DNA of 64,000 nucleotides from Massalongia carnosa (taxonomy: Eukaryota), in contig OZ287067.1 in assembly GCA_965645245.1 (NCBI GenBank), forward strand, positions 1,612,001 through 1,676,000. The letters run 5' to 3'. Made by a program: the position numbers and the translations under genes. Below, piece by piece: positions 1-64,000 of this stretch; position 1 is the first letter of the stretch; every line of letters starts with the position of its first letter. The notes beneath the pieces are model-generated. The model searched no databases. It was not told where the DNA came from and saw only the letters and a list, made by a program, of their open reading frames with translations.

Positions 1-496
1 CCTCGATTTCATCTCCAATGGAACCTAACGGGCTACCAACTTACGAAACATTTCCCCAAAATTATGCTTCGAATCAATTCAATCCTCAGTTCCAACAAGG
101 ATTCGCTACCGGTTCCACCCGTGGTATCATTCCGGCGGATTTTTATGCCGGTATTCCAGGAGCAGGGGCTGGTGGCTACGCTTCTGTTTCTCCGTCCATT
201 GATCCTGGATTCCGAAACATGCAGGCTCAGCAACCGCCTATCACCCAACGACCCATTCATATGAGCACAAGCCCTATGATTCAGCAATCCCCATTTGCTA
301 ATCCGCCAGTGTTCAACCCGCTGCTAAGCAATGGTGGCATGCTTGGCGCATATCAGTATCCATTACAGTATTTCCCACAACAGCAACAACAGCAGCAACA
401 GCTCATGCAGCAGCAGAACGGGGGAAGACGTGGTCGAGTAAGTGGTTATGCGCAATATTAGCCTTGAATCTCAGCTCATGGATTTCCAGAGGTGAT
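1..496 (+). CDS. 3' end of a gene entering from the left; Q/P/G-rich low-complexity C-terminus ending GGRRGR-R* (possibly an RNA-binding protein)
   Basis: Open frame to 438, GTAAGT donor at 439, TTCCAG acceptor at 490, then AGG TGA; poly-Q tract. Confidence 0.55.
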
Positions 497-1282
497 CCCA
501 GGTCGCTCCTCATGGAGACCATATCTCCATATCGTTCTGCAATAACAAATGCTGTTGACCTGGTCCTTTGCAGGCCACATTGGTATCACAGTACATGACC
601 AGAATTAAGCCATATTAAAAACCGACCTTTCGCGCGCCCGGTTAGTTGTATTTTACACTATTTACCGTTCACGAGTTTCCTAGCTTCATCCTCCTTCTAC
701 TTTCTTGTCTTCTAAGGTCAATATGAGGGTCGGGGGGTTGCGGGCCAATCCTCCACGAATTCGTTGTCTCCATACTCGGTTCTGTGGTTCTTGGCGGGAG
801 GGAAGAAACTCCATGGTTTGGGTAGATATGGTAAGGGGTTTCAGCGGGCGCATCAATTGGGGCTGCGTTTTGTGCACCCCGCAATTCAAGAAGTCGGAAG
901 TGAGGCACACAGACTGCGTGTGAATTGTTCCTGTTAAGCTGGTAGGGGAAATGGGCATTGGGAAGCTCTGAGCTATATGCCGTAGAAGTTATGAGTTAAA
1001 AATTCAACTTGAATCAAAAGGGGGACTTTTTTGCTACATGGGACTATATGGATTGTAGAGCATGTCTCAACGGACGGCAAGTACGTTACAGAGAGTTGGC
1101 CGATCCAAACATCATAAGTGTACAAAGAATCGAAATCCCGGAAACCTCAAGATAGACGCCTTTCTCCTCCCTTCGCCCAATCCCCACAGTAGAGAAGAAG
1201 GAAAGGGTGTTTTATATCGGTAAAAGGAAAAAGCTCATGATGGTTCGTAAATACCCATACGGTACTTGGCTTGACCAACCTC

Positions 1283-3271
1283 TCATTTCCGCCGCCGCCG
1301 CAGCTCCCAACTTCGCTCGTCATTATTCCCCCCAGGACTCCCATCCCAGCTAGATTCTCCTGCTGCCGGATTCGCGCTATGTGGCGCCTCCTCCTTTGTT
1401 GGTATTTCTTCCTCTTCTCCCTCTCCTTCTCTCCTACCCTTTCCCTTCTTTCCCCCTTTGTTCGCCCGGAATCGCTCCTCAGCCGTCTCGTGGGTTACCG
1501 CCCCAAGGCCCTTGCTTCCCAGCATAAACTCCCCGAGGTACTGTACAGCGCTAAAGGCCTCCTTGCCCGTTGGCACAATGTTTCGGCTCGGCAGCAGGAA
1601 GCCGTAACTGCCTGTATCGCGCAGCTTGATCTGGTAGGCGTAGTGCACGTGCAGTTCGTGGTAGAACCAGTCCAGGGCGCTACCTCCGCCGGTTTCCATT
1701 CGCGGCCAGTTTGCCCGCGTGTCGCTTTTCTTGTTCTTCTTTGTCTTTGCCTTCTTGTCGCTTAAGGATCCGCTGACCTCCTTGTCGTCCTCGTCACTTG
1801 CCGCTGCTACGACACTTCCCTCGCAGGCCGAGGTGACGCCGTAGGTGTGGCCGTTGGTGAGGCGAATGGCTTTCGCGAGCCCGACGGCGAGTTCCTCGAG
1901 GTTCTCTAGCGAGGGCGGGGCCGAGGCGCAGGAGTAGGAGTAGGGGTACAACACCTGCTGCGAGTAAGAGTGGAAGTCGAGGAATGCTACGACTTTCATG
2001 CGGTTATGCTCGGTTTCGTTGCGAACCCAATTCGCAAAGCGGCGGGACTCAACGCCCTCGAAGGGACCTTCCCCGGAAAAAGATTCCGAACACGGATTAT
2101 TCTTCGACACCGTATTATCCCATTCAAAGCCGTAGGCGCGGTCCAAATCAACGCCCTTGCAGAAGCGGAGCGCGGTTTGCTGACGATTCTTGCGCCAGAG
2201 GCGGTCAGTTTCCCACGTGTAGACGTAGCCATCCGGGTTCATGGTTGGGATGAAGATCCAATCGAACTTTTCCAGTAGTCTAGTCATCGTTTGAGATTTG
2301 CCGTAGGCAGTGATAAAGGAGTAGGCAACGTAGTTAATGGTGCTCGTGCTAATCCATTCGCGTGCGTGGGAGCCCCCGGCAATAATGACGGTTTTCCGGG
2401 GGCCAGATGGATTTTCGGAGTTGGTGGGATGTACGCCTACTTGTAACGCAGGAATATCACGGCCTTCATAGGACAGACCAATGTTGATCAAGCGGACGTG
2501 GGTAGGGAATAGAGAGGAGAGGAGACGCATCCAGGGCATGATGACTTTAAGGGGTTGGTAGTCGCGGAAAAAAACATTAATTTCTTCAGTGGGAGGATGC
2601 AGGTCCGGACTGAAGGAACGGTGTCTCTCGTGCACTGAGGATGCGGGTTCTTCCATGGTGGTTGAAGGATACGACGCAAAAATCGTTTGCGCGAGATCGT
2701 GCATCAAGGGAGTATGTGCATGCTGTAAGGATGCTGGCAAAAGGCCCAGCAGCGAGGGAACCTAGATGAGAGTACCGATCAATACATTTTTTGATGCAAC
2801 TGATTGATGCAACTGAACAAGGAGAAAACGCACGACATCCTTCGACAGTCTAATATCCACCCATTCGGCTGTAAACTCCCATACATCAAGGAAGAGCACA
2901 CTGATGGCTTCACCGAGCGCTCTAGCTTCTTCAGCCGATTGGATCTTGAAGCGCAAGACCAGATCGCCCCCGTATCTTGCTAACACCGACGAGGGTGGAT
3001 TTGAAGATGGAATGGAGTTTTGCGCATTGGCCGTTGGCGGTTGGGTTTGGGGAGGAATGTTCCATATCACCCGAATGAGACTATCTCGAAACCGAGCCCA
3101 GGGCCGTCTATAGTCTTGGGTCTGACGAAAATACTGCGGAATCTGAAAAGGGAGGGAGGGGGCCGATTGAACTTTGGTCGGCGAATATGCAACGGACTGG
3201 ACGCAAGGGATTGACACGAGACCCCATGATAGCAACCATGCGGCATGTAACGCGAAATGGAAAGAGCGCAT
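1283..3271 (-). CDS. ECM14: M14 zinc carboxypeptidase-like protein ECM14 (2 exons, intron 2762-2833)
   Basis: Signal peptide, pro-domain, motifs [47 protein letters not shown]. Confidence 0.93.
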
Positions 3272-4075
3272 TGTTTTTTTATCACTTTTACTTTGAGTGA
3301 ATGGGTCTTAGAGACGGTTAAAGGATTGAATAATTAACATCTTTCGATCTCTAACGGAGCTGATAGAGAAAAGAAATCTGGATGATCTTCAGGTACGCTG
3401 CAGGGCCTGGTGCCTTGACGGTTACGGAGTACATAACTACATAGAGGAACAATGCTGAGGTAATGCTTAGGTAATGAGACTCGGTCCCCTTTCTTCATTG
3501 TCAGGTGACTCAGGTTACTGTACTATCTTGCATATTAATTACCTCTTCGTACCCGGATACCTTTGGACTAGCATTTGGGTAATATTACCAATATTACCCG
3601 GTTGTTATAGTACAAGGTACCTTGTACAGGGTTAGCTATCTTGCCGAGGTGATGGACTGGAGAGTACTTCATAAGGCTCTCTATCGGGAATAAGTTATCG
3701 CGGTGCTCTACAGATGACTCCCCGTGCTCTGACAGAGCAACATCACTTCCAAAGGTCGAGCTTCAGATCTAGTCAAGTCAAAGGGACGCCGTTCTTCCTC
3801 ACATCGATTTATCCCATCCTGCAAACCCAACCCTCTCCGGGTATGTACTTCAAAACGCGTACTTGATCAGTCAATCCTTCCAACACTGTATTCCTGCTAC
3901 AGGGACATCTCACTCTTTATAGCCATCATCCTCCATAAGACTCTTGCTTGATCCCTTTGGTCGCGGTGCATCCATCTCCCCCGGCTAGAGTAGATCGGGC
4001 ATGTCAAGACCGAACTCACATCACTATCACATATCCAACGTTTGCCAATGACACCATCACAATCACCCTATCACC

Positions 4076-7000
4076 ATGACCTGGGGTCGCTTTCGCGGCC
4101 ACGCACCCAGCAATTCGCGAGGAACTTCTCGCCGCCAGAGCATGGTAGATATCACTCGACTGCAAAGCCAGAGCGATTATGCTATGCGGAATGATCAATC
4201 GGCCTCCCAATCCAACGCTCTACCACGGGCAGCATTGCCTCATCTGGTTCCTCTCTCCATGGACCAGCTGGATGCGTCCAATGGGTCTTCAGCTACCAGA
4301 AGCCCGCCAAGTTCGATGGTACGAGACCCATCGCCAAAACCTCAACGGTTTAGTCTTCTCAAATTTAGACATGCTTCGGACTCTCAGCTTTCGAGGACGG
4401 CAAAGGATCAAGCGAGCAGGGTTTCACCGCCAATGCCAACGGGTAAGCTCCTTTTTGTTCCTAGAATCGCAAGTCTGACTCAGGGCTCCACTGACACACT
4501 CTGGCCTTACAGCTCCCTCGATCATTACTACAGCACCGACCATGGATCAATTTGACCGGACGCAAAGGAAAAAATCTACATATACCCTTCCTCGCCGTCG
4601 CAAGGCTCCAGATCCCTTAACAACCCTCTCCTTAGAGCCATCTTGTAAGTCACTCTCCGAAGGAACAACGAATTCGGGCTTTGAGAGTGGCGTCTCGACT
4701 CCGGGCAATCAAAGTGCACGTATGTCCCGTATCACGTTTGATGAACCTGAAAGACAGCGAGGCGCCCCTCCAGCATACGGAGATGATGCGAGCTCGTCCC
4801 TGGCGCTGCCAGTCTTTAGGCACTCAGAGTCCTCAAGATCCGAGGGGAGCCTTGGAGATCATGGTGTATACGCGACGACCACTACGACCCACACGGTCTC
4901 AACTACCACAACCTTCTTCCGCTTGTCAAGACGTAAAAAGAACAAGGGACCTCTATTTCCATTACCTATCAAGGACCCCCCCAAAGAACTGCCCACGAAG
5001 TCAAACTTTACGCCGCATGAGTTACTAAATGGTCGTGTATCACAATCTCCAACCCGTCGTTCTCCCTCTCGGATTCACCCGGAGAGGGCTGAATATTCTC
5101 CATTCCGTGCTGGCTATGGCGATGATGGGTTCCCATCACCTTTGCCATCGTTGTCTTATGCTGCGCTCGCTGCGCCGGGCCTTTCGTCGTCACGCAGAGA
5201 CTCCACGACATCTGCACAATCTGGAAGATCTTCCCCAGCCTTCGCTCCTCCGATGCTGGGACGACGTGGAAGATCTTCAACAAAGGGCTCTTTGAGGCAA
5301 GTTGCTCATGATCAACCCCTTCCAAACCCTCCGCTTCCCCAGTCCGGGAGAACATCTACCTCAACCACAGGACGGGCTAGTCTCGGGGGGCTTTTTGGTC
5401 TCTCTCGGCTGAGGCAAAACTCGGAACCTCACCACCCACGTCATGGTGGGAGTAACGGAGGCACACCGGGTACACCTGCTTCTAATGGTTCCAAATCACA
5501 TTCGTTTAGCATCGCTCGAGAGCCGGTGGTAGTTCCTCAACGTCAAGAGGGAGATACTCCGGCAAAATATCTCTTACGTCTCGAAGAGGCTGTGAGTCGT
5601 GGCGTTGTTGCAACTATTCTTTCCAAATCAGATGACGAATTCTCGGGGAATGTCCTCCGTAGCTACATGCGTGGCTTCGGCTTTTTTGGCTATCCATTGG
5701 ATATGTCGATCAGAAAGCTACTAATGGAAGTTGAGCTTCCAAAGGAAACACAGCAGATTGACCGAGTCCTGCAGTCTTTCGCGAACAGGTACCATGAATG
5801 TAACCCGGGCGTATACGCATCCCCAGGTACGCGTTTAAGTGTCTTGGTTGCGTTTTTCTGCTCACACGTGACATCTAGATGAGGCATATTTTATCGCCTT
5901 TTCAATATTGATCCTTCATACGGACGTTTTTAATAAAAATAACAAGCATAAAATGCAGAAGAGCGACTATACTAAAAATGCCAAAGGCCAAGGTGTAGCA
6001 GAAGAGATCCTAGAGTGCTTCTACGATAACATCTCTTATACCCCATTCATTCATGTTGAAGATGACGTCGACATCAACGGGGAGAGAATCATTGCGCATA
6101 GACCTCACAAGGGTCTATTCGCCAAACCCAGTGCTGACCCTTTAAAGAAGCCGTCTCGAGAACCTGTTGATCCATACACGCTTATTTTGGATAACAAGCT
6201 AGAGTCGCTACGCCCGTCGCTAAAGGATGTCATGAACCTGGAGGATCCGTACTGCTATCTGGGTACCGCAACTTCGCTCAACCTCGCGGAGCTTCACAAA
6301 ACATTTTTTAAGTCTGGTGTCTTGCAGATTGTGTCTTCAAGGTCTCGACCAGAAGCATTCATGTCGCCGGAAACCATGGCAAACCCTGCTGAGGCTCATC
6401 CCGGAGTCGTAGATATCAAGATCACTAAAGTAGGGATGTTATGGCGGAAGGATTTGAAGAAGAAGAAAGCCCGATCGCCTTGGCAAGAATGGGGTGCTAT
6501 ACTGACAGGTTCCCAACTCTACTTTTTCCGTAACACGACGTGGATAAGAAGTCTTATGCATCAGTTTGATATCCACCAGAAGCTAGGGTTTGCCGGTACG
6601 CCTGTAACTTACAAACCACCGCTTGAGCAGTTCAAGCCGGACGTTCTAATGTCTACCGAGGATGCGGTGGCGCTGCTTGACACTACTTACAAGAAGCACA
6701 AGAATGCGTTTATCTTTGTTCGCCATGGCGGGTTTGAGGAGACGTTCCTGGCTGACAGCGAATCTGACACTAATGACTGGTTAGCGAAGTTAAATTATGC
6801 TTCTGCATTCAGGAGTGCAGGCGTGCGAATGCGTGGTTTGATTGGAGGGAACTACGACGGCCAAAGGGCTCGAGGAATGAGGCGGATGGATTCCGGCAAG
6901 TCTACGCAATCCATTCAGACTGCCACGGGGGAGGTCCTGATTCGAAGCGGGAAGATTGATGCGGAGCTTGCTCGTCAAATCCAAACAGCAAGACGGCAAA

Positions 7001-8313
7001 TCATGGCCCAGAAGATAGCGGAAGCCGAAGAGAAACTGGAGACTGCCAATAAGCAGTTAGAGGTACACTTGAGAAATGCAAGGCATTTGCAGATATTAGC
7101 ACCCATCCAGAGTAAGACTCGGGAGAGAGTGATACTTGCTGCGGGTAGGATGGCAGCAAAGATCAAGTGGTTACGTATGGAAATGTGGCGCACTCGCTGT
7201 CACAAAGATATTCTTGCCTTGGATCTAGATGAAGAGCTTAGATACTCGCATGAACGTGACTTGCAACATGACAACGTATCTACCCTGTTTTCCTCTGTTG
7301 CTACATCTGGGGCTCAGGACATGGCCAAACTGGAACTGCAAATCAGCCATCTTAGCAACACTCAAGCCGCTCCTCAAAGAGGCAGTGCGACCCGGCCCTC
7401 TACTCAGTCATCGCCTGGTAAGAGCTACAACATGGACGATGCCTTCCAATTGCCTTTACAGACTCCAACACCAGGAAGTCAGCACAAAGTTCAAGGATCT
7501 TGGGAGCTGCCACCATTGTCCTTCCAGCCAACGATCTCGTCCCTAAAGTCTGGGTCTAGCGCTAAGGCATCAACAACTGCACCTGAATTACTAATACATC
7601 ACCCCTCGCTAGGAAGTGTTAGGGGGAGTGAAAGAGTACCTGAGCTAACTGGCATTGCCACGAGGCTGGCGACCCCAACGCCCAGCTTGGGTGATGATGA
7701 ACAAGAGATTCTGATTGATGCTGGTCTCGTTGGCCCGGATAGTCCTTCCCCGAAGACAAGAGGTACGGATGCCACAAGTGACGGAGAAGGTCCCGATGGG
7801 GACTTTAACGACGGCAAGGCAAAAACCCGACGAAGCTTACATCGCACTCTCCGTGAAGCGCACGTTCCAACGCATTATCGTAGCAGAAAAGGGAAAGATT
7901 CTGCTTCCAGCGCAGGCATGACGGAAGATGCTCTGTCGGTGGCAGAGAGCGAAGGCCTGACCCGCGGAGCTGGCAGTTTTACTTTGCATGGTAAGAAGGC
8001 CTCTGTTATCACCTTCGGCTCCGAATGGCAGGACATGTCACCTGAGGAGCGCTTGAAAATGCGGAAATCGGTGCCGGGAGACGAAGCGAAGCTGTCGGTG
8101 CCGTCTGCGGTAGAAGATGAGCGTGCGTCAACACGGTCGGCCTTCAATCTAGATGCGCGACCCACTTCGGCCATTAGCGGAAGCACGACTACATCGTGGA
8201 ATTTGGCGCCTGCAAAGGATGGGGAGTTTGGGGTTTCTACATCTAATGGGGGCAAACCACAGGGCACTGGACCAGCAGAGGATCAACGCATGTCGTCGGG
8301 ACGAGCGGGTTAG
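4076..8313 (+). CDS. Sec7-domain + PH-domain Arf guanine nucleotide exchange factor (Syt1-like); introns ~4443-4511 and ~5827-5878
   Basis: Sec7 motif ELPKETQQIDRVLQSFANRYHECNP, ILHTDVFNKNNKHKM; PH motif WQEWGAILTGSQLYFF. Confidence 0.9.
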
Positions 8314-8785
8314 GGGATTTTCTTTCTTTCTCGGTTGTACCAACAGATTAAAAGCAAAACTGATTGACCCCAAAACCACTAGAGTTTCACTATTTTGCAT
8401 TACAGGCAAGGGATAAGCTGCTGTACAGCGCCCACATTGCCTGTTTCTCTTCACCCTTGCTTTTCATGGCGGAACGAAGAGAGCGTGCGAAGTTTTTTTG
8501 CGGCGAGCGAGGTCTGGATTGAAACGGGATGGACAGGACGATGGGAGGTCGATAGGGGTGGATGAGGGTCGATATGTATTAGGCTTTCACCTTCCAAATC
8601 ATTAGATATCTAGATGCATCCAACGACGTAACGCGCCCCCACCACCTCGTTCCAAACCCCGACGACCGTCATCGAAAAGAGATGCATTACAAACCCAGAT
8701 GTCGAGAGCTAAACGGCTTGCGAACCGTCCCCCGGAAAAGCCGTCCAGAAATCTAATTGATTAAATCTATCTGCTACGAAGTTGG

Positions 8786-10637
8786 TTACCTGCCACCACC
8801 ACCCAAGCCCAAATACCGCCGAAAGCACAAACTCGCATTCGTGCCGCCGAACCCGAAGCTGTTCGAGAGCGCCACGTCCACAGTCCGGCGCTGCGCGCTG
8901 AGAGGGACGTAATTGCAGTCAAAGTCCGGGCCGTCGAGCTCGGTCAAGTTGAGCGTGGGCGGGAGGGTGTTCTGCGGGTTTTCAGCAGGAGGAAAAGAGA
9001 ACCAGTGCTACCATGTTTAGGGATTTGGTTTTTGTCGTGGTCCCCTTTTCGCTCATCACGTCTTGTGGGGTGTTTATTTTGGGGGGGATAAGGGGGGATA
9101 AGGGAAACACTCACATCTCGAATTGCCAGCACTGAGAATAAGGCCTCTACCGCGCCCGCTGCGCCTAACAAATGCCCCACCGCGCCCTTGGTGCTACTTA
9201 CATTCACCTCGGCCGCGCGCCGTTTACCCTCCGCCCCTTCCAGCATCAGCGTCTTGATGGCGCGGTTCTCGGCCGCGTCGCCTAGGGCGGTGGAGGTCGC
9301 GTGCGCGTTGATGTAATCGACTTCCGCGGGCCGAATGGAGGCGTTTTTCAGGGCGAGCCGCATCGCGCGGTAGGCGCCTGAGCCAGAAGGGGGCGGGGCT
9401 GTGATGTGGTGCGCGTCGGAGGAGGAGCCGTAGCCGGCTAACTCGGCGTATATGTGAGCGGAGCGGGCAAGGGCGTGTGAGAGGGACTGTGAGTTGATGA
9501 GAAAGGGGTGGGAAGAGTTAGTTGAGAAAAGGTTTCAGTTTCTGGAGAAGTGGGGGAATGGGGAATGGAATCTTTACCTCGAGGACAAGGACCGCGGCGC
9601 CTTCTCCAATGATGAATCCGTTACGGGCGGCGTCAAAGGGGCGGGATGCTTGATACGGACTAGAGTTTGCGGATGTGGTTAGGGAGTGCGAGCGCTCGAA
9701 ACCGGTGAATGCGAGGGGGTGGATGCAGGATTCGGCTCCTCCGGCTAGCATGACGTCTGCGTCACCAAAGGCGATGAGGCGAGAGGCGTCACCGATCGAG
9801 TGGGCGCCTGTCGTGCAAGCAGTTGTTACGGCGTGAGAAGGACCCTGGGGGTTTGGGCGTGGTTAGATACAGGCAGCTCTGGAAGCACGATCTCCGACAA
9901 GAAGGGAGAGAGACCTTGAAGCCGTATTTCATAGAGATATGGCCCGCCGCTAGGTTAATCAGAAGTTTAGGGACGAAGAGAGGAGAGACCTTCTTGGGGC
10001 CCTTTCTCGAGTGTTAGAGTCACGAACCACGCAGAGAAGATTAATGAGACTCACACCTTCGGCGTAGGCGAGGGATGTGTTATAAATGTCTTCGAAGCTG
10101 CCGATTCCCGATCCTAGGCAGACTCCCTATTCGCTGTCTTAGGCACAGGGCTTATTTAGTAAATATCAGAGCCAGGAAACCACCGACGGTCATCTCTTTC
10201 TCCTCTTCGCTGCCAGGGCGCCATCTGGCGTCTTCCAAAGCCTCATGCGAAGCGGCCAGTGCATATTGCATAAACTTTGACGTTCTTCGTAGATCCTATA
10301 CTCTTCATCAGTTTTTTCCCTCCAGTTTTTGCCTGCTATCCTGAGACGTTCTAGACGTACTTGTTTGCCGAGCCATTCATTCGCATTCCAACCCCCATCT
10401 TCCTTTTTCCCTTGTGGAATGAGGCCCGCGACTTGGCACTGCTGCTGCTCAAATATAGTAGCTTTGTCGGAAGGGAGGGATACGACGCCGCATTGGCCGT
10501 CCAGAAGACGCCTCCATGAGCGTTGTGCGCCTGTTCTTTTCGTCAGGGAGGAGTCGTAGCAAATAATTACATGACATTACGATACCTAATCCCAATGGTG
10601 TCACTGCTCCGAGGCCTGTGACTACAACTCTTCGCAT
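8786..10637 (-). CDS. CEM1: Mitochondrial 3-oxoacyl-ACP synthase (multi-exon)
   Basis: [73 protein letters not shown]. Confidence 0.93.
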
Positions 10638-10777
10638 TGCATATCAAAAACTCGTATGGTGGCATAGATGTTCATCCTCAAGCTTGACTAAAGGGGTTTA
10701 GCTTCGTCCCTTCACTATCTCGATCCCAAATCTTTTCCAAACCCAAAGAAATCTTTAACCTGAACGTAGCCATTGAT

Positions 10778-11965
10778 ATGGTTCACGGCGCCAGTTTTAC
10801 AAGGCAATTAGCCACGCGATCAAGTATGTCGCTCGAGTTCCGATCTCGCAAAAGTTCCCTTCAATATGCTAACAAACCCCCAGGACCCTCGTCCACCATC
10901 TGCCAAACATGCCTCTACACCCTCCGCCAACAACGCCATGCGTCCACCGCATCCACCGCCCCTCGAATCATCGACCCTGCTCATGATGGAACTACCGTCA
11001 ACCCCGTTCATCCCTCCCCTACGGCCTCCCCTCAACCCGGCTACAGAATCAAAGCCGCTGTCCTGCTCTCCCGCCCGCCGATCCTAACCCGTGACCTCAC
11101 TCCCTTCGAAAAAGCGTATTTCCTCTACCAACGGCGTTTAAACGAACGTCTCGCCTTGCCCTTCACCCGCTACTTTTACTATCAGCGTGGTACGCCCGGC
11201 GACGTGGACTGGAAGCGGAAGATGAAAGAGCGCCAAACGCCTGCGCGGGATATTGGGATGTACAACGCGTATTCAAGGGATGAAGGGTGGAATGACGAGT
11301 TGTTGGTCGGGGCACAGGAGAGCGAGCCCGAAGCGCAGGTTGAGGCACTGGTGAAGGATGCAGAGATGGAGGTGGAGATTAAGGAGGGCCAGGTAGCGCC
11401 GGCGGGGAAGAAGGCGAAGGAGAAGGTGGAGAGGCCGATGCCGCGGGTCACGGAGGCGGATCGGATCGGGGACCTCAAGAGCCTGAATCGGGCGTTGACG
11501 AGAACGTTGTATTTAGTTGTCAAGGAAGGGGGTAAAAAGGGGCGGTGGGGGTTTCCCAGCGGTCTATTGTCAGGCAAGGAGAGCCTACATACGGTGAGTT
11601 TAAGTGGGGTTTCTCCACGGGGCGTTAAAGATCCATGCTGATGGCACTTTGCAACGTCGCAGGCAGCGGAACGCATATTGGTCCAGTCGTCGGGCCTCAA
11701 CATGAACACCTGGATCGTCGGCAACATGCCTATCGGTCACCGAACCATCACCTACCCGCAACGCATTGTTGACAAGGAAACAGGCGCCCAGCATCTGGGG
11801 GAAAAGGTTTTCTTCATGAAAGCTCGGATCATGGCTGGGCAAGCCAATCTTACGGACAACAAGTTCGGGCTCGAGGACTTCAGGTGGTTGGCAAAGGAGG
11901 AGATCAAGGATGAGTTGGAACCGCAAGATTGGAATCCCGTAAGGAATATCATCATTGAGCGGTGA
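10778..11965 (+). CDS. MRPL17: Mitochondrial large-subunit ribosomal protein mL46 (yeast MRPL17); intron ~11594-11662
   Basis: LSRPPILTRDLTPFEKAYFLYQRRL, RVTEAD..GDLKSLNRAL.RTLYL, KVFFMKARIMAGQ. Confidence 0.9.
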
Positions 11966-12409
11966 CGAGGAGCATGTTGGTAATTTGGGATTCTCGTGGT
12001 GGGGACTCGTTGTAGATTATATATCGCATTCGGTTGGCGTCAGTCTTGGGGTTCTCACGACTTGTGCTTAAAAAATTATGTTTTGCGTTTGACATTTCAC
12101 GTTATATTCTATGCACAAAACGATTGACGTGCATTCGCCACTCTCCTATGGATTACTAGTGTGCTCCCACCGGCCATTTCGCCATTCTGCTATTCGCGGG
12201 ACCGCAAGTTTCCCAAATGTACGTTCTTACTTGACTTTCTTGTGTATTTCGGTGCACAGGATCCAGCAGACTTCAACGTCGAGTTATAAAGAGGATTCTC
12301 TGATAATATTCCATGCTTGTAGGCAGCGATTCAAATACCGCCCAAGCGGGTATTAGAATCAACATGGAACATCCGATCTAACGTTGAGGTCTGGGTGTTT
12401 ATTGACTTC

Positions 12410-14060
12410 TCAGTCAGCCACTAGTCCTCCGGCCTCGTCTGAACGGAGTGCACTTGTTGGTGGTAAACCGTCCTCCTCGTCCTCCAGCTGCTGGGGCTGT
12501 TGGCGAATCTGCCTTCTTCGATCAACCCATCGGCGCCATGGTTTATATAGGATTACGCTAAGGCCGCCAAAGAGGATGAAGGAGCCACAAATAGAACCGC
12601 CTATTTCCACCGGTCAAAGAAGTGATCCGCTTAACTGGGGGAATTTGGCTCTCTACCGATGATTTCATAGTGGTCCCCAGCGATTCCTACACCATCCCAA
12701 AACTTACCTGAGGGTTCGGCAACGTTCAGGATGAGGGTCAATAGCTGGATGACGCCAATGACGACAGCTACGACGACGGTGATGACGGTGAGCACGATGG
12801 AGTAGTAAAGGATGGCGATCTGATCCTTGGCGAGGGCGGTCGAGGTGTACAGCGCCATCATGAGGGCGCCGTCTGTTGTGTCGAGAAGGCACATTCCGGC
12901 TGTTTTTTTTTTGATACGACGTCAGGAAAAATGGGGCCGCCTTAGAAAAGTATATAAATTCGCATCTTACCAGTAAAAAGAATAGGGAAGATTAAAATAA
13001 GCCAGATGCTCGTGCCTTTAGCGCCTTGAATCGATGCAATACCCAAAAGGGCAACTTCCGACGATGTGTCAAACCCGAGCCCAAACATGACGCCTAAGGG
13101 ATACATCTTCCACGGCCTAGTTAAGAATTACCAAAAAAACATCCTTAGGTCTATAGAAGCGTGTGTTTTCCCTACCGGTCAATCAGCTTGAACATCCTCC
13201 TGAACAAATGGAAAAGGCAGCCCGCTCCCTTAATCTGAAACTCCTGCTCCTCCCCGGGGGCGGAGGCAATCAATTTCCTTATCTGTTGTAATAGCTTGTA
13301 GAGAATGTAAAGATTCAAGATACCGAGTATGATTAGAAATGCAGCAGAGACTGAGGTGCCAATGATCCCACCAATTCTGCTAAAGGAACCAAATTTGGAG
13401 CTGATAGCCGAGGCGGTAGCAGCCACAGCAATAGAAGTGATGACGACGATGCTAGGAACGATGAGGCTATCAGATTTTCTGTCTCTTGAATCGGGATCTA
13501 CCCGATCCCATGAGGGTAGAAAGAAACATAGTTATGCAGCGTACGTAGAATGGCCCAAGGAGAAAAAGGTCCCCACAGTTACGGGACGCTGCCCCGATGC
13601 TACCAGTCGTCGAGTCATCAAATCAATTGCCTGTAGTAAAGTTCAGCCATGATTTAAACCCCCTCGTCGTCAAGTCTTGCATACCGAGATGTGATCTGCG
13701 TCCAAAGCATGGCGAAGTCCTAGGGTATAGGCTAGGACCGCGGTGGAGATGAATGTGCTGCATCTAATGTATTAACCCTTCTTGCTTCTTTTTCTAAACT
13801 AGACAAGCCTTAAGTAGAGCCATCTAGATACCTGTGATAATGCTAAAAATTCCATAATCAGTCGAGCGAAACTACGACGCAAAGCAAAGATCTCTGTGCT
13901 CCCGTACCAACACAATCCCAGTAGCCACCCAGGCGAGCGCATTGGCAAAAGCAACGGCGACAATGATGCCAATTGCTGCCAAGGGCAATTTTCTTACCCC
14001 AGGAATGCGTTCGTGGTATAGATGTGCTTTGTTCTGAACGTACTTGCGAAACTGGCCCAT
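12410..14060 (-). CDS. NIC1: High-affinity nickel permease (NiCoT family), multi-exon
   Basis: Signature [13 protein letters not shown] read on minus strand at ~13685-13722; [22 protein letters not shown]. Confidence 0.92.
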
Positions 14061-14537
14061 CTTATAGGAAACTCGAGTATTGACGGGAAATCTCGAAACG
14101 GTTTGAAGAAATCACTAAATAGCACTTGTACGAAGTTGGCCTTCAGCTTATCATCAAGTGATGGAAGAAGTCTCTAGTCGGTCGGTGATGTTTGATGGGA
14201 CCCACCACACCAGCACGTCATGCCATGCCACTAAGGCTAACATCTCGAAAACGCTGGACATGATGCTACATCCTCGTCGGCCATCCCCTATCAACTTCAG
14301 TCTTCTGAGTTGACAAGTCGTCCCAGGCCACTGCGTCGGAACTCAGTCATCGAATATGCATTGCCATTGCTGCATCTGAATATCTAACCGACTTCCTCCA
14401 AATCGCTTCCAGAGCCCATATGATCATACACGAAGAAAACCGCTCGGCAGCCATTTGAGAATGTAAAAAGGGGATAAATTCCTGGCCAACGCCTTTCCAT
14501 CCATGTCGACTCCAGACCCAAATCGTAACACAATGGC

Positions 14538-17500
14538 TCATTTCCTCCTTGATTTCCCTCGCTCCACCCTTTGCCTTGAGCTCGCCATTTCTCCCCATCT
14601 ACCTCGTTCCCGGGTTGTATCGTAAGCTTGCAACACCCTGTTCTGGCTTTCGTCCGCCTGGCTGAAAGCATAGCCCCGTTGCTTTCGCATCCTCTGCACT
14701 TGACGAACTTTTCGGATCGCTTTCTGGAACTGCTCCATCCGCGGTCGGTAATCTTGTATGTTGTATTTCTGGATTTCTTGCACGTGGTGATAAGTCTGTG
14801 GGCGGTACATTCGTTTCAGATATTTCCACGAAATGTCACGGAGAAGAGAAAGCACCGGAAGGAGAATGGCCATTAGCCAAAACACAGGGGAGGTGAAGAG
14901 TCGCGTTGTAACCCCATCATACTCTGTTGAGAACCCAATTTTAGGGGCCACGGTTGCGTACACAGGGATAAAAGCAAGCCATATCACCATGCTACCTGGA
15001 ATGGCAAGAAAGGTATACTTAGTCCATACGTTAGTTACCAGCGCAGCTTTGCCAAGCACGGTAGCCAAAACAGCTGTGTATAATGCAGTCCCCCACACCC
15101 AGTGACCTGCAACTTTGCCGTCACCTTGCGGGAGATCCCAATACCAGATCAGCTCGGAGATGAAGTACGCGATGAGAGAATGATAGAAGCCGTTGAGAAT
15201 CCACGAGAAAAAGGTGTGCATCTTGAAAAATACCCCTTTCTGGCCCAGCTGGTAGAGTTGCGGGTACCTATCTAGAAGACGAGCTGAGATGAACTGGTCA
15301 AAGATACCCATGACAAGAGGAGGGAGAACGGTGAAGAAGACGTTGTAGAAAGAAAGGGTCCAGGACTCAAAGATAACTTCGCCCGAAAAGGAATTCTGAA
15401 ATGAGTACTAAAATGCGTCAGTACTCGAACCACGTTATCATTAAGAGGGGTAGAAACCCCACCCAAAACTGCGTCATGTATAAAGCAATGTTTTTATAAA
15501 AAGAATATAGGATGACCTTTGAAATTCGCTGGTAACTCCAAGCACCATGTACAAGTAGTAGTTTTCGAAGATATCGGAATTGCCCTATGGCCACATCAGC
15601 ACTACGTGCTGCCTGAAGACCTTCAACTCCGCTAATGCCAACCCCAACGTGAGCTGCCTGGATCATTGAGACGTCATTGGCGCCATCGCCGATGGCAAGG
15701 AGAATTGCTTTCAAATTTCTTTTTACTAGCTTGACAACCAAGGCTTTTTGTAGCGGAGAAACTCGGCTAAAATCAATGTCAGGGCGTAGCTTATGGGCTC
15801 CTTAGAAGACACGTACCAGCATATTACTGCTTTGCATTTGATAGCAAGATCAAGAAAAAGTTTCTCCATTTCCTTTTCCAAGGCGAAGGTCAAGGATTTT
15901 CCATCAATGACAAGCGCCAGGGTTTCCAGCTCCGAACCACTGGGGGATTGGCTTGTGATGGCGTTGAGTTTTTTTGTCAAGTTGTCCATTGTAGCTTCTG
16001 AGTTATCTTCGTTCACAATCAAAAGAGTCATGTCCTCGCTAATTAATTTGCAACTCATACCTATGTTAATGGCAGTCTCTTGTCTATCACCAGTGAGAAC
16101 CCATATCTTGATACCTGCCTCCTGCAGGGTATGGATTGTATCAGGCACGCCATCCTGTAGCTTATCCTCAATAGCTGTAGCACCAAGAAGAAAAAGATTA
16201 TGCTCAATAATTTCAGCGGCTTTGTCAAGCTCGTCAGCACGGTTTCCGCTGACGGTGGTGGATGCTTTTTCAAATATTTGCCACCATTGCTGGAACTCCT
16301 CTTCGGGAATTTCACGCATGGCAAGACACAAAGTTCGTAGTCCTTCAGTTGCATACTCTTCCAAGTGCTGCAACGTTGCTTCGACTATTGGATTGTCTTT
16401 ACTCAAACGTTCCAGAATAACGGTGTCAGCTCCTTTACAATAACAGCGTACTTTGCCATCAGGGCATCTGAATATCGTTGACATCCGTTTCCGCGTCGAG
16501 TTGAACTCGCATACTGCAAGCAGCTCGTACTCATGGTCTTGGCCTGCTACAGTAATTGTGACAGAGCGTGGTCTGCGAGCTGTAAATTGATACCCAAGAA
16601 TCACCGCACCCTCAACGAGAGCCCCTTCATCAGGTGAAGCGGCTTGGTATTTGATTTCGCCTGGCTTCTCGTCTCTTCTCTCGGGTATAACAGTGTGGCA
16701 AGTTGATAAAAGCGCCAGGAAATGGTGGATCGCCGTTCGACTTTCATGAGTTTTGAGATTTTCGCGAAGCCTGTTGAAGTCATGAATGCCAACCTCGACT
16801 CCATTCTGGTTAGTTGCTCTTTTATCGTCAGGCACATGATCCGCATACTGTATCCCGCCAATCGAGCATTGTTTGAATTCCATCATATTACACGTCAGCG
16901 TCCCTGTTTTGTCTGAAAATATGTACTCAATTTGGCCCAATTCTTCGACCAAAGAGGATGTGCGGCAAATGGCAGCTGTATCAGTCCGGTCATAGTATAT
17001 GTCAAGGTCTGAATTAATCAGGAAAGCATGATAATACTTGACTATCTCGATCGTGACAAACAGCGATATTGGTACGAGGTTTGAGTATAGGACCCAATAT
17101 GTGAAAATATCCGAGAAAAATTGTTTCCCACCGTTAGTACTACCATAGTAGAGGTATTGGAGCTTTTTCTTCGCAGTAGCTCGAACAATAAGATCGCCAA
17201 CGGAACTAACTATGCTCAGAGAAACGAGAATTCCCACTAGCATCAGGATTTGGATGTTGACCATCCGCTCTACGTGTGTCCGCTTGATAGGTGTTGCCGT
17301 TGCATTGCGCATGAGCTTTGTCTCGTGCCCGGTAAAAACCACGATGCCGTGGATCCAGGGGGTATTCCTTAAAGTTGCCCCACGTAAAAGCAGCTGATCT
17401 GGTGCTAAAGGTAATTCTTTCTCTCCCCCTCCAGCTAACATAGTAAGTGTTGCCTCGTACGTATACAAGCTGCTGTTTGGCTGCTCAGAGCGGACTTTTC

Positions 17501-18749
17501 CGGAGAGACGGCTAAGCTCACTGGGGCTGACAAGATTCGCGGTCTCTGGAATCGCTTGCTTTATCTTTAAATTGGTCTCTCCATCAAGATTTGCAGTCTC
17601 AATATAACACAATCCCTCGGGCTCAGAACTCGCTAGGAGCACCAGGTCGGCAGGAAATGGCTCCTCTGATTCGACCCTTACAATATCTCCTACCGCTACG
17701 TTAACCCATCTGATATTCTCAAAGCTAGAACCTCGTAAAACTCTAGCTTTTGAATGGTTCAGAGACTTGTCTGAAGTCTTCCGTTTGAAATCCTCAATCA
17801 ACTCCTTTCCCGCGGAGACCAACAGAACAACAATCAACGGTCCAATGGTAGTGTATCGGTTTGTGGGCGAGATGTTCGGAATTTGCTGCAATGCCGCAGT
17901 AAATAAAAAGAATAAATTGGCGTATTTAGAAAATTGTTCGAATAAAAATTTTGGAAGGAATGTTGCAGTATTATACTTTGCCGTTGAGACATGATTATCC
18001 ACATAGCGGTTGGCAGCATTTGCAGGAGGATTGTTGAGATGTATGAGCCTCGGACCCATCATTGAGGGATCCGGCTTACCCCTTCCGAACCCAAATTTGA
18101 ACTTCCCTGACCTAGATTTCCTGATTCCTGTTTGCTTCCCTTGACCGTCAGCTCCATCGCTGTCCAGCCTAGACTGCCCCAATCTGGTTTCTGTTAATGG
18201 CACATCCATCTCTGAGTATTCTGGCACCATCCCGAGCATGTTTTTTGCCTTTCCCATTATACCACCACCCATGCTGAGTACACTATTCCGAGTTCTTCCA
18301 CGCCCACCCCGTCCATCACTTCCCGCAAGGGGAGTGTCACCATCCTCTAAGCCTCCAGCGTTATAATATTCCCCATGACTTGACCGGTCATCGTCTGGAT
18401 GGTCATCTATATCTGAATACCGCTGATAATCATTCAAGCCTGATGTCTGCAGTTGTGTAGGCACGGTTGCAACCCCAAGGTAAGGAGGAAAGGGTTGTGC
18501 TTTCCGCGGTGGACCGGGTCCTCCTGGAAGACCGGCTGTTGATGGGTGGCCTCCTACGAATTCATCATATGATACTGACGGACGAGGTTGCAGGGTGTCT
18601 GGACGGTTGACCTCATGTTGTTGGGTAGGATTATCGCTGAGCGGAGAATGCTCTCTATCATTACTTGCCGAGCTAGTATCGTCAAGATCAAGGAGAAGAC
18701 CGCTCTTAACCGCTGACGGCTGCTGACGATTTTGGCCTGGCTCAGCCAT
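14538..18749 (-). CDS. DRS2: P4-type phospholipid-flipping ATPase (2 introns near 15410-15465 and 15767-15816)
   Basis: [43 protein letters not shown]-terminal RGYAFSQ motif. Confidence 0.95.
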
Positions 18750-19113
18750 GCCTGATTAAACCCGCAGTCACACCTGACAACAATCGAATCTGCCAAAGCA
18801 AGCGCGAGAAAAAGTGCTCCAACATTAAAGGAACATTACATTGAAAAAATCCTACTAAAGGTATATTCTTGTCATTTGGCGTTAGTTGCGAAGTCATGGA
18901 TCTCGTAGCAGATGCATAGCCCATATTCCGTACCGTTAGGTTTCATACCGCAAGCGTACTCTGTATAGATTCCCGACTAGCGCTAGCCAGAAGCTGACTA
19001 GCTGATGGCGTTAGAGCTATTTGTTCAAACCGAGTACTCCGTACAGAGTAAATGCTTCACCCTTCATCCTCTAGCATAAAATTTCTCACCCACACTCTCC
19101 GAAATCACTCCAA

Positions 19114-20369
19114 ATGCCTCGATATCTCAAACGCAAGCGAGATGCTGCTATAGATCCTGCTGGACTCTTAAACTGTTAGAAGGGACTGAAGATACTTCAC
19201 CAGGCGATGTTTTAAATAAGGTCAAAATTCTCGCCAATGCTGCAGCAAATGCAGCCCAGGACAATGTATATAATCTAGCTGTTATCTGATTCTTTTTGAA
19301 GCAAGCTGATTCAAACATCAAAACCCTAGGTGGAATCGATCCCTGCCTCTTCAATCACAGAGATGGATCGTCTGCTGATGCACTTACCTGAAATTGTCAA
19401 TACCTATCCTGAGACTATCTGGATGACCGAAGCCGTCACAAATGAGCGGAAGCCATATCACCCAGAGCTGAGTATGAGCCTGTATGCTAGTACATTAATA
19501 TCATGTTAATGAACGTGAGGTAGTGGCTTCTTTTAACTTAATCAGAAACTCAAGTCATTGGTGGGGCTGGATGCGCTGTGAAGCGATGTGTCGAACCCCA
19601 GTTGACTTAATTCTAATTGATCGCATCGCTGCACATAACGAACATAACCCTAAGAAGAAACTTTTTATTGAAGGGGAACAGACATCGTAACTCTCTGCAG
19701 CCCCGATGCACCTAAGAAGATCATTAGTGGCATAGCAGACTATGTCCTAGGTTACAAGGATAAACATAGTACATTGAACATCTGCAACAGCTTCGTCGCG
19801 ATTGATGCAAAGCGCACTGGAACGCTGGAGTCTGCTGTACCCCAATGTTCTGCCTACATGGGTAAGCAGCTTCCATCATAGCCTGTAACATAAATTGACA
19901 TGTGATACAGTAGGCATACAGCAGCAGCGACAGCAAGTTGATAAGTCAATTCAGGTGGTATATGGAGCTGTTACCAATGGTATAGAGTGGGTGTTCATCC
20001 GTCTTGATTCAAAGCAACATCTTTCTCGTTCAGTCAATATCAGTATGCTTCTCAACCGATCTCACATGTAAGCCTTTCTAGCTTGCAACCAGTTTGGGCT
20101 GTCAGAAGATCTTGAATTAATCATACTAACAAGTCGAGTATAGCTTCTCATTCCTTGATGGCATCCTTTATGCTGCAGCGTGCTCATCGCCAACAACTAC
20201 CCAACTTAAGATTGCAGCTGGTCAACCCATGAGGTTTACCGATCACAGTGATTTCTCCGCCGTGGTCGAAGAGCCGCCTTTTAAGGACTTCAAAACACTT
20301 CCTGAGGAATGGCAGAATTTACTTGTGGAAATTGACGATGAAAATGATGAAGAGGATGTATTTCGTTGA
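19114..20369 (+). pseudogene. Frameshifted intron-containing gene for a PD-(D/E)xK restriction-endonuclease-fold-like protein
   Basis: Manual translation: EAMCRTPVDLIL ... SGIADYVLGY ... FVAIDAKR ... AVPQCSAYM ... VYGAVTNGIEWVFIRLD; four GT-AG introns; frameshifts at ~19168 and ~19680. Confidence 0.65.
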
Positions 20370-20639
20370 TCACGCCTAGATTTGGACCTATCAAGGGTAG
20401 TTACTCAAATATGTATTACTTTAGCTTCTGCAGATCCACGTCTAACTATAAGTAGAAAATATTTCCATTTTCCCCTCCATATGTGGACCGCCATCCGAAC
20501 TACTCTTCTTCGAACCGAGGCATCCAAGCTTTTTTTAAACCATAGTTAGCTATATTCCATCAAGACTCCAAACTACATTTTTCATTTCAACCGCCGTTTC
20601 TCGTCACAGAATAAATTCTGGCCTTGACCAAAATCAATC

Positions 20640-21160
20640 ATGGTATGCGCCAAATGCCAAAAGCTCCAAAAGAAAACCGAGCTTGCCACGCCGGGCGTGA
20701 AACGAAAGAACGAAATGTACTATGGATCTTCCGCCTCATCTACTGTCAAATCGAGTGACAAAAGCAAGTCTTCGGCTACGTTGGGCATGACGGGCATTGG
20801 CAAGGTAAAGCAACTGGATTTTTCTTCTTTCCGATTGGTTAGTAAGCTTCGGGAGCTAACCACCTGCCTCTATTATATCTACAGAGCAAGTTGTTGAGCA
20901 AAAGTGCCAAGAACCCCTACGACGCTTATTCCAGCTCATGTATAACATGCAAGAAAAAGATCGATCAAGGGAGGACGCTTTGTCATAGATGCGCATACAA
21001 GGCCAACAGTGAGCGGATCGAAAACGCTCAACGGCGGTGGGTAGGCACAAAAGCTAATGGGTTTCGATCAGCGTGCGCAATGTGCGGCAAAAGCCAGAAT
21101 AAAGGATCCTCGCCCGGGGAGGCCCCAATTGTTCAAGGCCAACGTTTTTCCGCCAAGTGA
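20640..21160 (+). CDS. CRIPT: Cysteine-rich PDZ-binding protein (CRIPT) homolog, 3 exons
   Basis: MVCAKCQK..LATP, SKLLSKSAKNPY, CxxC pairs (CITC, CHRC, CAMCGK). Confidence 0.88.
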
Positions 21161-21722
21161 TCAGTTGTGGGATAAGTATTCAACGATATGATGACACAAT
21201 AACTTTTGAATCAAAATCGTAACTTTAACCCCCGAGGACTTCGATGACGAGTGGCATACACCATACACGTTGTCTTGATAAAACATGATGGAGTTTCAAC
21301 GGCAACTGGTATGGTTTTCGAAACAACTCCATCCTCTAGCACTTTTCACAAGATAGAACAATAGTAATACCGAATTATTTCAAGCAAAGAGATAGCTTGA
21401 ACATCAAACCGCATGCCGGTAGACCTATCATGAATGTTAGAAAATGATGTCCCAGAGCGGCTGATAACACGGGAGGTGCTTGTGTAGGATGGCAGTCCCT
21501 TCCGTGGAATCGGTAGGGTAGCAGAAGACATTGTTAACAGTTTAACAAGCTGGGAAAATAGAATTATTGATTTCATAATGAAGGTTAAGATTACCGACCG
21601 CTATCGAAATGGGGTATATGAGGGCTATGCCTTGCCGCCTCGTCCATAGGCGTAATCTCTCTTAGCATTCCCTATCACCTCTCCCATAAGAGAACCCTTC
21701 TTCAGCAACACCTTCCCCTCTT

Positions 21723-23117
21723 TCATTCCTTGTCCCTCTCGTCAGAGTAGTCTCCCTCAGCATATCCCTCATCTATCATCCCATCCGCCTCATCCTCCAC
21801 CTCAAATTTCGTGCCCAATGCTTCCTTTCCCTCTTTAATCATAGCCTTGAGCTGTTTGTTGAGCCGCTTCAAATGGGCATCGTCCTCAAGTTCCCGCCTT
21901 CTTATTCTCGCCGCGTGCCGTTGCACCTTAACGCTAACAGGACTCTCATACATCGGAGACGTTGCCGGGGACCTTGGGGAGGCAAACGAGGCCGGCCGAT
22001 CAGCACGTAATCCTGGGGATCCAGCGAACGATGTAGAAGGTCTTGACGCTGGTAATATAGGCCTCCGTCCAGCCCTGCTTACAGGCCTTCGTCCTGGACT
22101 ACCTGCTGGAGGCATTTTCCTTGTTGAGATTCGGGTAGGACTTGATTCCCGAGAAGCTTGAACGTTGCCAACCATCACCCAGCTTGCGCGCAAATCGCCT
22201 TCCCCTTTCTCTCGTTGGATCTTCTTCGCAGGCCGTGGAGGACTAGTGTGGTTTTGCGACATGTAATCGGGTATGAAGTCTTCCTCGGGAAAGCGACCGG
22301 GAAGTGAGGTTATTCCCCCGTTCATGCTGAAAACATTGTTCTTTTCTTTCAGCGCCTCTAGGTTACTTGGATCGGAGCTTGCCAGCTGCGGTGATGTGTG
22401 CATTCGATATCCTTGACCTCCTCCCGCATAAAACCCACGGAAAGCGTTCATCTTGCAGAAATCCCATACTTTTCCAGCAACGTTGTAGACCGCCTTCCCC
22501 CACCCCGCTCGGCTAGACTGTGAGTTTTGGAGTCTTGAACGACCGTTTGCTTCCCTGCCCAAGACAGGGGAAAGCTGAGGGAAATAACCATCCAAACTAC
22601 TACCGCTACTTCTATCCCAACCTCTTCCCCAGCGCAGAGTTAGATCGGGTGAAGTCGCATAGACATTGTCTTGTTCTATTGCTGATTCAAATGCAGCACC
22701 AGGCGTATCCAGCCCCCCTGCGAGCTTATATTGAGTGTTGACAAGTGGCACTGGACTCATCACCCCAGGACTGATCAGGGTGGATGACAAGCCGGAAGCT
22801 GTAGGCGACCAAGCGTCGTGGTCATAGTAACTGGAAACTTCTGGCTGTTCCGGGATATACGCTTTTTGCCGCGCACGCTTTCTGCTGGCGGTGCCATTCG
22901 CATGATCGCTCCAGAAAAAGGCCGTGGATCGGTGGAGTGAGGTTGAGGCCGATGGCGTCCTTGGCGGCTGGAAGATGTGGGATTTTGCGCCCGCGTGAAT
23001 GTCGAGTTTAGGTGGAAGAGTGGGATAGGAGCCAGTAACAGATATTTGAGTCGCCATCCGTTGCGCTGGAATGTGCGGAGAGTGCTCTGGGGAAAAATAG
23101 AAGCTTTGGCCTATCAT
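21723..23117 (-). CDS. Conserved fungal hypothetical protein, S/P-rich, C-terminal coiled coil
   Basis: 464-aa ORF; VAGKVWDFC...FRGFYAGGG and RLNKQLKAMIKEGKEALGTKFEV blocks. Confidence 0.8.
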   Translation of the reverse strand: MIGQSFYFSPEHSPHIPAQRMATQISVTGSYPTLPPKLDIHAGAKSHIFQPPRTPSASTSLHRSTAFFWSDHANGTASRKRARQKAYIPEQPEVSSYYDHDAWSPTASGLSSTLISPGVMSPVPLVNTQYKLAGGLDTPGAAFESAIEQDNVYATSPDLTLRWGRGWDRSSGSSLDGYFPQLSPVLGREANGRSRLQNSQSSRAGWGKAVYNVAGKVWDFCKMNAFRGFYAGGGQGYRMHTSPQLASSDPSNLEALKEKNNVFSMNGGITSLPGRFPEEDFIPDYMSQNHTSPPRPAKKIQREKGEGDLRASWVMVGNVQASRESSPTRISTRKMPPAGSPGRRPVSRAGRRPILPASRPSTSFAGSPGLRADRPASFASPRSPATSPMYESPVSVKVQRHAARIRRRELEDDAHLKRLNKQLKAMIKEGKEALGTKFEVEDEADGMIDEGYAEGDYSDERDKE

Positions 23118-23383
23118 ATGGCTAGGTCTACCGAAAGCTGGAGGAAGCCGAGGTGAGGTGGGAGGTGGGGCATTGCACGGGGCAACGGCGTAATGTAAAT
23201 AAAGCTAATTCTTTATCACGCATCTCTTTCAAAACACTTCGTACATAGGTTTCCGAGCGTTGTACGAAGGATGACGCCGAAAGTCCTTGCTAACGCTAAA
23301 TATGCAGCTAAAAAAGCCACTTTACATGGGTATATTTGCATGGATAGATATGGGAATCAATACCGGGACACCCCTTTTCACTA

Positions 23384-25257
23384 CAGAGGCGAATCTCAAA
23401 AGTAATGATAATACGCTAAAGACTAGCGCCGTAATTTAGATTTTCCATACCGAGCCTGAAATTCTATCAACTATCTACAAATGCCATTACCAACCATCTA
23501 ATCAACGTCTTTTTGGTCTGAAACTGGCTGCAGTACGAATAACCTTCTGAATGCGTGGGGGAAGGTGATTTTTCGGAGATAAAACGGCTCTTTTTCTCAA
23601 TAAGGGGGGTGTCAATGGCTTCTGTGTAGGGGGCTCAGGGGTAACTGCCCTGACATTAAACGGGCTGGGTGTATCATCATTTGATTGTCTGGATGATGGT
23701 CTCGTTGACGCCACAGAAGAAGAAGAAGAAGAAGAAGAAGAAGAAGCTGGTTTTGCTGTATTACTGAGCAATTCTTCCCTCAGCTGTTGAAGTCGCATTT
23801 TTCCTTCTTTGGTCCGTCCATCAACGTCCGAACGTCCTTCGCAATACTCATTTCCACCTTCCAATTCAACGACTTTTGCAATGTGACGTGGAATTCTTTC
23901 AATCCATGCCTGAATATTCCCCTGAGGTAGATCGTCCCAAGTGCGATGCCACATAGATTCAGCAATTAACCGAGAACTAGGAGGACCTTTGGCAGTTGTA
24001 CGTCGCTTCATCCAGGGCCAGCAGGGTTCAATCATGTTGAGATCAGGAGAATTTCCGGGCCATAAAAGACGCTCGATGCCATGACGAGAGAAGATGGGAA
24101 TCTGATGCTTGGAAGCATGAGACGGAGCCTTATCTTCCTGTACGATCATTTCAGACAATCCGGCTTCTCTTCTTTTTGCATTGCATTGCTGAGCAAAAGG
24201 AATCAGTTTTGGCAGAAGTATGACGTTTTGATACCGCCACCAATCAATGCCTCCTTTACCTTCTTTTCTGATCATCTTTCCATGTTCCTCATCCCATTTC
24301 CATTGCGGCTTTTTTCCTGGTAAATTGCGAGTTGAAAGACGTCTCATTCCATTGGTCAGCTCCCAATTTAATCTCTCACTGGCTTCCAATGCAGCATTCA
24401 TCTCGTCAAGCTTGGTTTTGGCTTCCGCTTTTTCCGCTTTTGTCTCCGGTTTCCAGCAATGACATGGCCCCTTCCAATCGTAGGAAAAGCATCCCCAAAA
24501 CATGAATTCATGAGCCCCATGCCACCTGGCACGTACGGTGGATTTGACTGGTCTTCTTCCTTCCTTGGTTGTACGCCAAATTTTGACAGCTCCGCGACGG
24601 TGACCAAGCACTATTGCTGTTTCATCTGACCAAATAACCCGCTTCCAATCCTCCACGGTCCAGTCTTTATACAGGAGACAAAAAGCCAGTCTAGCCGCTT
24701 TCATTTCAGGAGTAAGCCCTGGTCTATACGACGGTTTGACTTTTTTATAGCCTCTTTGTTTCAGGATTCTCCACACGGTGCATCTGGACAGTCCAACTTC
24801 TCTTGCCAACTGGGCACTGGTTTTTTCACGGGCGTATCTGTCATTTATGACTAGATCAATGACTTCATCTTCTTTCTCAGTAGTAGCCTTTCTCGGTCGA
24901 CTAGATTTTTCTTCATGACGGGCGTATTTATCAAGCACCTGCAAAGAAATGGCGGGATCAAATCCTCGATCCCTGGCAATGCGACGAATACGATAAATGT
25001 TGAGGACAGAATAACCTGTAGTAGCTGCAATAAATTCAATTGAGGCCGGGGTGCAATAAGACAACGTCAAGACCTGAGCCCGCAAAGAAATATCAGCTGA
25101 TTTATTGACCATGATGATGATTTGATCAAATGTTGGTTCGTAAATGATTTGGGATGAGAAAAGGGGAAAGAAAAGGGGAAAATTTGCTCGGTACGGAAAA
25201 TTTAAATTACGGCACTAGCTTTTAGCGTATTATCATTACTTTTGAGATTCGCCTCCG
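23384..25257 (-). mobile_element. Tc1/mariner element A (innermost, intact ORF) inserted in the MULE left TIR
   Basis: 72-bp TIRs 23384-23455 and 25186-25257 (6 mismatches), TA TSD 23382-83 and 25258-59. Confidence 0.95.
23502..25112 (-). CDS. Tc1-family DD34E transposase
   Basis: HTH region, VIWSDET, VQEDKAPSH, WPGNSPDLNMIE; 34 residues between second D and E. Confidence 0.93.
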   Translation of the reverse strand: MVNKSADISLRAQVLTLSYCTPASIEFIAATTGYSVLNIYRIRRIARDRGFDPAISLQVLDKYARHEEKSSRPRKATTEKEDEVIDLVINDRYAREKTSAQLAREVGLSRCTVWRILKQRGYKKVKPSYRPGLTPEMKAARLAFCLLYKDWTVEDWKRVIWSDETAIVLGHRRGAVKIWRTTKEGRRPVKSTVRARWHGAHEFMFWGCFSYDWKGPCHCWKPETKAEKAEAKTKLDEMNAALEASERLNWELTNGMRRLSTRNLPGKKPQWKWDEEHGKMIRKEGKGGIDWWRYQNVILLPKLIPFAQQCNAKRREAGLSEMIVQEDKAPSHASKHQIPIFSRHGIERLLWPGNSPDLNMIEPCWPWMKRRTTAKGPPSSRLIAESMWHRTWDDLPQGNIQAWIERIPRHIAKVVELEGGNEYCEGRSDVDGRTKEGKMRLQQLREELLSNTAKPASSSSSSSSSSVASTRPSSRQSNDDTPSPFNVRAVTPEPPTQKPLTPPLLRKRAVLSPKNHLPPRIQKVIRTAASFRPKRR

Positions 25258-25412
25258 TACCTTGACACCCTACATTAACACCCCCCAAGTAAGCTAACCA
25301 AATCGGGTTGTTTATCCGTTCCGGAGCTGGAACTTCGAAAATTTCTGCACTCATATCTGCATGCATTCCATTCGTCATTGATTGCATGCACATTAACCAA
25401 TCAGCTATCAAT

Positions 25413-27518
25413 ATGAATCTTGCCCCTCCCACCCACATGCTGAACGAAACATATGGATCGCTCAATCTTCTTCTTGTCACCATGCAAAAACACGCAGGCC
25501 CTGAGGGGTATGCTGTTCTGCCAGCTTCGCACCAAAAAGTGTGCGACCACTGGATTGATAGACACATGTTATATTTGTTGCGACCGAGGACGAAAGGACC
25601 GTCAGCTTAGAGGACAGAAACGCTTACATGGAACCTCCAGGACCATTGACTGTCCTTTCTCTGTAGTGGTCAAGTCTAAAGACGATGAATGGATAGTTCG
25701 CGATATTCGAAATCCAGGCCACAATCACTCTGCTACCGTGGAAGGCTCTCTCATCCATCGCTCAGAAAACTTGCTATCACCCCAGCTATAGCTGATGAAA
25801 TTGTGCGCGCAACGAAGGTGCAAATGAAACCGAGTCAAATCCTTTCGTCTCTTCGGCTCGGTCAGACTGACGCTATAAATGACAATAATCCTCTTTTCAA
25901 GCGACAAGATATTTACAATGCGAAGGCGGAAATTCGACACAAGGCACTAGGACGACTGACTCCCATTCAGGCGTTGATGCAGGAGTTAAATCGGCCTCAT
26001 TGGTATGTACGGAGAAGATGCAATGTTTTACATACTAAATTGCAGTAGGAATTCGTTTTATCTCAAAGACAATCTCGATCGCATAACACATCTTTATTTC
26101 AGCAAAGATTCCTGTCAATGCACGCTGATGACCAACCCCGACGTGTTAATCATGGACTGCACCTATAAAACCAACAGATACAAATTACCATTGATATCAA
26201 CAATGGGAACAACGGCCCTAAACACCTCATTTTATGTGGGGTTTGCCTTTCTTCGTCAAGAACGTAAAGAGGACTATGTTTGGTTTCTTCAACAATTAAA
26301 AACCCTTTATCGAATGCTGAATATTTCCTATCCAAAAGGTAGTAGTCACCGATCGAGACATTGGCCTCATGGCCGCTATTTACAGTGTGTTTCCTGACAC
26401 ACGTTATTTGTTATGCTTGTGGCATATTCACAGGAATGTTCAGGAGCATTGGAAACCTGTTTTTAGATATAGTGCTCATTCCGACGATGACTGGATGACC
26501 TTCGAAAGCATGTGGCATGCGGTGGTTTATTCAAAGACTGAAGAGGAATATGAGGTCAATTGGGACGCTCTGAATGATGATCATTCAGCGGAAGTGCAGT
26601 ATCTGGTAGACACATGGCCAGCCCCATATAAACGAAAATTCGTCAAGGCATTCGTCGACAAAGTTCTTCATTTCGACAATATTGCTACCTCTAGGGTGGA
26701 GGGGGGCCATGCTGTCTTGAAACATCAGTTGGGATTTTCTACCGGTGATCTCAAACGGTGGTTGACAACATTGATTTGTTACTAAAGAATCAGCATCAAG
26801 AGTACGTGATAAAACTGGATGAGGCTAAAATGCGCTTTCCTACCCGACTACGAAGACCTCTTTACAGCGATGTAAGGGCTTATATCACGCCTTTTGCATT
26901 TTTGAAGGTGCATAGTCAGTACGAACGTATTTTGGATCAAACGACCCCTCTTTCATTATGCACCGGGGCTACCATGTGCTCATGAAATCCAGGAAAGTTG
27001 ATAAACTGAAGGAAATAGCCCTGAAAACGTACTAATTCTATTGCAATTAGGTTCGACTTTCTGGCCTGGCCCCCAATGTGCTTCAGCGCGACGACATTCA
27101 CATCAAATGGTGGTTTCAGCGCCCCCTTGATCGGGCTTATTATCGCCACGAATCACCACCTCTAAATGTCATCGATCCTTTGCTATTGGTGCGCGACCCC
27201 GAGGTAGTAGCCCGACCCCGAGGGCGTCCGTCAATCGCGATGCGTTTACAATCGGAAAGAGCTCAACGGGAGGCTAATAACTCTATCCAACGGGAGTTAT
27301 CAGGGTTCGAACATGTCGAGGAGGTGTTGAATGGGCCTTCGAGGCGAGGGCGGGGGCGAGGACGAGGGCGAGGGCGAGGGCGAGGGCGAGGGCGAGGGAG
27401 AGGGCGAGGGCGAGGACGGGGCAGAGGGCAGTCACAAGGTGAAGGGGTGGCCTCCGGTGAAGCTATTCAATCGATTGAAGTAGATGGAGTGGGTTTGCTC
27501 CAGGCCTTTCAAATGTAA
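25413..27518 (+). pseudogene. MULE transposase (FAR1/WRKY-like, MULE DDE, SWIM remnant, AT-hook), multiply frameshifted
   Basis: DCPFSV...NPGHNH; VLIMDCTYKTNRYKLPL; VTDRD; LLCLWHI; TSRVEGGH; GLPCAHEI; RPRGRP. Confidence 0.9.
27342..27428 (+). repeat. (GGGCGA)n-type hexamer repeat encoding an (RG)n tail of the MULE transposase
   Basis: Directly visible; translated RGRGRG... in ORF 27078-27518. Confidence 0.9.
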
Positions 27519-28165
27519 ACACGAAATAAAGCCCAATTCAATGAAACAATCATCGAGAAAGCATCAAACGACTGTCTAAAACACACCTGAATTCATCAAA
27601 TCGAGCATGTTTTCTCCAGTTATTTCTGCGCTCGAGGGAAATTTATACCCGATTTGGTTAGCTTACTTGGAGGTAGTGAAAAGGGGTGTCCCGGTATTGA
27701 TTCCCATAGATATTTATTAGATATCAATCCATCGAATAATCGCATGAAGCTATTCAGAATTATCACCATCATCATCTTTATCACTTACACTCATCGCTGT
27801 TAGTGCTTTCTCGTTTGAGATGAGCGCGATGATATCGAAGACGGCGATCTTCTTTATTATACGGTCCGTACGACTCCGATCTCTCTACCTTCTATATACT
27901 CGTGTTGAATATTCAACTCCTACCAGTACAGTGAACACCTACCAGTTCAATGAACATAGCACCTACGACTGCCCAAGATGGACAGAGCACCTACGTAGAT
28001 GCCGTATTAGGCTTAGCCTAGAGATTAGATAAGATCGGCTCAGATAATCTTATCACCTCGCTTAGCAGAGGGTGACCAGTTATGGGACAAAACAGCACTC
28101 TTCATCCTTAACATCACGGTCATACATACCATTTTTATCATAGCCATATAGCCATAGTCATATAC

Positions 28166-29426
28166 CTATTTCAACAATTCGTTACCTCCGTCTAACAATA
28201 GCACCTCGTCAACATGTCGCTTTATACGTTCAATCCAGGACTGAATTCTTTTCTGCGTCAACTCCTCCGTCCAGCACTTTGTCCAGGCCTTTTCAGCCTC
28301 AATACGAGTCCGCGGAGCACTAATCGAGTGGTTCTTCGCTTCATCCAGAACCAGCAAGGCTCGATCATGTTCAGATCAGGAGAATTTCTAGGCCATAATA
28401 GACGCATGACGTTGAAATCCACAAAGATCAGATTTTGATGTTTGGATGCGTGACTGGGGGCCTTGTCTTCCTGTACGATAGTGTTTGGTCGATCTATCAT
28501 ACATTCTTTTGCAAACGGAAGAATGTTAGGAATTAAGACGAGTTTTGATAACGATACCAGTCCACTCCTCCCTTGCCATCTCGAACGACTTTACCGTGTG
28601 TTTTATCCCATTTCCAGATAGGTTTTCGACTTCCTGGATTACGTAGCTTCATTCGTCTCATGCTGGTTTCTAACTCCCAATTCTCTTTAGCTTCTGATTC
28701 TAAAGTCTCATTGAGTTTATCTAACTCAATTTGAGCCTCTCTTTTCTCTTTTGCGGTCTCTGTTTTCCAGATATGAAAAGGTCCTTTCTTATCGTACGAA
28801 AAACAGCCCCAAAACAAAAACTCGGAGCATCCTTTCCATCTACGTCGAATACACGTTTTAGCATACATTTCTTTCGAGGTATGCCACTGAAGTCTTCTTC
28901 CACGTCTAGAACCCAATATAATGCTTGTTTCTTCAGTCCATATAACGTTCTTCCAATCATCAATAGTCCAGTGCTGATATCGCAAACAAAATTGCAGACG
29001 AGCCTCTTTCATGATCGAATCTAGACCTGGCTTTTTCGTGCTTTTACAGGGGCGAAACCCATTCTGTTTAAGCGTACGAAGTATAGTAGTGGAGGAGAGT
29101 TTATGATCAAAGCCAATCATAGCTGATGATTTTTCTCTGCTATTTCGATCTTGCACTACATTATTCAATATAGCTTGCTCTACCTCCGGTGTAACCTTTT
29201 TAGGTCGTCCTGAACGAGGTGCATCTTCTATATATTCTACTTCTAAAACACGAGATACAGCTGGATCATATCCACGCTGTCGTGCTTTGATTTTGAGAGC
29301 TGAAATCGATCTTGTGGAGACTCCAGTCACTGCTTGCACCATTTTTGCCGCAATTCCGTGTTCTACAAGCGCTAAAGCCTGTATTCTTTGTGCAATCGTG
29401 AGACTATTGCTCTGTGCATTGGGCAT
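28166..29426 (-). pseudogene. Tc1-family transposase of element B, frameshifted, first catalytic Asp appears as Glu (WTEET)
   Basis: FWGCFSYDKKGP, VQEDKAPSHAS, WPRNSPDLNMIE split over three frames. Confidence 0.9.
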
Positions 29427-29807
29427 GATAATGATGATGATTGAAACCTTCTACTGAATATCAGATGTAGTATCACTGTCTTTTTGACGACGAGAACAGA
29501 AGATTTTCTAGACTATTTTAGTACTATATTCCCCTTGTAAGCTAATAAACACTAATGCACGTCTTATGTACGCTAGCAAGGACTTTCAGCGTCATCCTTC
29601 GTATTTTTCGTATATTTTCCCACATAGTTTCTCGTTGTTTAGAAATCGGAACCTTTTTGGTAGCGAAAAACTCCTTCCATCCTCCGTTTGGTCTGAATAT
29701 ATGTAATCTATTAAGAAGGGGCCCATGTAAGCTAAAAAGTATATATTTCCTCCAACTTGATCCATTACAATATACCATTTAGGTATTTAATTCTTGACCC
29801 TCGTTAT

Positions 29808-30340
29808 TCAACTTTCCCCATTCTTATCGCTTTCTCGGGCTTTGATCAAAGCTCCATCTCCATCTACCAACACACACCATCCTTCTCCTCCTGCCCCCCC
29901 TTCTCCCCCGATGGCAGCATTAAATTCCTTCTTTGCAAACTCCAAACCCTCCTCATTGAAGCTTCCTGGCTGCAGCCATACAGCCAGTATTCCCGCATCC
30001 TTGGCGTCACGAAGGACTTGGAGGGTGATTGATGGTTGGGTTATGATACTAAGCGACGTTTCTTGTGGGAATGGGAGCGCCAAGGGCGATGGGACCGCAG
30101 GATACTCCGTTGATGATACCTTGATGGAGGGGCGAGAAGGTGTTACGGGCTGAACTTTCAGAGAACGAACATGATACCATTTTAAGACTAATTGCACACG
30201 CCTTGATCAGCTGAAGTTTTCACTATTGAATATGTATCTCCGTTTGGCGAACCTTGGAAGCCAAACTTTTGAGAATCCTGGCTGGCTCCTGCCACTGCGA
30301 AACGTGGAGAGGAAAAAAATATCTTAGCAGCTGATTCCAT
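29808..30340 (-). CDS. CoA-binding (YccU-like) domain protein, 2 exons
   Basis: Exon 1 MESAAKIFFSSPRFAVAGASQD..KFG; exon 2 LSIITQP, VWLQPGS, WCVLVDG. Confidence 0.85.
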
Positions 30341-31010
30341 GGCTATTGCTGCTGTAAATTAAAATACAGCAGGGAAGCTAAAATCTCGTTTTCCTAAGAA
30401 AATGAGTACTTTAGATGCTGATAATTACGATTGGTATCGTTGCATGATAAGTGTATAAAGATATTCCACTGGCGTGACTGGGTACATTACCCTTATCGAT
30501 AGGCCGCGAGGATACTATCGTCGAAAAGCCCCAGGTGAGATTTTTAAAAAAAAACAACAAAAGCAGGTCTCTTAGTACCTGAAGGCAAGAAGGCAGAAGT
30601 TTGATGCTGAAGCAAACTCCCCTGGCAAGAAAAAGTAGTTGGTCGCTGAAGCTTTCCGGGAAGTAGGCGGCCGAACGATACCAAGGTCAAAATTCATACT
30701 CTACTCTGTACGGAGTACTCCGTACTTCTACCACTAAGCTATCAAGATTCTAAACCAATGTATAATGAGATTGAGATACTTCTATTCGCCAACTACTCTT
30801 CCAATTTAATAAGATATTATATTCAAGACTGTACTCCAAACTAAATACGTTGACGTATTGCATAATTTTCATGGTTTGCGGAGGCTTACTCCGTAAATCT
30901 GCAGCACAAGATTATGTCTCTTAAGCGAGTGGCTACGTCATCCATATCATTTGACAGTTGCATGAAACGGTTTTTGGAGGTTCAAAACTTTGCACTTCCT
31001 ATGTTAGGAT

Positions 31011-34000
31011 ATGCCACCATTTATCCCACGCAAGCGTCGCCATTCTAGTCCCTTGGGAGATGAACCTCCTCTTAAACGGGAATGTCTTTTCGACACGGCG
31101 GACAAGCCAGGCGTTTCGGGGACTTTGAATGACAATATAAAATTTGTTGAAACACTAAATGGGTTGAATACTGACAGCGATGTCAGTAGCTCCGAGTATG
31201 GAGACTTACACATCACAAAAAAGCGCAACCCAAATCATAACGAAGATGATGAGGAGGAGGAAGAGGAAGAGGTGGACGATGCGACCTGGGAGGATGCCAT
31301 GCACATGAATGCTGCACAACCGTCGACTCCGTCCGGCACAGCATTAGGAGATTTGGAGCTTACGCTTGACAAAGGAGCTCATTTTGGTTCATTGATCAAT
31401 CCTCATGGCAAAAAGAAGGGTCCTAGCAGGATTGAGAGGCAGATCAGAGTGTCTACGCATTGTATGCATGTTCAGTTTCTTCTCTTCCATAATCTGATCA
31501 GAAACGGCTGGGCGTGTGACGCCGAGGTGCAACGCATATTGGTAAGCCAACTGCCACCAGGTGTGAAAAAAGAGGTAGAGAAGTGGAGAATGGCGAGTGG
31601 AATGAGTGTGCCAAGAACCGCAGATCAAACAAGGCCAACGCCCAAGGGCAAGGGGAGAAGAGAAAGTAAAAACACAAGGGAAAAGTCTACAGAGCAGAGA
31701 GACTGGGGACAGTCGGTAGAAACGCTTGAAAATAACGTTCCGAACATGAGCCGAGGAGATCCGCTCATACGCCTGCTCAAAGTACTAGCCGCATATTGGA
31801 AGAAGCGTTTCACTATCAATGCTCCAGGTTTGCGCAAGCAAGGATATAAATCTCTGGCATATCTAGAGAATGAGATAGCTTCCTTCAAGGACGGTTCAAC
31901 CGACCACAGAATGCATGGAGAGCGCTTACGGGGCCTCGAAGACTTCAGAGATCATGCGAGAAATTGTAAGGGCAGTAGGGACCATGGGGCACAACTATTC
32001 GCCGCACTGATCAGGGGACTAGATATCGGAGCAAGGCTCGTTGCGAGTTTGCAGCCTGTCGGATTTGGATGGGGAAAGGCGGAAGAAGCTGTTACAAAAA
32101 GAAGAGAAAATCCGGACGTTGCAGCCTTGCAGCGAGAGGATGATATGTCTCCTTCAGACTCTGACATGAGCTTGAAGGGGATCAAGGATAGGGGCAAAGT
32201 AATGTCAAATACGAAAAGCCTAAAATCCCCTCAAAGTAATAGGAAGTGGAAATACAAACAACGCGGAACGTTTGACCTCCCCATAGATCTTTCAGAAGAT
32301 GATAGAAATGCGAACATCGAGTCATCTACTAGTGTTGATGAAGACGGATCTATGATCGAACCCATACATTCACCGCCGCGCATACGGCCTCGCATGCATC
32401 ATGACCGTGACCTGGCCTTCCCAACCTACTGGACTGAGGTTATATCGCCTATCACCAACAAGGTCTATCCGGTCGACCCGATTGTCCTAAATTCCGCTAT
32501 AGCCACAAACCAAGAACATCTTGCGCTGTTTGAATCGAAAGGAGCCAAAGCAGAAAAAGCAAAGCAGGTCTTTGCCTACGTGATTGCATATTCGGCGGAT
32601 GGTACCGCCAAAGATGTCACCACCCGATACTTGAAGCGACACATGTGGCCGGGAAGAACGAAGGGGGTGAGATTGCCGATCGAAAAGGTGCCAGTGTACA
32701 ACAGGCATGGCAAAATCAAACACTACGAAGAGTACGATTGGTTCAAGTCTGTGATGAGTGCTTACATGAGGACCCCGCAAATGAGGACTGCGGTGGATGA
32801 CTTGGAAGAAGCTACTGATCTGCAAGCACTGAAACCCGAGAAAAGAGACAAGTCGAATAAGGTAGAAACCCTTCAGGGCTACAAGAACTCGGCCGACTTC
32901 GTTCTTGAAAGGCATCTTCGGCGGGAAGAGGCTATCTTACCGGGCTCAAAACCCGTTAAGACATTTCTTGTTGGTAAAGGCGACAAGGCCAAGGAAGAGG
33001 CTGTCTACAGGCGCCAAGACATTGCGATCTGCCGGACCGGTGAAAGTTGGCACAAGGAAGGCCGTCAAGTCAGATCGGGGGAACACCTGATGAAGATGGT
33101 GCCCGTTCGTGCCGTGACTTTGACCAGGAAACGAGAGGTTGAGGAAGCGGAGAGAGATGGGGGACAGAAGCTGAGGCAAGGACTGTACGCTTGGGACCAA
33201 ACGGATTGGATTATTCCACCGCCGATTGCGAATGGAGTCATTCCCAAAAATACATTCGGGAACATGGACTGCTATGTCCCAACAATGGTTCCGCAAGGAG
33301 CTCTTCATATTCCGCTTAGGGGCACCACCAAAATATGCAAAAGGCTAGGCATCGACTTTGCAGAAGCATGTACAGGATTTGAATTCGGTAAGCAAAGAGC
33401 GGTTCCCGTAATTACGGGAGTAGTGGTGGCTGCTGAACATGAACATTCTGTCATTGATGAATGGGAAAAAGATGAACGAGAACGAAAGACCAAGGACAAG
33501 GGCAAACGAGAGAAAACGGCATTAGCTGCTTGGCGAAAGATGCTAATGGGCCTAAGAATCATGAAAAGGGTCCATGAGGAGTACGGAGGTGACGCCGACG
33601 AACAGTCGAGAGAGGAGATTAATCCATTCATCAATAAGAAGAAGCTACTCGAGTCACAACTTGGAGAGGAGTCACCACAAACAATAAACGGATTATCCGT
33701 TTTCCCCGCTAACGAGAATCTAGTTGGCGGATTTGTTGCAGGCGATGAGGAGGAAGCAAACGATATTTTCGCAGGGGATGGTTTTCTCTCCGAGGATACT
33801 CCTTCGCACGATCCAGGTCTCAGGATAGAATTAGAAGGCCATGGCAGTACGAGAAGTGCAAGTCCAAAATCTCCTACCTCAACGCCTACCATCACGAAAT
33901 CAGGTCTTACATCCGATGGGAAAGGCTATCTCGATCCACGTGATAGCGGAAAATCGGTCATGGAAAGCCCCAAAAAGCGCAGACGAAGTAAGCAAACCTC

Positions 34001-34079
34001 TATGCCAAACATACATACAGTCCGATCGAAACAGGGAAATACCAGGATCTGCTCCCCTAAAGAAAAGTCGCGGCGCTAA
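31011..34079 (+). CDS. Rad4/XPC-like nucleotide excision repair protein (transglutaminase-like + BHD domains)
   Basis: GSRD.GAQLFAAL.R.L, AKDVTTRYL, FVLERHLRREE, GLYA..QT, IPKN.FGN, A.TGFEF. Confidence 0.9.
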   Translation: MPPFIPRKRRHSSPLGDEPPLKRECLFDTADKPGVSGTLNDNIKFVETLNGLNTDSDVSSSEYGDLHITKKRNPNHNEDDEEEEEEEVDDATWEDAMHMNAAQPSTPSGTALGDLELTLDKGAHFGSLINPHGKKKGPSRIERQIRVSTHCMHVQFLLFHNLIRNGWACDAEVQRILVSQLPPGVKKEVEKWRMASGMSVPRTADQTRPTPKGKGRRESKNTREKSTEQRDWGQSVETLENNVPNMSRGDPLIRLLKVLAAYWKKRFTINAPGLRKQGYKSLAYLENEIASFKDGSTDHRMHGERLRGLEDFRDHARNCKGSRDHGAQLFAALIRGLDIGARLVASLQPVGFGWGKAEEAVTKRRENPDVAALQREDDMSPSDSDMSLKGIKDRGKVMSNTKSLKSPQSNRKWKYKQRGTFDLPIDLSEDDRNANIESSTSVDEDGSMIEPIHSPPRIRPRMHHDRDLAFPTYWTEVISPITNKVYPVDPIVLNSAIATNQEHLALFESKGAKAEKAKQVFAYVIAYSADGTAKDVTTRYLKRHMWPGRTKGVRLPIEKVPVYNRHGKIKHYEEYDWFKSVMSAYMRTPQMRTAVDDLEEATDLQALKPEKRDKSNKVETLQGYKNSADFVLERHLRREEAILPGSKPVKTFLVGKGDKAKEEAVYRRQDIAICRTGESWHKEGRQVRSGEHLMKMVPVRAVTLTRKREVEEAERDGGQKLRQGLYAWDQTDWIIPPPIANGVIPKNTFGNMDCYVPTMVPQGALHIPLRGTTKICKRLGIDFAEACTGFEFGKQRAVPVITGVVVAAEHEHSVIDEWEKDERERKTKDKGKREKTALAAWRKMLMGLRIMKRVHEEYGGDADEQSREEINPFINKKKLLESQLGEESPQTINGLSVFPANENLVGGFVAGDEEEANDIFAGDGFLSEDTPSHDPGLRIELEGHGSTRSASPKSPTSTPTITKSGLTSDGKGYLDPRDSGKSVMESPKKRRRSKQTSMPNIHTVRSKQGNTRICSPKEKSRR

Positions 34080-35167
34080 AGAGTTGGATGGTCCTTATCC
34101 GGTCGAAGGAAATGCATCTAGTACAAACCCTTCATTATCAGACCTCTCCTCCGGCCACCCGAAAGCCATCCAACGAGACGTGCCAAAACGCCGAGCCGCG
34201 AGGACGAGCGAGCAAGCCGTCAGAAGCCACTAATTTATGCAAGGTAATGAAGAAGATGGAGAGGGTGATGGCCTCCTTAGAGAAGAGTAGGTGGCTCCGT
34301 GGCTTACAAGCCGTTGCGCGATAGATCAACGGGCCGCCCGGCATAGGAAGTGCTCTTTGTGACCTGTAATGATTTGTGGGTGATGCCGTTGAGCTGCGAA
34401 TTCATGAGTAAGCTACGTTCAATCATGTTGACTGTTGATTGGTCGCCTGGACGTTGGAAGCCACACGGAAAAGGACGACGACTTCAAATTCGTCAGCCAT
34501 GCTTTTGGGAACCGTTCGCTGGTAACTACTCTACACTCCACGTTCGTCAAGAGGTTACCGCACTCGTGTATAACTACCCCCTTTGGCACCAGTGCTAAAA
34601 CTAAGAAGACCAGACATGGATCATATCTCTATGTAATTGTCTGAAATCTGTAGTATCATCAACCCATATGATTATAAACTCAACTGCTTCATCTCTTGAA
34701 AATGAAAATTGCCTTTTCGTTATCATTATCGTTGTCGTAGTTTGCTTGTGTTCTAACAAGCCATCGAAGCCTCGTCGGATTAATCGATTCTTCTTCGAAT
34801 TAACGTTTCAACCAAACGTGGGTGCGATAACACGTATTTTTGTCAGATATAGAGGTATTCTGTACGTAACTAACGACTGTAAAGTTGCTTTGCATTTTAT
34901 ACACATTAATACTCACTGAAATTTATGACGAAAAAATCAATAATATATCGATCATGATTATGCTGTGTTAAAGGGAAGTCCGTCCCGTCCGTTCAATCAT
35001 GCTGAAGGCACGCTACACGGCAGAGATGAAACAGGCTTCAAAAAGGCACATGGGTCCCGTCCCATTGCTCGGAATGGCTTTCTCTGAGGGGCCCAGAGCG
35101 AAGAGATCCAATGTTAATGTCGGTCAGAACCAACGTCTGAACTCAACAACCACGCGGTCCAACTACG

Positions 35168-36958
35168 ATGAGTTTTGGCGCCGGTGCGGGTGATATCATC
35201 ACCCTTTCCCGGCTCGCCTGGAGTATATACAAGACTTGCAAGGAGTCGTCCGACGACTTCAAGCGCGTCTCGACCGAAGTCGCATCGCTGCATGTCATTC
35301 TGAAGGAGACCGAGGAGTTCCTGCACGAAGACAATGGCCTCAGCGATTCCCGACGCTCGCGGCTGGCAACGCTGATTGAAACCTCGACCGACGTGCTTAA
35401 CGACCTGAAGAAGCAGCTTTCCAGCTACGAGAGTCTTGGCACGCATTCGCAGCGGACGTGGGATCGGCTGCGATGGGGCTTGGAGGACATTGCGGATGTT
35501 CGGTCGCGGTTGATTTCGGTGAATACCACGCTCGCTGCCTTCAACAGCAGCTTGACCAGGTGAGTGGGAGACTCCCCGTGCCTACACGGGCTTTTTGCAT
35601 GGTCGCCATGGACTTTGGTGGTGCGCTTCGAAAGGCTGACGCGGAGGACCAGTTCTTCCCAAGCACGGATTGAGAAAAAGCTGGAAAAGTTCATCGCGGA
35701 GGTTCGCGCCGGCTTTCGAGAGGGCTCCGTCGTGTCGACGCATCACCCGGAAGCTCTGGATAATTCCGATTCCTGGAACGAGCTGCAGCGGGAACTCGAG
35801 GACATTGGTATCTCCGCGGGCATGGTCAGCGAGCATCAGGACTACATCAAATCCTGGTTCAAGGAAGCCATCGCCTCGGGACTCCTTGACGAAGGGAGCA
35901 AATCAAAGTCCATCCCCAGCGATGACAGCGAAAACGACAACTACTCCTTCCCCCGCCCTCTCCGTAGCCGCATGCTTCATTCCTCATCTGCTGCCACAAT
36001 CGCAAACATGGCATCTGTATCCTCTGCCTCCTCCTCCAACCAACTCTCCGCTCAAACTACCCTCGTCAACGATCCCTCCTCGATCCAACCCCGCGATCTT
36101 GCCCACAAGCCCTCTTTCCTGCGCTCTCGCACCATGCCCCAAGAAATCGACGCGCTGCTCTCCCACGACGACCCCCTATTTCCTAATCTCCCCCCGCCTA
36201 CTCGCTCGGACACCGCCGCCTCGCACTCCCCCGCCATGCTTCTGCGCAAATATTCCCTTCCTTCCCTCCTCCTCTTCCGACTCTTCCAGACCGACACCAA
36301 ACTCATCGAAGCCGCCTCCGACGGCTCCATGGAGCGTGTCGCCACCCTTCTGTCGCGCGGCGCGAACGTCAACATCCGCGATAAGTGGGGCTGGACGGCG
36401 CTCTCCATGGCCGCATACGGTGGCCACGAGAACATCGCGAAGCTCCTTCTGGCCTGTGGCGCCGATATGGACATCGCCGACGTGGACGGCGACCTCCCGC
36501 TCGACTTGGCGACCAACCGCGGTCATGCGGGCGTGGTCATCGCCATCGAGGAGGAGCGAGCGAACCGGGTGGTGAGGGGCGTGCCGGAAGCCTTCGTGCC
36601 CGCGTTGGGAAAGCGGACCAAGCCTGCAGGCGGAGGCGGCGCCGCGGAGCAAACTGCGGGCGATCCCGCGTGGAAGGGATCGTCCGCGACCTCGGTGGAG
36701 ACGCCGGGGATCAGTCCACTGAGCAGGACCGGCACGGGAATCAGCCCCCTTCGCGTAACAGTCAGCCCTGCCAAGCCCTGCCAAGCCCGCCGCCATTGCC
36801 GTGGCGGCGATGACGACGACGACGACGACGGAGCCCGGCACAAGCCCTCTGGCGCGAAGAGCCACGACGGAATTCGGGCCGTTGAAAAAACGACCCACGT
36901 TCCAGGTTCGGGGCCGCGGGCTGAACGGGGCTGTGCGCTAGGTAATTCTAGGAGCTAG
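35168..36958 (+). CDS. Fungal STAND N-terminal (HeLo-like/SesA-type) domain + ankyrin repeat protein; intron ~35560-35652
   Basis: MSFGAGAGDIITLSRLAW.IY..CK...DF..VS.EV.SLH..L, WDRLRW; ankyrin repeats DKWGWTALSMAAYGGH, DGDLPLDLATNRGH. Confidence 0.82.
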
Positions 36959-37080
36959 GCCATGTATGTAATGTTAATTCCGTGTCGGCTCGGTTCGGTT
37001 GGGTTGGTTGGTTGGGTTTTTGGATTCTGGCGAGTTCTTCTTTCTCGTGATTTTGGGGGGTGTTTCTTTCCTGTTTGTTG

Positions 37081-37300
37081 GGAGGGAGGGAGGGAGGGAG
37101 GGAAGGGGGGGGGGGGGTTCGAACGAAATGAATTGTCCCCTGCCTCCCTTCCCTCGCGCGTGTGTGTCTGTGTGTGTATGCGGCCGTTTGGGGGGGGAGC
37201 AATTTTTGGTTTAAAGGGATAGATACGCTGATATATCGTTTTCTTTCTCGGCGGATATTATGTAAGTAAGTAAGTAAATATGTATGTATGTACGTATGAT
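37081..37300. repeat. Microsatellite-rich intergenic tract ((GGGA)n, G-runs, (GT)n, (TAAG)n, (TATG)n)
   Basis: Directly visible between convergent genes. Confidence 0.8.
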
Positions 37301-37526
37301 GAGGCCAAAATGCCGCGATTTCACTGCTCGGGAACTGGGTGGGTGGTCCTTTGTGGAAGGAAGGAAAGGTCGGTCATCAGCGGGGGGCATTTTCTTCTCT
37401 AAGATGTTATATAATTTTCAAGTTCTTGGTGGAAATAGGTATGTAGATAGGTAGGATAATTGGGCTTGGATGTATTTGCCTTTTCATCAAATCCTATCAA
37501 CCCTCGTCCAACCCTCAAGGCATCCG

Positions 37527-39262
37527 TCAATCCAACTCAAGAGTACTCATAAGTCGCTGGCCGATCTCCTCCCCTGCCATATACGCCCCAGTCGCCGTCC
37601 CGCACTCATCGAACGGGCTCGTATGTTCGCCTGCGAACCATATCTTTCTCCTCATACCCATGCCCTCTCTCAGGCACCGCACATCTCCCGCCGCATCCGC
37701 GATTGGCACCTGGAAATTAACGTAGCTCCCATTGCCAGCCAGCTCATCGAGCTGCCAAGTTGTGTTCAGGATCCGAGTTGGGCTGCAGGCAGCGGAGGTC
37801 GGCGAGTAGTTGGGAAGGAGCGCGATGTAAGGAGCGAAGAAGGGGTAAAGCGGGTGAGTTGTTCCGGAGCTTGACGGATGAAGTGTGCTAAAGTGGGAAG
37901 CGGACAGAGAGACGAGATACTGAGAGCATTCGCCGTAGAGGTAGAATAGGAGAGTGGAATGCTTATTGGGTACGGCGAAGGCGGCGAGATTGTATGCTTC
38001 TTGGGGCCAATGGGAAGGGTTTGTCTCGGAACTATAACGTGGGGAAAGGAAGTTGGTATATCCAGGGAAACTATCCTCGGTGGAGAAAAGATAGGGATCC
38101 AACCAGAAGGCGTCTGGGAACGTAATGTAAACCTGGATGGGAAAATTGTTAAAACTTCCTTCATCACAGCCGCTTTCTAGACAGCTTCTTACCTTTTCTA
38201 GGTAACCAACTGAGATGTTGTCAATGGCTTGTGATAACCGAGGGGGCAAAGTAGGGGTAAATGCATGCTTGTTTCGTTTAAGCCATCCCAAAGGTGTGGT
38301 CAGGACAACTTCATCAAACAACTCAATGCAGCCATCGTCTGTTTGAAGGGATACCTGGCCATGCTGCTCCCTGGCATCTTCTGATGTGTTGATCCCAATA
38401 ACCCTCTTATTGAATTGAATATTTGCAGATGAGAGTGGAATTGCCGCAATCCTCTGCAGGATTGCTTGGAAGGTGCCTGTAAGAATGACTTCGTCTGTCA
38501 CCCCACATGGTAGTCAGGCTTGTATAAAGGTTACATATCAATCTTTGTCACGAAACCACCCGAACTCACCTCCAACACAGCAACGCTCCATCCATGCAAA
38601 CCGTAAGCTTTGTTTATCCACAGGATGACCGATGTAAGCGCCCCAAACCTGTGACATGTCTAATAGCAGCTTCTGATCCTCTGGCTGGTCCGGAAATAGC
38701 TCCTTTGCTTTTTGAGCAAAGAAATCGTATAGACTCAGAGTCTCGGGTATTTTATCGCCATTCTCTTCGCTAAATTTTAAGGCCTCGTCAAAAGTTTCCC
38801 ATACGAGATCAGAGAGCTGATCGGCTTTGGCACTATCGAGAGCTTGACCATTCTTATCATATATTTGGGTCTTGCCGTTCCAAGTATGAAGGACCGTTTT
38901 AGTGTCCCTAGCCAACTGCAAGAGAGGATTGTGTCCCGATGTATGAATCCATTGAGGACCTCTGGCTGCATATCAGAACTGCGGGGGCTTTGTTGGATTT
39001 GGTAGGAACCGGGAGATTATACAGATCAACAGAGTAGCCAAGGCCATCACTTTGGCATATCTGAAAGCAAAACATTAGCTCATGGTGCCAACGGTTTAAT
39101 GTGGCAAAAGGTATGCCTCGGAGAAACCGGGTAGCGTACACGCCCTCCAATCCTATCTCTTGCCTCCAGCATCGTAACTTTGACGGGCTTTTCAAGCAAG
39201 ACGCTGGCACACCGCAGTCCTGCAAGCCCTGTCCCGACAATGCAGACATGCGGGTTCCTCAT
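37527..39262 (-). CDS. Flavin-containing amine oxidase (polyamine oxidase/FMS1-like), multi-exon
   Basis: VCIVGTGLAGL, EARDRIGGR, GPQWIH, VVLTTPLGWLK, FAGEHT. Confidence 0.88.
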
Positions 39263-39876
39263 TGTCGTAGTCTAATCAGTCAGCTATCAGTGGTGCTCGC
39301 ATGTTGTAAATTATGCGGCGCGAAGGTCCATGTGAGAGGAGAATAAGATGGTTTGCAATGAACAAGGATCAATGGATATTACTTCCGCAAAAAGAAACAA
39401 ACCCCAAAGCTATCAAGATTTCTCAATGCATCATAAAGTTCTGAAATCGAGCAATATCAAAATAGTTCGACGTCCTATCGACCGTGATGGTCCAACTTGC
39501 AAACGGAAGTACTTTGTTCCTAGTGTTGAATGCCACGTGACAATCCTCCCCCGTGGTGGGGAAACCAAGTAAATTGGACGACTCCTTTTTACAACTATCT
39601 GAGGAAAAGCTCTGGCCCCAAATTAGGGCTTTAGCGTTTCACAGCTCCTTGGTATAGCTACGCATGCGGTGCTCCTATAATGAGCAAGATTGAACGTAGT
39701 AATATAACCATAGCAACGCAAGCTATTGGAACTTAGAACTGAAAAGGGAGACGATTGTATGATGCGTGTGAGATATCAATGACCAAAACATCCGAAACAG
39801 CCTGCGCCCGACTATATTAGCTGATGTCAGGATAAACCATGCCACCATATTTGGCCATCATTATCGTAAGCTGCGA

Positions 39877-41568
39877 TCAACCACCTTTCCGTCTGGTGGA
39901 TTCTGCAAAGACCCTCCCTCTGGGCGGGAAATGCTCTGTTAATATTCTCTCCTGTTCATTCTTCCATGTCCCAACCACAGGCTTTACCGTTGAAGACTCC
40001 CTGTTCTTACAGTCCTCGGACTCATCCTCCAACTGAAAGGCATCTGTCAACTCAATCAAGTCTCCGATGCCGGATCGGCTTCCAGGAGCTGGCGACTGTA
40101 CTCTTGCCGCGGCTTTAGTGGCCAATTTCCTCACCCATCCTTCGATCGCACCGCCAATGTTCTCGATCCCGGTAGAGGATGTAGACGTTGCAGATTCGAA
40201 CGAGGTGCGAGGAGCCACGTTAGGAAGATGTGACGCAAAAATTTTGTTCAGCCCGTCTTGCGCTGGGCCAGGGTTGCGCACTTCTTTCCCCAAAGTACCC
40301 ACTCCTCCAGGACCCTGTAGCTGGTGTGCAAAATGTGAGCTCGAAGAGGATCGTGACTCTTTTCGATGGGGCGAACGGCTCAGATGATGCTCCGGTAGAA
40401 GGTCAAGAGATGCCGAAGGGGTGTCAAGGTCAGAAAAAGAAATTGATTTCCGCCTTCTTCGAGGAAAGAAACCCAGCGTTCGTCGAGAAAGCCGAGCGAT
40501 TTCTACTGCCTCGGTGAAACCGTCAATCCTCACCCATGAGTCATGTTTCCAAGGCGTTTCCTCGGGACTTGATACTGAGATGGATGGTGAGGTTGGTATG
40601 CTTGACAGCGGGGTTTCCCTTGACTCCGAGTTCTCGGACGACCCCCACCAAGGATTGTGCGAATTGGTTGGAGTCTGCATGGATTCGTGCGAGCTCTCTT
40701 TCTTGAGAGCCTTTGATGAAGAATCTGGCTCTGGTATTTTACGACCTTTAACGCCACATGCATCGACTGGTAAGACAACTGTTTTCTTGACTTGTATACT
40801 ATCATTCGGCCAGAGTCGGTTTGCCTTTCGAAAAGCATTCGGCTGACAATTGTACTTAATCATCACTCCTGCAAGAGTATCGTTTGGTTTCACTGGATGT
40901 ACATAAACCAACGCATCATGGTCCCTATCTTCATCGGGAGGTGCTGAAGTAGCTCCTCTTTCCTCGGAATCCCTGCGCTTGTATCGTCCGGACATATCTG
41001 GAGTAAGATAGCCATTGGCAGCCAATAACGTTTGCCGCTTGTTCGCCTGTATCTGAGCTAAACGATCATCTCGCGACCCTGTTCCAAGCTGTTTCTCTGT
41101 ACTGCCCGAAGGTCCCCATGCAACAGTGGCACTACCCTTCCGGCTCTGGGTTTCTTCAAACGGTCGTCTTTTTTGCGGTCGCGATTCACTCCTAAGTGAT
41201 GATCCGAAGGTGTCCCCACTTAATAAGTTAGATGCAATGCCTTGCAGCGATGACCAGGATGTCTCCCATAAACCAGTAGCAAATGCTGAAGGCGAAGTCT
41301 GTGATCCTAACACACTGGGATGGGCAAAATTATTGCTAGGTTTTGGGCGGCGTTGCGCCATTTTGCCAGATTGGGTGGGCCATGATGGATGTTTGCTGGG
41401 TATTGGAGATACTGTTCTAGAGATGGTGGGTGATGGGGGAGGTGGGGCTTCAGCTCGGGAAGTATTAGAATCGATAGTCGGTGTAGTTTCATTATCGTGT
41501 GATGTCAGACGCCGATTTCGAGGACGCAACGTTGTAGAGCTTGTCACGGAGGAGGGAGCTGCGTTCAT
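39877..41568 (-). CDS. Intracellular LysM-domain protein
   Basis: YVHPVKPNDTLAGVMIKYNC....FRKANRLWPNDSIQ; no signal peptide. Confidence 0.88.
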   Translation of the reverse strand: MNAAPSSVTSSTTLRPRNRRLTSHDNETTPTIDSNTSRAEAPPPPSPTISRTVSPIPSKHPSWPTQSGKMAQRRPKPSNNFAHPSVLGSQTSPSAFATGLWETSWSSLQGIASNLLSGDTFGSSLRSESRPQKRRPFEETQSRKGSATVAWGPSGSTEKQLGTGSRDDRLAQIQANKRQTLLAANGYLTPDMSGRYKRRDSEERGATSAPPDEDRDHDALVYVHPVKPNDTLAGVMIKYNCQPNAFRKANRLWPNDSIQVKKTVVLPVDACGVKGRKIPEPDSSSKALKKESSHESMQTPTNSHNPWWGSSENSESRETPLSSIPTSPSISVSSPEETPWKHDSWVRIDGFTEAVEIARLSRRTLGFFPRRRRKSISFSDLDTPSASLDLLPEHHLSRSPHRKESRSSSSSHFAHQLQGPGGVGTLGKEVRNPGPAQDGLNKIFASHLPNVAPRTSFESATSTSSTGIENIGGAIEGWVRKLATKAAARVQSPAPGSRSGIGDLIELTDAFQLEDESEDCKNRESSTVKPVVGTWKNEQERILTEHFPPRGRVFAESTRRKGG

Positions 41569-42403
41569 GGCTACTGAGGGGCCCCCTGGCCTGGTCTTCG
41601 AGGGTTTGGCATAGGTATGTGTTGTACTTATCTCAGCCAGATACCAAAACTTGTCTAGTCATCTTCAAAGCGGTCAAACCGCTATCAATCAATGGCCATT
41701 GTCAGCTTTGCGAATGACAAGAGGGTGCCATTGAACTCAGAGAATTGAGAAGGAAATTCGGTCATACTTACATGGCAAGACTAATGTTTAAAGCGACTTT
41801 CTGGTTCCGGGAGATGTGTTAGACTAAGTATCTGGTACTCGGTATGTAATAATAGCTCTTTAGTAAGCTAACTATAATATGTACTCCGTACGGAGTACTC
41901 TGTACGGAGTAGAAGGTCTTTCTTTCTGGAGCAGAGAAAAGTAAGTCGGAAAGGAATTTTATTTGACAGATTTTACTCACATCATCATTAAATGAACTGA
42001 CAGAATTTATTTTATTTATTTTTGTCATTGAAGTCAATTTGTCGCCGGCGATGTACCTTTACATCCAAACATAAAATAAGACGTGACTCGAAGTCATTGT
42101 GTATATCCCACTTGACTATGCAATTCATAAATCACGGACTGATTACCGTTATCTGTTTACTGCACGGACTGACAACCAAAATTTCCACCAAAGATGGCAA
42201 ATATATGCAGCATTTACAGTTACAGCTGCTGAACCTTAACGCCCTCCCTTGTTCACGCTTTGATCCAGAAAGAGAGAAATATAAGAATGCCCCGGATATT
42301 CTGATCAAGCACATATCTTGCAACTGGGATTATATAATCACCTTGGATTATGAAACCTTTAGTGGCACAGGCTCAATGCATCAAATAGAGAATATTTTTT
42401 CAT

Positions 42404-45400
42404 CTAAACGCCGTCCGCTCCATCCGCATTGAGACCTCCCACATCGCCCTGCATCCCAAAAAACTGAAACCTGGACGACCAAAGTTAATATGCCCTCCTG
42501 AAGCAGTCATAGCTCAAGGACTTACCAATCTTCCACGTTCAGTGTTGTAGGAATGATGGGACCGTTTCCACAGCTGCTGTTACTCCAGGTATCTTCTGGG
42601 CTCTGTCCATCACCGGGAAATTGACTTGACCATCCATGGGGAGTGTTTTGCTGTGGCAACCCCTGCATGTGACTCATTCCCGCAAATTCTGGCATTCCAT
42701 GCATATTAGCCTGTGCGTCTTGTGAGCCCCGCATCGCTCGGGAAGGTAAGTGTTGGTGGCCTTGCATCCCTGAGGGCAGCATGCTGGGCGACTCCATTTG
42801 AGGCATCTGAAGTAGCGGATCGAGATTTTGTTGACCACCAAACTGCGGTAGGCACATAGCGGTGTTTTCAGGAAAGAGCTGATCTGGCTGGAAGTTCTCC
42901 CATAAACTCTGAGATATATGAGGAGAGTCACGCGTTACCAAGAACAAATCCGGAGGAGTGGCGGGGATAGAATAAGACGGATTGAAAGGCGTAGGCGGCC
43001 GAGTATTATTCCGAGAGAAGCCGGTTAGAAATCCTTCGGCTGATTGGCGAAGGTGCGGCGAAGCTGGAGGAGCAGCCATTGATACGATTGGGGCGGATTG
43101 CCCGATATCTCGCGAGGGGGTGACGGCTGGTGTCTGTGGTCGAGAACGTTCATAGGAGACTTGGGGGACCGGGGCTCCGTTGGAAAAGCCAAGCTGCATT
43201 TCGTCGAACTTACGCTTTTGCTGCAGATCCTCCTTCTCCTGAGCCGGCCGGACATCAAGCTTACATTTCTTGTGCCTCCTGCCAGCTGCCTTCTGTAATT
43301 TGTCCTCCAACATCTTGTTACCTAGTATTGACTCAAATAATGCGTGAACCATCTTAGCTACAAGCCAGACTTTGGATACCTCTTTAAGAGCGTTCATACA
43401 GACCTGCATCCTTTCCTGCGTTGCAGTTACAATTGAAGGGACAGATGAGCGCATCTGATATACATGCATAATAAGGGCTGAGAACAGGCAGTAGACACTG
43501 TCACATATGTAAGCTAAAACCGTTATGGCCTGCACATCGAAAACCCACATGAAAGCTGGCGTGAACCGGAGCTCGTCATGCTCCTGAAGATCTACGATGA
43601 TGGCAGTAATCATCGCTGCAGCCTGAAACGCGATACCCCTCGAAGGGTATGCAGCATCGCTAGGATAACTGCCTGGTTGGCCCTCAGAGGTCGCAGGAGG
43701 CATATGTGCTCTGTGAAGAAGACAAAGGGTGGTGCTTTACACAATCAATGCCAGCTCAAACGTAGAAATCTGCAATGACTTACTAGTAATTGGAATGTAG
43801 CAAAGCGGACCAAAAATGATGTTTTGATCTCTCCCAGTACACCTCTTTGGGACAATTTTGAAGCCAGTCTGCCAATGCCATGTCACTATGTGTAAGATCA
43901 ATTGGATTCCGTCGGCGTGCTTTTGATGCGACAGAATATTGTTGGGATAGAACCAAGCCCATGATCTCACACAGTCTCACGTATTGGAGGAAGAACTGAA
44001 CATGCACAGGATCTGGTGGACACTTTTCATAGTCACTGGTCCCATCCTCTAGAAAGTCCTCTTCTGAGACCATTTCAACATCAGAGTCATCGGTATTGAT
44101 ATGAACGGGTCGACCAAGAGCAACGGCGACGGATCTGTCCCTAGTGAACAATGTCCACCATATTCGCTTCCATAGTCGCTTATCCGGTCGACTGAGCTGA
44201 GAACCTTCGACACTGTAGTATATGTGAGCGTGATACTTAACTAAATATTAGGCGCTTAAATACCTCCGATGCATGCCTGAGCCTTGTGCAACGATTGTTG
44301 CGACCCTGGTCCAATAGAACACATTCTTTGTGACATCTAGCAACCCATTAGAGCTTGACACATGGAAAGACCTGTACGCCATTGGTAAATACCCTCAGGC
44401 CCTTCCCAATACCATCCCATTAGCACAAGTGCTTGGACAATTGTTATACGATCATCTTCATAATTGGCATCATAAAGAGCTTTTGCACGCTTGTAAAAGG
44501 TCATTGCTGCAGGCGTGGTTGAGCCGTCCGCGTCCATGAGCTGCGGGTTTGTGCACACTCGCGAGCCCGCCAGTAGCATAGCTTGCAATAGAAGCAGAGA
44601 AGGGGGATTCTTGGTATCCCGGTACCGATGCATGAATTGACCTCGATTGATGACGGGAACCACAGGTGCCACCCACTTAAAAAATGCCTCAACAAGCTCA
44701 TCGCAAAGAGCCCGTGGGGGAAGCAGGAAGGCTCCCCGCTGATGCAGTATCTCAATCTCGATATTGTCCAGCTCCGTCAACCTTTGCCTCGCTCCTTTGC
44801 CAGAATCTGGTAACGGATAGTGAACAACATCCGTCGTCCCATGCCTATCATGTACTAGTAGCGATAAATTTGACGATTCTCCGAGATATGCAACTCTTCC
44901 AGCTTCTTTGATGGGAGCCCTCGCAAACTTCGGTTTCATGAAATGCGCAAAATGGGAGTTATGAGACGCCTGCTCGGCAGCTTGTGCATCGGACAGAGAA
45001 GTGATTGGCATGCCATTGTGCGTATGAGTATCGAAATCTTTAGTGCTACGTGGGACGTCAGGGTTCACCGGATTTTCGACCGGAGAAGGCGCATGCACAG
45101 ATTCTGCCCGATCGCTATTGCAACGACAATAAGTCAGCGTCTCCTCCACCCAAGGTAAGAAAGAGCGATGCCATCACCTATCCGAATCCCTTGGTCTGCC
45201 CTGACTCTTCTTTCTTTTGGGAGCTGGTATCTTGCATTCAATAGAAAAGGCGACACAATTCGTACATGGCACGCCGAGGCTTGCAGCATCGCACCGGACC
45301 TAAATGTGTTTTGTCAAGACAAGAAACACTGATAGGGTGAAGCGAGTACTGACCTTGCGTGCATGGCACGTCTATGGAGGTTGATGAGATTAGTAAATCT

Positions 45401-45691
45401 AGACCGAGGTGCCGAGGTTTTGAAAGAGGGAAGCCAACCTGGAAAGGATGGGTGGTAACCCTCCCTCTCTGGTTTTTTGCAAATGGAAAATCATACTTCA
45501 CAGGCTCTTGACGCACGCTGTCTGCACGATCAAGGAGGTACATCAGCAATCGAATGTAATTGCTATGCGGAGTCCGGACGTGTTGCTCACCTCCGAAAAC
45601 TCGGATGGCCAGGCGTCTGGGAGTTGGGTGCAGCGCTGGTGTTTGGCAACGACGCAGCAGCGCCTAGGATTGTTGCGGCCGCTGTGTGCAT
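42404..45691 (-). CDS. farA: Zn(II)2Cys6 transcription factor FarA / cutinase transcription factor 1 alpha, multi-exon
   Basis: Spliced cluster RASRACE/TCHARK/VRCDAASLGVPCTNCVAFSIEC; fungal TF domain; C-terminal PTTLNVEDWFQFFG. Confidence 0.9.
45404..45417. promoter_or_regulatory. Two tandem CCGAGG (FarA/FarB-type) sites in farA intron 2
   Basis: CCGAGG at 45404-45409 and 45412-45417 inside intron 45372-45496. Confidence 0.45.
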
Positions 45692-46137
45692 GATTTGATA
45701 CCTCGTTTTTCTTGCCTTTTTTTTTACGTTGCGTTACTCCGATTAAATCTCGGCATAGGCCACTGATAGCTTTGGATTAGTGGATTCTGGATTCTGGATT
45801 CTGGGTTCTGGGTTCAGCGTTCATGGACGATCTGGATATTAAAGATTCGCTGTGGGCAAGAAGCCTAGGGCTTGTCATGTGGAGGCGTTCTAATTGTTAT
45901 TAGGATACGGTACTACCACAGTACTTAAGATCATGGTCACCACTTCAAAGGTCGATCGAGAACCCCATCAAGCGAGTCATGCGAGGGGTCAATCGATCCT
46001 TTCGCCCTCAACCACTTGGCCAATTCCTTCCTCGGCTTCTCATTCTAATCAGAGCGATTCTAGATTCGTAAATTAGTTGCTACAATCATGAAGCCCGGAT
46101 AAAAGGCGATCTGGATGTTGACAAAAATTATATCAGG

Positions 46138-47705
46138 CTACGCCAGCTCCCTACTATACTCCTGAATGACATTGACTAGTATTTGGCGATTATGCCTAGA
46201 ATCGAATACTTGCGCATGATCTAAGTCATCAAACCAGATGATGTCCAAGCCCTTGCCAGTCCATTCGCGATGCTTCCATGCTTGGCATTCTAAGTTTTTG
46301 CTGCCATCGTCTGCTAAATATCGGCCCACAGCATCGGTGTTCACAATGAGGTCTTTCCCACTAAGAACAACAGTGGCTTGGCATTTCTGCATTTCATGCT
46401 TCCAAAGGATGTTTTCAGACCAGAAGAAGCGTCTTGAGAGTGTATGAGCGACGCCCATATCCATGGATGCGAAGTAGTAGAGTTGGTGTTCGTTGGCTCT
46501 CACCGGTTTACGGCACGTAAAATTATATGCAACATCGGGTAAGTGAAGCAGGAATGACACTGGATCCACGAACAAGGTGGCTCCAATAAATGCTGAGGCA
46601 GCCGCGCTCTGAAGTAGATGAGTCGAAATAACACTACCGTAAGAATGAGAAACAAGCACGACCTTGTCCCATCCATGCTTTGAAAGGATGCTCATAATCT
46701 CATCACACATCTGGTCTTTCTCCAAGGCCGCATGAGTGATGCGGAAACTGATCGGCATCATCTCAATGGCTATGATACCGATCTCTCCATTTTCGCGGGG
46801 TTCATCGCTTGTCTGGTTGATTTGAGCAAGGAGGTTGACGTAAGGATAGAGTCCAATACCAATCCCATGGATAAAGAGCACTGGCAATCTCTTCTTTGAG
46901 GTATGCGGGCGGTGCCAATACGACAATGTACTTGCTGGGGTCTTATGGGTAGTTAGTAGTGTTAAGGGACGAAAGGGGAAGACCGTGGGGAATCGCTTAA
47001 TGGGTAAACGATGAAAGCGAAATGAATGGAAGAGCATGTTAAAGTAGGTTGCTGTATCGACGAAAAACACACACTGTCCTCAAGATGTCAGTATACAGCG
47101 CATCCCCACGACTCTTTTGAGGTTCCAGAGCGGCCTCGATCATTTTTGCTTACCAAGTACCACAACAGAGATCTATGGAGCATATTCACTTTGTCCATCG
47201 TTAATCTTAGCGAGATAGCGTTGCCTCGTCCTGGCTGCAATTTTCTTCCGAGCAGCAACTCCATCTTGTCGGTGTACTCTTCCAGTTCCTCATTCTCAAG
47301 AAGCCCATACGTTAATTTATCTAGGAACGCCCAGCAGAAGAACTCCTTCACATTTTCGCGTCGAATTTCCGAGCCTGGAGCCCCTGAGAACCACTTTGAG
47401 AGGTAGTGCTCTGGGTCCGCTACACTTTCATGGCATAGTTGGAAAAGCTCACGACGTTTTTCCCGAGATCGGGTTGGCGGATGAACGGCAGCACGCTGTA
47501 GAATATAATTTCTCGGCAGATATATCAACACAAAGAAGAAACTCTCGGCCACAGCCCAGGTCTCAAGTACCAAGGGGATCCGATATACGGACGGGCGAAT
47601 CATCATGACAAGAATGCAATACAAAGTGCTGACAGGTGCAATAAAATGGAGGAAAAAAATACAAGAGCGAATAAAACAGTAGTCCCATACAGTAGTACCA
47701 ATCAT
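46138..47705 (-). CDS. Alpha/beta hydrolase fold protein, 2 exons
   Basis: PVLFIHGIGIG, VSHSYGS nucleophile elbow, FVDPV, C-terminal DH. Confidence 0.85.
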
Positions 47706-48134
47706 TTTGAAGGGTTCAGTCCTTAAGTTTATACAAGCTATTTTGCAGTTATTGTATCTGTGTTAGAAGAGCGTTAAATTTAAGGGCTTTGCGAGGACAC
47801 AGTAGTAACAGTAAGGCAGCACTGACGACGCATAGAAAAAGAGCTGTCGTGGATTTTTCGTGTCTTGGACATTCTATTTTGTTGGGAAAATAATGTTCGT
47901 AAGTGAGCATTTGGGTTGGGATAAAGTGCATTACTCTATAGAGTACTTTCCACCCTGGACTTTCAACAAGGTAACAAAATACCAGAAACACGCCCTACTA
48001 TCGATACCTATCTATACGAAACTTACAGTATCCCCGTTATAGATACGTAAATTTTATAAATTAAATTAATATTCCATCTATTTATAATCCCTACAATTAT
48101 CCTTACATACGAAGTCCCTAATCTGAGCCTGAGA

Positions 48135-48718
48135 ATGCCGCCTATCCATTTTGGAAACTTTGTGGTCACGACACAGGTTGCCCATTGCCTAGGTTGCTGC
48201 ATTAACGGTACTGACATGGTGAGAAGGTCTTCCATCATACACCACTCAGCTTCGCGCTCGTGAATTTAAAGCCCCTGTTACCAGGTCATGTGCTTGTAAT
48301 TCCTCGCCGAGTCACACCGCGGTTGTCAGATCTCACTCACGCTGAGGTGACCGATCTCTTTCTTACTGTGCAACGTGTGGGTCGGATGGTTGAACGGGTC
48401 TACCATGCTTCAAGCCTAAACATTGCGATGCAAGATGGCGCTGATGCTGGGCAAAGCGTTCCACATGTACATGCACACATCATACCTCGCCATAAAGCAG
48501 ACTTAGCTGAAAGGGGGGGTTCTGACGCTATTTACACTATGTTAGAGTCCGAGGAAGGAGATGTTGGCAGCCATCTTCAACAGCGATTTGATGGGAGGCC
48601 TAAATTCCCTGTGCAAGACGAGGCCACGAGAATGCTCAGAAGTGAGGCTGAAATGGTAGAGGAAGCTCGTCATCTGGCCTCTGAAATTGAGGAAACGCAA
48701 CGAGCAGACCCACTCTGA
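48135..48718 (+). CDS. HNT2: Bis(5'-adenosyl)-triphosphatase, FHIT family HIT hydrolase, 2 exons
   Basis: VNLKPLLPGHVLV, QDGADAGQSVPHVHAHIIPR HIT motif. Confidence 0.92.
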
Positions 48719-49351
48719 GAAATTGTCCATTCGCAAGTCTCACTGCAACGAGGCACCTGCTACGGTCGAAGGAATTAACAATCCTTGTGTAAAAGATTTG
48801 ATCTACGTGCTTATTGAAGACATAATTAACAAATATTTCCTGTCAAGAAAGCGCCAGACTGTCGGTTATGAGTGGAGTCCCCTCTGATTGGAGTCTGATA
48901 AAAGTATATTTTACTGTCCTAGGATCAATCCAGAGAGCGCCCCTATTTGTCTCCAAGATTTAAGGGAGAATGGCGAGGTACCTGCCGAGCACTAAGCATG
49001 AGAAAACAAAACTACCACTCTACCATAAAGTCAGCGCTGACAGGAATCGAATCTATCATGATAATAAATGAATTAAGGCAACTACATGCAGCTTTATCAG
49101 CTGCTTATAGGAAGCAAGAAAAGCTCACCGAAAGAAGTCAACGCTGATACGACGAAGAACGAGCCGGACTCTAATGACGTAGATATTGGGCCAGAAATAC
49201 GACCTTTACTTTTCTATCGTTATCTCTTACGCAAATTTGTATCTAGATGTTGTTATCCCATGTTGTCTAGGAGCAGCAAGATGAGCTATGTTTCTTCAAG
49301 ATATCTCTATCGGCGCCTAGCTGAAAGCGAATACATATGAAGTCTGTGTCG

Positions 49352-50680
49352 TTATAATTTTGTTATTCCTTTGACCTCTCGGGTTCTTCCAATCGTGACT
49401 TTGAGTTGCCTCCCTTTTCCCTTTTCGCCGAATACGCCTGATAGTAACGAGTCGGTGTAGAGTTCGTAGGCCGGGTAATCTTTTCAGGTCAATTGATTGA
49501 GGAACATATCAAGGGTTTGCGAGGTTCATACAGCCACTGACGAACTTAATAACCTGGTCATCGCTCATCCCAGTGCCTTTCGCTCGTCGGAGCGCAGCTT
49601 CCTGCTCCAAGCGCCATTCATAAACAAATTCTAGGTGTTCTGCATTACTTCCGCACTATTAGCAAATTCTTGCAGAACAAGCGTAAAGACACAAGCACTC
49701 ACATATGTATCATGGCGTCCAGTTGCCTTTGGCTTTATCAGTTCAGACTCTCTTCGAGGTTTGAAAAGCAGCGCTCACTTTGTGATTGCGTCATATCCTT
49801 TTAAAGCTTCATTCACAAACTCTACATCTTCAAGTCGGTTCCAGCCTAGGCGACCCCGATAAGGTCCGTACTCTCTCTGCGCTACTGCTTCCTCCCATTT
49901 TCCTTGTAACCTCGGCGTGTCTAATGCTTGAAAACCGACACACCAACCCTCGAGGATTACAACTCGTATCATTTCGTCTCCTGCGTTATTTACGACAGTC
50001 CATTGCTTTTGAGAGACTCGATCTCCTTCTCCGGAGTATGCGCTTTTGTCATACCTGGGGATATGGGTCTTTTTCCCTTCGCGAAGGGAGGAAAGGCAAG
50101 AAAGCGCGAGTAGAAGGTCATGCGTGGACGGTTGGCCACGATGTTGAATCAGAGGGTTATCTGGATGGCTAGAAGCCAGCTGAGTTTGCAATTCATGCGG
50201 TAGATAAAAGTCGTCTATGGAGAGGACGATTGTTGGAAGACAGTGGGGAGGGCGGCTGAGCGTCTCAGCCAGCGAAGATGCCTACATGGTCCAATCAGAG
50301 GGTTTAAGAGCATAAATAGCAAGCTGTGATGAAGGAGAAAGACATAGTATAAAATCCGCGTCAGATACTGTTCCATACAACTCGCGGTGCAGACATTAGG
50401 CACCGAGTAAGGTAGTTTTACATTAAGTATAAATCTAACAGATTATACTTCCAGAACAAGTTCTGCAGGATGGGAGCCACCAAAAACGCCATTCCAAATC
50501 ATGAACGCGTTTCATATGTTGACTGACCAGGAAGGTCTTCCCAGCTCCTTGTACACCATTGATTCCTAGGTAAAAGGCACGGTTTCTGTGCCTGTCTTCC
50601 AGCTGGTGAAGCTGAAGACGATCGAGAATGAAAGATATGTAGTGCTGTAGTTCGTGGTCTTCAATCTGTACCTCAGGCAT
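49352..50680 (-). CDS. P-loop kinase, TDA10/D-glycerate-3-kinase-like, multi-exon
   Basis: GINGVQGAGKT, SIDDFYL, HRGQPSTHD, IPRYDKS, ILEGWCVGF, WRLEQE. Confidence 0.85.
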
Positions 50681-51189
50681 GATTGATAAAATCCGCTTTA
50701 CAGCTTGCTTTTCGTTCCAGGCAAAGTCAAAGATAGGTACAAGATTGGGTGATATTGGTCCATGCCCCTAATAATCTCAAAAAACAGTCACGAAACAAGC
50801 ACATATTCATTTTTTTATACGAAAGGTATTTACAATTATCGAATATCCGGTCAGAACTCTTTTGTTTTATTTCGTCGTTATTTGTAAGAAGTACAGAGTA
50901 GTTTTGTAACGACATACAACGATTGCCTCGCATTCATGCGATCGTAGCACAAGGTTTTGATTGAAACATTTCATTTTAAATCACGAAAATCACCTCGTTT
51001 TCAAGAACTTGAACTTTGTAAAACAATGTACATAATTGATAGATGATTAATGTAACATAATATCACAGAGGCAGTTTTTTTAGAGGCACGGACCAATGTT
51101 ACCCAACCTTGTACCTGCCACGCCTGCCTAACACTAAAAGCGTACGATTACATGCGGTGAATGCATGTGATGCTTGCGGGGGGTCTGAG

Positions 51190-51195
51190 CCGAGG
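51190..51195. promoter_or_regulatory. CCGAGG FarA/FarB-type site in FOX2 promoter
   Basis: Exact motif ~165 bp upstream of the FOX2 ATG. Confidence 0.55.
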
Positions 51196-51358
51196 CATCT
51201 CAGAACATGTTTAAGAAAAGGTATCTCTGCACTTACGAAGAGGTATGTCATTCACAACTTCAAAAGCCACTTTTGCCATATTTTTTTCGTGTTTCAAACA
51301 CTCTGGCGGATCTTCTATATTTTCTGATCCTGACTGAACTATTATCATCTGCTTCAAT

Positions 51359-54300
51359 ATGGTAGAGTTGAGATTTGACGGACAGACTGTTGTCGTCACT
51401 GGTGCCGGAGGAGGGCAAGTTCACCTACTCCACTAATGGCCAGTCGATCTTTGTGTGTTAACAATTGCAGGCTCGGGAAAGCATACGCCCTGTTCTTCGC
51501 CTCGAGAGGCGCCAATGTTGTTGTCAACGACTTAGGGGGCTCTTTCAAGGGCGAGGGGCAATCATCTAAAGTAGACCTTGCAAACGGGCTCATTGAAGCA
51601 CAGACGATGAGTGGATGGATGAGCTGATCATATATCTAGACGGCCGATGTCGTTGTAAACGAGATCAAGGCAGCCGGGGGCAAGGCCGTGGCGAATTACG
51701 ACAGTGTGGAGCATGGCGAAAGGATCATCGACACCGCGATCAGGGCATACGGACGGATAGATATTCTACTCAACAACGCTGGGATTCTTCGAGATGTCAG
51801 CTTCAAGAATATGACGGATGATGACTGGGATTTGACCATCAAAGTGCACGTTAAAGGCGCTTACAAGGTAAAGCATTAGACTGGCTGTAACATTGGCCTA
51901 AGGGGCCGCTGACAAGGAGCCTGTACCAGTGCGCGAGGGCTGCATGGCCTCATTTCCGGAAACAGAAATATGGTCGTGTCATCAATACTGCGTCTGCCGC
52001 TGGTCTATTTGGTAGCTTTGGTCAAAGCAATTACTCAGGTGAGCAAAATTCAGGGATGAGGCCTAAAGGGACCTTTCCATTGACGTCGCCAGCTGCCAAA
52101 ATGTCACAGGTTGGGTTTACCGAAACGTTGGCAAAGGAGGGATACAAGTACAATATAATATGCAACGTCATTGCACCAATAGGTACAGTAGCTCAATTTC
52201 GTATTGTTCGTCTAGCAGACCAAATGTACTGCGTTCTGAGCTTTTCAAGAAATCGTATGAAGCATACAGAATGCAACCCTCCGGGCTTAGACTTTGCTGC
52301 TAATTTCATCACAGCCGCCAGCAGAATGACGCAGACGGTGATGCCTCCTGACATGCTTGAAACTCTTAAGCCCGACTGGGTGGTACCCCTCGTCGCCGTA
52401 CTTGTCCATCCTTCTAACCAGCACGAGACCGGGTCGATCTTTGAAGTTGGTGGTGGTCACATTGCAAAGTTAAGATGGGAGCGGTCCAAAGGAGCCCTGC
52501 TCAAGACGGGCCTAAGTCTAACCCCTGAAGCGGTGCTTAACCGGTGGGGAAGCATGGGCGACTTTTCTTCGCCAACTTATCCAACTGGGACTGCAGATTA
52601 CATGAGCCTTCTCGAAGAAGCACAAAAGCTTGGTGACAATATACAATGTGGTCGGCTAGATTTCAGGGGTAAAGTCGCAATAGTTACGGGTGCTGGAGCA
52701 GGGTGAGTTTCAATCCTTCAAAGCCTATGTTGAGCTTCTACTGAACTTCATAGGCTTGGCCGTTCATACGCGCTGCTGTTTGCAAAATATGGAGCATCAG
52801 TTTTGGTGAATGATTTAGCAAATCCTGATAATGTAGTTCAAGAGATTCAGAAGAGTGGCGGGAAAGCTGTTGGCAACAAGTCCTCTGCCGAAGATGGAGA
52901 TGCAGTTGTCAAGGCCGCCATCGATGCATATGGTCGTGTTGACATAGTCGTTAACAATGCCGGAATCCTTAGGGATAAAGCGTTTCAGAACATGGACGAC
53001 GAGATGTGGGATCAAGTAATTGCTGTTCACCTTCGAGGTACCTATAAAGTGACCAAAGCTGCGTGGCCGTACTTCTTAAAGCAGAAATACGGACGTATCG
53101 TCAACACGACCAGTACAAGTGGGATCTATGGTAATTTCGGTCAAGCAAATTACGCTGCAGCGGTAAGACACTTGAAAATTTTCCTCCAACCAAGTGTACT
53201 GATTTAGTTTCAGAAACTTGGTATATTAGGGTTTTCGCGGGCCTTGGCCCGCGAGGGTGCAAAATACAATATTTATGTGAATACTATTGCTCCTAACGCA
53301 GGTACGAATATGACGAGAAGTATCATACCAGAGGAGATGGTCCAAGCTTTCAAGCCTGAGCAGGTAGCGCCAATGGTGGTGGCGTTGTGTTCGGATAAGA
53401 TCCCCAATCCCTCAACCGGCGGACTCTTTGAAGTAGGCAGCGGCTGGCATGCACGGACTAGGTGGCAAAGAAGCGGCGGTCATGGCTTTCCTACTGATGT
53501 TAAGTTGACACCCGAAGCCGTCCTCAAGGAATGGAAAAAAATTGTTAATTTTGAGGATGGGCGTACGGATCACCCAGACGACGTCCAGGACGGACTGAAA
53601 AGCATCATGAAGAATATGAAGAACAAAAGCAAGGGAAGTCCCAAGCAGGTACCTGACAAAGTAGATAAAAAAATCCTGGACAACATAGAGAATGCCAAGA
53701 AGCTACAATCCGAAGGCTCAGAGTTCTCCTATGATGATAAGGATATCATTCTTTACAATCTTGGAATAGGGGCAAAGCGGACCGAGCTGCATTATGTTTA
53801 TGAGAACTCCGATCAGTTTCAAGCCCTTCCAACATTTGGAGTCGTGCCAATGTTTGTATCTTTCGCGTCGTTCAGCTTTGACGACATCCTTCCTAAATTC
53901 TCCCCTATGATGCTTCTTCATGGGGAGCAATACCTTGAGATTCGCAAGTATCCAATCCCTACCAGCGGAAAGCTTATCAGCTACCCCAAGCTTGTGGAGG
54001 TGATGGATAAAGGAAATGCTGCTATTGTGGTGACAGGAACGACAACGAAGATGGCTTCTACAGGCGAAGATATATTTTACAACGAGATGTCTGCTTTCAT
54101 TCGTGGAAGTGGCGGGTTTGGTGGTCCTTCGAAGGGACAAAGCCGCGGCGCAGCGACCGCCGTGCACCAACCTCCGAAGCGCCGGCCGGATGCCACGGTT
54201 GAGGAAAAGACTTCCGAGGATCAGGCCGCGCTTTATAGACTGAATGGCGACAGAAATCCACTGCACATTGACCCCGAATTCTCCAAAGTGGGTGGGTTTA

Positions 54301-54551
54301 AAACACCCATTCTGCATGGCTTATGCTTCTTTGGAATCAGCGGCAAGCATGTGTACCAAACATACGGAGCTTTCAGAAACATTAAGGTAAGGTTTGCAGG
54401 AACAGTGATACCAGGGCAGACGCTGAAGACCGAGATGTGGAGGGAAGGATCCAAGGTGATATTTCAGACTCTGGTTGCAGAAACGGGAAGGCTATGTATC
54501 GCAGGAGCTGGAGCGGAACTGGTAGCAGATGGCAAGGAGGCAAGACTGTAA
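51359..54551 (+). CDS. FOX2: Peroxisomal multifunctional beta-oxidation enzyme (2x SDR + hydratase 2), multi-exon, PTS1-like ARL
   Basis: Two VTGAG.G / [11 protein letters not shown] domains, [14 protein letters not shown] hydratase motif, ends ..EARL*. Confidence 0.96.
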
Positions 54552-55346
54552 TTGACCTTTCCTTGACAGAAGCTAGCCATGGCTTTTCACTCTGTATGGA
54601 ATATACCGATGTATGTTATATCTTGACATAGCAGTAACGCTGTTTTGAGCACAGATTTTTTTGCCTCGTTGCTACTACATGTCCTTTAACACGATTTGAG
54701 TGTCTGCCTATTGCCTGCTCGGGGAAAAAAGGGTTGGCCTTCCGAAAGTCCGTTAGTTGACTCCAAGAGGCACTCTGTACCTGCTAGTTACCACTCGTGT
54801 TCAAGAGTAAGTACTTTATGATACCTACCTTAAGGGCGGTTGGGGGTTTTCGGACATGGTCTTAGAATGATCTCAAGATCCCGGACATGTCTTCGCTAAA
54901 CTAGGTACTTGTACACCGGAAGGTTCCCGGTTTGTATTTTTTTTTGAGCGCTTTCCTGATTGAGATGATTCAACATTGTCCTGCACGTGTAAGATAGCTT
55001 AAAATTCTCCTTCTGTTTGGTGAGAAATATCTGCAGATCATATAGAGTCTGATATCATTTGGAAAATACGATAGTCTTGAAAAGGATATATCTTAGTGAA
55101 CATTCATATTGGTATGAACAGTGCTTTGCATTAAAGAGCATCTGACAATGATTTGAAGGTCGTCTCAGTTTTGAAAAGATCTCAAGACCTTCAAGATCGT
55201 GTTCCGGATAAAACGATCAGAAAACAATCCTATAAAAGAGATATCAGTCCATGCAACCTCGTTACAGCTGAGTTGTATTCGAGTTCACATGCTGTATTCG
55301 CCCAAATGATGATTAGGGAAACAAGTTATTGATTTAGTGACAGCTT

Positions 55347-58300
55347 CTAATTTACAGCTCTATGAATGCTATCATCCTCATGCCATGTTTCCTGTTCTCG
55401 TTGCTGTCTCGCACGATCTAGTCTTGAATGGCTCCATCGAGTCATTTCCGTACCTCCTCTCACAACATGTATGAAACCGATGAAACAAGGCAGACAAGAG
55501 ACGTGCCTTGAGGACCTGAAGAATAAGACTGTTAGCTTGAATTGCAATATGCGCAGAGAACACAACGTACCAAGCGACCATGGAGAAGAAAGGGCAGCCT
55601 GACGCAACAAATAAATTAGTCTCAGTTCTTTCATACAAGTTTGAATGGGATAGATTAAGCACCGAATTTATGATGGAGAGTGTCGGCAAAACTCAGCTGT
55701 TTTGACCTGACAAACCCTTCTCGCCTGAGGATATTCCAGAGGAGATTTCTAAGACGGCCTTCTCGGAAACGGCCTTCTCGGAGACGTCCTTCTCGGAAAT
55801 GGCCTTCTCCAAGAAAGCCTGCTTTGGCATGACTCTAGGTTCTTTATCGTCTGTCAGCTGTAGTTGCATCATCAATGTCAGCAGAATGGGAAGAACTCTC
55901 ACAAAACTCCAGCAGCATTGAGTATGCTCAAACATTGCTTGACATGTTGTTCTTCCACCTGCAATTTTAGCTTTGATAGCATTCGATACTTTGCTTAGTA
56001 ATTTATCGTAAGTGACGTGAGGACTAATCCTCATATATTGCTGATCTTGACCAAACTGAGCATGAAAGAGTAGCCTCAACGCTCGATCAAGTATTTCAAC
56101 GTCATTTAAATCCTCGACAGTGTAGATTCTTGTCGGAGACAAACTCAACAAGTATCGCAAGTTCATTTCATCTTGATTGTATTGCTCCTGCTCGATTGAA
56201 GTTAGTTTGCTGTAATTTTGTCTCAACTTCTTGGTCGTTATCGTCTCCAAAACAATATCTTTCAAGGCAGTTATCTCATCTCCGTCTTCATCACTTTGAA
56301 AAGCATCATCACTATCATCCGATGTCACCTCGGATTCTTCGTCATAGTTCTCCTCTTCGTTGTCACTGTCCTTAAATGATGAGTCTTCCTCAAACCGATC
56401 TGAAATTTCTTCATCCACATCTTCGTCCATGGATGCTTTGCTCTTCAACTTATGGCGCTTACCTTGACCATACTCTTGATAAACATCATCTTGCAGCATT
56501 GTATTCGCGAATCTGTCAGGTCTCTGACGTTTTCGGGGTGCAGGATTCGTGACTGTATTTTCGAGATCAATGTCCATTGAATCTTGCACCGTGATAGCTA
56601 ATCTACCGCCGGTCTCCTCGTCAAACTCGACATTCATCGGGTTATTTGAACCCTCTGTGGGAAGAAAATTCGTTTCCTTCAGAATCTCGTGTCCTCTCTG
56701 ACTCTCGTGTGCCTCTTTGACGTATTTATTCGACTCATTCAATAAGTCGACAAGCAGGTTCTGCACCTCTGACGAAAAGGATCGACTTTGCAATCTCCGA
56801 TGAGGGTACAAACGCTTCTGTCAAGCAGCTGTGCTTGACCGTGCTTGGAAATGAACTTCATGCCGAGTATTATCTTGCAGATAGCAATAGGTGGACCGGT
56901 CTGTGATGCGCTGCCTGTAAAAGCGTTTTGAATGTCGAAAAATCGTTTGAGATCATGAACGGAAACGGGCTTTTTAAGACATGTTAGAGTCAACTTCAAA
57001 TTGATATGAGATTGAATAAATACCTCAGCTGAGAGAAGTGCGGTCTCGCTATCAGTTTGAGCTTGTTATAGCTCTTCTCGCACCTTTCTATTGAGCTTCA
57101 AGATACTATTATCCTTCAAAGCCTTGCGCATCTGACTGCAGACTTTGTCCAGTACATGATGTTGCTAGCGTAGCAGACCTTCTTCGGTAAAAACATCGAA
57201 GTTTTCATGGTATAGAAGCATTTCCGAGTGTTGCTTTGAGTCAAAATATGACTGCGGAACGGCTTTTTTCCGCGCAATCGTGGAATCACTAGACAAAATT
57301 GCTGCAGTTTATCCTGCAAAGACCGCGAATAGGGTTCTTTCATTAAGCTAGAGTCCATGTTTTCTGAGTCATTTTGCATTGGCATAGTGTCCTCGAGCGC
57401 TTATGACGTTTGTGACATCTTCTCGAAAGCTTCATCAATAGATTGCGTGCTCACTAGATTGACCACAGATCTCACAGCTACGTCGTTGTCTTCCGTCACC
57501 TAAATGTCTTTCAGAATTGCCAAGAGTGGTCCGTCATGCTCATAGTCAAAGTCTTCATGCTCCTTAATGACATGCAGAGTATAAGAGAATATGAACTCGT
57601 CCACATCCTTTTTGGCAAGAAATTCCAGGACCTCCGACTAGGAATCTGCAGTAGAGGGGTGATTTAGGTCGTAGATCAACAACTCTCGTATCGGTATGTC
57701 TGTATTTCTTACACTAAGACTCATTGTCAAGAAGTCTACACGAAGCTGTTCAAAGTGGAGCTGTCGGCGCAGAGTATCTCGCCACATCTCACCAGTTGGA
57801 TATGCACGTGGATCTCGCTCTACTTGCACATTGCTCTCGGGAAGGCGTAAACCATTGAACACGATAAAATCCTGCACATGCTTGTCAAGCTTTAAACTGA
57901 ATTCGGTCTTCTGATGACGATCCAGATACAATATGAAAGATTTTCGTATCAATTCGGTTGGCTCGACAGAAGCAATAGTAATAGAAAGATCATCTTGCGA
58001 CTCCTCAGGCCGCATCCAAGAGGGTATCATGTCAGCAGAGATCAAAGTGGATGCGTATGGTGAGCTTTTTGCCTTGACGAATGTTTCCCTCCACTTTGTT
58101 GGCGAGAGGACACATTGTAAAGACTTTAAAATCGAGTTGGTCCGGCTATACCTTTCTAACTCGTCTTCTTTGAACTTTTGCAAGGGACCCAGTTTGGGAT
58201 ACTGTATGACAGTGTCATTGTATGCGGGAATCTTGATATTCGGTATATTCGAACTTAGAATTTGTTCAAATCGGGTTGAAGCCGCTCTGTGTCTTTCAAC

Positions 58301-58805
58301 ATCATAAGATCTAGTGGATGAGGCTTCATCAATGGCTTCTGCGAGCCGAAAAAGTATGGCGGCATATAGATAGTCTCTGCTATCATTGGTTTGACGCCTG
58401 TTGGCCCTATCATCCTGATCTGTAATGGGATATTTTGAAAGAAGCTGACCTAAGTCAGCTGGAAAAGCATCTGACAGGTCAGGAAGATCTCGAAGAAGCG
58501 CCAGAGGAGTTTTGACACTTCTCTGTTGACAGTTTTGATGGTATGGAATATACCATTCTAGTACAACATTACTGAACCGAAACTTTCTATATTCGGCGAC
58601 ATCGCTGTATCCTAAATAAGCGGCTGTCTTTGGTTCATTCTTGAAAAACTTGGCATGAGTGTCCAAGTTCTCATTCGTCATCTTCTTATCTATATCCTTC
58701 TTTACTGCTCTCCTCGTTTTTCTAGGCGTGATCGGGATCGTCTGAAAAAAGGTAAGTTAAAAGCTTTAGATGAAGATATCATAAGAAATAAACATTTTCT
58801 TCCAT
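55347..58805 (-). pseudogene. Large (>1000 aa) unknown gene broken by in-frame stops and frameshifts
   Basis: ORFs 57638-58681 and 57116-57385 are in one frame; 55693-56811 and 55378-55689 are in one frame; introns near 58744-58793 and ~55514-55570. Confidence 0.6.
55750..55815 (-). repeat. 15-bp tandem repeat (EKAIS/EKDVS/EKAVS/EKAVL)
   Basis: (G/T)CCTTCTC core repeated four times at 15-bp spacing. Confidence 0.85.
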
Positions 58806-58987
58806 GATGTGGATAAGTAGAGGCTGAAACCTGTGATAGTAATGTGAGATGAGGTTGTATCTCAAAATCAAGTCAGGGGATCATACCAGTTTAAGAACTG
58901 ATGATCGAGAAGAGATCGATAGTAGTACTCAGATGGAGAACGAATGAGCAACAGGATTGAAAGAACAAATCAATGACGGATGGGAAG

Positions 58988-59040
58988 GAAGGTAAAGATG
59001 AGAAGAAAGGTAAAGATGGGTAGAAAGGTAAAGATGAAAG
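58988..59040. repeat. 18-bp tandem repeat x3 (core AAGGTAAAGATG)
   Basis: Directly visible upstream of the large unknown gene. Confidence 0.85.
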
Positions 59041-59143
59041 AGGATAGATCAAGTGAAATGAAGATCAACGTTGATCTATGGGCCTAGCGAAAGTGTTGTC
59101 CTAAATTCAGACAATATCAGTTCAGTCGTCATGACGATTTTTT

Positions 59144-62100
59144 TTACAAAAAGTTGACTCTCCATGTACAATGTAACAAATCCATATCTGATTCTTTGTT
59201 ACTGTTTGAACTTATTGTCGACACGACATGTGAGGATACTAGCTCATTGAGCGTACGATTAACAGGAACAATGTAGATCTTATCTAGATCAACAAAGAAT
59301 AACGGGATCACTCTATCCGTGTCTGTCAGTTGAAAGATGCTCAAATTTAGGACCTCGTCTTTATAGGAAGCGGTCTTTAGCGGTCGAATCCAAAGGAAAA
59401 CTCGCTGAGTATTCTCAAATGGTAGACAGTGAGTATAAATTTGTCGAAGCTGAGCATATGTGCCAGAGCGGAGTCGAAGAAAGTCGCCAATATGCAATGA
59501 GAAACGTTTGCCGGTTGACCTGACAGTAAAGGAGCATTGTAAATACCAGTACAAAGGCTTGTTTCCCCATTGAACGCCATTAAGGCCATACCGGTCATAG
59601 CAGTCTGCATCAGTTGCCTAAATCGGAGCTCTGTGGAGTTGGTTATTCTGGTAGGAAGACCTTGATTTTGTACACAGGAAAGTTTGAGCTTTCCCCGCAC
59701 TGCAGGTTTTAGATATGAGTGAGATTCTAATAGACAATTATTTGTCGACTCCTGATCGTCTGTTTGTGAGCGATCCCCGTGGAATAATAGATTTTCAAGA
59801 AGAGCTGGGCAGTTCCGCTTCAAACGAATCATTTGCAGAGTGATCTCCGGATCAGTATGACGAAATGAGCCATTCAAAAGAGCGACGACAGTGAAGAGGA
59901 TAGCGGCTTTCACTAAAAGCTGTCGCTCTTGCTTTCGATGATTTGTTGACAATACGGCTTGCTTAAAAAAGCGATGTTTGTCTTCTCCAAAGAGAACATT
60001 AACGTTCCACAGAACACCATACTCCTGCATGACTCTTTCGAAATGCATACCGATATGAAAGTTTGGCAGCTTATCGGCCTCGCCATTCCGAGTAGTCACT
60101 GACGCAGAAAGTCTCATGTCGGGATCTGACACAAGATTATCAACGGACGTCTCTTCAAATGGAGTTTCCGTATCACCAATAAGGGAGTTTATGGATGTTT
60201 CAGAAATAGATGCTCGTCTAGAACTGGAAGATAACTCTTCAGTGACAGACTCACTTTTCTCGTTGTCTTTCTTCTTTCCTTGTCGTTTTGGATTTTGTGC
60301 TGCATTCATCAAACCTAGAAAACATTGTCGAGCATTGACGATTTGACTGTGAAATTCTTGACGATCTTTGAGGGATAATTCGAAAGACGAGATTAACGTG
60401 TTACTCCATGCGAGTCTCCCAAAGCAAAACACTATCAAATCTTCATCTGAAGCGCAATAGCGACGTTCTTTAGGAAACTGAACTTTCAATCCATTTCGAA
60501 AGGCTGTCGTACATGAAGGTTTCTTAACCAACAGCGAAGAAGTGGAGGTCTTACGACTGAGGCACGAGCGCATTCGCTCATACTCCACGAGGCCATATGA
60601 ATAGCCGGAGACTGTATTCGGCCCCAGCCAGGTGGAAACGGAAAACAGTGCAAGGCAGCTGTAAACTCTTCAGCAGCCCGTTTCGTGAGTATTTTCGTGT
60701 AAAGAAGAGGGTACAATCTTCGTACCAGTCCATAATACTCGCTATGAGCCGGATCCGGTGGATAACTCATGATAAGATCAAGCGCCGGGGTTAATGTCTG
60801 AAGCGCAGAAGATTCGGGTTTGAGGCCATTTCGTGTAAGATATGCCAGTCTCTTTGTCTTTCCTTTTATTGCTAGGCTTTTTTTCGGTATAGCCAACACC
60901 TCATGATGATAACGACCATGAAGTAGAATGTCCCGCTGCAAATCTCCTCGATTATGGAGGCTCGCATCACAAAAGCGACAACAATAGTTGGCACGTGGCC
61001 CAAGAAACCTTCCGGAGGCTTGCTGCTGCTTCGTATCACCAAGATATGCTAGAATCGAGGCCCAAGCCGCTTGTTTCTGTCCATTGATTTCAAGAATGCA
61101 ACCACGATCCATGTTTCCCAAACTGGTTTGAAGACAGTTCATCACATCGTTAAACTCGGATCCGTGCGGGCCAAGAGCAATGGTGTAAACATTAAAACTC
61201 TTTTGACGTTCCGAGGCGGGCAAGCCTGCTGGCATGGCATAGACACTAGTGATGGAACGGTTCGATATAACCCGAAATCGTCGATGAAAATGACAAGGGG
61301 ATATGACTGAACTCCTTTAATTAGCTGTGAGATTAGGTACTCTCGACCAAAGACTTCTAATTCTAATTCCGCTCGAATCGGGGATGAAAGATTGATTAAT
61401 CTAAGATCTCCTCGCGTGACGTTGAGTATCTGACGAATTAAGACAGGCGTTGTAGACCGTACCTGATCATTCCTACAAATTGCAACATCGAAACGGCGAG
61501 CTAGAACATGCTCGGATAAGACATCTTGATCCGCGTCTTCTATCAAAAGCAACTGATCTAAGGGCCAGTCAAACGTGACTGGAACTGGATATTCGTTGAC
61601 GTTCTTTCTACTTATCAAAGGACGAATCCTGACAAGAGTTTGACCTAGGGTCAAAGATCGCGATCTTTGATCACGTCCAAAAAATGACCTGTCCGCAGTG
61701 ACTATCATGAATAATCCCACATTTATCATTGCCACAGCGATACTGCACAATGTCAGAGGGAAAAATAGGAGATGAATCGGGAAATCTCGCAAAATCAGTG
61801 GAACATGTACGAATAGAAGAACCCCAACTGTTTGAATGCTAGTATTCCGAAGGACTATCAACGATCTCTGCCATACCGATATGAATGTTTCGTTGAGTAG
61901 TGGCTGAAAGTAATATACTGATAACAGTTCGAGCATCGAAGTAATAGACGTTGGCTTGAGCCGGTCTTGGTGTTCCGGTGGGTTGTTTTTCTCGTCGTAC
62001 TGATACCGCTGCCTTCTGAATGGATGGAAGAGGAAGGCGCTTACGGCACCAGGAGTGCAAAGTCGATAGTCGCTTTGGCAAATTTCGCACTTCATGAGTG

Positions 62101-63000
62101 TCTAGCAATTGCAAAACTTCGAGCAGGCCATCATAGGTGCGTCGCTTGATGCCTTCTTTATCACACCAGAGACCGAGAGCCAGGCAGAAATCCGATATTT
62201 CTCCTCGTACTGGGCGGGAGGGCACCCGGATCTCATCATCAATCGTGCTTTCAGAAGTAGAAGGGGCAAACTCGTTGAAAGACTCAGCGGTGTCTGTGCT
62301 TTCTATATCAAAGTCCGCAAGCTGATTGGATGGCAATTTCATGATAGCATTTGAAGAAATTAAGCTGACAGCAAAGGCCGATGTATCAGCTATTGAAGCA
62401 GGCCGAGTATGAGCGTTTTGAAACTCTTCATCAGTTTCCCGCTCATAATCACTATTTTATCGAATCAGTTTCCCGCTCATAATCACTATTTTTTTTATCG
62501 AATGCCGTCTCTATATCGGCTGGCAAATTGTCTTAAACGTGTTGTTCAGGAACTTGGTTAGACGATGGTTGGATTTTATTGAGATTCTCTATGGTTCGCT
62601 TCTTATGCGCCATTGTCATTCGTTCTGAACTCTGGGTCTGCTTTTGCTTCTCATGAATATGTACAGAATTGTGTTGATATGAAGAACCGGCTTGCGTAGA
62701 CCCATGGCCAGGGGAGTCTATCGGTTGACTTTTGGAAGGCAGTGGGTTGGCCCGTGGGACACTGCTCTGAACAGTGGATGCTGGAACAATCAATGCCTTT
62801 TCCTCAAGAGGAGGACCCTGAAAACTGAAATCATCAAGGTCGGGTTTATTCAGACTGATATGAAGAAGGCTTACTGCTGGAACGGTTGAAGCAGTGTCAA
62901 TGGTTTATGCTTTCTTCTCTTTCTCAAAACATGACCTTCGTCGAGCATCATATTCTCCGTCGCATCATCCTGATATACCCAACGAGGTATCTTGTCTCAT
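59144..63000 (-). pseudogene. CMC/EnSpm(CACTA)-like DDE transposase, disrupted; 5' end approximate
   Basis: IFIDDFGLYR, LGPHGS, AYLGD..QQ, CRFC, PPDPAHSEYYG, PNFHIGMH...YG...NVLFGEDKHRFFK; C-terminal BAH-like IGDFLRL. Confidence 0.7.
62430..62503. repeat. ~34-bp tandem duplication inside the transposase region
   Basis: TCAGTTTCCCGCTCATAATCACTATTTT...ATCGAA occurs twice back to back. Confidence 0.85.
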
Positions 63001-63174
63001 AACTGAGTTTAATTCTGTGCGCAGGTGAGGTATTCTCATGAAGAATCACTTGTGCGTTGATATTTTAGTTCTTAGGGCTTTAGCACACTATTTCAGAACA
63101 TTAGCATTCGTCTTTACTGCTTCGCGCTTTCTTCCGATTGCACTATCATTAATGCTGATATCACAAATACAATC

Positions 63175-64000
63175 ATGAACGTATCACCGTCAAATGAAGA
63201 GGTCCTTGAACCTTTAACGCAAGCCGAAACACAATTAGGATCAATAGCGGCAGAAATATCAACCAAAAGGACGCGGAGAAGACAGGCCATTACCTCCGAA
63301 TGGAAATAAATAGCCATGCGAATGGAGGCTTCTTTGCGGCCATTTGCGCTGCGTTATGGCAAGCTGGACGCAGATCAAATAGCGCACATCGTTCGAAATG
63401 CAATAATAGAAGACGTAGATGAGGAAGACATATATTTCAGGAAGGGAGTCACCAAGGCGCAATCCAACGTTTCAACGTGGGAACATCGCTCTCTAGAGTG
63501 TATGAAAGTATGTAGCTTGCTATTAGCGTTTATACTCGACTTCTAACTGTTTTTAGAACTACATACAGTCTGCTATCATGAGAGACAACCTAGGGCTGCT
63601 GGAATCCGAGCATGACTCGAGCAGGCTATTCAAAGCCTTTGCACAGCAATATGATCATCATGATGCTGAGACAGTGTTTCCACGAGAAGCCAAAACTTTG
63701 ATGTTCCACGAGGCTTCAAAGAAGGGTGCAATGCCTCGAGGGCCCTATTGGATTAAAGGTAAGTGACAAGGCACACGAGAACTGATGGAATTTACATATT
63801 GATATGAAACAAGTATATTTTTTAAATCTCGCTGTCAAGACGAAATTGTACTCAGACGCACCTAGAGCCGAAGGCACAGATCGAACCTCTTTTTTAGAGT
63901 TTTACGATACATTTCCTCAAATGGCAAAACATTAAGCCACATCATTTCAAATTGAAACCAGCTCGGGCAAAATGCCTAAGAAAGGAATCGTCAAATAATC
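63175..64000 (+). pseudogene. Unknown spliced gene divergent from the transposase, in-frame TAA at 63307; runs off window
   Basis: MNVSPSNEE...SEWK*IAMRMEASLRPFA...; GTATGT donor at ~63508 and TTTAG acceptor at ~63556 join ORFs 63316 and 63578. Confidence 0.55.

Follow-up and report, generated by a model that had tools for sequence, protein, structure and literature searches.

The window, a stretch of 64,000 nucleotides of Massalongia carnosa DNA, contains a FOX2-like gene with MFE-2 hydratase/MaoC domains that ends at position 54551. As a sequence-only reading of the window had noticed, the run of conserved genes stops there and three disrupted genes follow (59144-62904, 55899-58681 and 63175 onward). 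They are the remains of one copy of a DNA transposon that adjoins FOX2. The full-length form of this transposon measures 11.85 kb and carries three genes, encoding a transposase, an SNF2-family ATPase (gene 2) and a small companion protein (gene 3). The window copy, 9.6 kb long, is a deletion derivative that has decayed: both its frames and its right end are broken. The sequence-only reading had placed an element at 54830 to 64000; the locus was right but the bounds were not, as the element starts at 54826-54828 and ends about 450 bp beyond the window. The left copy of a TA target-site duplication (54826-54827, no strand) is followed by the left terminal inverted repeat of 52 bp, which starts with CC (54828-54879, forward strand) and was delimited by BLAST of the element ends. 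The right inverted repeat of this copy is damaged, and a Pfam search of the window's own frames gave no significant match.

By transposase location, the genome holds 25 places and hence approximately 25 dispersed copies, which fall into three subfamilies (A, B and C). Gene 3 lies within about 8 kb of the transposase at 24 of these 25 places, in line with the earlier view of a multi-copy family with co-occurring genes. Among six full-length-type copies checked, none has an intact SNF2 gene and one has an intact transposase. From the window copy some 2.17 kb are missing at 56784, and this copy is a defunct representative of a subfamily that no longer has the SNF2 motor. A one-way C-to-T excess, as expected from RIP, is absent in the element copies compared, and the viral contigs searched contain no relative of the element.

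The element is bounded by inverted repeats of 52 bp (CC..GG), with a duplicated TA on the outside, so that both the terminal inverted repeats and the target-site duplication that the sequence-only reading had proposed to look for were found. The ends are 87-93% identical over 54 bp including the TA (BLAST). A genome-wide search for the exact terminus gave 43 matches (all starting with TA by the search pattern) versus none for the reversed control, and they are therefore not due to chance. Fifteen inward-facing pairs of ends were counted, and the flanks outside the TA differ between copies. An empty paralogous site carries a single TA, which indicates a TA duplication at the filled site, as judged from this one paralogous locus. 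The host repeat around the insertion is unfilled at 23 of 25 loci, with matching context at a single one (L163). The flanks show a bias toward T at -4 (25/41) and A at -3 (27/41). In four sequencing runs at the FOX2 locus, none of the joints listed skips the whole element, and no orthologous empty site was found.

The transposase gene (59144-62904, reverse strand) is a broken single-exon gene with a frame of 1244 codons, which is open in the copy at C3:2783061-2794839. In the window it is interrupted by frameshifts near 59591, 60499, 61261, 61686 and 62455 and by stops at 61841 and 62535. All transposase motifs named in the sequence-only reading were located: DDFG (61282), GDM (61040), CxxC (60983), DPAH (60755), HxxxH (60057) and GEDKH (59988). 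In an alignment of 67 sequences, columns D370, C389, C392, D464 and H467 are invariant, while D286, H697, H701 and E721 are kept in at least 90%. The transposase thus shows the DDE arrangement of the CMCT clade, in which C(2)C and H(3-4)H stand after the second D but before the last E. The predicted structure (pLDDT 88) matches RAG1 with an E-value of 2e-7, and RAG1 and ProtoRAG occupy ranks 1 to 5 of 48,161 chains in a fold search with this model. The match to the RAG1/Transib fold (Z 13.8, rmsd 4.6, 442 aligned) points to a predicted RAG1/Transib-like RNase H fold, the type of DDE fold that the reconstructed protein had been expected to contain. A BAH-like domain is also predicted within the transposase, before the first catalytic Asp (approximately 61350-61895, reverse strand); VIA-align matched it to many BAH domains (Z 8-9.4, rmsd 3.4-4.6, 124-142 aligned). 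A second BAH domain at the C-terminus, suggested by an Atlas score of 0.97 to a ‘BAH domain-containing’ cluster with low recognition, was unsupported in whole-model fold searches and counts as no more than a lead.

Sequence profiles recover little of this protein. The intact stretch of 1000 aa matches no Pfam family at E≤5, Transposase_21 included, and Transposase_21 has no match in 44 homologues at E≤0.01. The Plavaka profile PF18759, which like Transposase_21 had been put forward as a check, does not match the element's transposase; it matches weakly over the GDM-CxxC region in three of eight homologues and, separately, in 8 of 44 (one just at the cut-off). A PDB sequence-profile search gave no matches. 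The transposase family comprises 4,427 representatives at E≤0.001. Lasallia has a related transposase, SLM34489.1.

Gene 2 lies in the same orientation as the transposase, as the sequence-only reading had stated; the gene of more than 1000 aa that it called unknown proves to be an SNF2 gene whose motor is deleted in the window copy. The 3' remnant (55899-56783, reverse strand) encodes an acidic tail and a C-terminal domain and was found by tblastn with Pseudogymnoascus homologues of 1500 aa (29% identity). The broken 5' remnant (56784-58681, reverse strand) covers the N-terminal 600 or so codons and was delimited with the same homologues and by copy comparison. Between them, at 56783-56784 (no strand), lies the junction of the deletion of about 2.17 kb that removed both ATPase lobes and is common to all five aligned subfamily B copies. 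The full-length gene was modeled as an open frame of 1551 aa with five introns, one of them putatively GC-AG, and a four-intron version is 35% identical to Pseudogymnoascus proteins over about 1550 columns. Homologues of this SNF2 include OBT75776.1, KFY93428.1 and KFY63209.1. It matches SNF2-rel_dom (PF00176, E-value 3e-18, 66 bits versus a cut-off of 24.9) and contains helicase motifs I, II, III, V and VI; Helicase_C scores under its cut-off. Judged by these profile and motif matches, the predicted product is an SNF2-family ATPase of the chromatin-remodeling type. The 5' remnant may encode a ubiquitin/PB1-like domain, suggested by a fold match (82 aligned, rmsd 2.7, Z 7.1) that does not reach the level at which the tool is trusted; the N-terminal model has no Foldseek match at E≤0.001. 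SNF2 was lost in two independent events, in subfamilies B and C, yet both subfamilies multiplied, and two-gene relatives of 6.4-6.5 kb (L061 and L065) have no SNF2. Therefore, SNF2 looks accessory, i.e., helpful but not required in cis.

Gene 3 is divergent and spliced, as the sequence-only reading had described, with three exons on the forward strand (63175-63507, 63557-63758 and 63814-64086, the last running beyond the window end at 64000). The model is based on splicing, dN/dS and homologues. Its product of about 271 aa has a basic stretch and an acidic tail, and the window copy has a stop codon (63307) and has lost 8 nt at 63927. No match was found among longer proteins, the Atlas gave no usable match, and a homologue has no Pfam family. 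In phmmer/HMM searches of metagenome loci, gene 3 homologues adjoin related transposases. To judge by these neighbors, gene 3 is a conserved, lineage-wide partner of the transposase and not the cargo it had been taken for.

Comparison of the subfamily consensuses shows purifying selection on all three genes (dN/dS 0.11-0.42), with values of 0.38-0.42 for the transposase, 0.16-0.23 for SNF2 (A versus B and A versus C) and 0.11-0.23 for gene 3. The SNF2 remnant common to B and C has a dN/dS of 0.70, which is not significant. Private mutations of the copies are near neutral in most tests, the exceptions being the subfamily A transposase (0.61, p 0.03) and the N-terminal part of subfamily B SNF2 (0.51, p 1e-4).

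Beyond this genome, SNF2 was seen at only one of 80 related metagenome loci, most of which are short contigs. At this locus (L078) it adjoins a 31%-identical transposase; the L078 SNF2 is only 22% identical to the SNF2 subfamily of the element, and inverted repeats were not found on either side of it. A tblastn search (E≤1e-3) had not found genes 2 and 3 at the 80 loci, but it lacked sensitivity, as the phmmer/HMM searches showed. Contigs with lengths of 10,339 and 25,045 bp occur among the members of both a 58%-identical transposase cluster and a 48%-identical SNF2 exon cluster, an indirect indication of linkage. Twenty distant or unnamed transposase clusters have no Pseudogymnoascus neighbor.

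We consider it probable (roughly 0.8) that the element represents a DNA transposon family of the cut-and-paste type that belongs to the EnSpm/Plavaka/Transib (CMCT) clade. The earlier assignment to a multi-gene DNA transposon of more than 9 kb in this clade agrees with the 11.85-kb form and the RAG1/Transib-like fold. By analogy with RAG1/Transib biochemistry, the transposase would bind both inverted repeats and cleave with an Asp-Asp-Glu triad, for which the first D of DDFG, the D of GDM and the E of GEDKH are the best candidates, while CxxC/HxxxH would bind zinc. The ends would then be joined across TA with a 2-bp stagger, T being mildly favored at -4 and A at -3. Gene 3 might be a permanent helper, comparable to the second protein that CACTA elements encode. 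For the SNF2 motor and the BAH domain we infer a role in chromatin: they might open nucleosomes at the donor ends or the target, or counter silencing.

Other origins for the whole structure carry little weight. Size and gene content are all that would suggest Starship cargo or a segmental duplication instead of a self-mobile element; precise paired inverted-repeat ends at many unrelated sites refute this, next to the TA duplication and the element's own DDE transposase. The scanned frames contain no recombinase domain, and a Pfam scan of the three genes of the full-length form revealed no tyrosine-recombinase captain, as had been noted before. Ends of the form ACC..GGT, inserted bluntly inside TA without duplication, would formally yield the same filled and empty sequences; this is very improbable, as CMCT elements duplicate 2-5 bp and are mostly C-initial (PMC12730594). 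An ascomycete branch of ESTA (EnSpm-like, TA duplication) fits the TA duplication and the RAG1-like transposase of the published definition (PMC12730594), but the element starts with CC and its relatives with CC or CT, while all 19 of 19 ESTA sequences among the first 23 of the 88 places in that supplement start with CAC and stem from rust fungi. We regard this assignment as unlikely.

It is quite possible, though we lean against it, that the element is an Enton reduced to three genes: in the available parts of the sources, Entons are fungal, En/Spm-derived (PMC3520738) multi-gene transposons that carry an SNF2 helicase (PMC3627910), whereas the ends of our element are not CAC. SNF2 could also be a captured passenger that helps the host or blunts silencing generally and has no part in the cut-and-paste reaction. 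The multiplication of two subfamilies after its loss, the two-gene relatives without it and its rarity at related loci speak for this, but purifying selection between active subfamilies together with decay of every inserted copy agrees with selection that acts on the element and not on the host, and a second, distant lineage (L078) likewise pairs SNF2 with a related transposase; we find a passenger doubtful. Equally tentative is our own more specific proposal of an unnamed, widespread branch of RAG1-like transposons in ascomycetes that is separate from ESTA, Plavaka and Enton, targets TA, has a BAH chromatin reader in its transposase and a dedicated partner, and in more than one lineage an SNF2 motor that would remodel nucleosomes for transposition or silencing escape.

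With this element, a large transposase family that Pfam mostly misses and databases label hypothetical gains concrete ends, a rule for its targets, models of its genes and data on selection. The RAG1/Transib fold family also gains a relative from fungi. If the chromatin role is true, the element offers a testable case of a transposon with its own chromatin machinery (BAH-like domain and SNF2), for which the natural SNF2-less derivatives serve as controls.

Among known systems, Transib, RAG1 and ProtoRAG give the best structural match for the catalytic core, but identity is about 10%, the element has a BAH-like insert, and Transib duplicates 5 bp versus the 2-bp TA found here. Plavaka resembles the element through the weak profile match in some homologues, but has TGT..ACA or CATCA..TGATG ends and a variable duplication of 2-3 bp in place of CC..GG and TA. 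The name CACTA-like, given in the sequence-only reading, does not hold: EnSpm/CACTA elements also have a DDE transposase that contains C(2)C and H(3-4)H, and a two-protein design, but their CAC ends, 3-bp duplication and Transposase_21 are all absent here. The TA duplication, seen at one paralogous empty locus, falls within the 2-5 bp of the CMCT clade; 5'-CA..TG-3' ends, which hold ‘in most cases’ for the clade and are not absolute (PMC12730594), are absent. Styx of Zymoseptoria is likewise a multi-gene fungal DNA transposon (8 kb) but, in the available part of its description, has an IS3EU-type transposase, a 6-bp duplication and four frames without SNF2 (PMC10853768). The literature searched, which did not extend to subscription journals and Repbase, contains no paper describing our element and no Enton sequence or defining paper. 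Close named kinds do exist, although the sequence-only reading could not match the element to a named family. ESTA (Kojima 2025, PMC12730594) shares the CMCT clade, the TA duplication, a RAG1-like transposase and a size of 7-14 kb, but has CAC ends, occurs in rust fungi and carries TET/JBP cargo in some members; SNF2 is absent from the main text of that paper. Enton (Kapitonov) appears in a report of a 2012 meeting (PMC3520738) and in a mention in PMC3627910; as far as these sources go, it resembles the element at clade level in being fungal, with an En/Spm-clade transposase, several conserved genes and an SNF2 helicase, but encodes five to six proteins instead of three. The SNF2-bearing design has apparently been mentioned in print once, for Enton, and never described in detail. 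The element fits the CMCT clade; each of its nearest named kinds, ESTA and Enton, as described, has a defining feature that it lacks.

Three disrupted genes follow the FOX2-like gene, which ends at window position 54551, and they lie where the sequence-only reading had placed them. The window corresponds to G000:C1:1612001-1676000. Similarity to other sites of the genome (52 Mb in 25 contigs searched) sets in sharply at window position 54826. The proposed search for terminal repeats and a target duplication yielded a 52-bp inverted repeat and a TA duplication, and the status of the element as a genuine transposon is well supported. The exact terminal pattern is found 43 times in the genome (25 forward, 18 reverse; none in the reversed control), and a manual count of these exact termini gives 15 inward-facing pairs with a spacing of 0.9–21 kb. 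The inverted repeat consists of 52 bp plus a constant TA, with no duplication of bases outside the TA. One copy is inserted in another repeat. In a paralogue of this repeat (locus L163) the context of the filled site occurs twice, with one TA in place of TA-element-TA. Based on this one locus, the target duplication is thus TA and the element ends are CC..GG; a blunt insertion within TA, without duplication, would be formally equivalent. The flanks are biased, with T at -4 in 25 and A at -3 in 27 of 41 distinct flanks.

The transposase core is present at at least 25 places in the genome (32 matches, grouped by hand) and gene 3 at at least 27 (34 matches), the latter lying within about 8 kb of the core at 24 of the 25 places. 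A fraction of 0.67 of the element's sampled words is present in a public lichen metagenome. Low-depth contigs from one lichen metagenome (run X1; L166:176-236 and 9777-9814) skip short stretches at both ends of the element at the FOX2 locus, as though the same insertion existed there with both termini trimmed. A second, abundant repeat family has long, GC-rich, internally repeated ends (G000:C1:3661119-3661266, more than 70 matches), and two element copies are located within one derivative of this family. A 924-bp derivative of the element (G000:C3:153646-154569) has kept both ends, and its flanks on either side are the same as those of the 8.1-kb copy at C1:3661267; the derivative was therefore duplicated along with its host repeat and shrank afterwards. 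At locus L021, about 5 kb separate the right end of the element from an Rrn11-like host gene (L021:7548-8723).

Projection of 19 copies onto a consensus distinguished three subfamilies: the full-length type A (six copies, about 11.85 kb, 0.5–1% from their own consensus), type B (five copies including the window copy, about 2.17 kb of gene 2 missing) and type C (eight copies, another 3-kb stretch of gene 2 missing). Type A diverges by 6% from B and C, which differ from each other by 2.3%. The window copy measures about 9.6 kb, and its right repeat, at C1:1676413 just past the window, has lost 18 nt and is degenerate at its tip. No RIP-like bias was seen in the element copies. The element contains short tandem repeats with units of 15 nt and 18 nt at window 55737-55826 and 58979-59037. 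GC content peaks at 64% at window 36001-37000, against about 47% in the rest.

The second gene had been described as unknown. A broken gene is indeed present, but the full-length copies identify it as SNF2 (SNF2-rel_dom, E 3e-18, above cut-off; Helicase_C below cut-off); it had escaped recognition because the type-B deletion takes out the whole motor. An open model of 1551 aa with five introns, one of them an inferred GC-AG intron, contains SNF2 motifs I, II, III, V and VI and is co-linear with 1500-aa Pseudogymnoascus proteins. The best solved relatives (Rad5, archaeal SNF2, Rad26/CSB) are all weak, and none of the six type A copies checked has an intact SNF2 gene. Among 80 related metagenome loci, SNF2 was seen at a single one, L078, as a gene (E 6e-13, 22% identity to the SNF2 subfamily of the element), immediately upstream of a 31%-identical transposase; a gene-3-like frame was seen there by alignment only, and no inverted repeats were found around this SNF2 gene. 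Contigs of 10,339 and 25,045 bp carry members of two clusters, one of a 58%-identical transposase and the other of a 48%-identical SNF2 exon; the matching lengths suggest that the two share contigs.

One copy (C3:2783061-2794839) keeps an open transposase frame of 1244 codons. The transposase has no Pfam match. Its homologues (71 matches among 7,999 candidates scored) are 31–62% identical and spread across ascomycete classes, a profile search recovers 4,427 representatives at E<=0.001, and its nearest named relative, with 56% identity, comes from Lasallia pustulata. This relative and the lichen metagenome match make it probable that the host is a lichen-forming ascomycete. The Plavaka profile is touched weakly by a minority of homologues (three of eight in one set; eight of 44 in another, one at cut-off). 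An AlphaFold model covering the C-terminal 1000 residues (pLDDT 88) matches RAG1 best (E 2e-7; Z 13.8, rmsd 4.6, 442 aligned). In an unbiased fold search RAG1 and ProtoRAG occupy ranks 1–5, followed by BAH domains, P-element and Transib transposases; model residues 81-263 resemble BAH domains (Z 8–9.4). The catalytic triad is a putative assignment.

Gene 3 has three exons and encodes 271 aa, with no known family found in protein, Atlas or Pfam searches (the last with a homologue). A profile that used four related loci as seeds detected it (iE<=0.012; no match in reversed controls) at 11 of the 80 metagenome loci, of which four are the seeds and two are near-duplicates of each other; about 30 of the 80 loci have at least 1.7 kb upstream. 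Loci L061 and L065 harbor elements of 6.4–6.5 kb with TA-C ends, encoding the transposase and gene 3 only, and these, together with the recurrence of gene 3, indicate that the two genes form the core design. A 40-bp direct repeat in two copies (L061:6975-7013 and 13553-13593) flanks a related element. Locus L135 has ends almost identical to those of the window element; this 12.6-kb relative (L135:3922-16538) is very AT-rich (RIP-like) and its transposase is only 31% identical despite the near-identical ends. The 4 kb downstream of its transposase are unreadable and yielded no SNF2 match. Distant relatives of about 8.7 kb (27–28%; L112:4752-13428, L116:4576-13366) have TA-CT ends and carry, upstream and in the same orientation, a gene that belongs to no known family.

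Between subfamily consensuses, our own Nei-Gojobori script gave dN/dS values of 0.38, 0.38 and 0.42 for the transposase, 0.11, 0.13 and 0.23 for gene 3, and 0.23 (A-B) and 0.16 (A-C) for SNF2 (all p<=1e-3); the SNF2 remnant common to B and C gave 0.70, not significant. Copy-private mutations are for the most part close to neutral; there are two exceptions. Genes that work for an active element and degrade once a copy has inserted would be expected to show such a pattern. The B and C consensuses have open transposase and gene-3 frames and lost SNF2 independently, so SNF2 is either dispensable in cis or supplied from type A. Gene 3 (window 63175-64000) has a dS of 0.58–0.69 between A and B/C versus 0.09 for the transposase, which suggests that it was replaced by a version from a more distantly related element.

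Given the fold, motifs, ends and duplication, the element most likely moves by RAG1/Transib-type cut-and-paste into TA; gene 3 would be a helper in transposition, and SNF2 and the BAH-like domain may act on chromatin. No counterpart of this three-gene form with TA targeting, CC ends and a BAH-like domain turned up in the literature searched, which did not extend to Repbase and most subscription journals, and the accessible parts of PMC10853768, PMC11075540 and PMC5751038 contain nothing matching it. Plavaka and EnSpm differ from the window element in both ends and duplication. ESTA shares the TA duplication and a RAG1-like transposase, but all 19 ESTA sequences listed in the accessible part of its paper, all from rusts, start with CAC (PMC12730594), whereas the window element starts with CC. 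Entons, for which no defining paper or sequence was found in the literature searched, are described as fungal elements that derive from En/Spm and have five to six conserved proteins (PMC3520738), an SNF2 helicase among them (PMC3627910). The idea of an SNF2-carrying fungal transposon of the CACTA clade is thus not a new one.
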